Positions 1-60,908 of a DNA stretch of 60,908 nt are shown here, one piece after another. A program made the translations under genes and the position numbers. The DNA lies in NCBI GenBank assembly GCA_904502095.1, contig CAJGDG010000003.1, positions 1 to 60,908 on the forward strand. Reading direction: 5' to 3'. Below the pieces are notes generated by a model. It saw only the letters and a list, made by a program, of their open reading frames with translations, was not told where the DNA came from and did not search any database. Numbering within the stretch: position 1 is the stretch's first letter; each line of letters starts with the position of its first letter. Origin of the DNA: an uncultured Alphaproteobacteria bacterium (lineage in GTDB: Bacteria > Pseudomonadota > Alphaproteobacteria > Rs-D84).

Positions 1-8
1 AAACTATA

Positions 9-118
9 ATGCTCAGAAAATAGCGGGCTTATTCAATATATTCACCGCCCTCCAACCATGTTGGTTGGAGATATTTTCTGCCTTCGCAGGCACTGAGCAT
101 AAACGGGTTTCGACGCCC
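9..118 (-). ncRNA. Leader-RNA motif copy 1 (four-helix junction; candidate riboswitch or attenuator aptamer). Its expression platform and regulated gene lie left of the window.
   Basis: Minus-strand helices: P1 ATGCTCAG/CTGAGCAT (plus coords 93-100 / 9-16), P2 TGCCT-GCGA-AGGCA, P3 CTCCAACCA-ACA-TGGTTGGAG, and P4 around an invariant 15-nt loop GAATATATTGAATAA. The same architecture with compensatory changes occurs at 10446-10551. Confidence 0.55.
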
Positions 119-441
119 AACACAGCAATCGCCATGTCAAAGTATATACTACACCAAAAAATGACAAAAATCAAATGTTCAACAAAACAAGGTGGGGGTA
201 TGGTATTGTTATATGGTATGTAAATAACATGTGCGGGTATGCTGTTGGTATATGTTGGCGTGACAGGTGGTAGGGTATGTGTGGAGCATTAAAGAAATAC
301 CGCCCACAATGGGGCGGTTCTTTACAACGGTTTTTGTGCCAATATTTCGCCAATGCTTATCAGCATATCACACCCCTGCCCTAAAACCCATAGGAGCCTT
401 TTCCAAACAAAAAAATCGTCACATCCGTGACGATTAATTTT

Positions 442-518
442 TGGCACGCCCTACAGGATTCGAACCTGTGACCTGCAGATTAGAAATCTGATGCTCTATC
501 CAGCTGAGCTAAGGGCGC
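442..518 (-). tRNA. tRNA-Arg (anticodon TCT)
   Basis: 77-nt cloverleaf on the minus strand. Acceptor GCGCCCT/AGGGCGT, D-arm GCTCAGCTGG, anticodon loop TTTCTAA, T-arm ACAGG-TTCGAAT-CCTGT, encoded CCA. Confidence 0.9.
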
Positions 519-843
519 ACATGCGCTATATTCTATATTATTTTTTAAAAAATTCAACAAAAACCGTTAAATTAAATCACCCGACACAATTATTTTTATC
601 TGTTAACCCTGGCATCAAACTTTTGCATTTGCTTTTCGAAAAGCGTCCACTCTATTTTTTAGTGATTTTTTCATCGCGCCCTCTTTGTCTGTAATTGTAA
701 TTATATCACAAAACACAACGGTATCCAAACCATCAATCCGCCCATAAAAACAATAAAAAATCAATCTAAATATGTACGGTTAATCGTAAATCTTTTTGTT
801 TATGTGTTGATTTTATTCCAACTCTTGTCGTAAAATATCACGC

Positions 844-3477
844 ATGACAAAAAGGAGAAGTGTGATTATGCAGAATAAAATTATTGGCTTAACAACACGT
901 CAGGCCGAAATTAACCGAAAAAAATATGGTGAAAACAAATTGCCGCGCCCAAAGATGTATTCTGCATGGGATTTCTTTGTCGATGTTTTTCGTGATAAAT
1001 TAAACCTTGTATTACTGTTTATGATGCTGATGTTTTTAGGTCTTGGAATCGCAGGATATGGCAGTATTTATGAGGCTGTTGGTATAGGTGTTGTTTTGTT
1101 TGTTGTTGCCTTTACGACTGTTGTAACTAAATTAAAAACGCAGCGTGGTGCAGATAAGTTATATCGTAAATCATCGATGTTCTCTGCGACTGTTATTCGT
1201 AATGGCGCACCCGTTCGTTTGGACAGCACAATGGTTGTTGTTAATGATGTTGTTAAACTCTGTTCTGGCGAAAAGATATGCGCAGATGGTTATGTAATCT
1301 CGGGCTCTGTTGATGTTAATAATGCAATATTAAATGGCGAAAGTGACGAAGTAAAAAAAACGGCCATTCCATCTGATTATAAATATGATAGTTCTGCACA
1401 AATTAACGCAGATACATACACAGATTCTTACAGTGTGTTTGCAGGTACAACTGTTAAAAGTGGCGAATGTTATATGCGTGTTACACGTGTTGGTGCGAAT
1501 ACAGAAAACGCCAAGATAATGTCTTCGTTGTATTCAATTGGTGATGTTAAAACAACATTGCAAATCCAACTGGATAATTTAGCGTCCTTAATCAGTAAAT
1601 TTGGCTCGATATGCGCATTGGTAATTTTCGGGGTATTACTGACAGTTCGTATTTTGTCTGGTGATGCATCACATGATATGTCGGGCTTGTATGTTGTGTT
1701 CAGTACACTAACGATTGCGCTGACGATATTTGTTGCCGCTGTCCCCGAAGGTTTGCCGTTTATTATTGGTATTATCACAGGACAAAATGTAGAACGTATG
1801 ATACGCTCGAATATATTGGCAAAAAATCCACACAAGATTCCAGAATCTGGAAATATCCAACTGTTATGTACAGATAAAACAGGTACATTAACGTATGGTT
1901 TTATGCAGCCTGTGCATAATTTTACGGGCGCATGTGTTGATATGGGCTTTGATTCTGAAACTGGTGGCGATACAAAACAAATGTTTTTGCAAAATATTGC
2001 ATTAACATGTGATTGTGTATTTGATAAACGTAAAAATGTTATTGGCGGTAATTCAACCAGTCGTGCGCTATTTGAATCGATGAAGTCTGTGTCAAAGCAG
2101 ATTGCAGACATACAGTCATCGTATCCTGTGTCATCTCGGATTGTGTTTAATAGCAAGAATAAGTTTTCTGGTGCGTTATCATCTGTGAATGGTAATCGTG
2201 GTTATTACATGGGCGCACCTGAGGTTATTTTGTCCAAGGCTCGCTTTTATATTGATTCAGATGGTCAGATAAAAAAGATAAATAAAACAAAATTACAGAA
2301 TTTAATTCAGTCAAATGCTCGTCGTGCAATGCGTTTGGTTGCAACGGCGTTTTCGCCTAATTGGCATGACGAAGACACATTACCTGATGATTTAATCTTT
2401 ATATCAATGGTTGCAATGCGTGATAACGTGCGTGATGGTGTCCCAAGTGTGATTGATGCAATGAATAAGTCAGGCGTTCAGGTCATGATGATAACGGGTG
2501 ATAATTTGGATACAGCACGTGCAATTGCCACAGATTGCGGAATAATTACATCAGATTCTGATATTGCGATTACCGCATCTGAATTTGATTCTTGGACTGA
2601 TGCACGTGCTCGTCGTTCTTTGCGTAAAATCAAGGTTGTTGCCCGTGCTGTTCCAGAAACAAAGTTGCGTTTGGTTCGTTTGGCTCAATCTTTGAATTTG
2701 TGCATTGGTATGTGTGGAGATGGTACAAATGATGCACCTGCATTAAAGGGGGCAGATGTTGGGTTTGCGATGGGTGACGGTACAGATGTTTGTAAAGAAG
2801 CAAGTGATATCATCATAACTGATAATAATTTTTTATCGATTGCGAATTGTATTTTACTGGGACGTACATTTGTTCATAATGTTATCAGTTTTTTAAAGTT
2901 CCAATTACCGATAAATTTTGCTTTGGTGATTTTAAGTATCGTCTTTCCAATTGCATTTGGGTTGGATGCATTTACGGCTGTGCAAATATTGTTGATAAAT
3001 ATTGTTATGGACAGTTTAAATTCTTTGGCATTTGGGGGCGAACCGCCATATAATGAATATTTATTAGAACCTGCCCAAGGAAAGTCTGCACCATTATTAT
3101 CTCGTAATGTCATGATGCAAATTACATGGACAACATTTGGATTTTGTTGTGTGTTTGCATTATTGTCTTTGTTGCAGATGCATAATATATTCGATGTCCC
3201 AGGGGCGTATATGTCCGCTCGATTTGCATTATTGGTAATAATGTCTGTTGTGAACGGATTTTGTGTGCGAACCAAAGGATTTTTAGGACTATCAAAAAAT
3301 CCAATGTTTATAGTTGTTGCATGTGGTATTATTGTATGCACAATGTTGGTTGTTACATTTGGTGGTTCTGTATTACAGTTGTCACCATTATCATTAACTC
3401 AGTGGTTGTTAATATTTGGTTTGTCCTTAGTAATAATCCCGATAAACTTTATTCGCGGTATTATTATGAAAAAATAA
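844..3477 (+). CDS. Cation-transporting P-type ATPase (type II, Ca2+/Mg2+-like)
   Basis: 877-aa ORF with the phosphorylation motif CTDKTGTLT, MITGDN, the hinge motif GDGTNDAPALK and multiple TM helices. The start could instead be the ATG at 868. Confidence 0.9.
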   Translation: MTKRRSVIMQNKIIGLTTRQAEINRKKYGENKLPRPKMYSAWDFFVDVFRDKLNLVLLFMMLMFLGLGIAGYGSIYEAVGIGVVLFVVAFTTVVTKLKTQRGADKLYRKSSMFSATVIRNGAPVRLDSTMVVVNDVVKLCSGEKICADGYVISGSVDVNNAILNGESDEVKKTAIPSDYKYDSSAQINADTYTDSYSVFAGTTVKSGECYMRVTRVGANTENAKIMSSLYSIGDVKTTLQIQLDNLASLISKFGSICALVIFGVLLTVRILSGDASHDMSGLYVVFSTLTIALTIFVAAVPEGLPFIIGIITGQNVERMIRSNILAKNPHKIPESGNIQLLCTDKTGTLTYGFMQPVHNFTGACVDMGFDSETGGDTKQMFLQNIALTCDCVFDKRKNVIGGNSTSRALFESMKSVSKQIADIQSSYPVSSRIVFNSKNKFSGALSSVNGNRGYYMGAPEVILSKARFYIDSDGQIKKINKTKLQNLIQSNARRAMRLVATAFSPNWHDEDTLPDDLIFISMVAMRDNVRDGVPSVIDAMNKSGVQVMMITGDNLDTARAIATDCGIITSDSDIAITASEFDSWTDARARRSLRKIKVVARAVPETKLRLVRLAQSLNLCIGMCGDGTNDAPALKGADVGFAMGDGTDVCKEASDIIITDNNFLSIANCILLGRTFVHNVISFLKFQLPINFALVILSIVFPIAFGLDAFTAVQILLINIVMDSLNSLAFGGEPPYNEYLLEPAQGKSAPLLSRNVMMQITWTTFGFCCVFALLSLLQMHNIFDVPGAYMSARFALLVIMSVVNGFCVRTKGFLGLSKNPMFIVVACGIIVCTMLVVTFGGSVLQLSPLSLTQWLLIFGLSLVIIPINFIRGIIMKK

Positions 3478-3482
3478 ATCTA

Positions 3483-3502
3483 CCGCCCATTTGGGCGGTT
3501 TT
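3483..3502 (+). terminator. Intrinsic terminator after the P-type ATPase
   Basis: Hairpin CCGCCCA-TT-TGGGCGG followed by TTTT, 6 nt after the stop codon. Confidence 0.7.
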
Positions 3503-3516
3503 GAATTTTCTGGTCG
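3494..3516. repeat. Direct repeat copy A (GGCGGTTTTGAATTTTCTGGTCG)
   Basis: A 23-nt exact match to 4523-4545. The two copies bracket the ADP-ribosylglycohydrolase gene and lie 1029 bp apart. Confidence 0.85.
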
Positions 3517-3632
3517 TGCTGGGATGACGGTTTGCGAACTGAGATTATACAGATTGGGAGAGAGATAGATAATTTTTCTTAACTTTTTCATAATATGTAT
3601 ATAATAGTCATGTAAGTTTCAGGAGTTCCAAA

Positions 3633-4421
3633 ATGCTTGGTTCTATTATTGGCGATATAGTCGGGTCTCGTTTTGAATTTCATAACATCAAAACCAAGGA
3701 TTTTTCATTGTTTGATGAATCTTGCTGTTTTACAGATGATACTATTTTGACTTGTGCGGTTGCTGAACATTTAATATCAAAACTATCAATCGAAGAAACA
3801 TTGCGTAAATGGGCTTTGAAATATCAAAATCGTACCTACGAAAATGGTGAAATAGGTGCTTTTGGTAAAGGTTTTTTGCAATGGGTTAATACTGGTGTTT
3901 CTATAAATTCTAGTTCTAATGGTTGTGTTATGCGTATAAGTCCGCTTTTGCATATAAAGCACGATCAACAATGTTTATTTAAAAAAGCGGACGAGATTAC
4001 AAAAATTACACATAATCATCCGGAAAGTTTAAATGCAGTTCATGCTTATCTTGAAACAGGTTTTATGATTCAAAATTTAATTCCTATAGACCAAATAAAA
4101 GAAACCATAAGTGATAAATATCAATATAATGTACATCAAAGTTTGGATGAAATCAGACCATTATATAATCGTTTTTATGTGCAATGTAAAAATTCTGTCC
4201 CTCAGGCAATTATTTGTGCACTAGATGCATGTTCTTATGAAGATGCTTTGCGAAACGCTGTGTCCTTGGGTGGTGACTGCGATACTTTGGCATGTATGGC
4301 AGGTGGACTGGCAGAATTAAGATTTAAAATCCCAACTAATATAATCGCAAATGCAAAGAAATACATGGATAAAGATATAAGAAAACTAATAAAAATGTTT
4401 TATAATATGCATGAAAAATGA
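3633..4421 (+). CDS. ADP-ribosylglycohydrolase family protein
   Basis: 262-aa ORF. The N-terminal GSIIGDIVGSRFEF and C-terminal GGDCDTLACMAGGLAE resemble the ARH/DraG-family metal-site motifs. An SD-like AGGAG lies upstream. Confidence 0.75.
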   Translation: MLGSIIGDIVGSRFEFHNIKTKDFSLFDESCCFTDDTILTCAVAEHLISKLSIEETLRKWALKYQNRTYENGEIGAFGKGFLQWVNTGVSINSSSNGCVMRISPLLHIKHDQQCLFKKADEITKITHNHPESLNAVHAYLETGFMIQNLIPIDQIKETISDKYQYNVHQSLDEIRPLYNRFYVQCKNSVPQAIICALDACSYEDALRNAVSLGGDCDTLACMAGGLAELRFKIPTNIIANAKKYMDKDIRKLIKMFYNMHEK

Positions 4422-4504
4422 TATAACGAGTTCGAACAATAGCAAAAAAACATTACTTCCTAAAAACTTAATTCTCGAACTCAGCGAAGATATTTGAAAC
4501 CAAA

Positions 4505-4532
4505 CAAAAAACCGCCTTTAATGGCGGTTTTG
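4505..4532. terminator. Bidirectional hairpin terminator
   Basis: A-run, ACCGCC-TTTAAT-GGCGGT, then a T-run. Confidence 0.55.
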
Positions 4533-4551
4533 AATTTTCTGGTCGGGGCGA
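4523..4551. repeat. Junction repeat B: copy of repeat A fused to a copy of the tRNA-Pro 3' end
   Basis: 4523-4545 matches 3494-3516 exactly. 4538-4551 (TCTGGTCGGGGCGA) matches 4730-4743, which is the 3' acceptor end of tRNA-Pro plus flank. Confidence 0.8.
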
Positions 4552-4685
4552 CAATGAGTAGATTTCGCAAGCAACGCACAGCGAAATTGTCACGAATGCC
4601 CAGCAGCCGACACAACGTGTCGTGCGATGGAAACATTCGAACATTGGTAAATTTTAATTTACCGTTCGAATCCGCAACCCCACCA
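4552..4685 (-). other. Structured orphan segment (possible ncRNA or decayed tmRNA-like/tRNA-like fragment)
   Basis: The minus strand starts GGGGTTGCGGATTCGAACGG, which resembles a tmRNA 5' end. Several hairpins follow: GGTAAAT/ATTTACC, CGAATG/CATTCG, GACAC/GTGTC and ATTTCGC/GCGAAAT. Bidirectional terminators flank it on both sides. Confidence 0.3.
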
Positions 4686-4691
4686 AATAAA

Positions 4692-4722
4692 TAAAAATAC
4701 CGCATTAACTGCGGTATTTTTT
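4692..4722. terminator. Bidirectional hairpin terminator
   Basis: A-run, ATACCGCA-TTAAC-TGCGGTAT, then TTTTTT. Confidence 0.6.
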
Positions 4723-4731
4723 GTTTATATC

Positions 4732-4808
4732 TGGTCGGGGCGAAAGGATTCGAACCTTCGACATCTTGGTCCCAAACCAAGCACTCTACCAGACTGAGCT
4801 ACACCCCG
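4732..4808 (-). tRNA. tRNA-Pro (anticodon TGG)
   Basis: Minus-strand cloverleaf. Acceptor CGGGGTG/CGCCCCG, anticodon stem CTTGG/CCAAG with loop TTTGGGA, T-arm GAAGG-TTCGAAT-CCTTT, encoded CCA. Confidence 0.9.
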
Positions 4809-4904
4809 AAACGAACACCATTATAACAGCATTTTTTTCAAATGCAAATTTTTATTTTAATTTTATGCTTGTGTGATTTGCCGAAGTTTTCTATCATATA
4901 AGTA

Positions 4905-5894
4905 ATGAGGAAGGTTCTGCTGTCTTTTATTATTTTATCAACCTGCGTCAATGGCGCATGGGCGGTCACACGCGATGCCCAGCTAACAAACACAACGCCG
5001 TACAATTACAACTATATGTACCCATATATGAACAATCAAATGCGTACAAATTTAAACCCGGGCGTCACGACATCGCAATCATTGAATCCAATTAATACCG
5101 TTGTGCGCACAGAAAAATTATCTGGCGAACGCCGTGTTGTGCCACGCAAATCGGCGCGCAGCGCAACCACCACCGCATCCGCGAACGGGGGGCGTCGCGT
5201 TGTACAACGCCGCACCGCGACCAGCACCGTTAACCGCGCAATAAACGGCGCAGCTTCGACTGCACGCAGCGGTGTTGCCATGGGCACAACGGGCACACAA
5301 AACAATTCACGAAAACTGGTTGCACGCAGTGGTCGCACAATTAATGCAGCGGTCGCACGCAACGCGTCTGATAAAAACTATACCAGTGCAACGGGCCGTG
5401 TTTCGTCTGCGCGATGCCTGGCGGATTATTCCGAATGTATGGATATGTATTGCGAACGCGAAGACACCGCATACAATCGCTGTTATTGCAGCGCAAAGCT
5501 GTCGCAAATTGACGCAAAGTATCAACCTGATATCAATTCTTTGATTATGCAAATTCAAACAATGAAAAATCAAAATAAATGGTCCGATGCAGAAATGGAC
5601 GAATATTGGATGAATACTGTTGGCAAATACACCAATGGTAACACCTGGGAAAACATAGATACTGCATTAAATAAAATAAACTGGGCCGACTTTGACAGCA
5701 AATTGCGCGGTCAGAACGCATTTAATACAGGCCACGAATATTGCATCCAATATTTACAGGGCTGTTCTTATGCGATAAAGAATTTGCGCGATGCATACCT
5801 GTCTGAAATAACGCGCGATTGCGCCGCATACGAAGAAAATTTGCAATTGATTAAAAGCGCAGCAGAAAGCATTGTCGATTCTTATAAAGAATAA
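4905..5894 (+). CDS. Secreted protein with an Arg/Thr/Ala-rich low-complexity region and a Cys-rich C-terminal domain (paralog of 21775-24792)
   Basis: Signal peptide MRKVLLSFIILSTCVNGAWA. It shares the motif C-x4-C-M-D-x-Y/F-C-x9-R-C-x-C-S with the 1005-aa protein. Confidence 0.7.
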   Translation: MRKVLLSFIILSTCVNGAWAVTRDAQLTNTTPYNYNYMYPYMNNQMRTNLNPGVTTSQSLNPINTVVRTEKLSGERRVVPRKSARSATTTASANGGRRVVQRRTATSTVNRAINGAASTARSGVAMGTTGTQNNSRKLVARSGRTINAAVARNASDKNYTSATGRVSSARCLADYSECMDMYCEREDTAYNRCYCSAKLSQIDAKYQPDINSLIMQIQTMKNQNKWSDAEMDEYWMNTVGKYTNGNTWENIDTALNKINWADFDSKLRGQNAFNTGHEYCIQYLQGCSYAIKNLRDAYLSEITRDCAAYEENLQLIKSAAESIVDSYKE

Positions 5895-5898
5895 ACCC

Positions 5899-6891
5899 TT
5901 AACGCAAATTCACCTGTTCCAAGAATTGTTTTAACGCTTTGTTATCGGTATAAACAGCTTCGGCGTTTATATAGTCTATGGCCCTGTCAAATTCGCGTTT
6001 ATCAAAATTACCGTTTATTGACGCCAAAGACTTTTTCACAGCATTTTCATTATACGCCATGATTTGACGCACCAATTTGCGTCCCCGATATGTCAAACAC
6101 CCATACGCAGACAAAAAAGTTTCACCCCAGTCTATTCTGCGCCCACCACGCAGGTTTCTGGATTCGTTTTCTTTGAGTCTGGTTTCAAACACAGCATTTT
6201 TTTGTTCACGCGCTTCTAACTTATCCTCTTTATCGCCCGCCCATTTACTTAACATATACTGTTCAGAAATCAAAGACGCCATATACACAGGATTGTTATC
6301 TTTTGGCTCGGCCTTGTTTGCTGCAAATGCGGTTGCAATTTCAAACCAAGGTCCATGGTCATACAGTGCCCAATCTGGCGCGTCCTTGTAAAACAATTTT
6401 AATGCATAATGCGCGTTAATTTCAGGAAAAGACATTTTGCACACAAAACCAACCGAGCCCGACCAAGGGTTAAAGCCGTAAACATTTATACCTTTGGATT
6501 CCAACACACATTTCGTACCGAACAAATCACCAACAGATGACACATCATAAACTTTGTCCGCGTTCATTTCACGAATTTCAAACGCATTTGCAATCAAAAA
6601 ATTTTCTAAATTTTCACGGAATTGCGCCGTCACAGATGCTATTTTGTTCTTTGGCAATTGCGCACGTAATTCTGGGGGCAACGCGCCCAAATATGGCAAA
6701 ACATCACAGTTATAAACAGTCTTTTTTAACCGCCCAATATATCGCACCCATTTGTATCGCAACATCCCCGTCAACGCCCTGTGCTTGCAACGCGCTGCTT
6801 TACCGTTATCTATCAAGATTCTATCTGCATCCACCATCACATTAAATATAGTACAAAAACACGACTTGTCAACGCCTGTTATATTTTTCAC
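5899..6891 (-). CDS. Hypothetical protein (330 aa, no recognisable motif)
   Basis: Long uninterrupted ORF that overlaps the end of the upstream small lipoprotein gene. The start is uncertain: GTG at 6891 or ATG at 6837. Confidence 0.55.
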   Translation of the reverse strand: MKNITGVDKSCFCTIFNVMVDADRILIDNGKAARCKHRALTGMLRYKWVRYIGRLKKTVYNCDVLPYLGALPPELRAQLPKNKIASVTAQFRENLENFLIANAFEIREMNADKVYDVSSVGDLFGTKCVLESKGINVYGFNPWSGSVGFVCKMSFPEINAHYALKLFYKDAPDWALYDHGPWFEIATAFAANKAEPKDNNPVYMASLISEQYMLSKWAGDKEDKLEAREQKNAVFETRLKENESRNLRGGRRIDWGETFLSAYGCLTYRGRKLVRQIMAYNENAVKKSLASINGNFDKREFDRAIDYINAEAVYTDNKALKQFLEQVNLR

Positions 6892-7069
6892 AAAATTCGT
6901 TATGACTGTATATATTACGCGCTAAATCATCGCTGATAACATCCCAATCAGCGGCGCGACCATATATTTTTTGACATACAAATGGTGCGCACACATCATT
7001 CAGCGATTGTGTATTTTTCGCGCAGGACGCGACGAATATCGCCACCCCTGCTATTAAACAATGTTTCAT
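6869..7069 (-). CDS. Small lipoprotein (o-spanin-like geometry)
   Basis: MKHCLIAGVAIFVASC lipobox and a GGGGGA SD 7 nt upstream. The start is embedded in the 3' end of the 6996-7226 gene. Confidence 0.5.
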   Translation of the reverse strand: MKHCLIAGVAIFVASCAKNTQSLNDVCAPFVCQKIYGRAADWDVISDDLARNIYSHNEFCEKYNRR

Positions 7070-7226
7070 GAACTTCCCCCTGTATTTTAATAACATTTGC
7101 CTGTTGTTGCGTTATATTTTCATTAAATTGAACGCGACACTTTTGTCGCCCATTGTTGTATCCAGAATAATAAATGCCAAAAACAAAAACGGCGGTCACC
7201 GCCGCCAAAAACAAATAAAGTTTCAT
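6996..7226 (-). CDS. Small N-terminally anchored membrane protein (i-spanin-like geometry)
   Basis: 76 aa. N-terminal TM helix LYLFLAAVTAVFVFGIYY followed by a polar, Q-rich segment. Confidence 0.5.
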   Translation of the reverse strand: MKLYLFLAAVTAVFVFGIYYSGYNNGRQKCRVQFNENITQQQANVIKIQGEVHETLFNSRGGDIRRVLREKYTIAE

Positions 7227-7241
7227 AATGTTTTCCCTACT

Positions 7242-7270
7242 AAAAAACGCCCGACCGGGCGTTTTTTTTT
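7242..7270. terminator. Bidirectional terminator downstream of rho
   Basis: A6-ACGCCC-GACC-GGGCGT-T9. Confidence 0.7.
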
Positions 7271-8537
7271 ACTGATTCATTGACGAAAAGAAATCGTCAT
7301 TAGTTTTCGTTAAACGCAATTTATCCAACAAGAATTCCATTGCTTCTAATGTTCCCATCGGATTAATAATGCGGCGCAAGACATACATCTTTGACAATAT
7401 GTCTTTACCAACCAGCAAGTCTTCTTTACGCGTACCAGACTTTGTAATATCAATCGCAGGATACACGCGTTTATCAGACAATTTTCTATCCAAAATAATT
7501 TCACTGTTGCCGGTACCCTTAAATTCTTCAAAGATAACTTCGTCCATCTTTGAACCCGTATCAACCAATGCTGTCGCAATAATAGTCAGCGAACCACCAC
7601 CTTCGATATTACGCGCGGCACCAAAGAAACGCTTTGGACGCTGCAACGCATACGCATCGACACCACCGGTCAAAACTTTACCACTGGATGGAACGCATGT
7701 GTTATACGCACGCCCCAAACGGGTGATTGAATCCAACAAGATAACAACATCTTGCCCGGCTTCGACCAAACGCTTGGCCTTTTCGATAACCATTTCTGCA
7801 ACCTGAATATGACGTGCCGCAGGTTCATCAAATGTAGACGAAATAACTTCGCCCTTGACGCTGCGTTGCATATCAGTCACTTCTTCTGGGCGTTCATCAA
7901 TCAACAACACAATCAACTTAACATCAGGATAATTTGTTGCGATACTGTGCGCAATATTTTGCAGCATAACAGTTTTACCTGTACGCGGTGGCGCAACAAT
8001 CAGCGAACGTTGCCCCTTACCTGTTGGCGAAATCAAATCGATAACGCGTGCAGACAAATTGCGTCCTTTGTCTTTATCGTCAACAACTTCCATTTTCAGT
8101 TGTTCATCTGGATACAGCGGTGTCATATCATCAAAAGACACACGATGTTTTAACTTTTCAGGATTATCGCCATTAACACGTTCGATTGTTTCCAATGCAA
8201 AATAGCGTTCAGATTCATTTTGTGGCGCCTGGATTTGACCTTCGACATAATCACCTGTCTTTAATCCATATTTTTTAATCAAGTTTGGCGACACATACAA
8301 ATCATCTGGCCCCGCCAAATAATTAGATTCAGGCGCGCGCAAGAAACCAAAACCATCCTGCATACGCTCTAACACACCATCGCCAATCAATGTGACCTTT
8401 TTATCGGCCGCAAACGCGCGCATAACACCAAAGCGCAACTGTTGCACATTTAATTGCGAAGGGTTTTCAATTCCCATATCTTCTGCCATTTTCAGCAGCT
8501 GCTGAGGCGACTTTGCCTTTAATTCATTAATATGCAT
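7269..8537 (-). CDS. rho: Transcription termination factor Rho
   Basis: Near-colinear with E. coli Rho as I recall it: [23 protein letters not shown], Walker [22 protein letters not shown], and the C-terminal TKTNDDFF. The start is taken as MHINELK. Confidence 0.95.
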
Positions 8538-8641
8538 AAAAAATCCTTTGTTGTGGAAATCGGGTTGTGGAATCACACCCTGTGATACCTTGTATATTAC
8601 ACCAAACAGACCAAAAAGTCAAGTATTTTCAATCGCCAAAC

Positions 8642-8662
8642 AAAAACCGCCCAATCGGGCGG
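8642..8662 (-). terminator. Terminator of the 10383-8678 operon
   Basis: Minus strand reads CCGCCC-GATT-GGGCGG followed by TTTTT. Confidence 0.7.
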
Positions 8663-8677
8663 TTCGTTTTGATACCA

Positions 8678-9412
8678 CTAGTTAAAAGTACATACCCAGC
8701 CATCACGTGTAATCTGTGGCAACACCGGTTCTTTTTCACAAAACTTTACAGCATTTTGCGCACTGGCATCTAATTGCTCCAAAGAAACCGTACTGCCATC
8801 GCACACCAAGACTGTTCGCGCTTGACTTATAGAGGCCCATGCATTAGTGCAACCATTTTTTTTCAAGACCTCCTTTAAACAATCCTGTCTAAAAAGTTTT
8901 TCGGTGGCACTAGCCGGAGATGGACCTTTTATATTACCCGCAGGATAAACTTTCCTTAATGACTTTAAAAAACTATACGCATCGCTTTGTGATGTCTTGT
9001 TTCCTTTAGTCGCCTGTTGTTCTTCCATTTGATATTTTAAAGCGTAAACAGTCAAAGACACACAATAACCGCTAACCATTTCTTCGGTCACACTCCTATT
9101 AAATGCATGTTTTAAATTCATACATTCATCATACGCTTCCATGACCGAAACATGAAGCACGTTTCTTTCTTTGTTCCAATACTTCTGCTTCAACTTAACT
9201 ATAAAATTCTCAAACTCCGATTTAGGCACATTTAATTTTTGCGACACATTTGAATTATTATACGCATTCTCAAAAGATTGATACACAATGTCCACTTTCG
9301 TGTTGAGCTTCATTTTGTTAAATTCGTCTTGTGTCACAATCAGTTCGTCTGCCTGTACAGACAACGAGCCAACAAAGCATAAACAAACAGCTGTTAGTAA
9401 AATCTTTTTCAT
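8678..9412 (-). CDS. Secreted hypothetical protein (about 244 aa, 8 Cys)
   Basis: Signal peptide MKKILLTAVCLCFVGSLSVQA. Its ATG overlaps the upstream stop as TAATG. Confidence 0.65.
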   Translation of the reverse strand: MKKILLTAVCLCFVGSLSVQADELIVTQDEFNKMKLNTKVDIVYQSFENAYNNSNVSQKLNVPKSEFENFIVKLKQKYWNKERNVLHVSVMEAYDECMNLKHAFNRSVTEEMVSGYCVSLTVYALKYQMEEQQATKGNKTSQSDAYSFLKSLRKVYPAGNIKGPSPASATEKLFRQDCLKEVLKKNGCTNAWASISQARTVLVCDGSTVSLEQLDASAQNAVKFCEKEPVLPQITRDGWVCTFN

Positions 9413-10383
9413 TATTTTAATGCCTCCTCGCACTGTTCTGCGGTTTCAATTACGCGTTTAGCCGCGGATATTTGGGTTGCGTTAAACACTGTCGATGTTA
9501 ATGAGGCCGCTGTTGTCACGCCCGCCAATACATTTGATGCAGTGTTTAAATTTTTCGCTTTTTCTGCGTTTTCACGCGTCTGGTCTGTGTTTGCAATCCC
9601 AGATGTTATTGTCCCTGCAAGGCCTGTGGCCGCACCAATGCCACTGGATACAGTTGCCCCAGTCGCGCGTGCGTTAATTTTTTTGACATCTTCCAGATTA
9701 TATTTATTACATGCGCTGATGACTTTGTCTGCGTGCGCAATTTCTTCGTCAGTTGCACTGCCATCCAAAGATGCCTGCGTCTTCATATAAGACAATGTTT
9801 GTATCGCGCCGGCGCATGCGCCAATTTGCGTAATTAAATCTGTTTTTACTTGGTTTATACCAGAAATCACTGCACCAGCGATGTTGGTCGCCGTGGCAGT
9901 CGCCATCAATCCTGTGCGCGCATCACCAAGTTTTTTGGATTTTTCTTCTAATTCTTTTTGTTGTTTCTCTAAGTCGGCCAGATTTGTTGTTGTGCCATCT
10001 ACATTATCCTCAGACACACTAAGCTGTTGTCTTGCATACTGCTCTAATTCTTGTTGCAACTGTCCGGGATTTGTGTCTGCAGGCAATGGATTTGGGCGTG
10101 GAGTCGCCGCCTTTATCCTCTCAATTTCTTTGCGGATATCATCCAATTCTTCATCCGTACCGGTTTTCACAACACCAACAGCCGTCGCGCCACCACCGAC
10201 AGCCGTACCAACAGCGGACACCGCAGTACCAACCCCAGCAAGTTTTTTTATATCATTTAATTGTTCGGAAATTCCACTGCAATGTTTGCGTGCGTTTGCC
10301 ATTGCATCGACCAATGACTTTTCATCTGCCCCAAACGCATTATTTGCAATAAGCAGCAAAGACGACAAAAACATTAATTTCAA
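9412..10383 (-). CDS. Secreted protein with Gly/Ala/Thr-rich segments and a central coiled-coil-like region
   Basis: The predicted start is TTG at 10383, 5 nt after AAGGAGG, giving MKLMFLSSLLLIANNAFG. An alternative ATG lies at 10374. Glycine-zipper-like stretches are AVSAVGTAVGGGATAVGVV and SSGIGAATGLAGTITSGI. Confidence 0.65.
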   Translation of the reverse strand: MKLMFLSSLLLIANNAFGADEKSLVDAMANARKHCSGISEQLNDIKKLAGVGTAVSAVGTAVGGGATAVGVVKTGTDEELDDIRKEIERIKAATPRPNPLPADTNPGQLQQELEQYARQQLSVSEDNVDGTTTNLADLEKQQKELEEKSKKLGDARTGLMATATATNIAGAVISGINQVKTDLITQIGACAGAIQTLSYMKTQASLDGSATDEEIAHADKVISACNKYNLEDVKKINARATGATVSSGIGAATGLAGTITSGIANTDQTRENAEKAKNLNTASNVLAGVTTAASLTSTVFNATQISAAKRVIETAEQCEEALK

Positions 10384-10402
10384 CACATCCTCCTTTTTGA
10401 AT

Positions 10403-10572
10403 AAAAAAACCACCAAAAAATACAGGTGGTTGGAGTTTAAGAACAATGTTGAGAATTGCGTGTGTTATTCAATATATTCCACACACTCCAACCACGTTCA
10501 TGGTTGGATTTTTCATCTTTTTACAGACGCTCAACATGGGTTCTTAAGCCCATCGACAGAATTCCTGTCGAC
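10403..10572 (-). promoter_or_regulatory. Leader-RNA motif copy 2 plus terminator/antiterminator platform (candidate transcriptional riboswitch or attenuator)
   Basis: P1 ATGTTGAG/CTCAACAT encloses three hairpins: P2 CGTCT-GTAAAA-AGATG, P3 TCCAACCA-TGAACG-TGGTTGGA, and P4 GTGTGTG-[GAATATATTGAATAA]-CACACGC. A terminator AACCACC-N10-GGTGGTT plus U-tract follows. Its 5' flank CTCCAACCAC is the exact complement of the P3 3' arm. Confidence 0.6.
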
Positions 10573-10611
10573 AAAGTAATATTATCACATTTTTATTCAT
10601 AAAACAATTAT

Positions 10612-10633
10612 AAAAAACCGCCCAATCGGGCGG
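10612..10633 (-). terminator. Terminator after rpsI
   Basis: Minus strand reads CCGCCC-GATT-GGGCGG followed by TTTTTT. Confidence 0.7.
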
Positions 10634-10656
10634 TTTGAAAAAGGTGTTCCAAACGA

Positions 10657-11145
10657 TTAACGTTTGCTGAACTGTGTCGAACGACGAGCCTTGCGATAAC
10701 CATAGTGCTTACGTTCAACAACACGGCTGTCGCGTGTCAAGAAGCCAGCGGCCTTTAACGCAGCGCGCAATTCTGGTTCAACTTTTTCCAACGCTTTGGA
10801 AATACCGTGTTTAACAGCACCCGCCTGACCAGACAAACCGCCACCTTCTACCATTGCGACAATATCATACGCAGTTTCGCGTTTTGTCACTTCGAATGGT
10901 TGTGCGATAATCATCTGCAATACAGCACGACGGAAATATTCGCTGGATGCTTTACCATTAACTGTGATATTACCCTTACCTGGCACCAAATATACGCGTG
11001 CAACAGAATCTTTACGTTTACCTGTTGCGTATGTTGCGTCATTCAGTTTTGGTGTTGCAACTGGTGCTGCTGCCTTGGCAACTGTTTTCTTTGCAGGGGC
11101 AGCTTTTTTAACTGTTTTTGTTGCTGTTTTCTTTGCTTCTGCCAT
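10657..11145 (-). CDS. rpsI: 30S ribosomal protein S9 with a Lys/Ala-rich N-terminal extension
   Basis: The C-terminus [13 protein letters not shown] and the core [19 protein letters not shown] are typical of S9. The start overlaps the rplM stop (TAATG). Confidence 0.95.
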
Positions 11146-11618
11146 TATTCGCCCCTTTTGTTTTTACGATTCAAGCCTGCAAAATCAATAACCTGTGGAT
11201 TTTGTGCGGCGTGTTTGTGTTCGCTGCCTGCGTATACATGCAGTTTTGTTAAGCGCTGATTTGCCAATGCAACTGCTGTACGACGACCCATCATACGCTT
11301 AACAGCATTGAAAACCAATTTTTCTGGTTTTTCGCTGCGCATCTGACCCAATGTGCGTGATTTCAAAGAACCTGTCCACAAAGAGTGCCAAAAGAAACGG
11401 TCTTTGTCAGCCTTGTGACCAGATAAAGCAACCTTGTCAGCATTGATGATAACAACATGATCGCCGCAATCCATATTTGGTGTCCATGTTGGTTTATGTT
11501 TACCACGCAGAATGTTTGCAGTATATGCCGCCAAACGTCCCAGCGTGCAATCAGTTGCGTCAATCAGATACCATTTGGCTTCTAATTCGCATTTTTTTAA
11601 CGATTTTGTCGCTGCCAT
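11145..11618 (-). CDS. rplM: 50S ribosomal protein L13
   Basis: [30 protein letters not shown] is the L13 signature, and the gene order is the conserved rplM-rpsI. Confidence 0.95.
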
Positions 11619-11725
11619 TTTATTTTTACCCTTGGTTTATAAATTAAAGCGTGCACATTATGACCCAACACCGCAGAAAAGTCAAGAAAAATCAATACGG
11701 TATTATTATACCATGGCACAAACAA

Positions 11726-11750
11726 ATAAAAACGCCCCATTTGGGGCGCC
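11726..11750 (-). terminator. Terminator after the autotransporter gene
   Basis: Minus strand reads GCGCCCC-AAAT-GGGGCG followed by TTTTT. Confidence 0.65.
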
Positions 11751-11756
11751 CTATCC

Positions 11757-18214
<6,458 letters not shown>

Positions 18215-18243
18215 TCCATTCGGATTGGAGAAAAAAACAAGTC

Positions 18244-18275
18244 GGGGGGCGCGGATTTTCGCCCCCCTTATTGTT
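18244..18275 (+). terminator. Terminator after eno
   Basis: GGGGGGCG-CGGATTTT-CGCCCCCC followed by a T-rich tract. Confidence 0.65.
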
Positions 18276-18293
18276 TAACGAAAGGAAGATTTT

Positions 18294-18500
18294 ATGATTA
18301 CCACCGCGGAAATAATATTATATGTAAAATATGTCTTATGCATTTTAATCACAATTGGCATATTTATGGCACCCGCATGGGTTGCACGTCAAAACGGCAA
18401 AGGCAAACCAGATATGCACGCAGTTCGTCTGGGCAGTTGGGTTTTTGGTTGGTCAATCGTTGGATGGCTGTGGTCATTATTTTGGGCCGTACGAAAATAA
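18294..18500 (+). CDS. Small membrane protein, superinfection-immunity (Imm)-like family
   Basis: 68 aa with two TM helices. The motif GWSIVGWLWSLFWAV resembles the GW..GW..L.WA signature of Imm_superinfect-type proteins. Confidence 0.55.
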   Translation: MITTAEIILYVKYVLCILITIGIFMAPAWVARQNGKGKPDMHAVRLGSWVFGWSIVGWLWSLFWAVRK

Positions 18501-18523
18501 AAACGCCCAGTTGGGCGTTTTTT
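18498..18523. terminator. Bidirectional terminator
   Basis: A-run, ACGCCCA-G-TTGGGCGT, then TTTTT, between convergent genes. Confidence 0.65.
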
Positions 18524-19376
18524 AAATTAAACCAAACTTTGTTATATAGTTAAACGATATTCCCATTACAAAGTTGCTGCCGTAAACATCAACACCACGG
18601 GCACGCGCACGACGATACTGAACATATGGCCCCATTGTTAAATCGCCCCACAAATTTGTATCCAAACGCACAACCGCACTTAAATCGCGTTCTAAATCCA
18701 TCGGAACAAATTCAGAATAGCTTAAATATTCACGATAATATCCATTGGTTGAAAATTTTACGCCTTCGCGCACTTCATATTCCATACGCCAACCCAATTC
18801 TGCGGCCAGTTTACTGGTTGGCTGACCTGAATATGTAAAATCGTATTCATATACGCCCGCCAGATACAAACTTTTAATAATTTCATTATCAAACAGTGAA
18901 ATACCGCCATTTGCACGCAAAATATTTTGACGCGGCGCAGAACCTGCCGATTTAAATTCTGTATCATACGCTGCACGAACAGTTGGACCTAACTTAAATC
19001 CTGAAAATTCCCAACACGCATAAGATAAATCACTGGACAGCACAATATCATCAGCATTTTCACTGACTGTCTCTACCCCATCATACGGGCGCAATTTTGT
19101 TTCGCCATATTCCATAAACAGCGCATTTGTCCACTGGAATCTGTCTTTGTTATATTCCAATGCAGTATCAAAAATACCCTTGATAAAATCCTGGCTGTCT
19201 GCGTTCAGCGCAGAAACAGGCGAATCCTGATATTTATCAGCATGTCTTACATCAGTTTTTGACCATTCCAGACCAATACGGCGAACATTTAAATCCAATT
19301 TTGCAGTTGCGCTTTCATCCGCCAACGCAGCAACAGGCATCAAGGCAGCCATCGCAATCAGTGATATTTTTTTCAT
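18522..19376 (-). CDS. Outer-membrane beta-barrel protein (hypothetical)
   Basis: Signal peptide MKKISLIAMAALMPVAALA, alternating aromatic/polar beta-strand pattern, and a C-terminal aromatic-rich strand. Confidence 0.6.
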   Translation of the reverse strand: MKKISLIAMAALMPVAALADESATAKLDLNVRRIGLEWSKTDVRHADKYQDSPVSALNADSQDFIKGIFDTALEYNKDRFQWTNALFMEYGETKLRPYDGVETVSENADDIVLSSDLSYACWEFSGFKLGPTVRAAYDTEFKSAGSAPRQNILRANGGISLFDNEIIKSLYLAGVYEYDFTYSGQPTSKLAAELGWRMEYEVREGVKFSTNGYYREYLSYSEFVPMDLERDLSAVVRLDTNLWGDLTMGPYVQYRRARARGVDVYGSNFVMGISFNYITKFGLI

Positions 19377-19399
19377 GATTTCATCCCCATTGTTTAAAA

Positions 19400-20014
19400 T
19401 TATTTCCAAATATTCAGCACACCGTCTTTGTCGGCATATTTCCACCCTGCCCCACGCACAGCAATTGTAAAGTTTCCGCGCGCAGACACAGGCAATTCAA
19501 AACGCACAACATTGCCTGAGATATTTTTCACACCCAGATTAATATTTTGCTCTGCTGCGATTCTGTTTAAATCGGCCCAATTTCCCAATCTGTTTGATAA
19601 TGTTGCCAGGACAACGAACACATCTTGGGAATCGCTGGTTGGCAACCAGTTTTGAACGCCGTTTTTATCCAGCCACTGTTGCGCGACATCCACATCCACA
19701 ACCATAGAAACATTTGCTGAATATGCCGTATCCGAAATCTGTTCTCCATCAATACTGACCGACGAAATCAGCGCAGTTAAATCATTCGCGGACGCGGTTT
19801 GAAACAGTTCATTAAAAGCATCTGCGTCTGCATATTGCCGCAACACATCTCCAACAATTTGACGACGCGCCTCTGCCAACGCCATATTTTTTGCATTTGC
19901 AGAAGTATCGCTGGTCATATTAACAGACATCGCACCACGCAATTCCAACGCATCCGCCCCGGACGCCCCGAACAACACAACCAAACCGACAAAAAGACAC
20001 TTTAAATACTTCAT
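19400..20014 (-). CDS. Secreted or periplasmic hypothetical protein
   Basis: Signal peptide MKYLKCLFVGLVVLFGASGADA. It sits 7 nt after the upstream OMP gene and 23 nt before the next. Confidence 0.55.
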   Translation of the reverse strand: MKYLKCLFVGLVVLFGASGADALELRGAMSVNMTSDTSANAKNMALAEARRQIVGDVLRQYADADAFNELFQTASANDLTALISSVSIDGEQISDTAYSANVSMVVDVDVAQQWLDKNGVQNWLPTSDSQDVFVVLATLSNRLGNWADLNRIAAEQNINLGVKNISGNVVRFELPVSARGNFTIAVRGAGWKYADKDGVLNIWK

Positions 20015-20021
20015 AACTTTA

Positions 20022-21527
20022 TCAGAATCTTGCATTTATACCCACGCGCACGCCCAACGATTTATAGAAAGATTCTATTTCGCCGCCAGCACTGCATACC
20101 CAACCTGGGCATTCTTGTTCTATTTCCATAATGCTGATTGCAGTATCATTACCAGTTTCAGGGTCCAACATAGCTTCTTCGGTCAATCCCAACGCTTCAT
20201 ATCCAGCCAAGATTTCATTATAAACACCCATATAGTAATCTTCGTTCAGATATGTTTTTGCATCAGCATCACTGACGGTATAATAATCATATGTCACGCC
20301 AATTGTCAAAGAAACCTTGTCGCTAAGCGCGGTTTTCCAATTTGCGCCCAACCCCAAATGGAACGCGCCACCAACACCTGCACTGTCTTCGACAGACGTT
20401 GGATGCGCCCAATCAAAACGATACGGTTGGTCACCTGTTGCTGTATACGACGGCAGTCCCAATTCCACACGCGCATCAACAGAATTATTAGCGTTGATAT
20501 CATACAACATATCCAACGCCAAATAAGGCCCAGACCATTCAACTTCATATTTATGGCTGATTCCTGGCTGGGCATAATAATAATTCCCACCCAGATCTAA
20601 GAAACCACCCTCCAGCACCGGGATATATCCATCTTCATTGCGTCTAACCAAAACCAAATCTTCCGTATTAACAGTCCCATCCTTCAATGTATACCAAATA
20701 AACACAGGGTCGCATTGCGTTTCATCTGTCCCGTCAACGCCATAACAACTGTACCCACCATCAAACGTTTCCATCGCCAGCCCGTGATTATTATGCGTTT
20801 CCAAAGTATACTTTAAATAACGCCACCCAACAGACGGAGTAATCTTTAAATTGCCCCACTTCATAAAATCTTTCAACCCGATTCCGCCATTAAATCCCAA
20901 CATAGAACCATCTTTACTGGTACCTATTGACAACGCGTGTCCAATCTGTTGATACGAGGCCACAACATTCTCATAGTCGTCTGTTTCGTCATATTCCGCA
21001 ACTAAATATCCTCCATTAGTAATATCATCGTCAACCATGGTTGATTCGCCTGCCTGCATTCCATATTGGAACGAACCCGCGATTTGAACCTGGGTATTTC
21101 CGGCATCAAAAACATAACCAGCATTAACATCAAAAACATTCCAATCAACATTATCATAATGCAGCACAGAATCAGAAGTCTTCATTTCAAATTGCCACAT
21201 AGAAGTTTGGCGCGACAACCCCGCCCCCAAAGTAAAGCCTTTTTGGTCGGCGCCCGTGTTTTTCACCTGTGTTTTTTCCTGTTGTGAATTCGTACGCTGA
21301 TACGCATTTGTTTTGGTTGTATATCCCGCATTTGCATATTGATTCCGCGAATACGCAGAAATTCCCTGTTGTGCATAACCACCGCCCCTGTAATTATTAA
21401 CACGCTGCGTATATCTGGTCTGGGGCGACTGATAATTTCCGGTATAATATGTCCCAGCAGCATTTACGGTTAACGGCGCAAAAACAGCCGCCATTCCACC
21501 AAACAAGAATCTAGATATTTTTTTCAT
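20022..21527 (-). CDS. Outer-membrane beta-barrel protein with an N-terminal Q/N/Y/G-rich low-complexity region
   Basis: Signal peptide MKKISRFLFGGMAAVFAPLTVNA. The C-terminus GVRVGINARF carries the terminal Phe typical of OMPs. Confidence 0.65.
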   Translation of the reverse strand: MKKISRFLFGGMAAVFAPLTVNAAGTYYTGNYQSPQTRYTQRVNNYRGGGYAQQGISAYSRNQYANAGYTTKTNAYQRTNSQQEKTQVKNTGADQKGFTLGAGLSRQTSMWQFEMKTSDSVLHYDNVDWNVFDVNAGYVFDAGNTQVQIAGSFQYGMQAGESTMVDDDITNGGYLVAEYDETDDYENVVASYQQIGHALSIGTSKDGSMLGFNGGIGLKDFMKWGNLKITPSVGWRYLKYTLETHNNHGLAMETFDGGYSCYGVDGTDETQCDPVFIWYTLKDGTVNTEDLVLVRRNEDGYIPVLEGGFLDLGGNYYYAQPGISHKYEVEWSGPYLALDMLYDINANNSVDARVELGLPSYTATGDQPYRFDWAHPTSVEDSAGVGGAFHLGLGANWKTALSDKVSLTIGVTYDYYTVSDADAKTYLNEDYYMGVYNEILAGYEALGLTEEAMLDPETGNDTAISIMEIEQECPGWVCSAGGEIESFYKSLGVRVGINARF

Positions 21528-21612
21528 CTTTTTCCTTCCATATAAAATTCCTTTATATAATATCATAAAAATTGTTGAAAAACAAACCCCAAGTTGTAAA
21601 AATACAACCATT

Positions 21613-21697
21613 GCGATCATGGCGGAATTGGTAGACGCGCAGCACTAAGGATGCTGTAGGGAAACCTGTGGGGGTTCAAGTCCCCCTGGTCGCACCA
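21613..21697 (+). tRNA. tRNA-Leu, class II, anticodon reads AAG
   Basis: Acceptor GCGATCA/TGGTCGC, D-arm GGCGGAATTGGTAGACGC, anticodon stem CAGCA/TGCTG with loop CTAAGGA, a long variable arm, T-arm GGGGG-TTCAAGT-CCCCC, encoded CCA. Confidence 0.85.
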
Positions 21698-21774
21698 CAA
21701 AGTCCCCTATCCCCTATCAACCAGTTTACCACTTGACCCGTTTTTCATAAATTTGCTAACATTGATTACAAGGA

Positions 21775-24700
21775 ATGAAGGGAATACGACTACTTTTAGC
21801 TGTATTGCTTGTACCGCTTGCGTTTCAAGCGGTTGCGGCTGACGACATGACCGACGCATCACGCGCCGCTGTGCGTCGTGGCGCAACCACAACAACCAAC
21901 GCTGCGAATCGGCAGAAAACAACTAAGCCCGACACACGAACCACACAAAATCAAACCGCATCAAGAAATATTGCTTCGCCAACAGGGACTGTACGCGAAC
22001 GCACAAACAAACAAACGGACGCACCACGCAGTGGCAATGTTATCGACAATAAAACCAGGGGCGCCATTTCACAATCTGCGCCAAAATCTGTTGTGGCGCG
22101 CGCCACATCAAATCTACAATCGCGCAGTGCGGACGCACCATCACGTGTATCTGCCCGCAAAAATCAGGGTACGGCACAATCAAACGCGTTGCGCTCACGC
22201 ACGGCCAAGACATCTTCACGCAACGCATTAACCACGCGCACAGCGACACAAACGCGTCCATCAATGGTTTCGCGCGCCGCCACCACGGATGCAGCTGGCG
22301 CAATTGCGGGCCGCGATTTTACCGCATGCAAAAAAGTTTTTTATGATTGCATGGACGAATTTTGCGCCAACAAAGATGCCGGCTTAAAACGTTGTGCATG
22401 CTCCACGCGCATCAATGAATTTGACGGCATCAAGAAACAGTTGGCGAACGCCGAAGACAAACTGTTGGATTTCAGCCAGCGTCTATTAACGGTCAGCATG
22501 GACAAAGAAGATGCATTGGCGCTGAACACCGCCACCGAAGGCGAAATTGCGTATGCACAAACCGACGACAGCGAATCTAAAAAGTTGCTGGACAGCATTT
22601 CAAAAAAATTAAATGCCAGTTTTGACGACGACAACTTTAATCAGAGTTTGAACGCCATATCATTATCATTGGACAGCGCGTCCGCATTTGACGACATCGA
22701 TTCGATGATGGGTGCAACCACCACGACAAAATCGGGCACGGCGTTATACAACGACGCATTACCGATATGCCGTGAAATGGCACTAGAGATTTGTTCCGAA
22801 TCGGATGTTGATATTGTAGAGAGCGGATATCAAATGGCGATAGAGCAAGATTGCAACACCGTTGCGAAATCATACGCATCACAAACGGAACAGACCCGCG
22901 CAAAAATACTGGAAAGCAGCGCGCTGTTAGACATGTCGCGATTAAGCAAACACCAAGAACAAAACTCCGACGACATATTGACCTGCAAGAAAAAGATGTT
23001 AACTGCGCTGTCAGAACCGTCTGTTTGTGGCGAAAACTTGACCAAGTGTCTTGACACAACGGGCAAATACATTGACCCATCGACTGGCGAAGCGTTTTTA
23101 ACAGACAGTTTGGCTGACCTGGGCCAATTAATTATACGCCCAGATTCGGAACACAAATGGAAAACAGTTCCTGAAAACGAAAAATTTGTATCATTTTTGA
23201 ATTCCAAAAAAGTATATTTAGAACCAGCGATGAAGAATTGCCAAACTGTTGCAGATCACGTATGGGACGAATTCATCGAAGACGCATTGGCCCAGATTAA
23301 ATTGGCCCAGGAATCGAAATTAGAAACGGTTCGCCAATCATGCACGACCTTGATGACCCAGTGTTTGGACACTGCGAACAAAAACATATCTGAATTTGAT
23401 GCGCGTGCATTATCTATCTTTGGGGTCAATGCTGATGTCACTGTCAACGCGATGTGTGCAGATGTACGCACTGCATGTACTGCATTAATGAACGCGACCG
23501 ACACGAATCCGGACACCCCAGGTTCATCTGACACATCGGACACATGGGATACCGGCATGACGGAAATTGCGGCATCAAAATCATTTGAAACGATTCTGAA
23601 AACATGTCGTGAAGTTGGCAAAAACTGTATTATCCGCGAATGCACATCAACATCGGGGAACTTTGGGCTGTGTGAAAACATAAACACATCAATTAATCGC
23701 AAATCCATTATTAATCGCCGCAGTTGTTGGAACGAAGTAAAAGAATGTGTCAGCAATGCAGGCGTTGACACATTGGCACAAATCATGAAAAACGAGGGCC
23801 GTGAAGAAATCGGCAATTGGTACGATTTGTTGTATGGTCCAGAATACGCCACATCACCAGCAACAATTGATCCATCAATTACGAACGATAATATCTATAA
23901 AAAATGGTCTATCGACCATTTGTGCACCGAAAACGACGGATACGCATGTTACATTGCGGAACGCATTTGGGGCAACTGCGAATTCCCACCAAGCACAATA
24001 AAAGAAGGCACCAACGATAAAGAACACAATGCAATTATTACTAACCAGGGCGACAACGAAACATTATTGTCGTGGTTTGCGCGCAACACCGGCACAGAAA
24101 ACGCAACTGACAGCTGTCGCGACACAACCTGCGCACCGGCCCAAACATATTTTGAGGCGACTTGTATCAGCAACAACAATTTCGCGGACTCTGGCGAATA
24201 TTGCCCAGTGGAAACCGACAACAGCTATAAAAAATTTAATATCTATGACGGCACAACCAATTGTTGCCAAAGCGCAAATCTTTTGGACAACGCCGTATGC
24301 TGTCAAGAAAGTTCTAACAGCGCCGTCAAGCACGCCAACTATGCGGCGCCAGCAGATTCAACTATCACTGTACCACAGAAACTGTGCACCCCGGACGGAA
24401 ACATCGAATCCCAATATGTATTTACCCTTTCCAGACCCGAAAATCCCGACTCTCAACTTTCGCTTGTTTGCATGGACGGGTACCCGATATATTCTGACAA
24501 TTCCATAACTTGTACTGGCGCCTATGTATTGGTTAGACATGATAAAGATGGCAAAAACCCAAAAATGAAGGTTATAAATACGGAGAATACCTTACAGGCG
24601 CAAACATATTATCTGCCATCGGGGTCAGTAGAACAAACAAACATGGAAAACAAAACAATAACCGCTGTGCAAACGCTGAACCAAGAAATGGACAATTGGA

Positions 24701-24792
24701 ACCCGACGCATGCGACGACCACAGGCTGGTCCATTACATACGAATATGACGAAAAGATTAACGAAAAGATTAAGGTCAATCAAACCCAATAA
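21775..24792 (+). CDS. Large secreted Cys-rich protein with an Arg/Thr/Ser-rich N-terminal region (paralog of 4905-5894)
   Basis: 1005 aa. Signal peptide MKGIRLLLAVLLVPLAFQAVA, about 170 aa of basic low-complexity sequence, then CKKVFYDCMDEFCANKDAGLKRCACS and more than 50 further Cys. Confidence 0.75.
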   Translation: MKGIRLLLAVLLVPLAFQAVAADDMTDASRAAVRRGATTTTNAANRQKTTKPDTRTTQNQTASRNIASPTGTVRERTNKQTDAPRSGNVIDNKTRGAISQSAPKSVVARATSNLQSRSADAPSRVSARKNQGTAQSNALRSRTAKTSSRNALTTRTATQTRPSMVSRAATTDAAGAIAGRDFTACKKVFYDCMDEFCANKDAGLKRCACSTRINEFDGIKKQLANAEDKLLDFSQRLLTVSMDKEDALALNTATEGEIAYAQTDDSESKKLLDSISKKLNASFDDDNFNQSLNAISLSLDSASAFDDIDSMMGATTTTKSGTALYNDALPICREMALEICSESDVDIVESGYQMAIEQDCNTVAKSYASQTEQTRAKILESSALLDMSRLSKHQEQNSDDILTCKKKMLTALSEPSVCGENLTKCLDTTGKYIDPSTGEAFLTDSLADLGQLIIRPDSEHKWKTVPENEKFVSFLNSKKVYLEPAMKNCQTVADHVWDEFIEDALAQIKLAQESKLETVRQSCTTLMTQCLDTANKNISEFDARALSIFGVNADVTVNAMCADVRTACTALMNATDTNPDTPGSSDTSDTWDTGMTEIAASKSFETILKTCREVGKNCIIRECTSTSGNFGLCENINTSINRKSIINRRSCWNEVKECVSNAGVDTLAQIMKNEGREEIGNWYDLLYGPEYATSPATIDPSITNDNIYKKWSIDHLCTENDGYACYIAERIWGNCEFPPSTIKEGTNDKEHNAIITNQGDNETLLSWFARNTGTENATDSCRDTTCAPAQTYFEATCISNNNFADSGEYCPVETDNSYKKFNIYDGTTNCCQSANLLDNAVCCQESSNSAVKHANYAAPADSTITVPQKLCTPDGNIESQYVFTLSRPENPDSQLSLVCMDGYPIYSDNSITCTGAYVLVRHDKDGKNPKMKVINTENTLQAQTYYLPSGSVEQTNMENKTITAVQTLNQEMDNWNPTHATTTGWSITYEYDEKINEKIKVNQTQ

Positions 24793-24818
24793 AAAATCCC
24801 CAAAACGGGGATTTTTTA
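24791..24818. terminator. Bidirectional terminator between convergent genes
   Basis: A6-ATCCCC-AAAAC-GGGGAT-T6. Confidence 0.65.
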
Positions 24819-25343
24819 TTTTGTATTTTGGTTTGATAAATCAACCCAATATTTATTCACAGTCCAACCGTGTTCAACCAACCACAGACTATCTGCGGGG
24901 ACAATACTGGGAACTCTGCAATCAAACACCAAATCGCCCTTGCCACGAATACGCGGGGACAGGCTTGTACGTGGTTCCAACAGATTGCTGCGCGCCAATC
25001 TAAAATATCCCCCTTCACTGTATCCATCTGGCGTAAAAAATGTGCCCTGGGGAATCATATAAATTGTATCAATATTTTCCATTGCCAAATATTTATTTAA
25101 TGTATCAAACGAAATTTGTGTGGCGTCTTTTTGGTTAAAATACAATTCTTTGTTTATTCTTTTTGGTTCAACCGGTGTTTCAGTTGGTGTTTCGACTGGT
25201 TTTTCAGTTGGTGTTTTGTCCAATGGATCATCTGGTTCGTTTTGTGGTTTACAGCCGCCACCAAACACCGTAGCGCCCGCCAACATTGCCATTGGAACAA
25301 TGCGTTTTAATGAATATGGAATTTTCTTGCTGATTAATTTCAT
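24816..25343 (-). CDS. Lipoprotein, paralog A
   Basis: MKLISKKIPYSLKRIVPMAMLAGATVFGGGC lipobox, followed by a Pro/Thr/Glu linker. It is highly similar to 27632-28123. Confidence 0.7.
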   Translation of the reverse strand: MKLISKKIPYSLKRIVPMAMLAGATVFGGGCKPQNEPDDPLDKTPTEKPVETPTETPVEPKRINKELYFNQKDATQISFDTLNKYLAMENIDTIYMIPQGTFFTPDGYSEGGYFRLARSNLLEPRTSLSPRIRGKGDLVFDCRVPSIVPADSLWLVEHGWTVNKYWVDLSNQNTK

Positions 25344-25409
25344 ATTATAATCCTTTGTTTTATCTGTACCAACATGTTCGCACACATCAAATAATTGTCA
25401 AGCAAAAAA
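25211..25409. repeat. 199-bp near-identical direct repeat, copy 1 (lipoprotein 5' end plus upstream region)
   Basis: Aligns to 27991-28189 at a constant offset of 2780 bp, with about 5 mismatches by eye. Confidence 0.85.
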
Positions 25410-25442
25410 GCAGCAACGAAAAAGAGGCGCTGGGTGGTTTTA

Positions 25443-27539
25443 TTATTGGCTCTGCAGATACAATTTCAATTCCGAAAAATCAATTTCTCCATATTGTTGA
25501 ATAGCCAGATCTGATTTTAAATCTATCAGCACCCCGTCGCTTTCATAAAATTTTATATTTGGTTTTAAATAACAATCTGTTCGCTTAGAACTCCCCTCAT
25601 CTGATGTAAATGCCGGCGGACACGCAGTAGTCGCATATGTTGTACAATAGCACCCCGCGGCACAGGGGGTATAGTAAAACAACCCCACAACTACATATTG
25701 CCCATTAGCCTCGTCTTTTATTATTTGAAGGCCGCTTGCATTCCACGGTATCTCTTGCATGGGATATATTCCGCTGCCAAATCTAATATTTTTTGGGTTG
25801 TCAGGAAAAATACTTTTCCCATCACACGAAATCTTCTTTTTCAAATCTTCTTTATTTGATATCGGCAGCTCTAAATAAAAGCCATCCTTGGTCTCGCTCA
25901 ATTTTGCCACCATAAATTTCGGCGGAACCGTACAGTTACTTGAGTTGGTGGAGAGACAAAATTTTTGCCCATAATCAATAGTACCACTTACTGACACAAT
26001 ATAATCGTAAACGTATCTGGTACTGCTGTTCAAAAACACTTCTTCTAAACCAAGTCCCCTGCAAGTCTTTCCTTTTTTATTTTGCACATTATACCATTCT
26101 GTGTCCTCTTCGCTTCCAAAAGCACATATCATGCCAACGTCTTTATACTGACCATTGTGATACTTTATACCGCCACCACTGGCACCGCCCGAGCTGAATT
26201 GATTAGCGGGCAGATCTTTTAGGAAACCTTCATCTGGCAAGCGCACATATACTTTCCCGTCGTCTGACACTTTGATATCGTGATCTGTGATTGCCATTAT
26301 TAACATTTCCATTTCAGGCATAGTAAACTTCGGATACAAAGTCGCGGACTTTGTTCCGGAGTCTGGCTTCCAGTATTCGTTGATTGCGTCTGTCACCGTG
26401 ATTGTACAATTGCCGCTGCGCCCGCCACAACCTGTCCCCTGAAAACACAAGGTATCATCATTGTTCAAACAAAAATTTTCGGCCGCCAACATCAGATTGT
26501 CGGAAAAACTAACACTGCCAAACCCAGTCACGCTGTCATGATAATAATCGGGATCTGACGGACATTTGCCACTTCTCCTGGTAGCAAGTTTCCATTTGTT
26601 ATCTATTTTCACAGCGCAAATGGGTTGGTAAGAACCGCTTGGCGGGAACGGATAATAAAGCGACTCGGGAAAATTTAATGTTATCGGATTAATTGTATTC
26701 GGGCATTTGCCGTTCGGGTCATAATACACCGCGTTTTCAGTATCACCTTTTCCTTTGTAATAATATACCGTATTGCTATGTTCAGGCGGGTTAGAAATAT
26801 ATTCATAAGACTCCGGACACGGTTCGCACTTAAAAGCACCATTTTCGAATTTTACAAATGTATTACCCGAACAGGAAACCACAAACGGGCAAGAATCTGT
26901 GTTATTAGCTGTGAGCTTTACATCAAAAGGAAGATTCTCTTCTAAAAACTCACTATCAGCTTCGTTCAAAAAACTAGCCGTTGGCCCACTAACGAAGGCA
27001 TCCCCGCCCACGCCAGTCGGGAGAGTACAGTTTAGACATTCGGAATATCCTGTGGTATCACTGGGGGTATAAGTTCCTGCTGGACACACAAACATTTCTA
27101 TCATACCTTCGTTCGGGCAATAATGTCCAGAATGACAAAAATAGCAACCACCGCCCTCATCTATGCCATGAGTTCCGGCGGGGCATGGGGTGCAACTGCT
27201 GGCACCGGGGTTGCTACGTTCACCGGCGGGGCATAGCTTGCAAATGGTAGCGCCTTCGGAATCACTATATTGATTGTAGTAGCATGGCTCCTTAACCCCA
27301 TCCTCACAATAATGCCCGACGGGACATGATTTACATTCGGTTCCAATCGAATAGTCCCCATCCAGACACTGCCTACATCCGCCGGGCTCTTCTAAAACAG
27401 GATCCTCTGGCATCCAATAACAACCGCTGTCGGCGGCGTCTGGGCAGTCGGCTTCCGTATAATCTTCACACCCCCCCGCGAATACACCGATTGGCATAAA
27501 CAGCAATAATGATGGTATAATAAATTTAATAATTTTCAT
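25443..27539 (-). CDS. Secreted Cys-rich repeat protein with CxxCPxGxY (ephrin-receptor-like, furin/TNFR-like) repeats
   Basis: 698 aa. Signal peptide MKIIKFIIPSLLLFMPIGVFA. Repeats read CKSCPVGHYC, CKLCPAGERS, CTPCPAGTHG and VCPAGTYTP...CLNC. Confidence 0.75.
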   Translation of the reverse strand: MKIIKFIIPSLLLFMPIGVFAGGCEDYTEADCPDAADSGCYWMPEDPVLEEPGGCRQCLDGDYSIGTECKSCPVGHYCEDGVKEPCYYNQYSDSEGATICKLCPAGERSNPGASSCTPCPAGTHGIDEGGGCYFCHSGHYCPNEGMIEMFVCPAGTYTPSDTTGYSECLNCTLPTGVGGDAFVSGPTASFLNEADSEFLEENLPFDVKLTANNTDSCPFVVSCSGNTFVKFENGAFKCEPCPESYEYISNPPEHSNTVYYYKGKGDTENAVYYDPNGKCPNTINPITLNFPESLYYPFPPSGSYQPICAVKIDNKWKLATRRSGKCPSDPDYYHDSVTGFGSVSFSDNLMLAAENFCLNNDDTLCFQGTGCGGRSGNCTITVTDAINEYWKPDSGTKSATLYPKFTMPEMEMLIMAITDHDIKVSDDGKVYVRLPDEGFLKDLPANQFSSGGASGGGIKYHNGQYKDVGMICAFGSEEDTEWYNVQNKKGKTCRGLGLEEVFLNSSTRYVYDYIVSVSGTIDYGQKFCLSTNSSNCTVPPKFMVAKLSETKDGFYLELPISNKEDLKKKISCDGKSIFPDNPKNIRFGSGIYPMQEIPWNASGLQIIKDEANGQYVVVGLFYYTPCAAGCYCTTYATTACPPAFTSDEGSSKRTDCYLKPNIKFYESDGVLIDLKSDLAIQQYGEIDFSELKLYLQSQ

Positions 27540-27631
27540 TCTCGTTTCCTGTTATGCACAATGGTATAGAATAAGAAACACAAAATCAAATAAAAAAACC
27601 CCCATTATTTTTGGGGGATAGTATTAAAGAA

Positions 27632-28123
27632 TTATCTTGTAAACCGCTTGTTTACTGTCCAACCCTTGGACACAAACCACAGGCTGTCTTCTGGTGCCTG
27701 ACTGGGGTGTCCTGGGTTTGTAATGAAATCACCCTTGCCACGGATACGCGGGGACAGGTTTGTACGCGGTTCCAACAGATTGCTGCGCGCCAATTCAAAA
27801 TAATGATAACCCACTGAGCTTGGAGCAGCGAAGCCCCCCTGGGGAATCATGAAAATTGTATCAATATTTTCCATTGCCAGATATTTATTTAATGTATCAA
27901 ATGAAATTTGTATAACATCAGATTGTTTAAAATATAGTTCCTTATTAACTTTTACAATTGGTTCAACCGGTGTTTCAACCGGTGTGTTTGGTGTTTTATC
28001 CAATGGGTCATCTGGTTCGTTTTGTGGTTTACAGCCGCCACCAAACACCGTGGCACCCGCCAACATTGCCATTGGAACAATGCGTTTTAATGAATATGGA
28101 ATTTTCTTGCTGATTAATTTCAT
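27632..28123 (-). CDS. Lipoprotein, paralog B
   Basis: The first 45 residues match paralog A except for one substitution (E to N at the last position), and the linker is shorter. The C-terminal domain is conserved (LARSNLLEPRT.LSPRIRGKGD). Confidence 0.7.
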   Translation of the reverse strand: MKLISKKIPYSLKRIVPMAMLAGATVFGGGCKPQNEPDDPLDKTPNTPVETPVEPIVKVNKELYFKQSDVIQISFDTLNKYLAMENIDTIFMIPQGGFAAPSSVGYHYFELARSNLLEPRTNLSPRIRGKGDFITNPGHPSQAPEDSLWFVSKGWTVNKRFTR

Positions 28124-28189
28124 ATTATAATCCTTTGTTTTCTCTGTACCAACATGTTCGCACACATCAAATAATTGTCAAGCAAAAAA
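27991..28189. repeat. 199-bp near-identical direct repeat, copy 2
   Basis: See 25211-25409. Confidence 0.85.
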
Positions 28190-28193
28190 AGCC

Positions 28194-28430
28194 CCATCCC
28201 GATTTCCCTGTCATTCCCGCGCAGGTGGGAACCGGGGATTTAAACATACTTTAAAAATAAAAAAACTTAAAAGCCTTTGTCATTCCACGGGTGCCCTGCG
28301 GAACCTGGGTGAATAAACAAAAAACTCTGTCATTCCACGGCTTGACCGTGGAACCTAGGTCCATGTTCGCAACGCGAACACAAATTTGCATAAACAACCT
28401 GGGTATGAAAGTCAAGCCACAGGATGACAA
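28194..28430. repeat. Cluster of four palindromic repeat units of about 33 bp (TGTCATTCC...GGAACC type; three direct, one inverted)
   Basis: The units lie at 28208-28237, 28278-28310 and 28328-28360 (TTCCACGG-CTTGA-CCGTGGAA), with an inverted unit at 28397-28429. Confidence 0.75.
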
Positions 28431-28467
28431 TTTTTTTTAAACAAAAAAATTGTTAGAATAAAAAAAC

Positions 28468-28986
28468 TTACAACTTTAACCCAGAAATCACATCTTTTAT
28501 TGCGGCAATGTGTTCCGCACCAAACCGACCCAGAACCCAATCTGCCGGATTTATCGGCAAATCAAAATCACGCGGATGTCCAACCCCAATACGAATACGA
28601 CGATATTCACGCCCAACATTCGCATCAATCGATTTTATGCCATTGTGACCCGCGCTGCCCCCGCCAACTTTTTCACGAACACTGCCCACCGATATATCCA
28701 TATCATCATGAATCACAATCAAATTTTCCAGTGGCACCTTGTAAAAAGTCATCAGCGCCAATACCGCAGTTCCACTGTTATTCATAAAAGTTTGTGGCTT
28801 TGCAAAAATTACACGACGACCATCAATGTCCACACGATATGTCAGCGCGTTTTTTTCCTTTTTCCATGTCGCGCCATCGCCCGCCATCGCGTCCACAGCC
28901 ATAAATCCAACATTATGACGCGTCATCGCATATTCAGCCCCAGGATTACCCAATCCAACAATTAAAACAGGTTTATTTTCTTGCAT
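28468..28986 (-). CDS. pth: Peptidyl-tRNA hydrolase
   Basis: VGLGNPGAEYAMTRHNVGF and GGGSAGHNGIKSI motifs. Confidence 0.9.
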   Translation of the reverse strand: MQENKPVLIVGLGNPGAEYAMTRHNVGFMAVDAMAGDGATWKKEKNALTYRVDIDGRRVIFAKPQTFMNNSGTAVLALMTFYKVPLENLIVIHDDMDISVGSVREKVGGGSAGHNGIKSIDANVGREYRRIRIGVGHPRDFDLPINPADWVLGRFGAEHIAAIKDVISGLKL

Positions 28987-29031
28987 ATCTTGTGCCCTTT
29001 TCCTATTATAATATCATATAAAGGAGAAAAT

Positions 29032-29583
29032 ATGAAAATAAAAACTCTTGGATTTTTAACAGCGGCCGCAGTTATGTCTGTGTCCGGCGTGGCAAACGCA
29101 AATCTGTTGTTTGATATTTATGCAGGCGGTACTTTCGGCGTCGGGGGCAGTACTTATTTCGCAGACGGCAACAATGAATCTTATTCACTGCAATCTTATG
29201 GCGCAGTTTTAGGTATCGATGTGCCAATGTTCCGGCTAGAGGCTGAATACGACTATTCAAAAACAGATGATACAACCCTGAATTTCGGTATGCTTAACGC
29301 ATATTTCAAATTACCAACCGCAGTTATCAAGCCTTATTTTGGCGCAGGCGTTGGCACAACTTTTTCCAGCAAATTTGAACCATCTGAAAATATCAGTCTG
29401 GATATCGACGACACAATCGCATACCAGGGTATGATTGGCGTCACATTTGATTTGCCAGCAATTCCATTTAATGTCGATGTCGAAGGTCGCGTTCTGTACG
29501 CATCAGAATTGTTCGAATACGCAAACGAAAAAATCGACCTGCTGCAATATCAGGGTCGCATAAAATTGCGTTATGTATTTTAA
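29032..29583 (+). CDS. Small outer-membrane beta-barrel protein (OmpA-like 8-strand type)
   Basis: Signal peptide MKIKTLGFLTAAAVMSVSGVANA and C-terminal RIKLRYVF. It is a paralog of 53467-54075. Confidence 0.65.
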   Translation: MKIKTLGFLTAAAVMSVSGVANANLLFDIYAGGTFGVGGSTYFADGNNESYSLQSYGAVLGIDVPMFRLEAEYDYSKTDDTTLNFGMLNAYFKLPTAVIKPYFGAGVGTTFSSKFEPSENISLDIDDTIAYQGMIGVTFDLPAIPFNVDVEGRVLYASELFEYANEKIDLLQYQGRIKLRYVF

Positions 29584-29637
29584 AAAATAATTTTTGGGGG
29601 GCGTGGCCCCCTGATTTAACAACAGGAATAAAATCGT

Positions 29638-32412
29638 ATGCTGACACTTATTGACGGTAATTCTTTGCTTTTTCGCGCCTATTATGGGGTGCACAGCCGA
29701 CTGACACGCAATGACGGCACACCAACCGGTGCAGTATATGGTTTTATTAATATGATTCTGCCAATTTTGTCAAACGCCCAGAAAAACGACTCGATTGTGT
29801 GTGTGTTTGACGCATCGCGCATCACTTTTCGCCAGGATATTTATCCGCAATATAAAATGAACCGGTCTGAAACACCTGCTGACCTGATTGCCCAAGGCGA
29901 AATGATACGACGCGCCCTGCCCCAAATGGGTGTGCCAACGCTGTGTGTCCCAGGGGTCGAAGCAGACGATGTAATCGCAACACTGGCAAGACAAAACTGT
30001 TCAGACACAGACTCTACCCGCATTATCACCAGCGACAAAGACCTGATGCAGTTGGTAAACAATTGCACATTTTTATATGACACTATGAAACAGCGCGAAA
30101 TTCGCGAACCAGCAGTGCTGGAAAAATTTGGCGTAAAACCAAATCAGGTCATCGATGTACAATCGCTGATGGGCGATTCATCTGATAATGTGCCCGGGGT
30201 GCCTGGAATCGGCCCCAAAAAGGCCGCAGAATTAATAAATCAATTTGGCTCATTAGATGCGCTGTATGAAAATCTGGATAATGTTTCAAATGAACGCACA
30301 CGCAACCTGCTGCGCGACAATCGTGAAATGGCGTATGTATCAAAAAAATTGGTCACACTGAAAAACGATGTCGATTTGTCAGGGTTAAAAATATCACCTT
30401 TTGTATTTAATAAAAACGGCGCGTTGGAATTTGTAAAAACAGAACTGGAAAGCAAATCGCTGTTCGAAAAAATATCAAAATCATTTCCTGATGGGGACGA
30501 AAATTTACCGACGGCGGAACTGAACTTTCCGGGAAACGCATGCGAATTGCCTGCGGCAACACACACCCAGACATTACCCGAAAAACACCAACTACAATTC
30601 AAACACAAAACCATTAAAACTATATCTGAACTGGACGATTTTTTAAAAAACATCGATGGCGTTTTGGCAATCGACACTGAAACAACAGGCCTGAATCAAA
30701 TGACCGATAAAATGGTTGGAATGTCATTGGCCACATCAGCAAATTATGGTGTATATATCCCCGTCGGTCATACATCTGGGGGGGCAAATTTATTTGGCGA
30801 AACAGAACACGCACCAAATCAAATCAGCGTATCAGAACTGTATAAAAAACTGTGGCCTATATTAACAAACCCACAAATTATAAAAATAGGTCACAACTTA
30901 AAATACGATTTGCACATTATGGCAAATATGGGTTGGGACGCAGAAAAAATCGCCCCGATTGATGATACTATGTTGCTGTCATATATATTACACGGCACGC
31001 TACACGGACATGGGCTGGATGAACTGGCGTTAAAATATTTGGGACATGAAACGATAAAATTTGCATCGCTGTTTCCGGCTAAAACACGCAATAACGATAT
31101 GCATTTTGCAGAATTACCAATTGACGCCGCTGCACCATATGCCACCGAAGACGCATGTGTGTGTCGCGCGCTGTACGATTTGATGCGCCCTGAATTAAAC
31201 CAAGACGAACAATTGCGCAAATTGTACGAAACCTGCGATTTACCACTAATGCCAATATTATTCCAAATTGAACGCAATGGCGTATTGGCAGACCGCGCGC
31301 GCTTAAATCAACTGTCGGGGGTATTCCACGCACAATTACAAACACTGGGGGCTGAAATCTGGAAATTGGCAGGACACGAATTTAACATCGCCAGTCCAAA
31401 ACAACTGGGGGCCGTTTTATTTGATGAACTGGGGCTGACTGCGAATAAAAAGCGCTCAACAGACGCAGACGCATTAAACGATTTGATTGACGAACACCAA
31501 ATTATTGAAAAAATATTATCATGGCGCTCTGTTGCAAAGCTGGCAGGCACATACGCAGACGCGTTGCCACACCAAATCGCACCTGACGGCCGTATTCATA
31601 CAACATATTTGCAGACCAGTACAAATACAGGCCGCTTGTCCAGTCGCGATCCAAACCTGCAAAACATACCTGTAAAAACAGAACTGGGCGAAGAAATCAG
31701 AAAATGCTTTATCGCGTCCCCCGGCAATGTATTAATATCTGTCGACTATTCCCAGATTCAACTGCGCCTGCTGGCGGATATTGCAGACATAAAAACATTC
31801 AAAGATACTTTTAACAACGGTCACGACATCCACGAACAAACTGCACGCAAAATATTTAATATTCCCGCTGACACGCCGGTTCCAAAAGAAATGCGCCGCG
31901 CAGCAAAAACAGTAAATTTTTCAATCATATATGGCATATCATCCTTTGGGTTGGCGGCACAGCTGGGGATATCACGCGCAGACGCCCAACAAATTATAAA
32001 ATCTTATCTGGCAAGCCTGCCCGAAATTGGCGAATACATCGCAAAAACCAAAGAATTCGCCTTGCAAAACGCGTGCGTATACACCCCATGGGGACGGCGC
32101 ATCGAATTACCAGAAGCAAAAAATCCACGTATGCGCGCGTATGCGATGCGCGCTGCAATCAACGCCCCAATCCAAGGCTTCGAAGCAGATTTAATGCGCC
32201 GCGCAATGGTTGAAATACACAAAAATATCATTCAACCGAATCGCGACAAAATCTGTATGATTATGCAGGTTCACGATGAAATAGTATTTGAATGCAGTGT
32301 TTTTGATGCAGATATATTTGCCGCGCAAATAAAACACTCGATGGAACATATTGCGAACCTGTCTGTGCCATTAATCGCCGAATATACAATCGCCCAAAAG
32401 TGGGGAAAATAG
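29638..32412 (+). CDS. polA: DNA polymerase I
   Basis: N-terminal 5'-3' exonuclease domain (LIDGNSLLFRAYY), 3'-5' exonuclease motif DTETTGL, and polymerase motifs DYSQIQLRLLA and QVHDEIVFE. Confidence 0.95.
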   Translation: MLTLIDGNSLLFRAYYGVHSRLTRNDGTPTGAVYGFINMILPILSNAQKNDSIVCVFDASRITFRQDIYPQYKMNRSETPADLIAQGEMIRRALPQMGVPTLCVPGVEADDVIATLARQNCSDTDSTRIITSDKDLMQLVNNCTFLYDTMKQREIREPAVLEKFGVKPNQVIDVQSLMGDSSDNVPGVPGIGPKKAAELINQFGSLDALYENLDNVSNERTRNLLRDNREMAYVSKKLVTLKNDVDLSGLKISPFVFNKNGALEFVKTELESKSLFEKISKSFPDGDENLPTAELNFPGNACELPAATHTQTLPEKHQLQFKHKTIKTISELDDFLKNIDGVLAIDTETTGLNQMTDKMVGMSLATSANYGVYIPVGHTSGGANLFGETEHAPNQISVSELYKKLWPILTNPQIIKIGHNLKYDLHIMANMGWDAEKIAPIDDTMLLSYILHGTLHGHGLDELALKYLGHETIKFASLFPAKTRNNDMHFAELPIDAAAPYATEDACVCRALYDLMRPELNQDEQLRKLYETCDLPLMPILFQIERNGVLADRARLNQLSGVFHAQLQTLGAEIWKLAGHEFNIASPKQLGAVLFDELGLTANKKRSTDADALNDLIDEHQIIEKILSWRSVAKLAGTYADALPHQIAPDGRIHTTYLQTSTNTGRLSSRDPNLQNIPVKTELGEEIRKCFIASPGNVLISVDYSQIQLRLLADIADIKTFKDTFNNGHDIHEQTARKIFNIPADTPVPKEMRRAAKTVNFSIIYGISSFGLAAQLGISRADAQQIIKSYLASLPEIGEYIAKTKEFALQNACVYTPWGRRIELPEAKNPRMRAYAMRAAINAPIQGFEADLMRRAMVEIHKNIIQPNRDKICMIMQVHDEIVFECSVFDADIFAAQIKHSMEHIANLSVPLIAEYTIAQKWGK

Positions 32413-32502
32413 CAGGTATCAACCACAAAAAAATAATGCTTGCACGAATCGGCAAAATGTTATTAGTATGCCATATCAACATACAGCACACAGGGGGAAA
32501 TC

Positions 32503-32880
32503 GTGATACTGGGGATCGGAATTGATTTGGTTGAATGCGGCCGCTTTTTGGACTGGTCTGCATTTAAAAAACAACGCATCTTTACAAAAAAAGAACTGGA
32601 ATACGCGGATAACGACAATGCAAATTCAGAAAAACATCTGGCTAATTTCTGGGCTGCCCGTGAAGCGTTCTTGAAAGCCATCGGCACAGGCTTTGGCGAA
32701 GACATTGCTTTTTCTGATGTCTCTGTCGTACATAACGACAATGGTCGCCCTGAATTATTAATCACAGGTGGCGCAAAAGCCGCATTAAAAACACTGGCGA
32801 CAGGCGATGTGAATATACACTTGTCAATTACAGATCAAAGTGATTATTGTGCAGCAATGGTTGTAATTGAAACAAAATAA
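32503..32880 (+). CDS. acpS: Holo-ACP synthase
   Basis: GIGIDLVECGRF and AAREAFLKA motifs, with a GTG start. Confidence 0.85.
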   Translation: MILGIGIDLVECGRFLDWSAFKKQRIFTKKELEYADNDNANSEKHLANFWAAREAFLKAIGTGFGEDIAFSDVSVVHNDNGRPELLITGGAKAALKTLATGDVNIHLSITDQSDYCAAMVVIETK

Positions 32881-32901
32881 AAATCCCCAAATTGGGGATT
32901 T

Positions 32902-33465
32902 TTAATTGTCGTCGTCTTCGATATCTTCTTCATCAGATTCTTCAACCGCGTTTAAATCGATTTCTTTTGGTATGCCCAAAATATCTTCAATTTTATCAGA
33001 CGCCGCATCCAAATCGATTTTATGCAACACGGCAAATTCTTGGGCCATACGTTCCAAAGCACGCAGATACAATTGACGCGCAGAAAAAGTCATAGTATCC
33101 GCAGCACTGCGACGCTGTAAATCGCGTACAACCTCTGCCAACTTCATTGGGTCACCAGAATTGATGTTTTCTTCATACTGTGCGGCACGGCGCGCCCAAA
33201 TCATGCGCTTTGCCCCGGCTTTACCCTTGGCGGACGCAATCGCTTCGTCCATCTTTTTAACAGATGTCAACGGACGCAGTCCCGAAATTTCCGCGCGTTC
33301 CAAAGGCACACGCAAAGTCATATGATTGCGTTCAAAATCGATAACCAACAATTTTATCTTTTGGCCAGCAATTGTTTGTTCTTCGATACGCAACAGTTTA
33401 CCAACGCCCTGGGTTGGATAAACAACAAATTGTCCTGCTTTAAAATCTAATTTTTTACTTGGCAT
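32902..33465 (-). CDS. carD: CarD-family transcriptional regulator
   Basis: FKAGQFVVYPTQGVGKLLRIEE (Tudor-like RNAP-interacting domain) and an acidic C-terminal tail. Confidence 0.85.
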   Translation of the reverse strand: MPSKKLDFKAGQFVVYPTQGVGKLLRIEEQTIAGQKIKLLVIDFERNHMTLRVPLERAEISGLRPLTSVKKMDEAIASAKGKAGAKRMIWARRAAQYEENINSGDPMKLAEVVRDLQRRSAADTMTFSARQLYLRALERMAQEFAVLHKIDLDAASDKIEDILGIPKEIDLNAVEESDEEDIEDDDN

Positions 33466-33577
33466 AATTCATACCCTTTTACGGTTGCCATTCTCTCAAA
33501 TTCCCACATATTATATCACAAAAAAACAAAAAAACAAATAAATGCCTCAAAAAAAATCCCCAAATTATGGGGATTTA

Positions 33578-34114
33578 TCATTTAAACGAAATCATCCTTC
33601 TGGAACCAGTTCTGCGAACACTGGATTCACGGGAAACTTCTTGGCTTTCTGTTTTGGTCAAACAAGACCACTTATCACCCTGCAAAACTGCAATTTTTCC
33701 ATCTTCGCAGTTGGGTTTTTCCAGGCGCCACGCAAAACAACTGCCCTTTTTAACAGATTCGTATGTTGCGTTATTGCCACCGCGTGTATACGCACCATAT
33801 TCGGGATTCCATTGACCCGGCACCTCGCCCGCGCACCATTTTCGTTCACCCCAACAAGTCACACAGTTCTTTTTTGCATCGCAAATTTCACTTGGGCCAC
33901 TGGTCGCACGATATCCGGAATTAGCCTTGTCCCCGCTGCCCATATAAGCGCCTGTTTCAAAATCCATACACCACAATTTCTGACATTCTGCGACAGGTAT
34001 TCCGTCAACCTTCTTTTGGCGCGGTTCAAACAGCACATAACCATCACCACATGCATGTGCGCCAGCATATGTCAAAACAGATAAAATTAATGCAAAATAA
34101 AATCTCTTTCCCAT
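33578..34114 (-). CDS. Secreted Cys-rich hypothetical protein
   Basis: Signal peptide MGKRFYFALILSVLTYAGAHA. The 178-aa ORF contains 12 Cys. Confidence 0.6.
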   Translation of the reverse strand: MGKRFYFALILSVLTYAGAHACGDGYVLFEPRQKKVDGIPVAECQKLWCMDFETGAYMGSGDKANSGYRATSGPSEICDAKKNCVTCWGERKWCAGEVPGQWNPEYGAYTRGGNNATYESVKKGSCFAWRLEKPNCEDGKIAVLQGDKWSCLTKTESQEVSRESSVRRTGSRRMISFK

Positions 34115-34167
34115 GCCGTTAATTATACCTTATTTTTAATGATTTGACAATACAAAAAATCCACAGA

Positions 34168-34596
34168 TTATTGTCCCAACCCCGCCGGACTGAAACGACC
34201 AATATTATTAAACAATTCTTCTATTGCGTTCAATTCGATTGCTGCAGGTATTTCCGTTTCACCTTCTGCAATTTTTATATCGGGCAAATCAGCATCATGC
34301 AAAACCTGGGTTTTTACAATACGATTGCCGCGCACCCACGCCAACAAAACGGTTTCGTCTGTAAAAGTCGGCGCCAATGGACCACGATAATTTTCATCCG
34401 CCCCAAAATAAATCCACACTTCGTCCCCATAAACAGTCTTGACCTGGGGCGTCCCAATTTCATCAATCAGCACCGAAGTCGTTTTAATGTTTGCAACCTT
34501 GTCTTCCAAATTTGACGGGAACACATACCCACGATGCTTTGTTTGAAAAGCACATGCAGACAGCACACAAACTGCCAACAACAATATTTTTTTCAT
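34168..34596 (-). CDS. bamE: Outer-membrane assembly lipoprotein BamE (SmpA/OmlA family)
   Basis: Lipobox LLAVCVLSAC followed by HRGYVF...L..I..G.T...V. The ATG overlaps the nifJ stop (TAATG). Confidence 0.7.
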   Translation of the reverse strand: MKKILLLAVCVLSACAFQTKHRGYVFPSNLEDKVANIKTTSVLIDEIGTPQVKTVYGDEVWIYFGADENYRGPLAPTFTDETVLLAWVRGNRIVKTQVLHDADLPDIKIAEGETEIPAAIELNAIEELFNNIGRFSPAGLGQ

Positions 34597-37500
34597 TATC
34601 CTTCTCCATCTTCTTTTATTTTCGGCTTGTTCATCATTGCGAATTGAGCAATATGTCGTTTTAATTCGCTGCGATAAGCATTATTAGCCTTGGCCGCATC
34701 AACCAGTTTATTAAATTGAGGATTCGCAGCACGCGCAGCACCAAATCTGGATTCTGTTTTCAAAAATTCTTCCAACGGCGCAGGCGTATCGACATTAGAA
34801 TCCATAGTCAGTGGATTATGACCTTCATCAATCAAGCGCGGATCGAATCGGAACAACGGCCACGCCCCTGTCTGAACCATTTGTGTCTGGTGTTCTGGAC
34901 CATTTTGTAATGCAAAACCGTGCGCAATACATGGCGCATACGCCAATATAATAGATGGGCCGTTAAATGATGCCGCTTCACGGAAAGCACGAATCGCCTG
35001 GGGCTGATTTGCACCCAACGCAATCTGTGCAACATATGCACCCGACATCATCGCAATCATACCCAAATCTTTCTTAGCGTGTTCTTTACCGCCAATTGCG
35101 AACTTCATACTGGCACCAAACGGTGTAGATTTAGATTGCTGGCCACCGGTATTAGAATAACCTTCGGTATCCAAGACCAAGATATTTACATTTTCGCCAC
35201 TATGTAAAATATGATCAACGCCACCATAACCAATATCATACGCCCAACCGTCACCACCGATAATCCACACAGATTTGCTGACAATTTCACCGACCAATGT
35301 TTCTGCCAAACGCGCCCGTTCACCATCAATTGATGCCAACTGTTCACGCAGTGCAGTTTCTATTTCGCGCTGCTTTTCGACATTTGTTTCGTCAAACAAT
35401 TGCTCTACATCACGAATTCCCAACTCGAACAACAAAGCCTTTAAATTTTCGCGCTTTTGGTTCAAGGCCAAACGCATCCCCAGACCATATTCAGCATTAT
35501 CTTCAAACAACGAATTAGACCATGCAGGCCCACGCCCTGCCCCATCCTTGGTCCATGGGGTTGTTGGCAAATTCGCCCCATAAATAGACGAACAACCCGT
35601 TGCATTTGCAACAATCATTCTGTCACCAAACAAGTGCGACAACATTCTGATATATGGTGTTTCACCACACCCCGCACACGCACCTGGGAATTCAAAATAA
35701 TGCGGCAAAAGTTCAATGTGTTTTGGTATGTTCAGGTTCAGCTTGCCGCGTTCAATATTTGGAATTTTTTCAGCAGCATCAAATGCAGCCTGTTCAGACG
35801 CCATCACATCGGATGATGGTACCATAGATATCGCCCCAACAGGACAATGCTTTGCACAGATATTGCACCCAGTACAATCAGCAGCAGATACATTAACAGT
35901 AAAATACATATCCGGTCCCAATTCTGGCGTTTTCATTGGCACAACTGTCACGCCATTTTCACGCGCCTGTGCCGCTTGTTCTGCTGTCATTGCCTTGATA
36001 CGAATAACGGCATGCGGGCACAACATAGCGCACTTTCCACATTGTAAACACTTATTTATATCGATACTGGCCACAGTATTAGAAATAGCCCGCTTTTCAT
36101 ATTTAGATGTTCCAACAGGATATTGCCCACCACCAAATTCGCCATCAACACGGAATCTGGACACAGGAATCGAATCCCCACGCTGTGCCGCAATTTCACC
36201 CAATGTCCCTGCGATTTCCACAGGCGCATCAGCCGTCATTGCAGGAATAAAATCAGGCGCCAAATCAGATATCGAAGACGGCAATTTATAATGTGTCAGG
36301 AATTCTGCAGCCCTGTCCACAGCAGCCCAGTTTGCTTCAACAACATCCATACCTTTTTTCTTGTATGTCTTTTCAATTGCGGCCTTGGCGCTGTTGGCCG
36401 CTAATTCTGGGTTAATAACCTGGGTTAAATTAAAGAAATTCAACATAATAAATGTGTTGATACGATTGCCCAAGCCTAACTCTGCTGCACCGCGGTTTGC
36501 ATCCAAGAAATATACATTTGCACGCATACGAATTAAATGTTCCTGGGTATCGCGCGGTAAATTTGCAAACGCAACATCCGGTGCCACAGATGTATTAATC
36601 ATCACAGTACCACCTGCACGCAACCCACGGAACACATCAAATCTTTGTGCAATCATAAAGTTCGAAACACTGATAAAGTCAGCAACTTCGACCAAATATT
36701 GACTTTTAATTGGCGCGTCAGAAAAACGAATATGTGACGCAGTCAATCCCCCAGACTTTTTAGAATCATAAACAGCATATGACTGAGGATACAAATCGGA
36801 ATTTTCGCCGACAATCTTTACAATATTTTTAACCGCCCCAACTGTACCGTCACTGCCAATACCGTATAATACAGCCGTTTTAAAATTAGGATCTTCGACA
36901 GAAAACGCCATATCGGTTTTCAACGACAAACCACTTAAATCATCATCAATCCCGACCGTAAAATTATGGTGCATCGTTCCACGCATCAGATTTTCATACA
37001 CAGCCTTGACATCACGTGGTTTGAATTCCTTGGAACCCAATCCGTACCGACCACCATAAACTTCTATATCACCTCTAACAATTGATTTTACATCTTGATA
37101 TAATGGCTCACCAATACTGCCTGGTTCTTTTGTTCTGTCCAATACCGCAATGCGTTTAACAGTCTGCGGCAACGCGTCCCTGAACGCATCGACCGGGAAC
37201 GGGCGATACAAATGCACTTTCAGCAAACCCAGTCCAGATGGTAAATGCGGCAAAGTTTCTTCAATTGTGTCAACAGCACTGCCCATTGCCACAATAACAT
37301 TTTCTGCATTTTTATCACCAACATATTCAATCAGGCCATATTTTCGTCCAGTTAAATCTGCAAATTCATCCATACAACTCTGAACAATTTGTGGCACATT
37401 TTCGTACAACGGATTTGCCGCTTCACGCCCTTGGAAATAAACATCAGGGTTTTGTGCAGTACCACGAATTGTCGGTTTATCGGGGGTCATACCACGGGCA

Positions 37501-38105
37501 CGATTTTCACGCACCAACGCATCTGGGATCAGACTTTTTAATACATCATCTGGTATTCTGACTAATCTGGATTCTTCGTGACTGGTACGGAACCCATCAA
37601 AGAAATGCAAGAACGGAACACGGCTGCGAATAGTTGCCGCATGTGCAATTGCCGCCATATCATGCGCCTGTTGCACATTGTGCGAAGACAGCATTGCAAA
37701 ACCTGTTGAACGCACAGACATAACATCACTGTGGTCTCCAAAAATAGACAACGCATGCGTTGCCAATGCGCGCGCTGCAACATGCATAACGAACGGTGTT
37801 TGTTCACCTGCTATCTTATACATATTTGGAATCATCAATAACAATCCCTGAGATGCAGTAAAAGTTGTCGCCAAACTGCCCATCTGCAACGCGCCATGCA
37901 TTGCGCCTGCGGCACCCGCCTCGGATTGCATTTCAATTATTTGCGGTATTGCGCCCCAAATATTCTTTTTATGCTGGAACGACCATTCATCAGCTAATTC
38001 ACCCATTGTACTGCTGGGGGTAATTGGATAAATCGCAGCAAAATCAACACATCTGTACGCGACATCCGCCGCAGCCCAGTTTCCATCAACAATTAATTTA
38101 GACAT
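34596..38105 (-). CDS. nifJ: Pyruvate:ferredoxin (flavodoxin) oxidoreductase
   Basis: 1169 aa. Two 4Fe-4S motifs (CLQCGKCAMLCPH and CTGCNICAKHCPV), the TPP-binding motif GGDGWAYDIGYGG, and an N-terminus that reads like known PFORs. Confidence 0.95.
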   Translation of the reverse strand: MSKLIVDGNWAAADVAYRCVDFAAIYPITPSSTMGELADEWSFQHKKNIWGAIPQIIEMQSEAGAAGAMHGALQMGSLATTFTASQGLLLMIPNMYKIAGEQTPFVMHVAARALATHALSIFGDHSDVMSVRSTGFAMLSSHNVQQAHDMAAIAHAATIRSRVPFLHFFDGFRTSHEESRLVRIPDDVLKSLIPDALVRENRARGMTPDKPTIRGTAQNPDVYFQGREAANPLYENVPQIVQSCMDEFADLTGRKYGLIEYVGDKNAENVIVAMGSAVDTIEETLPHLPSGLGLLKVHLYRPFPVDAFRDALPQTVKRIAVLDRTKEPGSIGEPLYQDVKSIVRGDIEVYGGRYGLGSKEFKPRDVKAVYENLMRGTMHHNFTVGIDDDLSGLSLKTDMAFSVEDPNFKTAVLYGIGSDGTVGAVKNIVKIVGENSDLYPQSYAVYDSKKSGGLTASHIRFSDAPIKSQYLVEVADFISVSNFMIAQRFDVFRGLRAGGTVMINTSVAPDVAFANLPRDTQEHLIRMRANVYFLDANRGAAELGLGNRINTFIMLNFFNLTQVINPELAANSAKAAIEKTYKKKGMDVVEANWAAVDRAAEFLTHYKLPSSISDLAPDFIPAMTADAPVEIAGTLGEIAAQRGDSIPVSRFRVDGEFGGGQYPVGTSKYEKRAISNTVASIDINKCLQCGKCAMLCPHAVIRIKAMTAEQAAQARENGVTVVPMKTPELGPDMYFTVNVSAADCTGCNICAKHCPVGAISMVPSSDVMASEQAAFDAAEKIPNIERGKLNLNIPKHIELLPHYFEFPGACAGCGETPYIRMLSHLFGDRMIVANATGCSSIYGANLPTTPWTKDGAGRGPAWSNSLFEDNAEYGLGMRLALNQKRENLKALLFELGIRDVEQLFDETNVEKQREIETALREQLASIDGERARLAETLVGEIVSKSVWIIGGDGWAYDIGYGGVDHILHSGENVNILVLDTEGYSNTGGQQSKSTPFGASMKFAIGGKEHAKKDLGMIAMMSGAYVAQIALGANQPQAIRAFREAASFNGPSIILAYAPCIAHGFALQNGPEHQTQMVQTGAWPLFRFDPRLIDEGHNPLTMDSNVDTPAPLEEFLKTESRFGAARAANPQFNKLVDAAKANNAYRSELKRHIAQFAMMNKPKIKEDGEG

Positions 38106-38235
38106 ATTCTTTTTTCCCTATATTAATTTATCGCATAAATAATACTCCTAAATCCCATCCAAGGCAAGATTTATAAATCATTTTTTATATTGACAAATTA
38201 AACAATTCGTATACGATACAAAAAAAGAGGAAATC

Positions 38236-38874
38236 ATGGCGAACAACAATACATCAAATTATATTTCCGCAAACAAGGTTTTTATCTTAGACAAATTTTA
38301 TCCCGAAAAAACCAATGAAATGATTGGCGATTTAGCCGATATGGTTATGAAATTACCAGTTCAAACAAAATACACACAAAGCAACACATTGGTATCGCCA
38401 TACGACACATACGAACTTAAAAACCCCATCATAGATGTATACATTAATTCATCCGGCGGCGAACTGAATATTTTAAATTCAATTGCCGCATTGCTGAGCA
38501 CCGCAAAAAATCGTGGTGCAATTATTCGCACAACTGTTTTGTCCCGCGCATACAGCTGTGGCAGTTTGTTAGCCATCCAGGGCACACCGGGTTATCGCAT
38601 TATGTACGACAACGCGCAACATTTAGTTCATTTTGGCGCAATTGGGTTAACTGCAACAAAAGAATCTGAAATAGAAATAATAAAAAAAAGAATGGAAAAT
38701 TTTTCCGAAACAGTAAAAAAAACATATCGTGAAAATACGAATTTAACAGAAAAAGACCTGAAAAAATTAATGAGCAACGAACAGGGCTATCTAAGCGCAG
38801 ACCAATGCCTGGCGAAAAACCTGTGCGATTGGGTCATTGATTCAAACGGAAACTTTCGTGGTCACACGCGATAA
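38236..38874 (+). CDS. Divergent ClpP-like (S14 family) protein 1
   Basis: YINSSGGE, AYSCGSLLAIQG (Ser at the ClpP nucleophile position) and HLVHFG (His at the ClpP position). The canonical Asp position reads Gln in my hand alignment. Confidence 0.65.
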   Translation: MANNNTSNYISANKVFILDKFYPEKTNEMIGDLADMVMKLPVQTKYTQSNTLVSPYDTYELKNPIIDVYINSSGGELNILNSIAALLSTAKNRGAIIRTTVLSRAYSCGSLLAIQGTPGYRIMYDNAQHLVHFGAIGLTATKESEIEIIKKRMENFSETVKKTYRENTNLTEKDLKKLMSNEQGYLSADQCLAKNLCDWVIDSNGNFRGHTR

Positions 38875-38972
38875 AAAAAGGGCAGCATGCCCTTTTTTAT
38901 ATTGACAAAGCCCAAAATCTGTGCACAAATTTATTTATTAATAAAAACCCATCAAAACCAAGGGATGCAAAA

Positions 38973-39644
38973 ATGGCACGAAGCAACGCAATTAACTCTT
39001 CACAGGCTATGAATTATATTATCGGCAATCAAGTCTATATCTTGGGCGATTTCGAAGACGAAGAAATGAATGAAATGATTGGCGAATTAGGCAATTTAGT
39101 GCTAAAATTACCACAGATGCCAAAATATAACGCCAGCATAAAAATAGAATCTCCATACAGCATCGATGACTCACAGCGTCCTGTAATTGACTTTTTCATC
39201 GATTCTTGTGGTGGCTATGTACACTTGCTGAACGACATTTCAACACTTATCAATTTGGCAAAATACAAAGGTGCAATTATTCGCACAACCGTTTTATCCA
39301 GCGCATACAGCTGTGGCAGCTTGCTGGCCATCCAGGGCACACCGGGTTATCGCATTATGGCACACGATGCACAACATTTGGTGCACTTTGGGACAAATGT
39401 TGTCCAGGTGACCACCGAAAACGAAATTCCTGAACGCACACGTCATATGCGCGAAGGCAAACGCACAATGTTATCAAAATACAAAACGCACACGAAAATC
39501 AGCGACGAAGAATTAAACAAATACAAAAATTGCGAAACAGGATATATCAACGCAAAAAGATGTTTGCGTTTGGAATTTTGTGATTGGATTATCGGTGAAA
39601 ACGGCGAATTGATCGGTCGTAAAAACAAGGGTCGCACAAAATAA
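38973..39644 (+). CDS. Divergent ClpP-like (S14 family) protein 2
   Basis: FIDSCGGY, AYSCGSLLAIQG and HLVHFG. It is a tandem paralog of 38236-38874, and both share the upstream 17-mer TTTTTTATATTGACAAA. Confidence 0.65.
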   Translation: MARSNAINSSQAMNYIIGNQVYILGDFEDEEMNEMIGELGNLVLKLPQMPKYNASIKIESPYSIDDSQRPVIDFFIDSCGGYVHLLNDISTLINLAKYKGAIIRTTVLSSAYSCGSLLAIQGTPGYRIMAHDAQHLVHFGTNVVQVTTENEIPERTRHMREGKRTMLSKYKTHTKISDEELNKYKNCETGYINAKRCLRLEFCDWIIGENGELIGRKNKGRTK

Positions 39645-39667
39645 AAAAATGGGGCATTGCCCCATTT

Positions 39668-41086
39668 TTATTTCTTTTGTTCCTTTTTTTCTGTCTTTTC
39701 AGATTTTTTTACATCATCTGTTTTTTTATCATCGGAAGTTTTTGCATCTTTCTTTGCCTGCAATTTTTCCATTGCGATTACCATATCCATCGCGCGTTGC
39801 AATTGATAATCCAACGCATCTTTTTCTTCGTCTGTCAGTTCTTTTTCTTTATCGTCATCGTCCTCTTTCTTATCAGACTTTTTCTTGGACTGTTCGTTTT
39901 TCAACGAATTTTTAAACGACGCTTCGGAATACATGCTTTCCTTTTTTTCCAACACTTCTATCTTGCTTTGCAAAACTTCTACATCAGGTGTAATACCTTC
40001 GTTCTGAATAGATTTACCCGATGGCGTATAATAACGCGCAATTGTAATATGAATGGCGGTACCATCACCCAGCGGCTTTTGCTGTTGCACGCTGCCCTTG
40101 CCGAATGATTGCGACCCCATAACCAATCCGCGACCATTATCCTGTAAAGCGCCGGCAACGATTTCAGACGCAGATGCCGACCCATGGTTAATCAACACGA
40201 CAACAGGTTTGCCATTTGCTAAATCACCAGGTTTCGCATGCACGCGTTCGATATCCGTTTCACGCTTTCCGCGCGTTGAAACAATTTCGCCGCTGTCCAA
40301 AAACGCATCAGACACATCAATCGCAGCAGTTAAATACCCACCCGGATTATTGCGCACATCCAAAACATATCCGCGTACTTTTTTCTTTTCCAGACTTTCC
40401 AGCGCTTCTTTCAAATCGCGAGCTGTTGTTGCACCAAAATCAGAAATTCTGACATAGCCAATCTTTGGCGTATCTTTATCATCTGGATCAGCGTTTGCCA
40501 TTGTTTTTTCTTCGAATTTAACAGATTTTACCTTGATAATATCGCGTTTCAGGGTTAAATTTTTTGTTTCCCCGTCTTCGGACACGATTGTCAATTTTAC
40601 CTTGGTTCCAGGGCGTCCCTTCATTTTTTTCACAGCCTGATTTAATGTCAAATCAAACACCTGTTCCCCATCGATATGTGTAATGTAATCCCCTGCTTTG
40701 ATGCCAGCCTTGTCCGCAGGCGTATCATCGATTGGTGAAATAACACGAACAGCGCCCTTGTCGCTGGTAATTTGAATTCCCAAACCACCAAATTCACCAT
40801 GTGACTTGTCACTGAATTCTTTGAAATCGTCCTGGGACAAATAAGAAGAATGCGGGTCCAATGCACCCAACATACCGTTCATGGCCGCTTCCAGCATCTT
40901 TTTTTCATCAGCTTCTTCAACAAAGTTTTCACGAGCAACTTCAAAAACCAGCGCCAATTTCTTTAATTCATTATAAATCTGTTCATCGGTCAGATGTACA
41001 ATCGGCTCTTCCTTTTTCTTTTTTGTAGCCGCATCTGCAATAAATGGTGTAAACAATGCAATCAACAACAGCAAATTCTTTAACAT
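39668..41086 (-). CDS. ctpA: Carboxy-terminal processing protease (S41) with a Lys/Asp/Glu-rich tail
   Basis: PDZ region GIKAGDYITHIDG and catalytic-Ser region NHGSASASEIVAGALQD. Confidence 0.9.
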   Translation of the reverse strand: MLKNLLLLIALFTPFIADAATKKKKEEPIVHLTDEQIYNELKKLALVFEVARENFVEEADEKKMLEAAMNGMLGALDPHSSYLSQDDFKEFSDKSHGEFGGLGIQITSDKGAVRVISPIDDTPADKAGIKAGDYITHIDGEQVFDLTLNQAVKKMKGRPGTKVKLTIVSEDGETKNLTLKRDIIKVKSVKFEEKTMANADPDDKDTPKIGYVRISDFGATTARDLKEALESLEKKKVRGYVLDVRNNPGGYLTAAIDVSDAFLDSGEIVSTRGKRETDIERVHAKPGDLANGKPVVVLINHGSASASEIVAGALQDNGRGLVMGSQSFGKGSVQQQKPLGDGTAIHITIARYYTPSGKSIQNEGITPDVEVLQSKIEVLEKKESMYSEASFKNSLKNEQSKKKSDKKEDDDDKEKELTDEEKDALDYQLQRAMDMVIAMEKLQAKKDAKTSDDKKTDDVKKSEKTEKKEQKK

Positions 41087-41170
41087 ATTCCTATTCCTTT
41101 CTTTTAAACAACATCAGCATAAAACAAATTCCCAAACCGTTCAACACGAATTTTATAAACACTCAAACAC

Positions 41171-41198
41171 TTGACAAATTAATTTTATGTATTAATAT
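41171..41198 (+). promoter_or_regulatory. Sigma70-like promoter of the Doc-like gene
   Basis: TTGACA (41171-41176), a 16-nt spacer, then TAATAT (41193-41198). The ATG lies only 10 nt after the -10 box and there is no SD, so the mRNA would be near-leaderless. Confidence 0.5.
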
Positions 41199-41208
41199 AT
41201 AATATACA

Positions 41209-41925
41209 ATGACAAAGAAACAGATATATAACATTAAGCAAGACATTGAAGAAAAGCGCAAAACCATCAATGCGCTGCTGAATGAACACGCAAAACATTT
41301 GAACGATATTGCGTGGATAAAAAGCGCATTTATCAAAGAATCACTTATTTTAAATCAATGCAGCGACAAAGAAATCAGATTTGATACCTGCAGCGATTTT
41401 ATCCAAAACATCAGCGGTACATGGGATACAATTGTCCAACAAACAAATAAACAGAATTTAAACCTTACCGATGTTATGGATGTACATTATAACCTGACAA
41501 AAAACACAGATGTAGTTCCATGCGGTATGCGCACAAAAATGGTGTGCGCCCTGTCTAAAACGATACCGGCGCACGCAACCCCAGAAATCACACGCCAACA
41601 TTTGGACGATATTATGTATCGTATGAACAGCAGCAAACAGCAATATTTGCAACGCGCATTTGATGTACATTATGAAATAATCATACTGCAACCCTTCAAC
41701 GACTTTAACAAACGCACTGCTCGTATGATTATGAACTGGTTTTTAATCACCAAAGGTTATCGCCCTATTGTATTTAATTATGCACCCGACAATCAAGAAT
41801 ACATGGCGGCATTGCGCGATGCCGCAAACGGCAACAAAAAATCATATTATGGTTATATGTACAAATGTATGTTGCGTACCCAACAAGACATAATCAAACT
41901 GTTAACAAAATCAAAGACAATATAA
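41209..41925 (+). CDS. Fic-domain protein of the Doc subtype with a His-to-Gln change in the core motif
   Basis: QPFNDFNKRTAR compared with P1 Doc HIFNDANKRTAL (motif HxFx[D/N][A/G]NKR). Confidence 0.65.
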   Translation: MTKKQIYNIKQDIEEKRKTINALLNEHAKHLNDIAWIKSAFIKESLILNQCSDKEIRFDTCSDFIQNISGTWDTIVQQTNKQNLNLTDVMDVHYNLTKNTDVVPCGMRTKMVCALSKTIPAHATPEITRQHLDDIMYRMNSSKQQYLQRAFDVHYEIIILQPFNDFNKRTARMIMNWFLITKGYRPIVFNYAPDNQEYMAALRDAANGNKKSYYGYMYKCMLRTQQDIIKLLTKSKTI

Positions 41926-41932
41926 AGAAAAA

Positions 41933-42856
41933 ATGACAAAACAGCTAAAAAATCTTATTCATGGTCGCGAAACATATATCGCTGATTTTGGGCAAAATTT
42001 TGTCATGAAGCGTCCATTGCCTACTTTTGGACCAGACGCCTGTCAAGCCTGGCTAAAAAAACAATACAATACAAAACAAGCAATTGATGAAATATACAAC
42101 ATAGGCAATCCGCGCTATAACATTCCACGCATGTTGTTCATCAAAGACGACGAATTTCAATTACTGGAAGAACGTGCCCCAGGCCAACATTTGACAGCTG
42201 ATTTTTACAAAACATTACTGCCACGCCAAAAATATGAAATAATCGATGGCATTGCAGCATTTTTGGTCGACATGAACGAATTAAAACCAGTCGAAGACAT
42301 CAACAACCATCAAATTTCTTTAGAATTAAAATTTAAACGACTGACAGATTTTATCGACAACAAAATGCCTATTTGGTTTACCGATGACGAAATCAAATAC
42401 GCATCCAGTATATGCGACAATATATCTTCATTTGAATACGAAACACACTATGCATGGTCACATTGCGATTTAAATTCTGGGAATGTTTTGTACGATTCCG
42501 ACACGAACAAACTGTCGTTTATCGATTTTGCCGAAGCAAAATACAGCTTTATATACCGCGACATTTTTTCACCTCTGCAAATCGAACTGGGGATATACAA
42601 AAATGTGTATAACGCATATTACAAAATGCACAATAAACAGAAATATTCTATGCCCAGCCCATCAAATGAAATTTTACGCAACATAATGAAATACCGTCTT
42701 ATATTCGTTTTGCTGCGCCGCATTATCAAGGCCGCGGACGATATGCACGTAAACACAAAATCTGACAAAGGACGCGAAAACAACGCCAACAAAGCCAACT
42801 TTATACGAGAACAACTTGCCGCGATTAAAAATATCGAACGTCAATCCGCCAGATAA
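41933..42856 (+). CDS. Aminoglycoside-phosphotransferase-like (protein-kinase-fold) protein
   Basis: Catalytic loop HCDLNSGNVLY and metal-binding SFIDFAEA. It starts 8 nt after the Fic gene. Confidence 0.7.
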   Translation: MTKQLKNLIHGRETYIADFGQNFVMKRPLPTFGPDACQAWLKKQYNTKQAIDEIYNIGNPRYNIPRMLFIKDDEFQLLEERAPGQHLTADFYKTLLPRQKYEIIDGIAAFLVDMNELKPVEDINNHQISLELKFKRLTDFIDNKMPIWFTDDEIKYASSICDNISSFEYETHYAWSHCDLNSGNVLYDSDTNKLSFIDFAEAKYSFIYRDIFSPLQIELGIYKNVYNAYYKMHNKQKYSMPSPSNEILRNIMKYRLIFVLLRRIIKAADDMHVNTKSDKGRENNANKANFIREQLAAIKNIERQSAR

Positions 42857-42859
42857 ATT

Positions 42860-43576
42860 TTATTCCAAAACCTGATTCTGCAAATCAATTAACTGTTTGC
42901 ACCCCGCGTCCGCCAACATCATCAATTCCGACAGTTGCGTTGCATCAAACGGATGCTGTTCGCCAGTAGCCTGAATTTCGACAAATTTGCCCGAGCCCGC
43001 CACAACAAAATTAGCATCCATTTCTGCGACACAATCTTCTTCATAATCTAAATCCAGAATCAATTCATTTTTCCAAACCCCTGCCGACACCGCAGCAACA
43101 TTATCCAAGATAGGATTTGTATGTATACGACCCTGATTCATCAACCAGCGCACAGCCAAACTTAACGCGACAAAGGCGCCTGTGATACTGGCACATCTGG
43201 TTCCACCGTCTGCCTGAATAACATCACAGTCAATTGTTATTGTATGCTTTCCCAACGCTTCCATATCAACGACACTGCGCAGGGAACGACCAATTAAACG
43301 CGATATTTCTGCGCTGCGATTATCTTTTAAAATCGCCTCACGCCCCTTGCGAGTACCATTTGCGCGAGGCAACATTGCATATTCTGCGGTCACCCAACCG
43401 CCTGTTTTATTCTGCATCCGCTTCCAAACAGGCTGATTCAAGTCGACAGACGCATTACACAGCACATGCGTTCCGCCAACTTTTATCAGGCACGAGCCTT
43501 CGGCCCATTTGTTAACACCCGTTTCCAATGAAACTGGTCTTAATTGGCTATTTTTACGCAATGATGGTCGCAACAT
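42860..43576 (-). CDS. rph: Ribonuclease PH
   Basis: LRPVSLETGV, DCDVIQADGGTR and AVSAG motifs. Confidence 0.9.
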   Translation of the reverse strand: MLRPSLRKNSQLRPVSLETGVNKWAEGSCLIKVGGTHVLCNASVDLNQPVWKRMQNKTGGWVTAEYAMLPRANGTRKGREAILKDNRSAEISRLIGRSLRSVVDMEALGKHTITIDCDVIQADGGTRCASITGAFVALSLAVRWLMNQGRIHTNPILDNVAAVSAGVWKNELILDLDYEEDCVAEMDANFVVAGSGKFVEIQATGEQHPFDATQLSELMMLADAGCKQLIDLQNQVLE

Positions 43577-43689
43577 TTTAAATCCTTTCTTTTTTTATCA
43601 TTATATAAACAGATAAATCTTTTGCAATTTTTTTTAGGTTTGATTTTTGATATAATATTGTTATCCTAATCTGGCTTAAAAGGAATTAA

Positions 43690-44712
43690 ATGTCAGTCAA
43701 AGCAAAACGCCTGATAAAAAAAATAATAAGTTATTCGGGCATATTCTTTTTCGTTCTTGCTGCGGGTATGTTGTGGTGGCAATTACGCAATTACAGTTTA
43801 TCTGATATCGCGCACGCGATACTGGACATTCCATTTACAAACCTTGTAATTGCTTGTATTGCTTGTTTTGCGGGCTATTTGGCATTATCTTTGTACGACC
43901 GATTGGCATTAAAATATGTTGGCGGGAATGTTGCATGGTGGAAATGGATGTTGGCGGGAATGTTGGGCTTTGCAATCAGCAACAATGCAGGACACGCCGT
44001 AGTCAGTGGCGGCGCGATTCGGTACAGACTGTATACCCGTTGGCGCATTCGCGCGGGCGACATATTAAAAATGCTAACAATATCTGGTTTTACATATTTT
44101 TTGGGCGCATCCGCAATTGTAGTTATTGGTTATTTTTTAATCCCACGCGCCATTTTTGATAATTCCCTGGGGGTCAGTATGGGATTGAACACATTGTTCA
44201 TATTCTGCACAACGGTCTTGACTACATATTTTGCAATAACAATGCTGTTTCATAAAAAGAATGTAAAAATCGGCGACATTAAATTCGAAGTTCCATCAAC
44301 AAAAATGGCATTTCAACAAACAATTTTAGGCATCACGGACAGTGTACTGGCCGGCCTGGTACTATATTTCTGCCTGATTCCATTCGTAGAAATACCTTTT
44401 GGGACATTTATTGGTTTGTTTGTAATCGCGCAAACGACCGGTGTTTTCAGCCAGGTCCCCGGTGGGATCGGCGTTTTTGAAAGCGTATTCCTGTTGGCCC
44501 TGCCTGATGGAATTGATAAAGCAAACATATTCGGCGCCTTGTTGGCATACCGTATAATATACTATGTTTTACCATTAATTGGTATTGGCAGTTTGTTCTT
44601 TATATACGAACGCTGGCTGCGTTCACGTATGAAACGCTGGTTGGCCGAAGCCAAAGAAAAAATTCCCACAAAAATCAAAAAGATAAAAACCGAAATAAAA
44701 AACAGAAAATAA
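43690..44712 (+). CDS. Integral membrane protein, lysylphosphatidylglycerol-synthase TM-region-like (YbhN/MprF flippase-type)
   Basis: 340 aa with about 8 TM helices. The basic N-terminus, conserved-looking WWQLR and the overall layout resemble UPF0104/LPG_synthase_TM proteins. This is a weak motif-level call. Confidence 0.5.
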   Translation: MSVKAKRLIKKIISYSGIFFFVLAAGMLWWQLRNYSLSDIAHAILDIPFTNLVIACIACFAGYLALSLYDRLALKYVGGNVAWWKWMLAGMLGFAISNNAGHAVVSGGAIRYRLYTRWRIRAGDILKMLTISGFTYFLGASAIVVIGYFLIPRAIFDNSLGVSMGLNTLFIFCTTVLTTYFAITMLFHKKNVKIGDIKFEVPSTKMAFQQTILGITDSVLAGLVLYFCLIPFVEIPFGTFIGLFVIAQTTGVFSQVPGGIGVFESVFLLALPDGIDKANIFGALLAYRIIYYVLPLIGIGSLFFIYERWLRSRMKRWLAEAKEKIPTKIKKIKTEIKNRK

Positions 44713-44917
44713 ATACCTTGCGCACAGAAACACCGCATGTTAGAATAGCCTTTGTGTATGACATAGGGTTATAAGTAAGTGTTTATATTGTCACTATTTT
44801 CAATAATTCGCATGGCGCCGATTGGTATCGTGGTGCATTCCCTTGGCATGGGCTTGGACGCCCCATGGGGACGGATTGTTGCCGGTGCATACACCCCAAA
44901 AACAAAAGGATTACTAA

Positions 44918-46711
44918 ATGTCAAAAAAAATATACGTGGATGCAGTCCACCCGGAAGAAACACGTGTTGTTGTCGTTGATACTGCGACCAATCGCGTTTC
45001 TGATTTTGATGTTGAAACAACCACAAAACCCCAGATAAAAGGAAACATCTATCTGGCCAAGGTCATACGCGTTGAACCATCACTTCAGGCTGCATTTGTT
45101 GATTATGGAACCGGCAAAAATGGTTTCTTGCCATTTTCTGAAATTCACCCGGATTATTATCAGGTGACTGCCGAACAAAAGAAAAAATTACTGGAATTGG
45201 CACACGCCAATATCGTTGACGACGACGACGATCCAAACGATGAAGAAGACGAAGTCGCCGAATACGATGATCACAGTGCTGGTGAAGACAATAACGAGTT
45301 TGTTAAACGCGCCCGCGAATTCAAAATCCAAGATGTTATAAAACCAAAACAAATCTTGCTGGTCCAAGGCGTCAAAGAAGAACGCGGTCAAAAAGGCGCA
45401 TCAATGACAACATATTTGTCTTTGGCGGGTCGTTTTGCTGTATTGATGCCAAATTCACGCAAACGCAACAGTTATGGTATTTCTAAAAAGATTTCTGACA
45501 AATCAGAACGCGCCAGATTGCGTGAAATTCTGCACGATTTGAAAATTCCAAAGGGTATGACAGTCGTATTGCGCACTGCGGCAATGGGCGCATCTGCATC
45601 AGACATCGCAGCAGACTATGACTATTTGGTAAATCTGTGGAACGAAATCCGCAAAACAACATTGGCATCTGTTGCGCCTGTCACAATTCATACCGAAGAT
45701 TCATTGTTACGCCGTGTCGTTCGTGACTTTTTAAGCGACAAAGAAGATGTTTTAACCATCCAAGGCGAAGAAGCTTTCGATGCCGCAAAACAATACTTTG
45801 TACAAATGTATGGTCGCGCACCACGCAAACAACTGGTTCAATACAAAGATGTTGCAGTTCCATTAATGGTCAAAGCCGGCGTTGAAAAACAGCTAGAAGG
45901 CTTACACGGTCCATATGTACAACTGCCATCTGGTGGTTCTTTGGTTATTAACCAAACCGAAGCAATGGTGACAATTGACGTTAACTCTTCCCGTGCGATA
46001 AAAGAAAAAGACATCGAATTAACCGCATTAAACACCAACTTGGAAGCTGCCGAAGAAATTGCTCTGCAATTGCGTCTGCGTGATTTGGCTGGTATTGTTG
46101 CGATTGACTTTATCGATATGGAAGAAGAAAAGAACAATCGTAAACTGGAATTAAAAATGCGCGAAGTAATGAAACGCGACCGCGCACGCACCCAGGTTGC
46201 AAAAATCAACAACTTTGGTGTGTTGATGTTATCGCGCCAACGTCTGCGCAGCAGCTTTATGGAATCATCGTATGTTGCATGCCCACACTGTATGGGTGCC
46301 GGCGTTGTTCCATCAATTCAAACAGCTGCGATTATTCTGTTCCGTCATTTACAAGAAAAACTGTTGGCAAAATCTGCCCAGAAAATCATTATGACAGTTC
46401 CAACAGATGTCGCTGTGTATTTGTTGAATCACAAACGCGCAGAACTGGCAGAAATGGAATCTAAATTTGAAACAGAAATTGTTATCGTTGGTGACGACAG
46501 CTTGTTAAACATCGACCAATATTCGATTCAACGCGTCGCACCCGAACAAAACAAAACTGACGAATTATTAAGTGCGTACGCGCCATCAACAGATGTAAAA
46601 AAGAAAAACTCACAACACGTTGATGCGAAACGCACAACCGTTTCTGCGGCACGCCGCAAACGCAAAAAGCAGCCAAAAAAGAAAACTATTTGGCAAAAAT
46701 TAATCAGTTAA
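44918..46711 (+). CDS. rne: Ribonuclease E/G family (RNase E-like catalytic domain)
   Basis: S1 domain GNIYLAKVIRVEPSLQAAFVDYG, an acidic insert, IAIDFIDM, the Zn-link CPHCMGAG and a basic C-terminal tail. Confidence 0.85.
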   Translation: MSKKIYVDAVHPEETRVVVVDTATNRVSDFDVETTTKPQIKGNIYLAKVIRVEPSLQAAFVDYGTGKNGFLPFSEIHPDYYQVTAEQKKKLLELAHANIVDDDDDPNDEEDEVAEYDDHSAGEDNNEFVKRAREFKIQDVIKPKQILLVQGVKEERGQKGASMTTYLSLAGRFAVLMPNSRKRNSYGISKKISDKSERARLREILHDLKIPKGMTVVLRTAAMGASASDIAADYDYLVNLWNEIRKTTLASVAPVTIHTEDSLLRRVVRDFLSDKEDVLTIQGEEAFDAAKQYFVQMYGRAPRKQLVQYKDVAVPLMVKAGVEKQLEGLHGPYVQLPSGGSLVINQTEAMVTIDVNSSRAIKEKDIELTALNTNLEAAEEIALQLRLRDLAGIVAIDFIDMEEEKNNRKLELKMREVMKRDRARTQVAKINNFGVLMLSRQRLRSSFMESSYVACPHCMGAGVVPSIQTAAIILFRHLQEKLLAKSAQKIIMTVPTDVAVYLLNHKRAELAEMESKFETEIVIVGDDSLLNIDQYSIQRVAPEQNKTDELLSAYAPSTDVKKKNSQHVDAKRTTVSAARRKRKKQPKKKTIWQKLIS

Positions 46712-46799
46712 ACAATCGCCCAAATGGGCGATTGCTTTTTATCACATTACAACAAAAAAGAAAACCGCCCATTGGGCGGTTTTGCATAAGCACTCACTA

Positions 46800-47432
46800 T
46801 TAACGAGAATAGAATTCGACGACCAATTCTGGGAACATCTGAACCGGATATGGTACGTCTGCAAACGCAGGAACGCGAACAAATGTCGCAGTAAAGTTTG
46901 CACTGTCAACAGAAACATAATCTGCAAAATTGCGTTCCGCAGATTCCAATGCCAAAACAACCAATGGCATTTGTTTTGCTTTTTCGCTGACTGTGATAAC
47001 ATCACCAGGTTTTACCTGATAAGATGCAACTTTTACGCGTTTGCCGTTAACATTGATATGACCGTGGCTGATTAACTGACGAGAAGAGAATACAGTTGGT
47101 GCCAATTTTGCACGATATACAACCGCATCCAAACGACGTTCCAATAAACCAATCAAATTTTCAGGTGTATCACCCTTCATATTTGTGGCTTCGATATAAT
47201 ATTTATGGAACTTCTTTTCGCCAACATTGCCATAATAACCTTTCAAAGTCTGCTTAGCGCGCATCTGCTTTGCGTAATCCGAAGAATTACCACCACGAGA
47301 TGTTGGCCCATGCTGACCAGGTTTATATTTACGTTTATTAAATGGGGATTTAGCCTGACCCCACAAATTGACGCCCAAAGAACGTGCAATTTTCAGTTTA
47401 CGTGTGCTACGTTTTGCACCAGCTCTTGCCAT
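46800..47432 (-). CDS. rpsD: 30S ribosomal protein S4
   Basis: MARAGAKRSTRKLKIARSLGVNLW and the S4 RNA-binding domain LERRLDAVVYRAKLAPT. Confidence 0.9.
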   Translation of the reverse strand: MARAGAKRSTRKLKIARSLGVNLWGQAKSPFNKRKYKPGQHGPTSRGGNSSDYAKQMRAKQTLKGYYGNVGEKKFHKYYIEATNMKGDTPENLIGLLERRLDAVVYRAKLAPTVFSSRQLISHGHINVNGKRVKVASYQVKPGDVITVSEKAKQMPLVVLALESAERNFADYVSVDSANFTATFVRVPAFADVPYPVQMFPELVVEFYSR

Positions 47433-47647
47433 TTTTTTATCCTTTTTTTGGTTTTTTCGGTGCCAGACATCAACAGAATCCTTATCGTATATGGGACCAA
47501 AATGCACCACAACTTAATCAGTTCTGATTGTCCAGCGAGCTTTACTTTATAGTGTTTCATACAAAAAATCAAGTAAATTCTGATTTTTTTAACGAAAAAC
47601 CCCAGACGACATTTCAATCGTCTGGGGCTTGATAACCATGTTCTTGA

Positions 47648-47863
47648 TTAATTTTTATTTTGGTTATTTCCAAAAGTCACATCAAAGAACTTTTCAAACA
47701 AATTTTTCAACGGCACCGCACCACGTTGCTCTAAATTATTTATCGCATCATAGAAAGCCTGATTTTCAGCACCACGATTCAAGGCTTCGATACCATCATT
47801 CATACTTTTTACCATATCAGTCATTTTAATGCCTCTTTCAAACATCTCTCTGACAGTGGACAA
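47648..47863 (-). CDS. Small hypothetical protein
   Basis: 71-aa ORF (or 58 aa from MTDMVK) lying between the OmpA-family gene and a hairpin terminator at about 47600-47630. No motifs recognised. Confidence 0.35.
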   Translation of the reverse strand: MSTVREMFERGIKMTDMVKSMNDGIEALNRGAENQAFYDAINNLEQRGAVPLKNLFEKFFDVTFGNNQNKN

Positions 47864-47907
47864 TTTATACTAACAAAACCTTTTTGTCAAGTATTTTATA
47901 ATATAAA

Positions 47908-49365
47908 TTATTTATCGCAGCCGTATTCTGCGCATTCTTCCACCGTATATTCTTCAACTTCTATCGCTGTTGGCGCAGGTTCTGTGTAATGTACTTCTTT
48001 GACAACACGAACACGACGATTCGCAGCATTTGGTGTATTATCTGGTGTTTGCACCGCCAAATCTTCTTCGCCGGCTGAAACAGCGACAATCTGGCTGGCT
48101 GGGATTCCATATTTAATCAGCATTTTCTGTACTGCTTCTGCCCTGCGACCGCCCAACGCATAATTATAATTGCTGCTGCCTGCGGTATCAGTATGTCCAA
48201 CAACTGAAACCTTGATATTCTTGTTTTCCTGGGTTGCAGACGCCAACTTTTTAATCAGTTCCTGATATTCCGGTTTGATAATAGATTTATTAAAATCAAA
48301 TCTGATTTCAAAAACCTCTTCCATAACATGCTGTTTTGGTTCCAACGGAATTTGCTGAACCTTAATCATAGTTTTTTCACCGGCGCCCGCCTGCAAGGCA
48401 TCCAGACGTTCATTAATCGCCTTTAATTCTGCACGCATAGCCATCATCATATTAACAAATTCTTCACGAGAAACCAATTCATCGCCAATTTGTGGGATTT
48501 CGCCCTGCTCTTCTATTTCGATAACAGCTGGCGTTCCAGATGATTTATTGATTGTCTTGTCCCCGCCTGCGATATATTGATTAAAGATCAAAGGTTGAGC
48601 CGCGACCTGCTGTACAGGCACCGGATTAATTAAATGTTCTGGCACATTTACATTATTAACAATAATTACACCTTCACGCGCATACCCCTGAGCGGCCATC
48701 ATTTTACGCGTATTTGGATAATAAGTCTGAGTTTCTTTAACAACCGTTTTTTCTTCAACAACCTGTTGTGCTGGCGCAGTTGTTTTCTTTACAATCTTGC
48801 CACCCTGACAATCACGCAAAGCAACCATTGTTTTATTAAATCTGTCACGGCATTGTTCTGCTGTTGCCATCTGACCACTGGCAGTTGCAGACAACCAACA
48901 GTCGTATTTAGCCTGGGCTTCGGCCGCCAATTCTGGGTTCAAATAAGACGCGTCATTTTTCAGCTGTTCCATCAGCTCATCATAGGCGGTTTTCAATTCA
49001 AACGCTTCCTGTTCATTTTCAACAGGCCAGTTTTCCATTGTTTCTGGAAATGGAACCTCGCCAGAAAATGCTGCGACCGCTTTGTTAGCGAACAATTCGC
49101 CCATTTCAGAATAACCACTGGTACGTGCGTTATAAATCGCATAAGAACGATAATTCATCGCCAACTGATTTAAAAAAGAATCCTTGTGCGGTGCAGAATA
49201 AACATCCAGCGACTCAACATAATCAACCGTTGGTGTCGCCATCATCCCCGTATATTCCATACCTTTATCAGAGTGCGCACAAGCCGCCAAACCGACCACG
49301 CCCACCATCATCAAGATACGCGAAATAACCCATGTTGCTGCTGTATTCTTATTTTTCATTGGCAA
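47908..49365 (-). CDS. OmpA-family (peptidoglycan-binding) lipoprotein
   Basis: Lipobox VGLAAC and a C-terminal OmpA_C domain (VVGHTDTAGSSNYNYALGGRRAEAV...NRRVRVV). Confidence 0.8.
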   Translation of the reverse strand: MPMKNKNTAATWVISRILMMVGVVGLAACAHSDKGMEYTGMMATPTVDYVESLDVYSAPHKDSFLNQLAMNYRSYAIYNARTSGYSEMGELFANKAVAAFSGEVPFPETMENWPVENEQEAFELKTAYDELMEQLKNDASYLNPELAAEAQAKYDCWLSATASGQMATAEQCRDRFNKTMVALRDCQGGKIVKKTTAPAQQVVEEKTVVKETQTYYPNTRKMMAAQGYAREGVIIVNNVNVPEHLINPVPVQQVAAQPLIFNQYIAGGDKTINKSSGTPAVIEIEEQGEIPQIGDELVSREEFVNMMMAMRAELKAINERLDALQAGAGEKTMIKVQQIPLEPKQHVMEEVFEIRFDFNKSIIKPEYQELIKKLASATQENKNIKVSVVGHTDTAGSSNYNYALGGRRAEAVQKMLIKYGIPASQIVAVSAGEEDLAVQTPDNTPNAANRRVRVVKEVHYTEPAPTAIEVEEYTVEECAEYGCDK

Positions 49366-49437
49366 AATCCTTCCCTTTAATTAAGTACATTATACGATTT
49401 TTTACAATCTTAGTAAAGCAGAAAAAACAACCAAAAA

Positions 49438-50265
49438 TTATTGTTGGAACAACTGACCCGCAACCCCAGTCAAAGATTGCAAATTAAAGCTGCCCCCACC
49501 GCCAACAGACCCCGCAACACCCTGAACAACATCCATAATAGAAGCGCTGTTTGTTTTTTGACCAATGCTGCCAATTGCAGAATTCAAGAATTCACCCATC
49601 AAGGCTCTCTTTCTGGCACTTATCTTGGCATTAGAACAATTTTCAATTTTTGCCATCAACTTGGACGCTGTCGCCCATTCAGAAGCGGTATAATCAGCCT
49701 GAACAAAGTCAATCAAATTAAACACATCATATATATTGGAAACTTCTTTTTTATTTTTTTCAGAACAGCCGCTTACCGACCCATCAGTACAATAATATCC
49801 CTTGGTCGCCATTGGGAAATTTTCCCACACAGTTCCTTTATCACCACTGCCACCAAAATAATCAAAACACAAAAAGTCAATATCATCAGTATCAGCAGCC
49901 AAACGCGCACTTTCTTCATAACCACCAGTTGGCCCATCTGTACAGCGCCCCATTGGCATTGCTTTTTCGGCTTCTTCTGCGGTCATTGCGCCCGTCTTGG
50001 CCCATTCTTTTACCATATTATTAACCCAACTAATTTCACTGCTGGTCGGGACACATTCTGCACTTAACGCTTTTTGTTTTTGACTTAACGCCTGAACCCC
50101 AGAAACCAAATTCATAACAGTTGGAACCAAACTGGCACCGATGTTTGTCTTTTCAACCTGTTTGGTCGCAACAGGTGCCGCTTTTTTTACTATAGAAACA
50201 GCAGAAAATGCCGCATTTTGCGCAGCAAACACAGCCATAACAAAAAACAACAGAATTTTTTTCAT
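49438..50265 (-). CDS. Secreted hypothetical protein
   Basis: Signal peptide MKKILLFFVMAVFAAQNAAFSA, 8 Cys and a Gly-rich C-terminus. Confidence 0.6.
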   Translation of the reverse strand: MKKILLFFVMAVFAAQNAAFSAVSIVKKAAPVATKQVEKTNIGASLVPTVMNLVSGVQALSQKQKALSAECVPTSSEISWVNNMVKEWAKTGAMTAEEAEKAMPMGRCTDGPTGGYEESARLAADTDDIDFLCFDYFGGSGDKGTVWENFPMATKGYYCTDGSVSGCSEKNKKEVSNIYDVFNLIDFVQADYTASEWATASKLMAKIENCSNAKISARKRALMGEFLNSAIGSIGQKTNSASIMDVVQGVAGSVGGGGSFNLQSLTGVAGQLFQQ

Positions 50266-50352
50266 CTCTCTTACGTGGAATTATAACATATTTTTTTCAT
50301 TAAATAAATATAAAAATTGCAATTTTATTTTCATCAGGTTAAACTATCAAGC

Positions 50353-50832
50353 ATGTCGACAAATAAAAGAAACTTTATAATTATGTCCAAGCACCGCCGT
50401 CTGAAACGCCTGTGGCAGTTTTTCTTTACAGGCTGGGGGCTGGTAATGATTGCATCACTGGTTGCGGGCGCACTGTTTACAAAACAATTATTATGGACCC
50501 CAATCGAAGCAATCAATATGAACGACATCGTCACCAAGCAATTTAAAATGTCGGGCGCATCATTTGTGGGCACAGACAAAAATAACACCCCTTTTAAAAT
50601 CAATGCTAAAATCGGGTACCAAGAATACGAAAATCCTGATATAATATTTATGGAAACTGTTTCTGGAAAAATCACCAGAATCAGCAACAAAACAAAAATC
50701 ACGGATGATATAACCGCCCAAAAAGGTCAATATAACCGTGCAAACAAAACTATCACATTGATTGGTGATGTCCACATTGATTCCAGCAATGGCGATAAGG
50801 TCAGAACAAAAGAATTGGTGATAAAATTATGA
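50353..50832 (+). CDS. lptC: LptC-like LPS export protein (N-terminal TM anchor plus OstA-like fold)
   Basis: TM helix FFFTGWGLVMIASLVAGALF and the pattern AQKGQYNRANKTITLIGDVHI. It overlaps lptB by 4 nt. The start may instead be 50383. Confidence 0.6.
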   Translation: MSTNKRNFIIMSKHRRLKRLWQFFFTGWGLVMIASLVAGALFTKQLLWTPIEAINMNDIVTKQFKMSGASFVGTDKNNTPFKINAKIGYQEYENPDIIFMETVSGKITRISNKTKITDDITAQKGQYNRANKTITLIGDVHIDSSNGDKVRTKELVIKL

Positions 50833-51557
50833 AGCAATCTGTATTAAGAATTGAACACTTGTCCAAGGCATACGGCAAACGTATGGTTATCCGCGACATA
50901 TCATTAGAAGCGCGCCAGGGCGAATCGGTTGGACTGTTGGGACCAAACGGCGCTGGTAAAACCACTGCGTTTTATTGCATCACTGGTCAATTAGCGGCAA
51001 CATCTGGCCAAATATTTTTAAATTCCCAAGACATAACCCACCTGCCGTTTTACCAACGCGCGCGCCTGCATATTGGCTATCTGCCCCAAGAAAACAGTGT
51101 ATTCCGTGGCCTGACGGTGGAGCAAAACATTATGGCAATATTAGAAGTCGTTGAACCAGACAAGAAAAAACGTCAGGAAAAACTAGATTCTTTATTAGAC
51201 GAATTTTCAATTACAGCTTTGCGCCGCAGCCCTGCAACAGCATTATCTGGTGGCGAACGCCGTCGTGTTGAAATTGCACGCGCACTGGCCAACAACCCAA
51301 AGTTCATCTTGCTGGACGAACCATTTGCAGGAATTGACCCAATTGCAGTTAACGAAATCCGCAGTCTGGTATCCCAGCTAAAAAATCGCGGCCTGGGTGT
51401 TATCATCACAGACCACAATGTTCGTGAAACATTGGGCATCACCGACCGCAGTTATGTTTTGCACGACGGCAAAATCTTGAAGCACGGCACAACAGACGAA
51501 ATTGTTCAAGACGAAATGGTAAAAAAAGTTTACCTGGGCGAAGATTTTGTTATGTAA
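50829..51557 (+). CDS. lptB: LPS export ABC transporter ATPase LptB
   Basis: Walker A GPNGAGKTT, signature LSGGERRRVEIARAL, Walker B ILLDEPFAGID. Confidence 0.9.
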   Translation: MKQSVLRIEHLSKAYGKRMVIRDISLEARQGESVGLLGPNGAGKTTAFYCITGQLAATSGQIFLNSQDITHLPFYQRARLHIGYLPQENSVFRGLTVEQNIMAILEVVEPDKKKRQEKLDSLLDEFSITALRRSPATALSGGERRRVEIARALANNPKFILLDEPFAGIDPIAVNEIRSLVSQLKNRGLGVIITDHNVRETLGITDRSYVLHDGKILKHGTTDEIVQDEMVKKVYLGEDFVM

Positions 51558-51601
51558 TTCTGATAAGAAAGCCCCAGAGATTAAATCTTTGGGGCATTTT
51601 T

Positions 51602-53374
51602 TTATTTGTTTTGAATAATTTCCTTAAAAATTTCCGCCGGTATCGTTCCGCCCGTTATTTTTGAATCCATCGGCGTAAAATCGTCTTTTCCAACCCATAC
51701 CCCAACAACAATATCTGATGTCCCACCAACAAACCACGCATCACGATTTCCATTACTGGTTCCTGTTTTTCCACCCAAAACCCCGGACGCTCTGGCGCGG
51801 CCACCTGTGCCACTGACCGCAACAACATCTGCCAATAATTCGGACATATATTCAACAGTCTGCGGTTGCAAAACCTGAATTGGTTCAGATGGGTTTCGTT
51901 CATATATAATATTACCGCGCGCATCGGTCACCTTGGTAATTGAATAAGGTCGCACAGAAAAGCCATTATTCCAGATAACAGCATAAATATTCGTTAAATC
52001 CAGCAAACTCATTTCAGACGCACCCAACACAGTCGAATATTCGCGACGCAATTTTGTTCCAACCCCCAAACGCCCTGCCATTGACAACACAGAATCAATA
52101 CCATATTCCTTGGTCAATTTTAATGGCACAGAATTTACACTTTTTGCAAACGCGGTTGCCAATGTAATATCACCATAATATTTTTCGTTATAGTTTTTTG
52201 GATTATAATCCCCAACTGCAAACGGCGAATCATTAACATAAGAATCAGGGTTCAAACCATTTTCCAATGCCACCAGATAAACCACAGGCTTAAAACTACT
52301 GCCCGGCTGACGCGGCGAAGTAGCACGATTAAATTGACTGGACTGGTAATCACGACCGCCACTCATTGCGCGCAACGCACCATCAGGCTGCATCGCGATA
52401 ACCGCCCCCTGATAATCACCAACTTTATCTGAAACGACCGCGGCAACACGCCCCTGCAAATCCGTATCCATAGTGGTATACACAAACATATCAGAATCAA
52501 ATTCACCAATTCTGGACCGCAATTCATCCATAACAAAATCAGTCCAATATCTGTACAGATTTGTATCCGCCGCAGGTACCGCGCCCCCCAAACTTTGTGC
52601 TGCTGCACGTGCTTGATTTATTGTTATATAGCCTTGACGCACCATTTCGGTTAACACCACACGCGCACGCGCAATATTTTTTTCTGGTCTGTGCAACGGA
52701 CTGTATGTCGTTGGCGCCTTTAACATCGCAGCGATTTGCGCCGCCTGACCAATTGATAATTTTGCTGCCGGCACCTGAAACATTACCCGCGCCGCCGCAT
52801 CAATTCCACGCATCCCCCCAACCAAAGACACCCTGTTCATGTACAAATCCAGAACCTGATTTTTTGTAAATCTGTTTTCCAACCAATAAGACAAAATCAG
52901 TTCTTGAACTTTTCTGGAAATCTTTTTTTCACGCGACAAAAAGACATTTTTTGCAGTCTGCTGGGTTATCGTTGACCCACCTGCAGCAATTCGCCCTGAC
53001 ATCAAATTAGAAAACACTGCGCGAGTTATTCCACGCAAATCAATTGGACCGTGTTCAAAAAATCGCTTGTCTTCAATCGCAACAATCGCCTGCCAAACAT
53101 GTGGTGGCAGCGTTTCAACAGACACAGGCGTACCCATTATACGATTTGCACTGCGTATTTCCGCGCCATCTTTATCCAAAAAGACAACCGCAGCAGATCT
53201 TGTTTCGTGCAAAATCGCATCCAATGATGGCATACGCATATAGACATATGTCACATATCCCGCAACAGCAACCCCCAACAACAACACAGCGTTTATCACG
53301 TACGCCATCAGTCGCCATTTCCATGATCGCTGTTGTTTTTCTGGCAAATTTCTTTGATTGTTGCGCGTACGCAT
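51602..53374 (-). CDS. mrcA: Class A penicillin-binding protein (PBP1A-type transglycosylase/transpeptidase)
   Basis: Glycosyltransferase motifs EDKRFFEHGP and GGSTITQQ. Transpeptidase motifs SSFKP, SVN and KTGT. SD AAGGGGA precedes the ATG at 53374. Confidence 0.9.
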   Translation of the reverse strand: MRTRNNQRNLPEKQQRSWKWRLMAYVINAVLLLGVAVAGYVTYVYMRMPSLDAILHETRSAAVVFLDKDGAEIRSANRIMGTPVSVETLPPHVWQAIVAIEDKRFFEHGPIDLRGITRAVFSNLMSGRIAAGGSTITQQTAKNVFLSREKKISRKVQELILSYWLENRFTKNQVLDLYMNRVSLVGGMRGIDAAARVMFQVPAAKLSIGQAAQIAAMLKAPTTYSPLHRPEKNIARARVVLTEMVRQGYITINQARAAAQSLGGAVPAADTNLYRYWTDFVMDELRSRIGEFDSDMFVYTTMDTDLQGRVAAVVSDKVGDYQGAVIAMQPDGALRAMSGGRDYQSSQFNRATSPRQPGSSFKPVVYLVALENGLNPDSYVNDSPFAVGDYNPKNYNEKYYGDITLATAFAKSVNSVPLKLTKEYGIDSVLSMAGRLGVGTKLRREYSTVLGASEMSLLDLTNIYAVIWNNGFSVRPYSITKVTDARGNIIYERNPSEPIQVLQPQTVEYMSELLADVVAVSGTGGRARASGVLGGKTGTSNGNRDAWFVGGTSDIVVGVWVGKDDFTPMDSKITGGTIPAEIFKEIIQNK

Positions 53375-53466
53375 ATTTTCCCCTTGTCCAATGCATTTTA
53401 TCATAAACCGCTTGCGTTTTTTAGCAAAATCTACAACCATAAGCACATAACGAAAGGAAAAAAATC

Positions 53467-54075
53467 ATGAAAAAATTTTTAGCATTTGCGTTTCTGGTCC
53501 TAACCTCTTCCGCAGCTTTGGCAGACGGTTGGCGCGACAATTATATTGGACTTCGCATTCATAAAAACGAAAACATTGCATTTACATACGACATACACGG
53601 CGGCAGCGACACAACCATACGCCGCGACAATTTTGGTCTGGGCGCGATCGTAGGGAATAAATTAAGCGAACATGTTGTAATAGAATTCGAAACAGCCTAT
53701 ACCGGCGCAGAGCAACGAAAATACGGCACAAAATACGATTATGACATCTGGGCAAATATGTTCAATATGTACCTGACCCAGGAACTGGAGGGAGCAATCT
53801 CTCCATACGCTGGCATTGGCATTGGCTTTGCAGGCATTTGGGGCGACATAAAAACACCAGCCAATCATATATCAGATTCAACATTTGACCTGTCCTATCA
53901 GGCGATGATTGGCATAAACTTTGCGCTGAACGAACGCATCGATTTTAATATGGGCTTAAAATACCAATACTATGGCGAAATAGAACACAGCAAAAACGGA
54001 ACAGAAATCGCAACAACTGATGTATCTGGCACAGAATTCTATTTTGGCGCAACATATAAATTTGATCTGAAATAA
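53467..54075 (+). CDS. Small outer-membrane beta-barrel protein (paralog of 29032-29583)
   Basis: Signal peptide MKKFLAFAFLVLTSSAALA and C-terminal FGATYKFDLK. Confidence 0.65.
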   Translation: MKKFLAFAFLVLTSSAALADGWRDNYIGLRIHKNENIAFTYDIHGGSDTTIRRDNFGLGAIVGNKLSEHVVIEFETAYTGAEQRKYGTKYDYDIWANMFNMYLTQELEGAISPYAGIGIGFAGIWGDIKTPANHISDSTFDLSYQAMIGINFALNERIDFNMGLKYQYYGEIEHSKNGTEIATTDVSGTEFYFGATYKFDLK

Positions 54076-54276
54076 AAATCCCCCAAGTTGGGGATTTTTC
54101 TTGCTTTTTTCGACAAATTTTATTATAATAAACTTATGTTAAAAAATAAATTTATCTTTTCTGGGAATAAATGTTGGCGCATTGCCGCCTGAATATTTTT
54201 GCCGCCCTGCTTTATTTTGGGCTTTCATTTTTAGCATAAAAACATTAAAATCAAATATCAAGAAAAGGTAATTATT

Positions 54277-55275
54277 ATGTCAAATACAGATAAAATCGTT
54301 TTAACCGGGATAAAACCCACAGGAACACCACATATCGGGAATTATATTGCCGCGCTGGAACCAGCCATAGAATATTCAAAAACACACAAAACATTTGTAT
54401 TTATTGCAGATTTACACGCTTTGAATTTAATACACGATGCAAAAACAATTCGTGAACATACTTATCAGGCGGCCGCCTTGTTAATTTCATTGGGCTTAAA
54501 TATGGACAATGCAATACTGTTCCGCCAATCAGACATTGACGAAATATACCAGCTAAACACATTGCTGATGAATGTGACCCCAAAGGGCCTGATGAACCGC
54601 GCCCATTCGTACAAGGCTGCAATGGACAAAAACATTGCGAACAACGATGATGTTGATGCCGGAATCAACATGGGCTTATACACATACCCTATTTTGATGT
54701 CGGCTGACATATTGCTGTACAATTCTGACATCGTACCTGTTGGCGCCGATCAAAAACAACATGTTGAATTTGCGCGCGACATCGCAGGCTATTTCAACAA
54801 AACATACGGTGAAACATTTAAATTGCCAACACCGGTTATTGGTCGCGACACAGGTATCATTCCTGGGCTGGACGGCCGGAAAATGAGCAAATCTTACGAC
54901 AACACCATCCCATTAATGGCACCAGAAAAAGAATTAAAAAAGAAGATTATGCGTATTATTACAGATTCCAAAACACCCGAAGAATCTAAAAATCCGGATG
55001 AATCAACAATCTTTCATCTGTACAAACATTTCGCAACAGAATCTGAAATCGCTGAATTTGCAGAAATGTTCCGTCGTGGTGGTATGGGATACGGCACCGC
55101 AAAAACAATATTGTTTGAACGCGTAAATTCTGTATTATCTGAACCACGTACTGAATACGAACGTTTGATGGCAAACCCGAACGAAATCGAACGCATTTTA
55201 GATACAGGCGCCAAACATGCACGCCCTGTCGCCATCGAAACATTGGCGCGCGTCAAAAAGGCAATGTTGGGATAA
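54277..55275 (+). CDS. trpS: Tryptophan--tRNA ligase
   Basis: TGIKPTGTPHIGNY (HIGH motif), KMSKS, and GADQKQH. Confidence 0.92.
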   Translation: MSNTDKIVLTGIKPTGTPHIGNYIAALEPAIEYSKTHKTFVFIADLHALNLIHDAKTIREHTYQAAALLISLGLNMDNAILFRQSDIDEIYQLNTLLMNVTPKGLMNRAHSYKAAMDKNIANNDDVDAGINMGLYTYPILMSADILLYNSDIVPVGADQKQHVEFARDIAGYFNKTYGETFKLPTPVIGRDTGIIPGLDGRKMSKSYDNTIPLMAPEKELKKKIMRIITDSKTPEESKNPDESTIFHLYKHFATESEIAEFAEMFRRGGMGYGTAKTILFERVNSVLSEPRTEYERLMANPNEIERILDTGAKHARPVAIETLARVKKAMLG

Positions 55276-55363
55276 ATTTCAGCAGTCGGCACAATCGTAT
55301 CACGCGTTTCTGATGTATCGGTATCCGTTTCAACGGTATTCAAAATAAAATAAAGGACAAACA

Positions 55364-56275
55364 TTGCAAGACGCCATAAACGATTTTATTGAATACCTGA
55401 CAAAGACAAAAAACTTTTCGTCTTATACAGCATTGGCGTACGAAACAGACATCCGCGACTTTTTAAAATTTTATGAAAAATTTAACGGCGCGCCACCATT
55501 CCCACGCGACCTGTCCCGCCCCGACACACTGTGTTTTCGTTCATATCTGGCAGACAGACAAAAACGCGGTCTGGCACACAAATCAACCGCACGCGCACTG
55601 TCATCTTTACGCGGATTTTATAGATTTTTAGCCCGAAAATACGGCATTGAAAACGACGCAATTGGTCTGATTTCATCACCCAAAGTCCCACGAAAACTTT
55701 CCAAAGCAATCGATCCAATTGATGTTGAAAATATGCACGGCGCAATACGCAATATCGACGCGAACGAACCATGGATTGCCGCACGTGATTGGGCGTTGGT
55801 GGTATTACTGTTTGGTTGCGGGCTGCGCATATCCGAAGCTTTATCCCTGCGCAACAGCGATGTATCCGGCCAACCTGATGTCCTGCGCATTACCGGCAAA
55901 GGCAACAAAGAACGACTGGTACCTGTTCTGCCGGTTGTATGGGACGCAATTACAAAATATGTTCGCGCGCGCCCATTTGGCAATGACAAAAATGACGAAT
56001 TATTTCGCAGCATACGCGGTCTGCCAATGACACCACGCATGGCACAAAAGGTTGTTGAAAACCTGCGTCATTACCTGCAACTGCCGGATTATGTCACCCC
56101 ACACGCATTGCGCCACACATTTGCAACCGCACTGCTTGCCGGTGGCGCAGATTTACGCAGCCTGCAAGAACTGTTGGGACATTCGTCATTGTCCACAACC
56201 CAGCTGTATACAAAAGTAAATATGGCGGAAATATCAAATATTTATACAAACGCGCACCCACGCGCACACGATTAA
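55364..56275 (+). CDS. Tyrosine recombinase, XerC/XerD family
   Basis: GLRISEAL, HALRHTFAT and LGHSSLSTTQLYT give the R-H-R-Y catalytic signature. The start is TTG. Confidence 0.85.
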   Translation: MQDAINDFIEYLTKTKNFSSYTALAYETDIRDFLKFYEKFNGAPPFPRDLSRPDTLCFRSYLADRQKRGLAHKSTARALSSLRGFYRFLARKYGIENDAIGLISSPKVPRKLSKAIDPIDVENMHGAIRNIDANEPWIAARDWALVVLLFGCGLRISEALSLRNSDVSGQPDVLRITGKGNKERLVPVLPVVWDAITKYVRARPFGNDKNDELFRSIRGLPMTPRMAQKVVENLRHYLQLPDYVTPHALRHTFATALLAGGADLRSLQELLGHSSLSTTQLYTKVNMAEISNIYTNAHPRAHD

Positions 56276-57099
56276 ATAATTTTATCCAAGCCAATTAATC
56301 GAACCCCAAAATCATCTGCATATTTTTTCGCATCTTCAAAATTTCTGGCGACCTGACTAATATGATGAGAATCATCAGATAAAAACATTGACACATTTGC
56401 ATCTGCGCACATTTTCATAATACGATTTGTTGGGTGCGGTTGCCCACAATGTTTATACAGCGCAGTATTGATTTCCACGGGAATTTTATTTTTTGCAACC
56501 ACATCAACAGCCTGTTGCTCTATATCAATCCACTTATCATCCAACCCCAGATTTAAACGCCGCGGCAAATCAATATGCGCCAAAAATGTAAACATCCCAG
56601 ACTTTGCCATCTCTTGAATTTTCCGCCAATACACAGTCAACATTTTATCCTGTGTATCTACATCAGCCATCTTTATATCGTGAATATTACACAAACGTCC
56701 ATCAAATTCAAACAAGTGACATGCCCCAATTAAATAATCAGGTTTTAAAACCCGCATTGCATTTTCAAAACCGCGCACCCAATGCACATTTGGAAAGTAA
56801 TCGACCTCCATCCCGCGCAAGATTTCAACTTTTTTCTGTGCGGCAACCTGTTCCAAGTTTTGGTAATGTTTTTTGAACATTAAAATAGTTTCATCAAAAT
56901 TATCACTGTATATATTTTTATAGCCACCCAAAACCGCATAAGAATAAAAATTAGCCCCAGCAATATTTTTATGTACAATAAAATGATTAGAAAAACCGAC
57001 TGTTTTTATACCACACGCCACAGCCACATCCACCATTTCAGCAGCAGTATTTTTTCCATCAAATTCAATTGTGTGCGTATGCAGATTAAAATCTTGCAT
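56272..57099 (-). CDS. PHP-family histidinol-phosphatase-like hydrolase
   Basis: N-terminal NLHTHT, with internal HIDL and DSHH metal-ligand motifs. Confidence 0.7.
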   Translation of the reverse strand: MQDFNLHTHTIEFDGKNTAAEMVDVAVACGIKTVGFSNHFIVHKNIAGANFYSYAVLGGYKNIYSDNFDETILMFKKHYQNLEQVAAQKKVEILRGMEVDYFPNVHWVRGFENAMRVLKPDYLIGACHLFEFDGRLCNIHDIKMADVDTQDKMLTVYWRKIQEMAKSGMFTFLAHIDLPRRLNLGLDDKWIDIEQQAVDVVAKNKIPVEINTALYKHCGQPHPTNRIMKMCADANVSMFLSDDSHHISQVARNFEDAKKYADDFGVRLIGLDKII

Positions 57100-57145
57100 C
57101 TGTTTTTCCTTTAAAAATGCCCCAATCGGGGCATTAAATTTCGAA

Positions 57146-57352
57146 TTAGAAACCGAAAACCATACGTTGTTTAGATTGACGTTTCTTTTCGTTACGAACG
57201 GCTTCTTCTTTCAAACGTTTGCGTTTAGTAGTTGGTTTTTCAAAACGCTGACGTTCTTTCATTTCGCGGTACAGACCTTCTTTTTGTGATTTGCGTTTTG
57301 CAACACGCAAAGCCTGTTCTACGTTATTATCGCGAACCAAAACTTTTACCAT
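57146..57352 (-). CDS. rpsU: 30S ribosomal protein S21
   Basis: [16 protein letters not shown]...[10 protein letters not shown] is typical of S21. Confidence 0.9.
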
Positions 57353-57431
57353 ATATATTCACCCCCTTTTTGGCGAACTTGTATTTAATCTATTTAGAAA
57401 GGGGATTTTCATCCCCCTTCGCTTTTTGTTT

Positions 57432-57507
57432 TGGTGGAGCTGATCAGGCTCGAACTGACGACCCCCTGCTTGCAAAGCAGGTGCTCTACCAACTGAGCTA
57501 CAACCCC
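57432..57507 (-). tRNA. tRNA-Ala (anticodon TGC)
   Basis: Acceptor GGGGTTG/CAGCTCC with G3:U70, anticodon stem CCTGC/GCAGG with loop TTTGCAA, T-arm with TTCGAGC, encoded CCA. Confidence 0.9.
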
Positions 57508-57607
57508 AAAACTTTGCACTTTTATTACTAAAAGCGAACTGATTTTATACATTTTATAAACAAATGTCAACAGAAAAAAATAAACCACAAAAAACGAACA
57601 CAAAACA

Positions 57608-57635
57608 TTGACAAATCGAACAGGTTGTCTATAAT
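57608..57635 (+). promoter_or_regulatory. Consensus sigma70 promoter of the zeta-like gene
   Basis: TTGACA (57608-57613), a 16-nt spacer, then TATAAT (57630-57635). The ATG at 57648 has no SD, implying a very short leader. Confidence 0.55.
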
Positions 57636-57647
57636 ACAACACAACAA

Positions 57648-58841
57648 ATGAGCAAACAACAAAAATATTTTATCACAATTTCTGGTCCAAATGGCGCAGG
57701 GAAAAGCACATTTCATAAATATGTGCTGTCGAACAACCCTTTTTTATCAGACGCAGTATTTTTAAATTACGACGACGAATTTGCGAAACTGCGTGCCATA
57801 CCAGAATATTCTGCGCAATACGAACAAATTGCAACAAATATGGAAAAGCAGATAAACATCGCCAGCACAAGTGCCGCAACAACATTTAAAAAGCAAATGG
57901 AACAAATTGCCGGCAATCTGAACGAACGAATAAATCAACCATCGGAAAACAAAGATTACTGGCACGAACAATACATAATATTTACACACATTCCAACAGG
58001 CTGGGAACACCTGAAAGAAAACCTGAACTCTAAAAAAGACCTGGCAAGAAAACTTGGCGGCAGAACAATTCACGACCGTATAAATACAAAAGCAGAAAAT
58101 AATAATTGGTACATAAATTATAAAAAACTGATTCATAATTTAGAAATACAAAAAACAATTATTACCAATACAGCAAAAAACCAAACAACACAGCTTAACA
58201 AACAACTATCTGTACTTGCGGTTAAAAACATCCGCAACAAAATGAACGCTGCAATTTCAAACAAAAAAAACATAATATATGAAACGGTTAGTTTTGGTAA
58301 AAAATTGCAGACCATTGCACAACAAAACAACTATAATATTTGCGCCATACACATATGTGTATTACACCAAGAAATCAGCATTGCACGTGTTCAACAACGT
58401 GTTCAAAAAGGTGGGCACAATGTACTGCCGGGGCTTATTGTTCGCAGATACAAAGAACATCTAGACTCATTAGCTGACACCTTGTTATCTGGACAATCCG
58501 CAATCGTTGTCGACAATTCTGGCAAAAAACCATATATACCGATCTTTGTTTTATCAAACGGGAAATTTGCAAACATTACACAGTGTCCAGAATACCTGCA
58601 AGAAACACACAAACAAATCTCAGAAAGCCTGCCAGAAAAGCCAATCAAAGAAATATTACACCTGCACAAAGATATTGATGTTAAAAAGATGACCGATGAA
58701 CAACGTGAAAACTTTGGTCAATTTGTCATAACCAAATTATTTGATTTGACACCGCGCACACACCCAGAACACACTACATCTCAAAGCTTCAAAGACAAAC
58801 TACGCATGTATTTCAAAGACATATTTCACAAACAAAAATAA
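57648..58841 (+). CDS. Zeta-toxin/COG4185-like P-loop kinase-fold protein with large insertions
   Basis: Walker A SGPNGAGKST. Much later come IIYETVSF and RVQQRVQKGGHNVLPGLIVRRY, typical of the zeta/AAA_33 fold. The protein is 397 aa, against about 190-270 aa for typical family members as I recall them. Confidence 0.6.
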   Translation: MSKQQKYFITISGPNGAGKSTFHKYVLSNNPFLSDAVFLNYDDEFAKLRAIPEYSAQYEQIATNMEKQINIASTSAATTFKKQMEQIAGNLNERINQPSENKDYWHEQYIIFTHIPTGWEHLKENLNSKKDLARKLGGRTIHDRINTKAENNNWYINYKKLIHNLEIQKTIITNTAKNQTTQLNKQLSVLAVKNIRNKMNAAISNKKNIIYETVSFGKKLQTIAQQNNYNICAIHICVLHQEISIARVQQRVQKGGHNVLPGLIVRRYKEHLDSLADTLLSGQSAIVVDNSGKKPYIPIFVLSNGKFANITQCPEYLQETHKQISESLPEKPIKEILHLHKDIDVKKMTDEQRENFGQFVITKLFDLTPRTHPEHTTSQSFKDKLRMYFKDIFHKQK

Positions 58842-58886
58842 ACAAAACCCATAGACATTTTGTTTATCAAATTTTATAATACCCGT

Positions 58887-60692
58887 ATGGCAAGTAAAAT
58901 TAAATCCTTTATCAAGGGCGACCAGAATAACAAACGTGTGAAATGGTCATTATATGGGCGCGTATGGCGCGAAGTTGGCAAACCTTTTTGGAAATGGCTG
59001 GCATTCGGCATAATATTTACAGTTCTGGCCGCTGGGGCCGAGGCATATACCATCACCCTGGTTCAACAGGTTGTGGACAAGGCTTTTATTGGAAAAAGTA
59101 TGACCGCTATATACTGGCTGGGGATTCAAGTTATCATGGCATTTGGCGCCAAAGGCGTATTCACATATGCCAAGGCACTAATTATGTCCAAAGGCGGATT
59201 ACTTGCCAGCGCACGCCTGCAAAACAAGATTTTTTCTCATCTGACCCAAATGAACATATCGCGTTTTTATGGTGACGGTATTGGCAAAAGCCTAAATTAC
59301 TTTACCGTTCAATCAACCGCTGTATTAAATTTAGTCACTAATAACATCATCAAAGTTGTACAAAACGTTGCAACATTGGCAATGACATTGGCACTGATGG
59401 TATATTACGCACCACAAATGTGCCTGGTATTGCTGTTTTTAACCCCCGCGATTGTGATTCCAATGGTATTGATTATGCGCAAACGCCGTAAATTATCGCG
59501 TCAATCATTTGGTATTGCAAACAATGTCACACAACAAATCAACCAAACACTGCAAGGCATTAAAACAGTTCAGGCATTCAGCGCCCAAGAGCGAGAACAA
59601 AAAAATTTCGCACGTGTGATGGACGATTCGATTAATAATGCATATAAAAGCACCCAGGTAAACGCCCTGCGTTCCCCATTGATGGAATTTATGATTTCAA
59701 TCGGCCTGTGCATTGCAATGATTATGGGCGCACACTTTATCGCAGACGGCACAATTACAACCGGTGACTTTACAGCGTTTTTATTAGCACTGACCGCGGC
59801 ATACAAACCCGCAAAAAGCATCACCAGCACAGGCGATACGATTCAGCACGGATTGTTGGCGGCCGAAATATTGTTTGATTTTCTAGACACAAAACCAGAC
59901 ATTATTGACCTGCCCGGCGCCAAAGATATCAAGTCAAAAAAACTGTCTGTATCATTTAACAATGTATCATTTGAATATAACGAAAACGACCCTGTGTTAA
60001 AAAACATCAACCTGACCGTTCCATCAGGCCGCGTTTGTGCCTTGGTTGGTCCATCTGGTGGCGGCAAAACAACATTATTCAACCTGTTGATGCGTTTTTA
60101 CGACCCCCAGACAGGTAAAATTACTATCAACAAAACAGATATAAAAAAATACACGCTAAAATCCCTGCGTGATAATATCGCGGATGTTTCTCAATCTGTA
60201 TTTTTGTTCAATGGCACAATCGCAGACAACATAAAATACGGATGTCCAAACGCCACAGACGAAATGGTTATAGCGGCGGCACAGGCTGCAAACGCAGATG
60301 AATTCATCAACGAATTTCCAAACGGATACGACACAATCGTTGGCGAAGGCGGCGCGTTATTATCAGGCGGTCAAAAACAGCGAATCGCCATTGCACGCGC
60401 AATATTAAAAGACGCCCCTATTCTGTTATTGGACGAAGCGACATCTGCGCTGGACACACACAGCGAAAAGATAATTCAGTCCACATTGAACAAACTGATG
60501 CGTGGCCGCACAACATTTGTGATTGCGCACCGTCTGTCGACAATTTTGGATGCAGATATGATATGCGTAATTAAAAACGGCAAAATTGTTGAAACAGGCA
60601 CCGATTCGGAACTGTATAAATTAAATGGTGAATATCGCAAACTACGCGACATACAATTTAAAACCAAACCAACAAAAAAGACAAAAAAATAA
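58887..60692 (+). CDS. msbA: ABC transporter permease/ATPase, MsbA-like lipid exporter
   Basis: Six-TM domain followed by Walker A GPSGGGKTT, LSGGQKQRIAIARA and LLLDEATSALD. Confidence 0.8.
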   Translation: MASKIKSFIKGDQNNKRVKWSLYGRVWREVGKPFWKWLAFGIIFTVLAAGAEAYTITLVQQVVDKAFIGKSMTAIYWLGIQVIMAFGAKGVFTYAKALIMSKGGLLASARLQNKIFSHLTQMNISRFYGDGIGKSLNYFTVQSTAVLNLVTNNIIKVVQNVATLAMTLALMVYYAPQMCLVLLFLTPAIVIPMVLIMRKRRKLSRQSFGIANNVTQQINQTLQGIKTVQAFSAQEREQKNFARVMDDSINNAYKSTQVNALRSPLMEFMISIGLCIAMIMGAHFIADGTITTGDFTAFLLALTAAYKPAKSITSTGDTIQHGLLAAEILFDFLDTKPDIIDLPGAKDIKSKKLSVSFNNVSFEYNENDPVLKNINLTVPSGRVCALVGPSGGGKTTLFNLLMRFYDPQTGKITINKTDIKKYTLKSLRDNIADVSQSVFLFNGTIADNIKYGCPNATDEMVIAAAQAANADEFINEFPNGYDTIVGEGGALLSGGQKQRIAIARAILKDAPILLLDEATSALDTHSEKIIQSTLNKLMRGRTTFVIAHRLSTILDADMICVIKNGKIVETGTDSELYKLNGEYRKLRDIQFKTKPTKKTKK

Positions 60693-60696
60693 CAAA

Positions 60697-60908
60697 CCGT
60701 GATTAGTGCGGAAATTAAATAGAATAATTTAGATAAAAGGAAATCGGGAATCGTAGTGCACAAACGCTACATAAGATTCCCGCATCGCCATACCCCGTGA
60801 TTAGTGCGTAAAATAAATTAGAATAATTTAGATAAAAGGAAATCGGGAATCGTAGTGTACATAACGCTACATGAGATTCCCGATTTACTTTTAGATAAGT
60901 TATTATAA
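60697..60908. repeat. Tandem repeat with a 98-bp period (at least 2 units, truncated by the window end), each unit carrying a long hairpin
   Basis: Unit 1 is 60697-60794 and unit 2 starts at 60795. About 88 nt are shared, running CCGTGATTAGTGCG...CGGGAATC-GTAGTG-loop-CGCTAC-N4-GATTCCCG. Confidence 0.8.

Follow-up and report, generated by a model that had tools for sequence, protein, structure and literature searches.

The window, i.e., the whole 60,908-nt stretch of DNA that was analyzed, carries on its minus strand a two-gene unit (8678 to 10395) that opens with the Shine-Dalgarno (SD) sequence AAGGAGG (10389-10395). The first gene, running from a UUG at 10383 to 9412, encodes a 323-aa signal-peptide protein; the second overlaps the first, ends at 8678, and also encodes a signal-peptide protein. 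A terminator at 8644-8665 closes the unit before rho. Upstream of the SD, positions 10403 to 10607 of the same strand comprise a promoter, an ~145-nt multi-helix RNA, and an intrinsic terminator. The promoter (10579-10607) consists of a −35 box (TTGTTT, 10602-10607), a 17-nt spacer, and a −10 box (TAATAT, 10579-10584), and a TATAAT-like −10 box is at least 90% conserved at the matching position in 122 aligned copies of the element. Transcription probably starts near G10572, a site predicted from the sequence. The predicted fold of the window leader has a minimum free energy of −66.4 kcal/mol (z = −7.1), and none of 200 shuffled sequences was as stable. A previous sequence-only reading of this locus had described a four-helix leader RNA upstream of a secreted-protein operon. 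The gene context was correctly recognized, and the listed parts (5′ hairpin, GGG-N8-CCC box, P1 to P4, terminator, and SD) are all where that reading placed them. The four helices do exist, but the description lacked the P0 helix with its pseudoknot, the Px hairpin, and the internal-loop nature of P4.

From 5′ to 3′, the promoter is followed by hairpin H0, a GGGG/CCCC hairpin (G-hairpin) with site a in its loop, site b, hairpin P2, strand X1 (CUCCAACC), strand Y (GGUUGGAG), hairpin P4, hairpin Px with site b′ in its loop, site a′, strand X2 (CUCCAACC), and the terminator. In the window copy, all on the minus strand, H0 (GUCGACAG-GAAUU-CUGUCGAU, 3′ arm CUGUCGA(U); 10552-10572) occupies a position at which nearly all copies have a hairpin, with sequences that differ between copies. 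The G-hairpin (10538-10551) pairs GGG (10549-10551) with CCC (10538-10540), and its stem covaries across the family (GAGG/CCUC, GGAA/UUCC, GUGG/CCAC, and GCGAG/CUCGC). What had been noted as a GGGC-N7-CCC box is present and proves to be this covarying hairpin, whose loop CUUAAGAA (10541-10548) is the a1-like site a, i.e., the 5′ strand of P0 that pairs with a′. The b1-like site b (AUGUUGAG, 10530-10537) is the 5′ strand of P1 and pairs with b′ (CUCAACAU, 10446-10453) in a helix that covaries. The covarying hairpin P2 (CGUCU-GUAAAA-AGAUG, 10514-10529) is missing from a subtype found upstream of "MVVLVDA" HTH genes; it is followed by an A-rich joiner (10509-10513). P3 (10486-10508), which is conserved in sequence, is formed by X1 (UCCAACCA, 10501-10508), a loop, and Y (UGGUUGGAG, 10486-10494), and the earlier version of it, UCCAACCA/UGGUUGGA at 10487-10508, is indeed present. 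P4 (GUGUGUG/CACACGC, 10458-10486) has a covarying stem and a 15-nt loop (GAAUAUAUUGAAUAA, 10465-10479) that represents a conserved internal loop, GAAUAA/AAAUAA, in reduced form; relatives have a variable distal hairpin between the two AAUAA halves. The alternative hairpin Px (10444-10458) joins CAAU (10455-10458) to AUUG (10444-10447) and holds b′ in its loop. Its pair 243-276 is UA67/AU32 in A3 and AU60/UA8 in A4. Since the linker measures only 0 to 1 nt, Px and P1 are expected to be mutually exclusive. P0 is the outer helix around P1, pairing CUUAAGAAC (10540-10548) with a′ (GUUCUUAA, 10437-10444), and all eight of its pairs show changes on both sides; because its 5′ strand is the loop of the covarying G-hairpin, P0 is a pseudoknot. 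X2 (A+CUCCAACC, 10428-10436) pairs with Y as the antiterminator, and its AACC begins the intrinsic terminator (10403-10431), which consists of AACCACC (10425-10431), a 10-nt loop, GGUGGUU (10408-10414), and a U tract reaching 10403.

Searches recovered more than 200 homologues of this leader, and all those whose source was read belong to gut metagenome-assembled genomes (MAGs) of Rs-D84/Enterousia or to unlabeled metagenome contigs. At least 125 copies come from GTDB MAGs, and 76 more were retrieved from metagenome contigs without use of the P4 loop; four pattern matches in the latter (L136, L144, L160, and L204) were discarded as unrelated palindromic tandem repeats. The leader is a multicopy element of tiny-genome gut Alphaproteobacteria (Candidatus Enterousia, order Rs-D84). 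The search pattern itself imposed much of the conservation of Y, X2, and the P4 loop in the first set, and in the retrieval of the second set, X1, Y, and X2 were the fixed parts. Owing to misaligned P1 and P2 columns, RNAalifold detected only H0 and the antiterminator in the raw MAFFT alignment, and a handmade structure with covariance-model realignment was then used. On this basis, the positions paired in the fold that permits termination (fold T) were 93.5% paired in the first set, with 865 double changes against 252 in shuffles and a score of 0.537 against 0.16 (0 of 500 shuffles), and 92.2% paired in the second, independently retrieved set (436 double changes against 122). The antiterminator fold (fold AT) together with the G-hairpin reached 94.9% pairing, with 76 double changes against 21 and, again, 0 of 500 shuffles. 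The covariation analysis that the sequence-only reading had called for thus came out in its favor, all helices covarying in both sets. The invariant nucleotides are found mostly in one internal loop and in the three strands that can pair with one another.

Start codons lie a median of 50 nt past X2, within 30 to 70 nt in 100 of 117 cases, and all copies examined have an open reading frame (ORF) downstream in the same orientation. The downstream genes are heterogeneous, with small XRE-like HTH proteins in 38 of 117 cases, Cys-rich secreted proteins, and others. Homologues of the first window protein stand behind the same leader in five further loci (L029, L031, L039, L092, and the viral contig L121). 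Copies are mostly chromosomal, in Rs-D84 alphaproteobacterial hosts, and only 4 IMG/VR contigs contain the element. A weak copy (L124, 34 bits) lies upstream of a 392-aa ORF that by eye resembles a putative antirepressor (BRO/KilAC-like).

The window itself contains a second copy (1-142, minus strand), which scored 87.2 bits over covariance-model positions 1 to 133. The earlier claim of such a copy was right as to its existence; it had been placed at 9-118, and its 3′ end is in fact missing, as the window edge falls a few bases into a′. Near-identical full versions in two other loci (L107 and L104) stood in for the sequence past this edge, and there X2, the terminator, an SD, and a small ORF come next, which in L107 encodes a 140-aa lipoprotein-like product. 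The multicopy state, a DNA palindrome (TCCAACC...GGTTGGA), the identical 21-nt terminators flanking the window cassette, and the few copies on viral contigs might together suggest mobile or repetitive DNA of the MITE/REP kind, or a palindromic protein operator, with no function as RNA. We consider this highly improbable, given that pairing is kept despite near-complete sequence divergence, including G-U pairs that are sensible only in RNA, that copies keep a constant orientation and distance relative to start codons, and that the 61 kb hold only two copies, both in leaders. The element is hence not a repeat scattered regardless of gene starts, an outcome that would have spoken against the leader proposed earlier, but a folded leader RNA, strongly conserved and equipped with a terminator/antiterminator switch.

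The switch centers on the P3 3′ arm Y, which is able to pair with either the upstream (X1) or the downstream (X2) copy of its complement. The 10-mer complementarity on which the sequence-only reading had based its terminator/antiterminator logic is exact (CUCCAACCAC is the perfect complement of GUGGUUGGAG), and the family bears this logic out. Specifically, the terminator 5′ arm starts within X2 in 115 of 121 copies, compared with 11 of 109 control positions. The Y:X2 helix, which RNAalifold also picks, is 98.5% paired, and its ninth pair (GC81/UA18/UG4/AU2) gives the antiterminator a covariation of its own. Rare coordinated changes affect X1, Y, and X2 together in two loci (L024 and L011) and Y with X2 in another (L008), and G-hairpin pairing persists where its pairing with X2 would break. 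The leader thus has the two predicted alternative folds, both backed by covariation, and a riboswitch-type expression platform in which terminator and antiterminator are mutually exclusive. In a thermodynamic comparison that ignores pseudoknots and tertiary contacts, the non-AT fold was the more stable one in 113 of 122 copies.

We consequently favor, at a probability of roughly three in four, the view that the element heads its own transcription unit as a 5′ leader and acts as a transcription attenuator built on a c4-module architecture (a1/b1 plus three-way junction), with termination, read-through, and any processing being deduced from sequence and folding. In fold T, a:a′ (the pseudoknot with the G-hairpin loop), b:b′ (P1), and X1:Y (P3) would make up a four-way junction, leaving X2 free so that the terminator forms and the genes are off. 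In fold AT, Y would pair with X2 over 9 bp around P4 and Px in a three-way junction like those of c4 and sRNA-Xcc1, and the resulting loss of the terminator 5′ arm would let transcription read through. Fold T is presumably the default, given its stability advantage of ~8 kcal/mol and the fact that b′ is transcribed before Px is able to close; read-through would then require a factor that blocks the cis pairing of a/b or X1 or that stabilizes the three-way junction. As the trigger, we rank first, although tentatively, a common protein or tertiary partner that recognizes the invariant P4 GAAUAA/AAAUAA loop and the A-rich joiner. A trans-acting c4-like RNA with matching a′/b′ sites, as in phage P1, comes second by analogy and is a somewhat weaker candidate. 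A small-molecule ligand appears less probable still, and the same holds for constitutive damping that responds to no signal. Several additional contacts were also considered. Pairing of the P4 loop UUGAAUAA with UUAUUCAA past the window U tract was not enriched across the family (27 matches against 22.5 ± 4.1 in shuffles), inspection of the loop variants gave no consistent complement in the A-rich joiner or the H0 loop, and a leader peptide was discarded because no conserved ORF with an SD in front of it was evident on inspection and the helices vary in length by steps that would break a reading frame.

A metabolite or ion riboswitch, in line with the riboswitch option of the sequence-only reading, would make the four-way junction and pseudoknot an aptamer in which the ligand locks P1/P3 and thereby causes termination. 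Much of the anatomy would suit this explanation: several helices meet in a compact junction that includes a pseudoknot, there is an A-rich joiner, the internal loop of P4 is invariant, and a classic terminator/antiterminator platform is present; so would the many copies per genome, as with second-messenger riboswitches, and the failure to match any known class. Against it, the genes downstream (XRE-like HTH proteins, secreted or surface proteins, and scattered others) form no metabolic pathway and point to no ligand, the invariant nucleotides fall mostly outside the junction cores, and the architecture is that of an antisense-RNA module, which needs no ligand. We therefore regard a riboswitch as unlikely; with an a1/b1 and c4 architecture, an RNA- or protein-driven switch is at least as likely.

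The a/b pairing is copy specific: 92 of 114 copies are compatible with themselves, compared with 57 of 12,882 cross pairs. Three loci (L008, L042, and L063) contain tandem copies with common a/b codes, those of L008 being only 49% identical overall, and three others (L040, L114, and L115) have junction-only second copies with their own promoter, of which that in L114 still has a b′ matching the neighboring copy. Such arrangements, together with the promoter and terminator that each copy owns and the likeness to known trans-acting RNAs, are what one would expect of independent trans-acting sRNAs of the c4, IsrK, or sRNA-Xcc1 type that use a′/b′ or the CCUCC strand as seeds and for which the position upstream of genes is secondary. 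This role is compatible with one in cis, but as the primary function it is rather doubtful. Every copy examined is followed by its co-oriented ORF with an SD ~10 to 25 nt past the U tract, too close for another promoter to fit in between; only in a switch do the decoy X1 and the covarying alternative pairing Y:X2 have a meaning; a′/b′ would be sequestered in cis in the default fold; and no target copies of a/b were found downstream.

Within the attenuator model, the same specificity allows a more speculative extension, to which we assign low odds, namely that each copy is an RNA-only, address-coded bistable switch. The three-way-junction RNA from read-through transcripts would bind a/b on nascent transcripts from that locus or its tandem partner, prevent the fold that permits termination, and so keep the locus on. 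Copy-specific a/b pairing, the common codes of the L008 tandem, and the b′ match of the L114 junction-only copy are weak hints in this direction. If true, this would amount to heritable, phase-variation-like on/off control, locus by locus, of surface proteins and small regulators in a gut symbiont that has a reduced genome and few transcription factors.

Rs-D84/Enterousia genomes measure <1 Mb, and these bacteria are believed to rely on other cells (PMC12306168). Because one leader precedes many genes for secreted or surface proteins and small regulators, it is probably a main control system for how these bacteria interact with their partners. The leader-bearing regions of the gut MAGs currently have no annotation, and the element offers a new, well-supported RNA family for Rfam and for structural and ligand work, with more than 200 members, heavy covariation, two predicted folds, and a pseudoknot.

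A search of the literature on conserved sequences and on structured RNAs in these bacteria returned nothing relevant. The Rfam search proposed in the sequence-only reading likewise gave no confident match in the window or in other loci: nothing passed the gathering threshold in the window or in 18 loci, and screening of the window, both copies, and 26 loci at gathering and E-value thresholds revealed only subthreshold matches to sRNA-Xcc1 and c4-a1b1. The label "unrecognised" is accordingly accurate as regards Rfam families at threshold, yet the element has the a1/b1 and c4 architecture of phage P1 immI. The sRNA-Xcc1 model (RF02221; gathering score, 53) matched the 3′ half in L051, L004, and L091 with 40, 35.1, and 33.9 bits and an E value of 4.8e-6 in a 201-nt search, and c4-a1b1 (RF03163; threshold, 46.7) matched the 5′ part with 28.7 bits in L036 and 21.2 bits in L051. 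These matches occurred in the correct order and strand. The window copy gave no sRNA-Xcc1 or c4 match at an E value of ≤10, and no match to c4 (RF01695) was reported in the loci tested. As the c4 likeness rests on subthreshold matches in some members and none for the window copy, convergence is also possible.

The best sequence-plus-structure match to the leader is sRNA-Xcc1, an integron, transposon, and genomic-island sRNA of Xanthomonas and Xylella. Both have a 9-bp outer stem, a first hairpin that has AAUA in its loop and contains an insertion, a second hairpin, a 6-nt joiner, and a CC-rich tail with a U run; sRNA-Xcc1 is likewise multicopy and lies upstream of symE in integron cassettes. 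Unlike the leader, it is described as a trans-acting RNA of ~87 nt from another host clade, and its descriptions include no 5′ a1/b1 module, decoy strand, or switch. The resemblance suggests that sRNA-Xcc1-type RNAs located upstream of genes elsewhere may be leaders too.

The c4 and c4-a1b1 RNAs (phage P1/P7 immI; RF01695 and RF03163) display the same order of a promoter −10 box, hairpin 1, hairpin 2 with a1 in its loop, and b1, in which H0 would correspond to hairpin 1 and the G-hairpin to hairpin 2. In P1 immI, the hairpin 2 loop holds a1, and b1 follows directly on the 3′ side of this hairpin; b′ is located within a hairpin loop and a′ within the 3′ strand of the junction (PMC2864571). The c4 RNA is characterized by its release as a ~77-nt RNA through RNase P processing and by its action in trans. 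The leader has a corresponding three-way junction, with the Y:X2 outer stem around P4 and Px aligning to the sRNA-Xcc1 consensus structure, and its b′ (second hairpin loop) and a′ (3′ junction strand) occupy positions identical to those immI sites. It differs from c4 in an extra P2 hairpin and a decoy X1 that offers an alternative partner to the outer-stem 5′ strand, in the conserved GAAUAA/AAAUAA internal loop of the first hairpin where c4 has a stable tetraloop, in an intrinsic terminator where c4 uses Rho-dependent polarity, and in downstream genes for XRE-like regulators and secreted proteins in place of the icd/ant prophage immunity context. The a2/b2 sites near the downstream ribosome-binding site (RBS), a hallmark of c4, were not found: the longest word shared with the copy's own downstream 100 nt averaged 4.68 for b and 4.35 for a, against 4.59 and 4.28 in the cross-copy control, and this family-wide result also dismissed "UGUUGA" at the window start codon as a site of that type. 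Weinberg et al. noted some c4 RNAs whose outer stem overlaps a terminator with its 3′ half and raised c4-type attenuation in cis as a possibility only (PMC2864571). The leader suggests that linking the phage c4 module (a1/b1 plus three-way junction) to an intrinsic terminator can turn it into an attenuator of general use in cis.

In SAM-I-type riboswitches, too, a closing helix and junction favor the terminator, an alternative helix sequesters the terminator 5′ arm, and a pseudoknot connects a hairpin loop to a distal strand. The leader shares this logic but has no sequence or model similarity to them and no coherent metabolic regulon, and its antiterminator uses the P3 3′ arm, whereas SAM-I-type switches use the P1 3′ strand. 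Collectively, these comparisons identify the leader, by analogy, as a variant of the c4 antisense-RNA module architecture that is absent from Rfam, rather than as a proven metabolite riboswitch.

Read on the minus strand from window position 10607 to 10381, the sequence presents, in order, a promoter (-35 TTGTTT, 17 nt, -10 TAATAT), the leader RNA, a terminator, a Shine-Dalgarno (SD) sequence, and a start codon. The leader opens with the 5′ hairpin H0 (10572-10552) and a GGG-loop-CCC hairpin (10551-10538), followed by the 5′ strand of P1 (AUGUUGAG), P2 and an A-rich joiner, P3 (UCCAACCA / UGGUUGGA), and P4 (GUGUGUG / CACACGC with GAAUAUAUUGAAUAA). The P1 3′ strand (CUCAACAU) is continued by GUUCUUAA and A-CUCCAACC, the terminator AACCACC-N10-GGUGGUU-U7, and AAGGAGG with a UUG/GUG start. 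The leader parts noted in a sequence-only reading are confirmed on this strand, and the predicted fold contains an additional outer helix, CUUAAGAAC : GUUCUUAA, which that reading had overlooked. The 181-nt window RNA folds at -66.4 kcal/mol versus -37.2 ± 4.1 for shuffles (z = -7.1), and a covariance model search of the 60.9-kb window returned exactly two copies, both on the minus strand, at 10428-10574 (113.7 bits) and at 1-142 (87.2 bits; cut by the window edge).

Upstream of the leader lie rplM and rpsI, which have a terminator of their own, and a 1702-aa ORF (11757-16865, minus) directly upstream of rplM. Downstream, two signal-peptide proteins without a Pfam family are followed by a terminator and by rho, which is also found downstream of a leader copy in the related loci L069 and L093. 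Identical 21-nt terminator hairpins (AACCGCCCGATTGGGCGGTTT) at 8644-8664 and 10615-10635 (minus) flank the promoter-leader-two-gene unit, one ending rpsI and the other ending the unit before rho; a similar terminator occurs at 3481-3501 (plus). This arrangement suggests a cassette that was either inserted between rpsI and rho or swapped through recombination at its flanking terminators. The copy at 1-142 adjoins a tRNA gene (445-518, minus), and tRNA genes often lie within ∼100 to 300 nt of leader copies elsewhere (L110, 448-521; L074, 5060-5133; L044, 1424-1494). Integrated elements typically sit close to tRNA genes.

Scanning one genome per GTDB species for the exact pattern of P3 3′ arm plus P4 loop matched at least 120 loci. 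Record titles among the matches listed were all of gut-derived MAGs (rumen, colon, chicken, and human gut), with labels including Candidatus Enterousia, "Alphaproteobacteria," "Rickettsiales," and "proteobacterium"; several listed loci share one MAG of origin. Enterousia falls within the order Rs-D84, whose members carry genomes smaller than 1 Mb and are regarded as likely obligate symbionts or parasites (PMC12306168). A covariance model built from 31 copies found 115 copies in the first 100 loci (L001-L100) and 29 more in the remaining loci and viral contigs. An independent second retrieval from JGI metagenomes, demanding the P3 5′ arm (X1), its 3′ arm (Y), and the downstream strand overlapping the terminator 5′ arm (X2), but not the P4 loop, yielded 76 full-length model matches. 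Five metagenome contigs (L136, L144, L155, L160, and L204) that matched the search pattern through chance sequence likeness were rejected as unrelated tandem arrays of ∼30- to 47-nt palindromic repeats with CTCCAACCC...GGGTTGGAG. The leader is also present on four predicted viral contigs from IMG/VR (L121, 12017-13164; L122; L123; L124). On L121 the gene after it encodes a homologue of the 323-aa secreted protein of the window, with DNA methylase- and PLD-like ORFs recognized nearby by eye, and L124 carries a weak copy before a 392-aa ORF that, by eye, is a putative antirepressor.

The structure of the element is under selection. In the 115-sequence alignment, the four-way-junction fold combining P0 (the a:a′ helix), P1 (b:b′), P2, P3, and P4 was 93.5% paired, with 865 cells altered on both sides (shuffles, 252 ± 17). 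The covariation score of this fold (0.537) compares with 0.160 for shuffles, none of 500 reaching the observed value, and ∼0.06 for slid partners. Every pair varies in P0, P1, P2, and P4, while P3 is conserved in sequence. The covariation was replicated in the metagenome set (92.2% paired; double changes, 436 versus 122; score, 0.447 versus 0.146). A cross-copy control showed a/a′ and b/b′ to be copy specific, with self-compatibility in 92 of 114 copies versus 57 of 12882 cross combinations.

Three further helices were jointly 94.9% paired (double changes, 76 versus 21; 0/500 shuffles). The first, the G-hairpin (GGGG/CCCC), carries the P0 5′ strand in its loop and covaries (GAGG/CCUC, GGAA/UUCC, GUGG/CCAC, CAGG/CCUG, GCGAG/CUCGC), including in copies whose changes would disrupt pairing between the G run and the X2 CUC. 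Given a first loop of 1 nt, a second stem of 7 to 8 bp, and no second loop, standard pseudoknot geometry would allow the G-hairpin and P0 to form together, as an H-type pseudoknot. The second, Px (CUAU/AUAG or CAAU/AUUG), has the P1 3′ strand as its loop; its pair 243-276 is UA67/AU32, and AU60/UA8 in the second set. With a linker of only 0 to 1 nt leading into its 3′ arm, Px and an 8-bp P1 would be mutually exclusive. The third is the antiterminator, Y (GGUUGGAG plus one base) with X2 (one base plus CUCCAACC), which is 98.5% paired with a ninth pair GC81/UA18/UG4/AU2. Copies escaping the pattern alter their pairing strands in concert, namely, CUCCUGACC / GGUCAGGAG / CCUCCUGAC in L024, CUUCUGCC / GGCAGGAG / CUCCUGCC in L011, and GAUUGGAG / CUCCAAUC in L008. 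Covariation supports two alternative folds of the element that cannot form together, and in one of them the terminator loses its 5′ arm.

A TATAAT-like box is conserved ∼8 nt before H0 in at least 90% of copies. A terminator 5′ arm starting inside X2 (at AACC) and followed by a U tract is found in 115 of 121 copies versus 11 of 109 control positions. The first SD-preceded start codon lies at a median of 50 nt from X2 (IQR, 45 to 54; 30 to 70 nt in 100/117), too close to leave space for a further promoter. Standard energy parameters favor the X2-free fold over the forced antiterminator in 113 of 122 copies (mean difference, 8.4 kcal/mol), and termination is thus the predicted default. Read-through would need a factor blocking a/b or X1, or stabilizing the three-way junction. 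Tandem copies share a/b codes (L008, 6907-7294, at 49% overall identity; L042, 732-1147; L063, 2362-2736), and some second copies in L040, L114, and L115 are reduced to the three-way junction, with their own promoter and a b′ still matching the upstream copy. These features hint at RNA-RNA cross-talk, or could reflect recent duplication.

In the loop-unconstrained set, P4 consists of a proximal stem, an internal loop (5′-GAAUAA...AAAUAA-3′), and a variable, covarying distal hairpin, which is lost in the Enterousia form GAAUA-UAUU-GAAUAA (compare L008). The GAA/UAA juxtaposition is reminiscent of UAA/GAN, an internal-loop motif that engages in long-range A-minor contacts. Invariance of this internal loop points to a common partner, possibly a protein, a tertiary receptor, or a ligand pocket; pairing of the P4 loop with downstream sequence was not detectable.

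The 117 downstream genes revealed no metabolic theme. Two families of small XRE-like HTH proteins (26 genes, 70 to 95 aa; 12 genes, 60 to 75 aa), with weak matches to Pfam HTH_19 and HTH_3, are mostly monocistronic, and a P2-less leader subtype accompanies the "MVVLVDA..." HTH family. A third small-protein family accounts for 6 genes, Cys-rich secreted proteins, some with the Listeria-Bacteroides repeat, for 19, and the family of the 323-aa protein for 5. The remainder are mostly singletons with signal-peptide-like N termini, a feature of at least 35 of the 52 downstream proteins of ≥100 aa.

The element is a real, well-supported new RNA family. The earlier interpretation, a riboswitch-like switch of no known class, is borne out in part: the switch is real, its being a riboswitch is unproven, and c4 and sRNA-Xcc1 are probable relatives. 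The proposed Rfam search (Rfam 15) gave no match at gathering thresholds for the window or 18 loci and no credible hit to the window copies at E ≤ 10, but other members produced sub-threshold matches in the correct order and strand. RF02221 (sRNA-Xcc1) matches the 3′ half, Y-P4-Px-a′-X2 (L051, 40 bits, E = 4.8e-6 in a 201-nt search; L004, 35.1; L091, 33.9; gathering score, 53), and RF03163 (c4-a1b1) matches the -10 box, H0, and G-hairpin (L036, 28.7 bits; L051, 21.2; gathering score, 46.7). By these families' own thresholds, the element is not a member of either.

The alternative fold of the element coincides exactly with the consensus structure of sRNA-Xcc1, in which an outer stem of 9 bp encloses first a hairpin whose loop is AAUA-rich, then another hairpin and a joiner of 6 nt. 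sRNA-Xcc1 is multicopy in Xylella, and in integron cassettes of Xanthomonas it is located upstream of symE. Of the two promoter-proximal hairpins in the annotated immI region of phage P1, the second holds a1 (UUGACAG) in its loop, with b1 just 3′; this two-hairpin a1b1 motif was described by Weinberg et al. (PMC2864571 supplement), who also noted that a terminator overlaps the outer-stem 3′ half in some c4 RNAs. The 77-nt c4 RNA of P1 comprises an outer stem, a UUCG hairpin, and a hairpin with b′ in its loop, a′ preceding the outer-stem 3′ half. This topology is that of the element, P0 corresponding to a1:a′ and P1 to b1:b′. By eye, GUUACGCCC, upstream of the c4 5′ end in phage P1 (L125, 225-262), is similar to GUCACGUCC, the 3′ strand of the outer stem. 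It might base-pair with GGGCGU, the 5′ strand of c4, and is a candidate counterpart of the decoy X1. Unlike c4, the element lacks downstream a2/b2 repeats, adds P2 and X1, has an intrinsic terminator and a conserved internal loop in P4, and differs in downstream genes and hosts. On these likenesses and differences, we treat it as working like the c4/sRNA-Xcc1 group and as probably related to it: a predicted cis-acting terminator switch with c4-like architecture that would control small regulators and secreted proteins in a gut lineage with reduced genomes.
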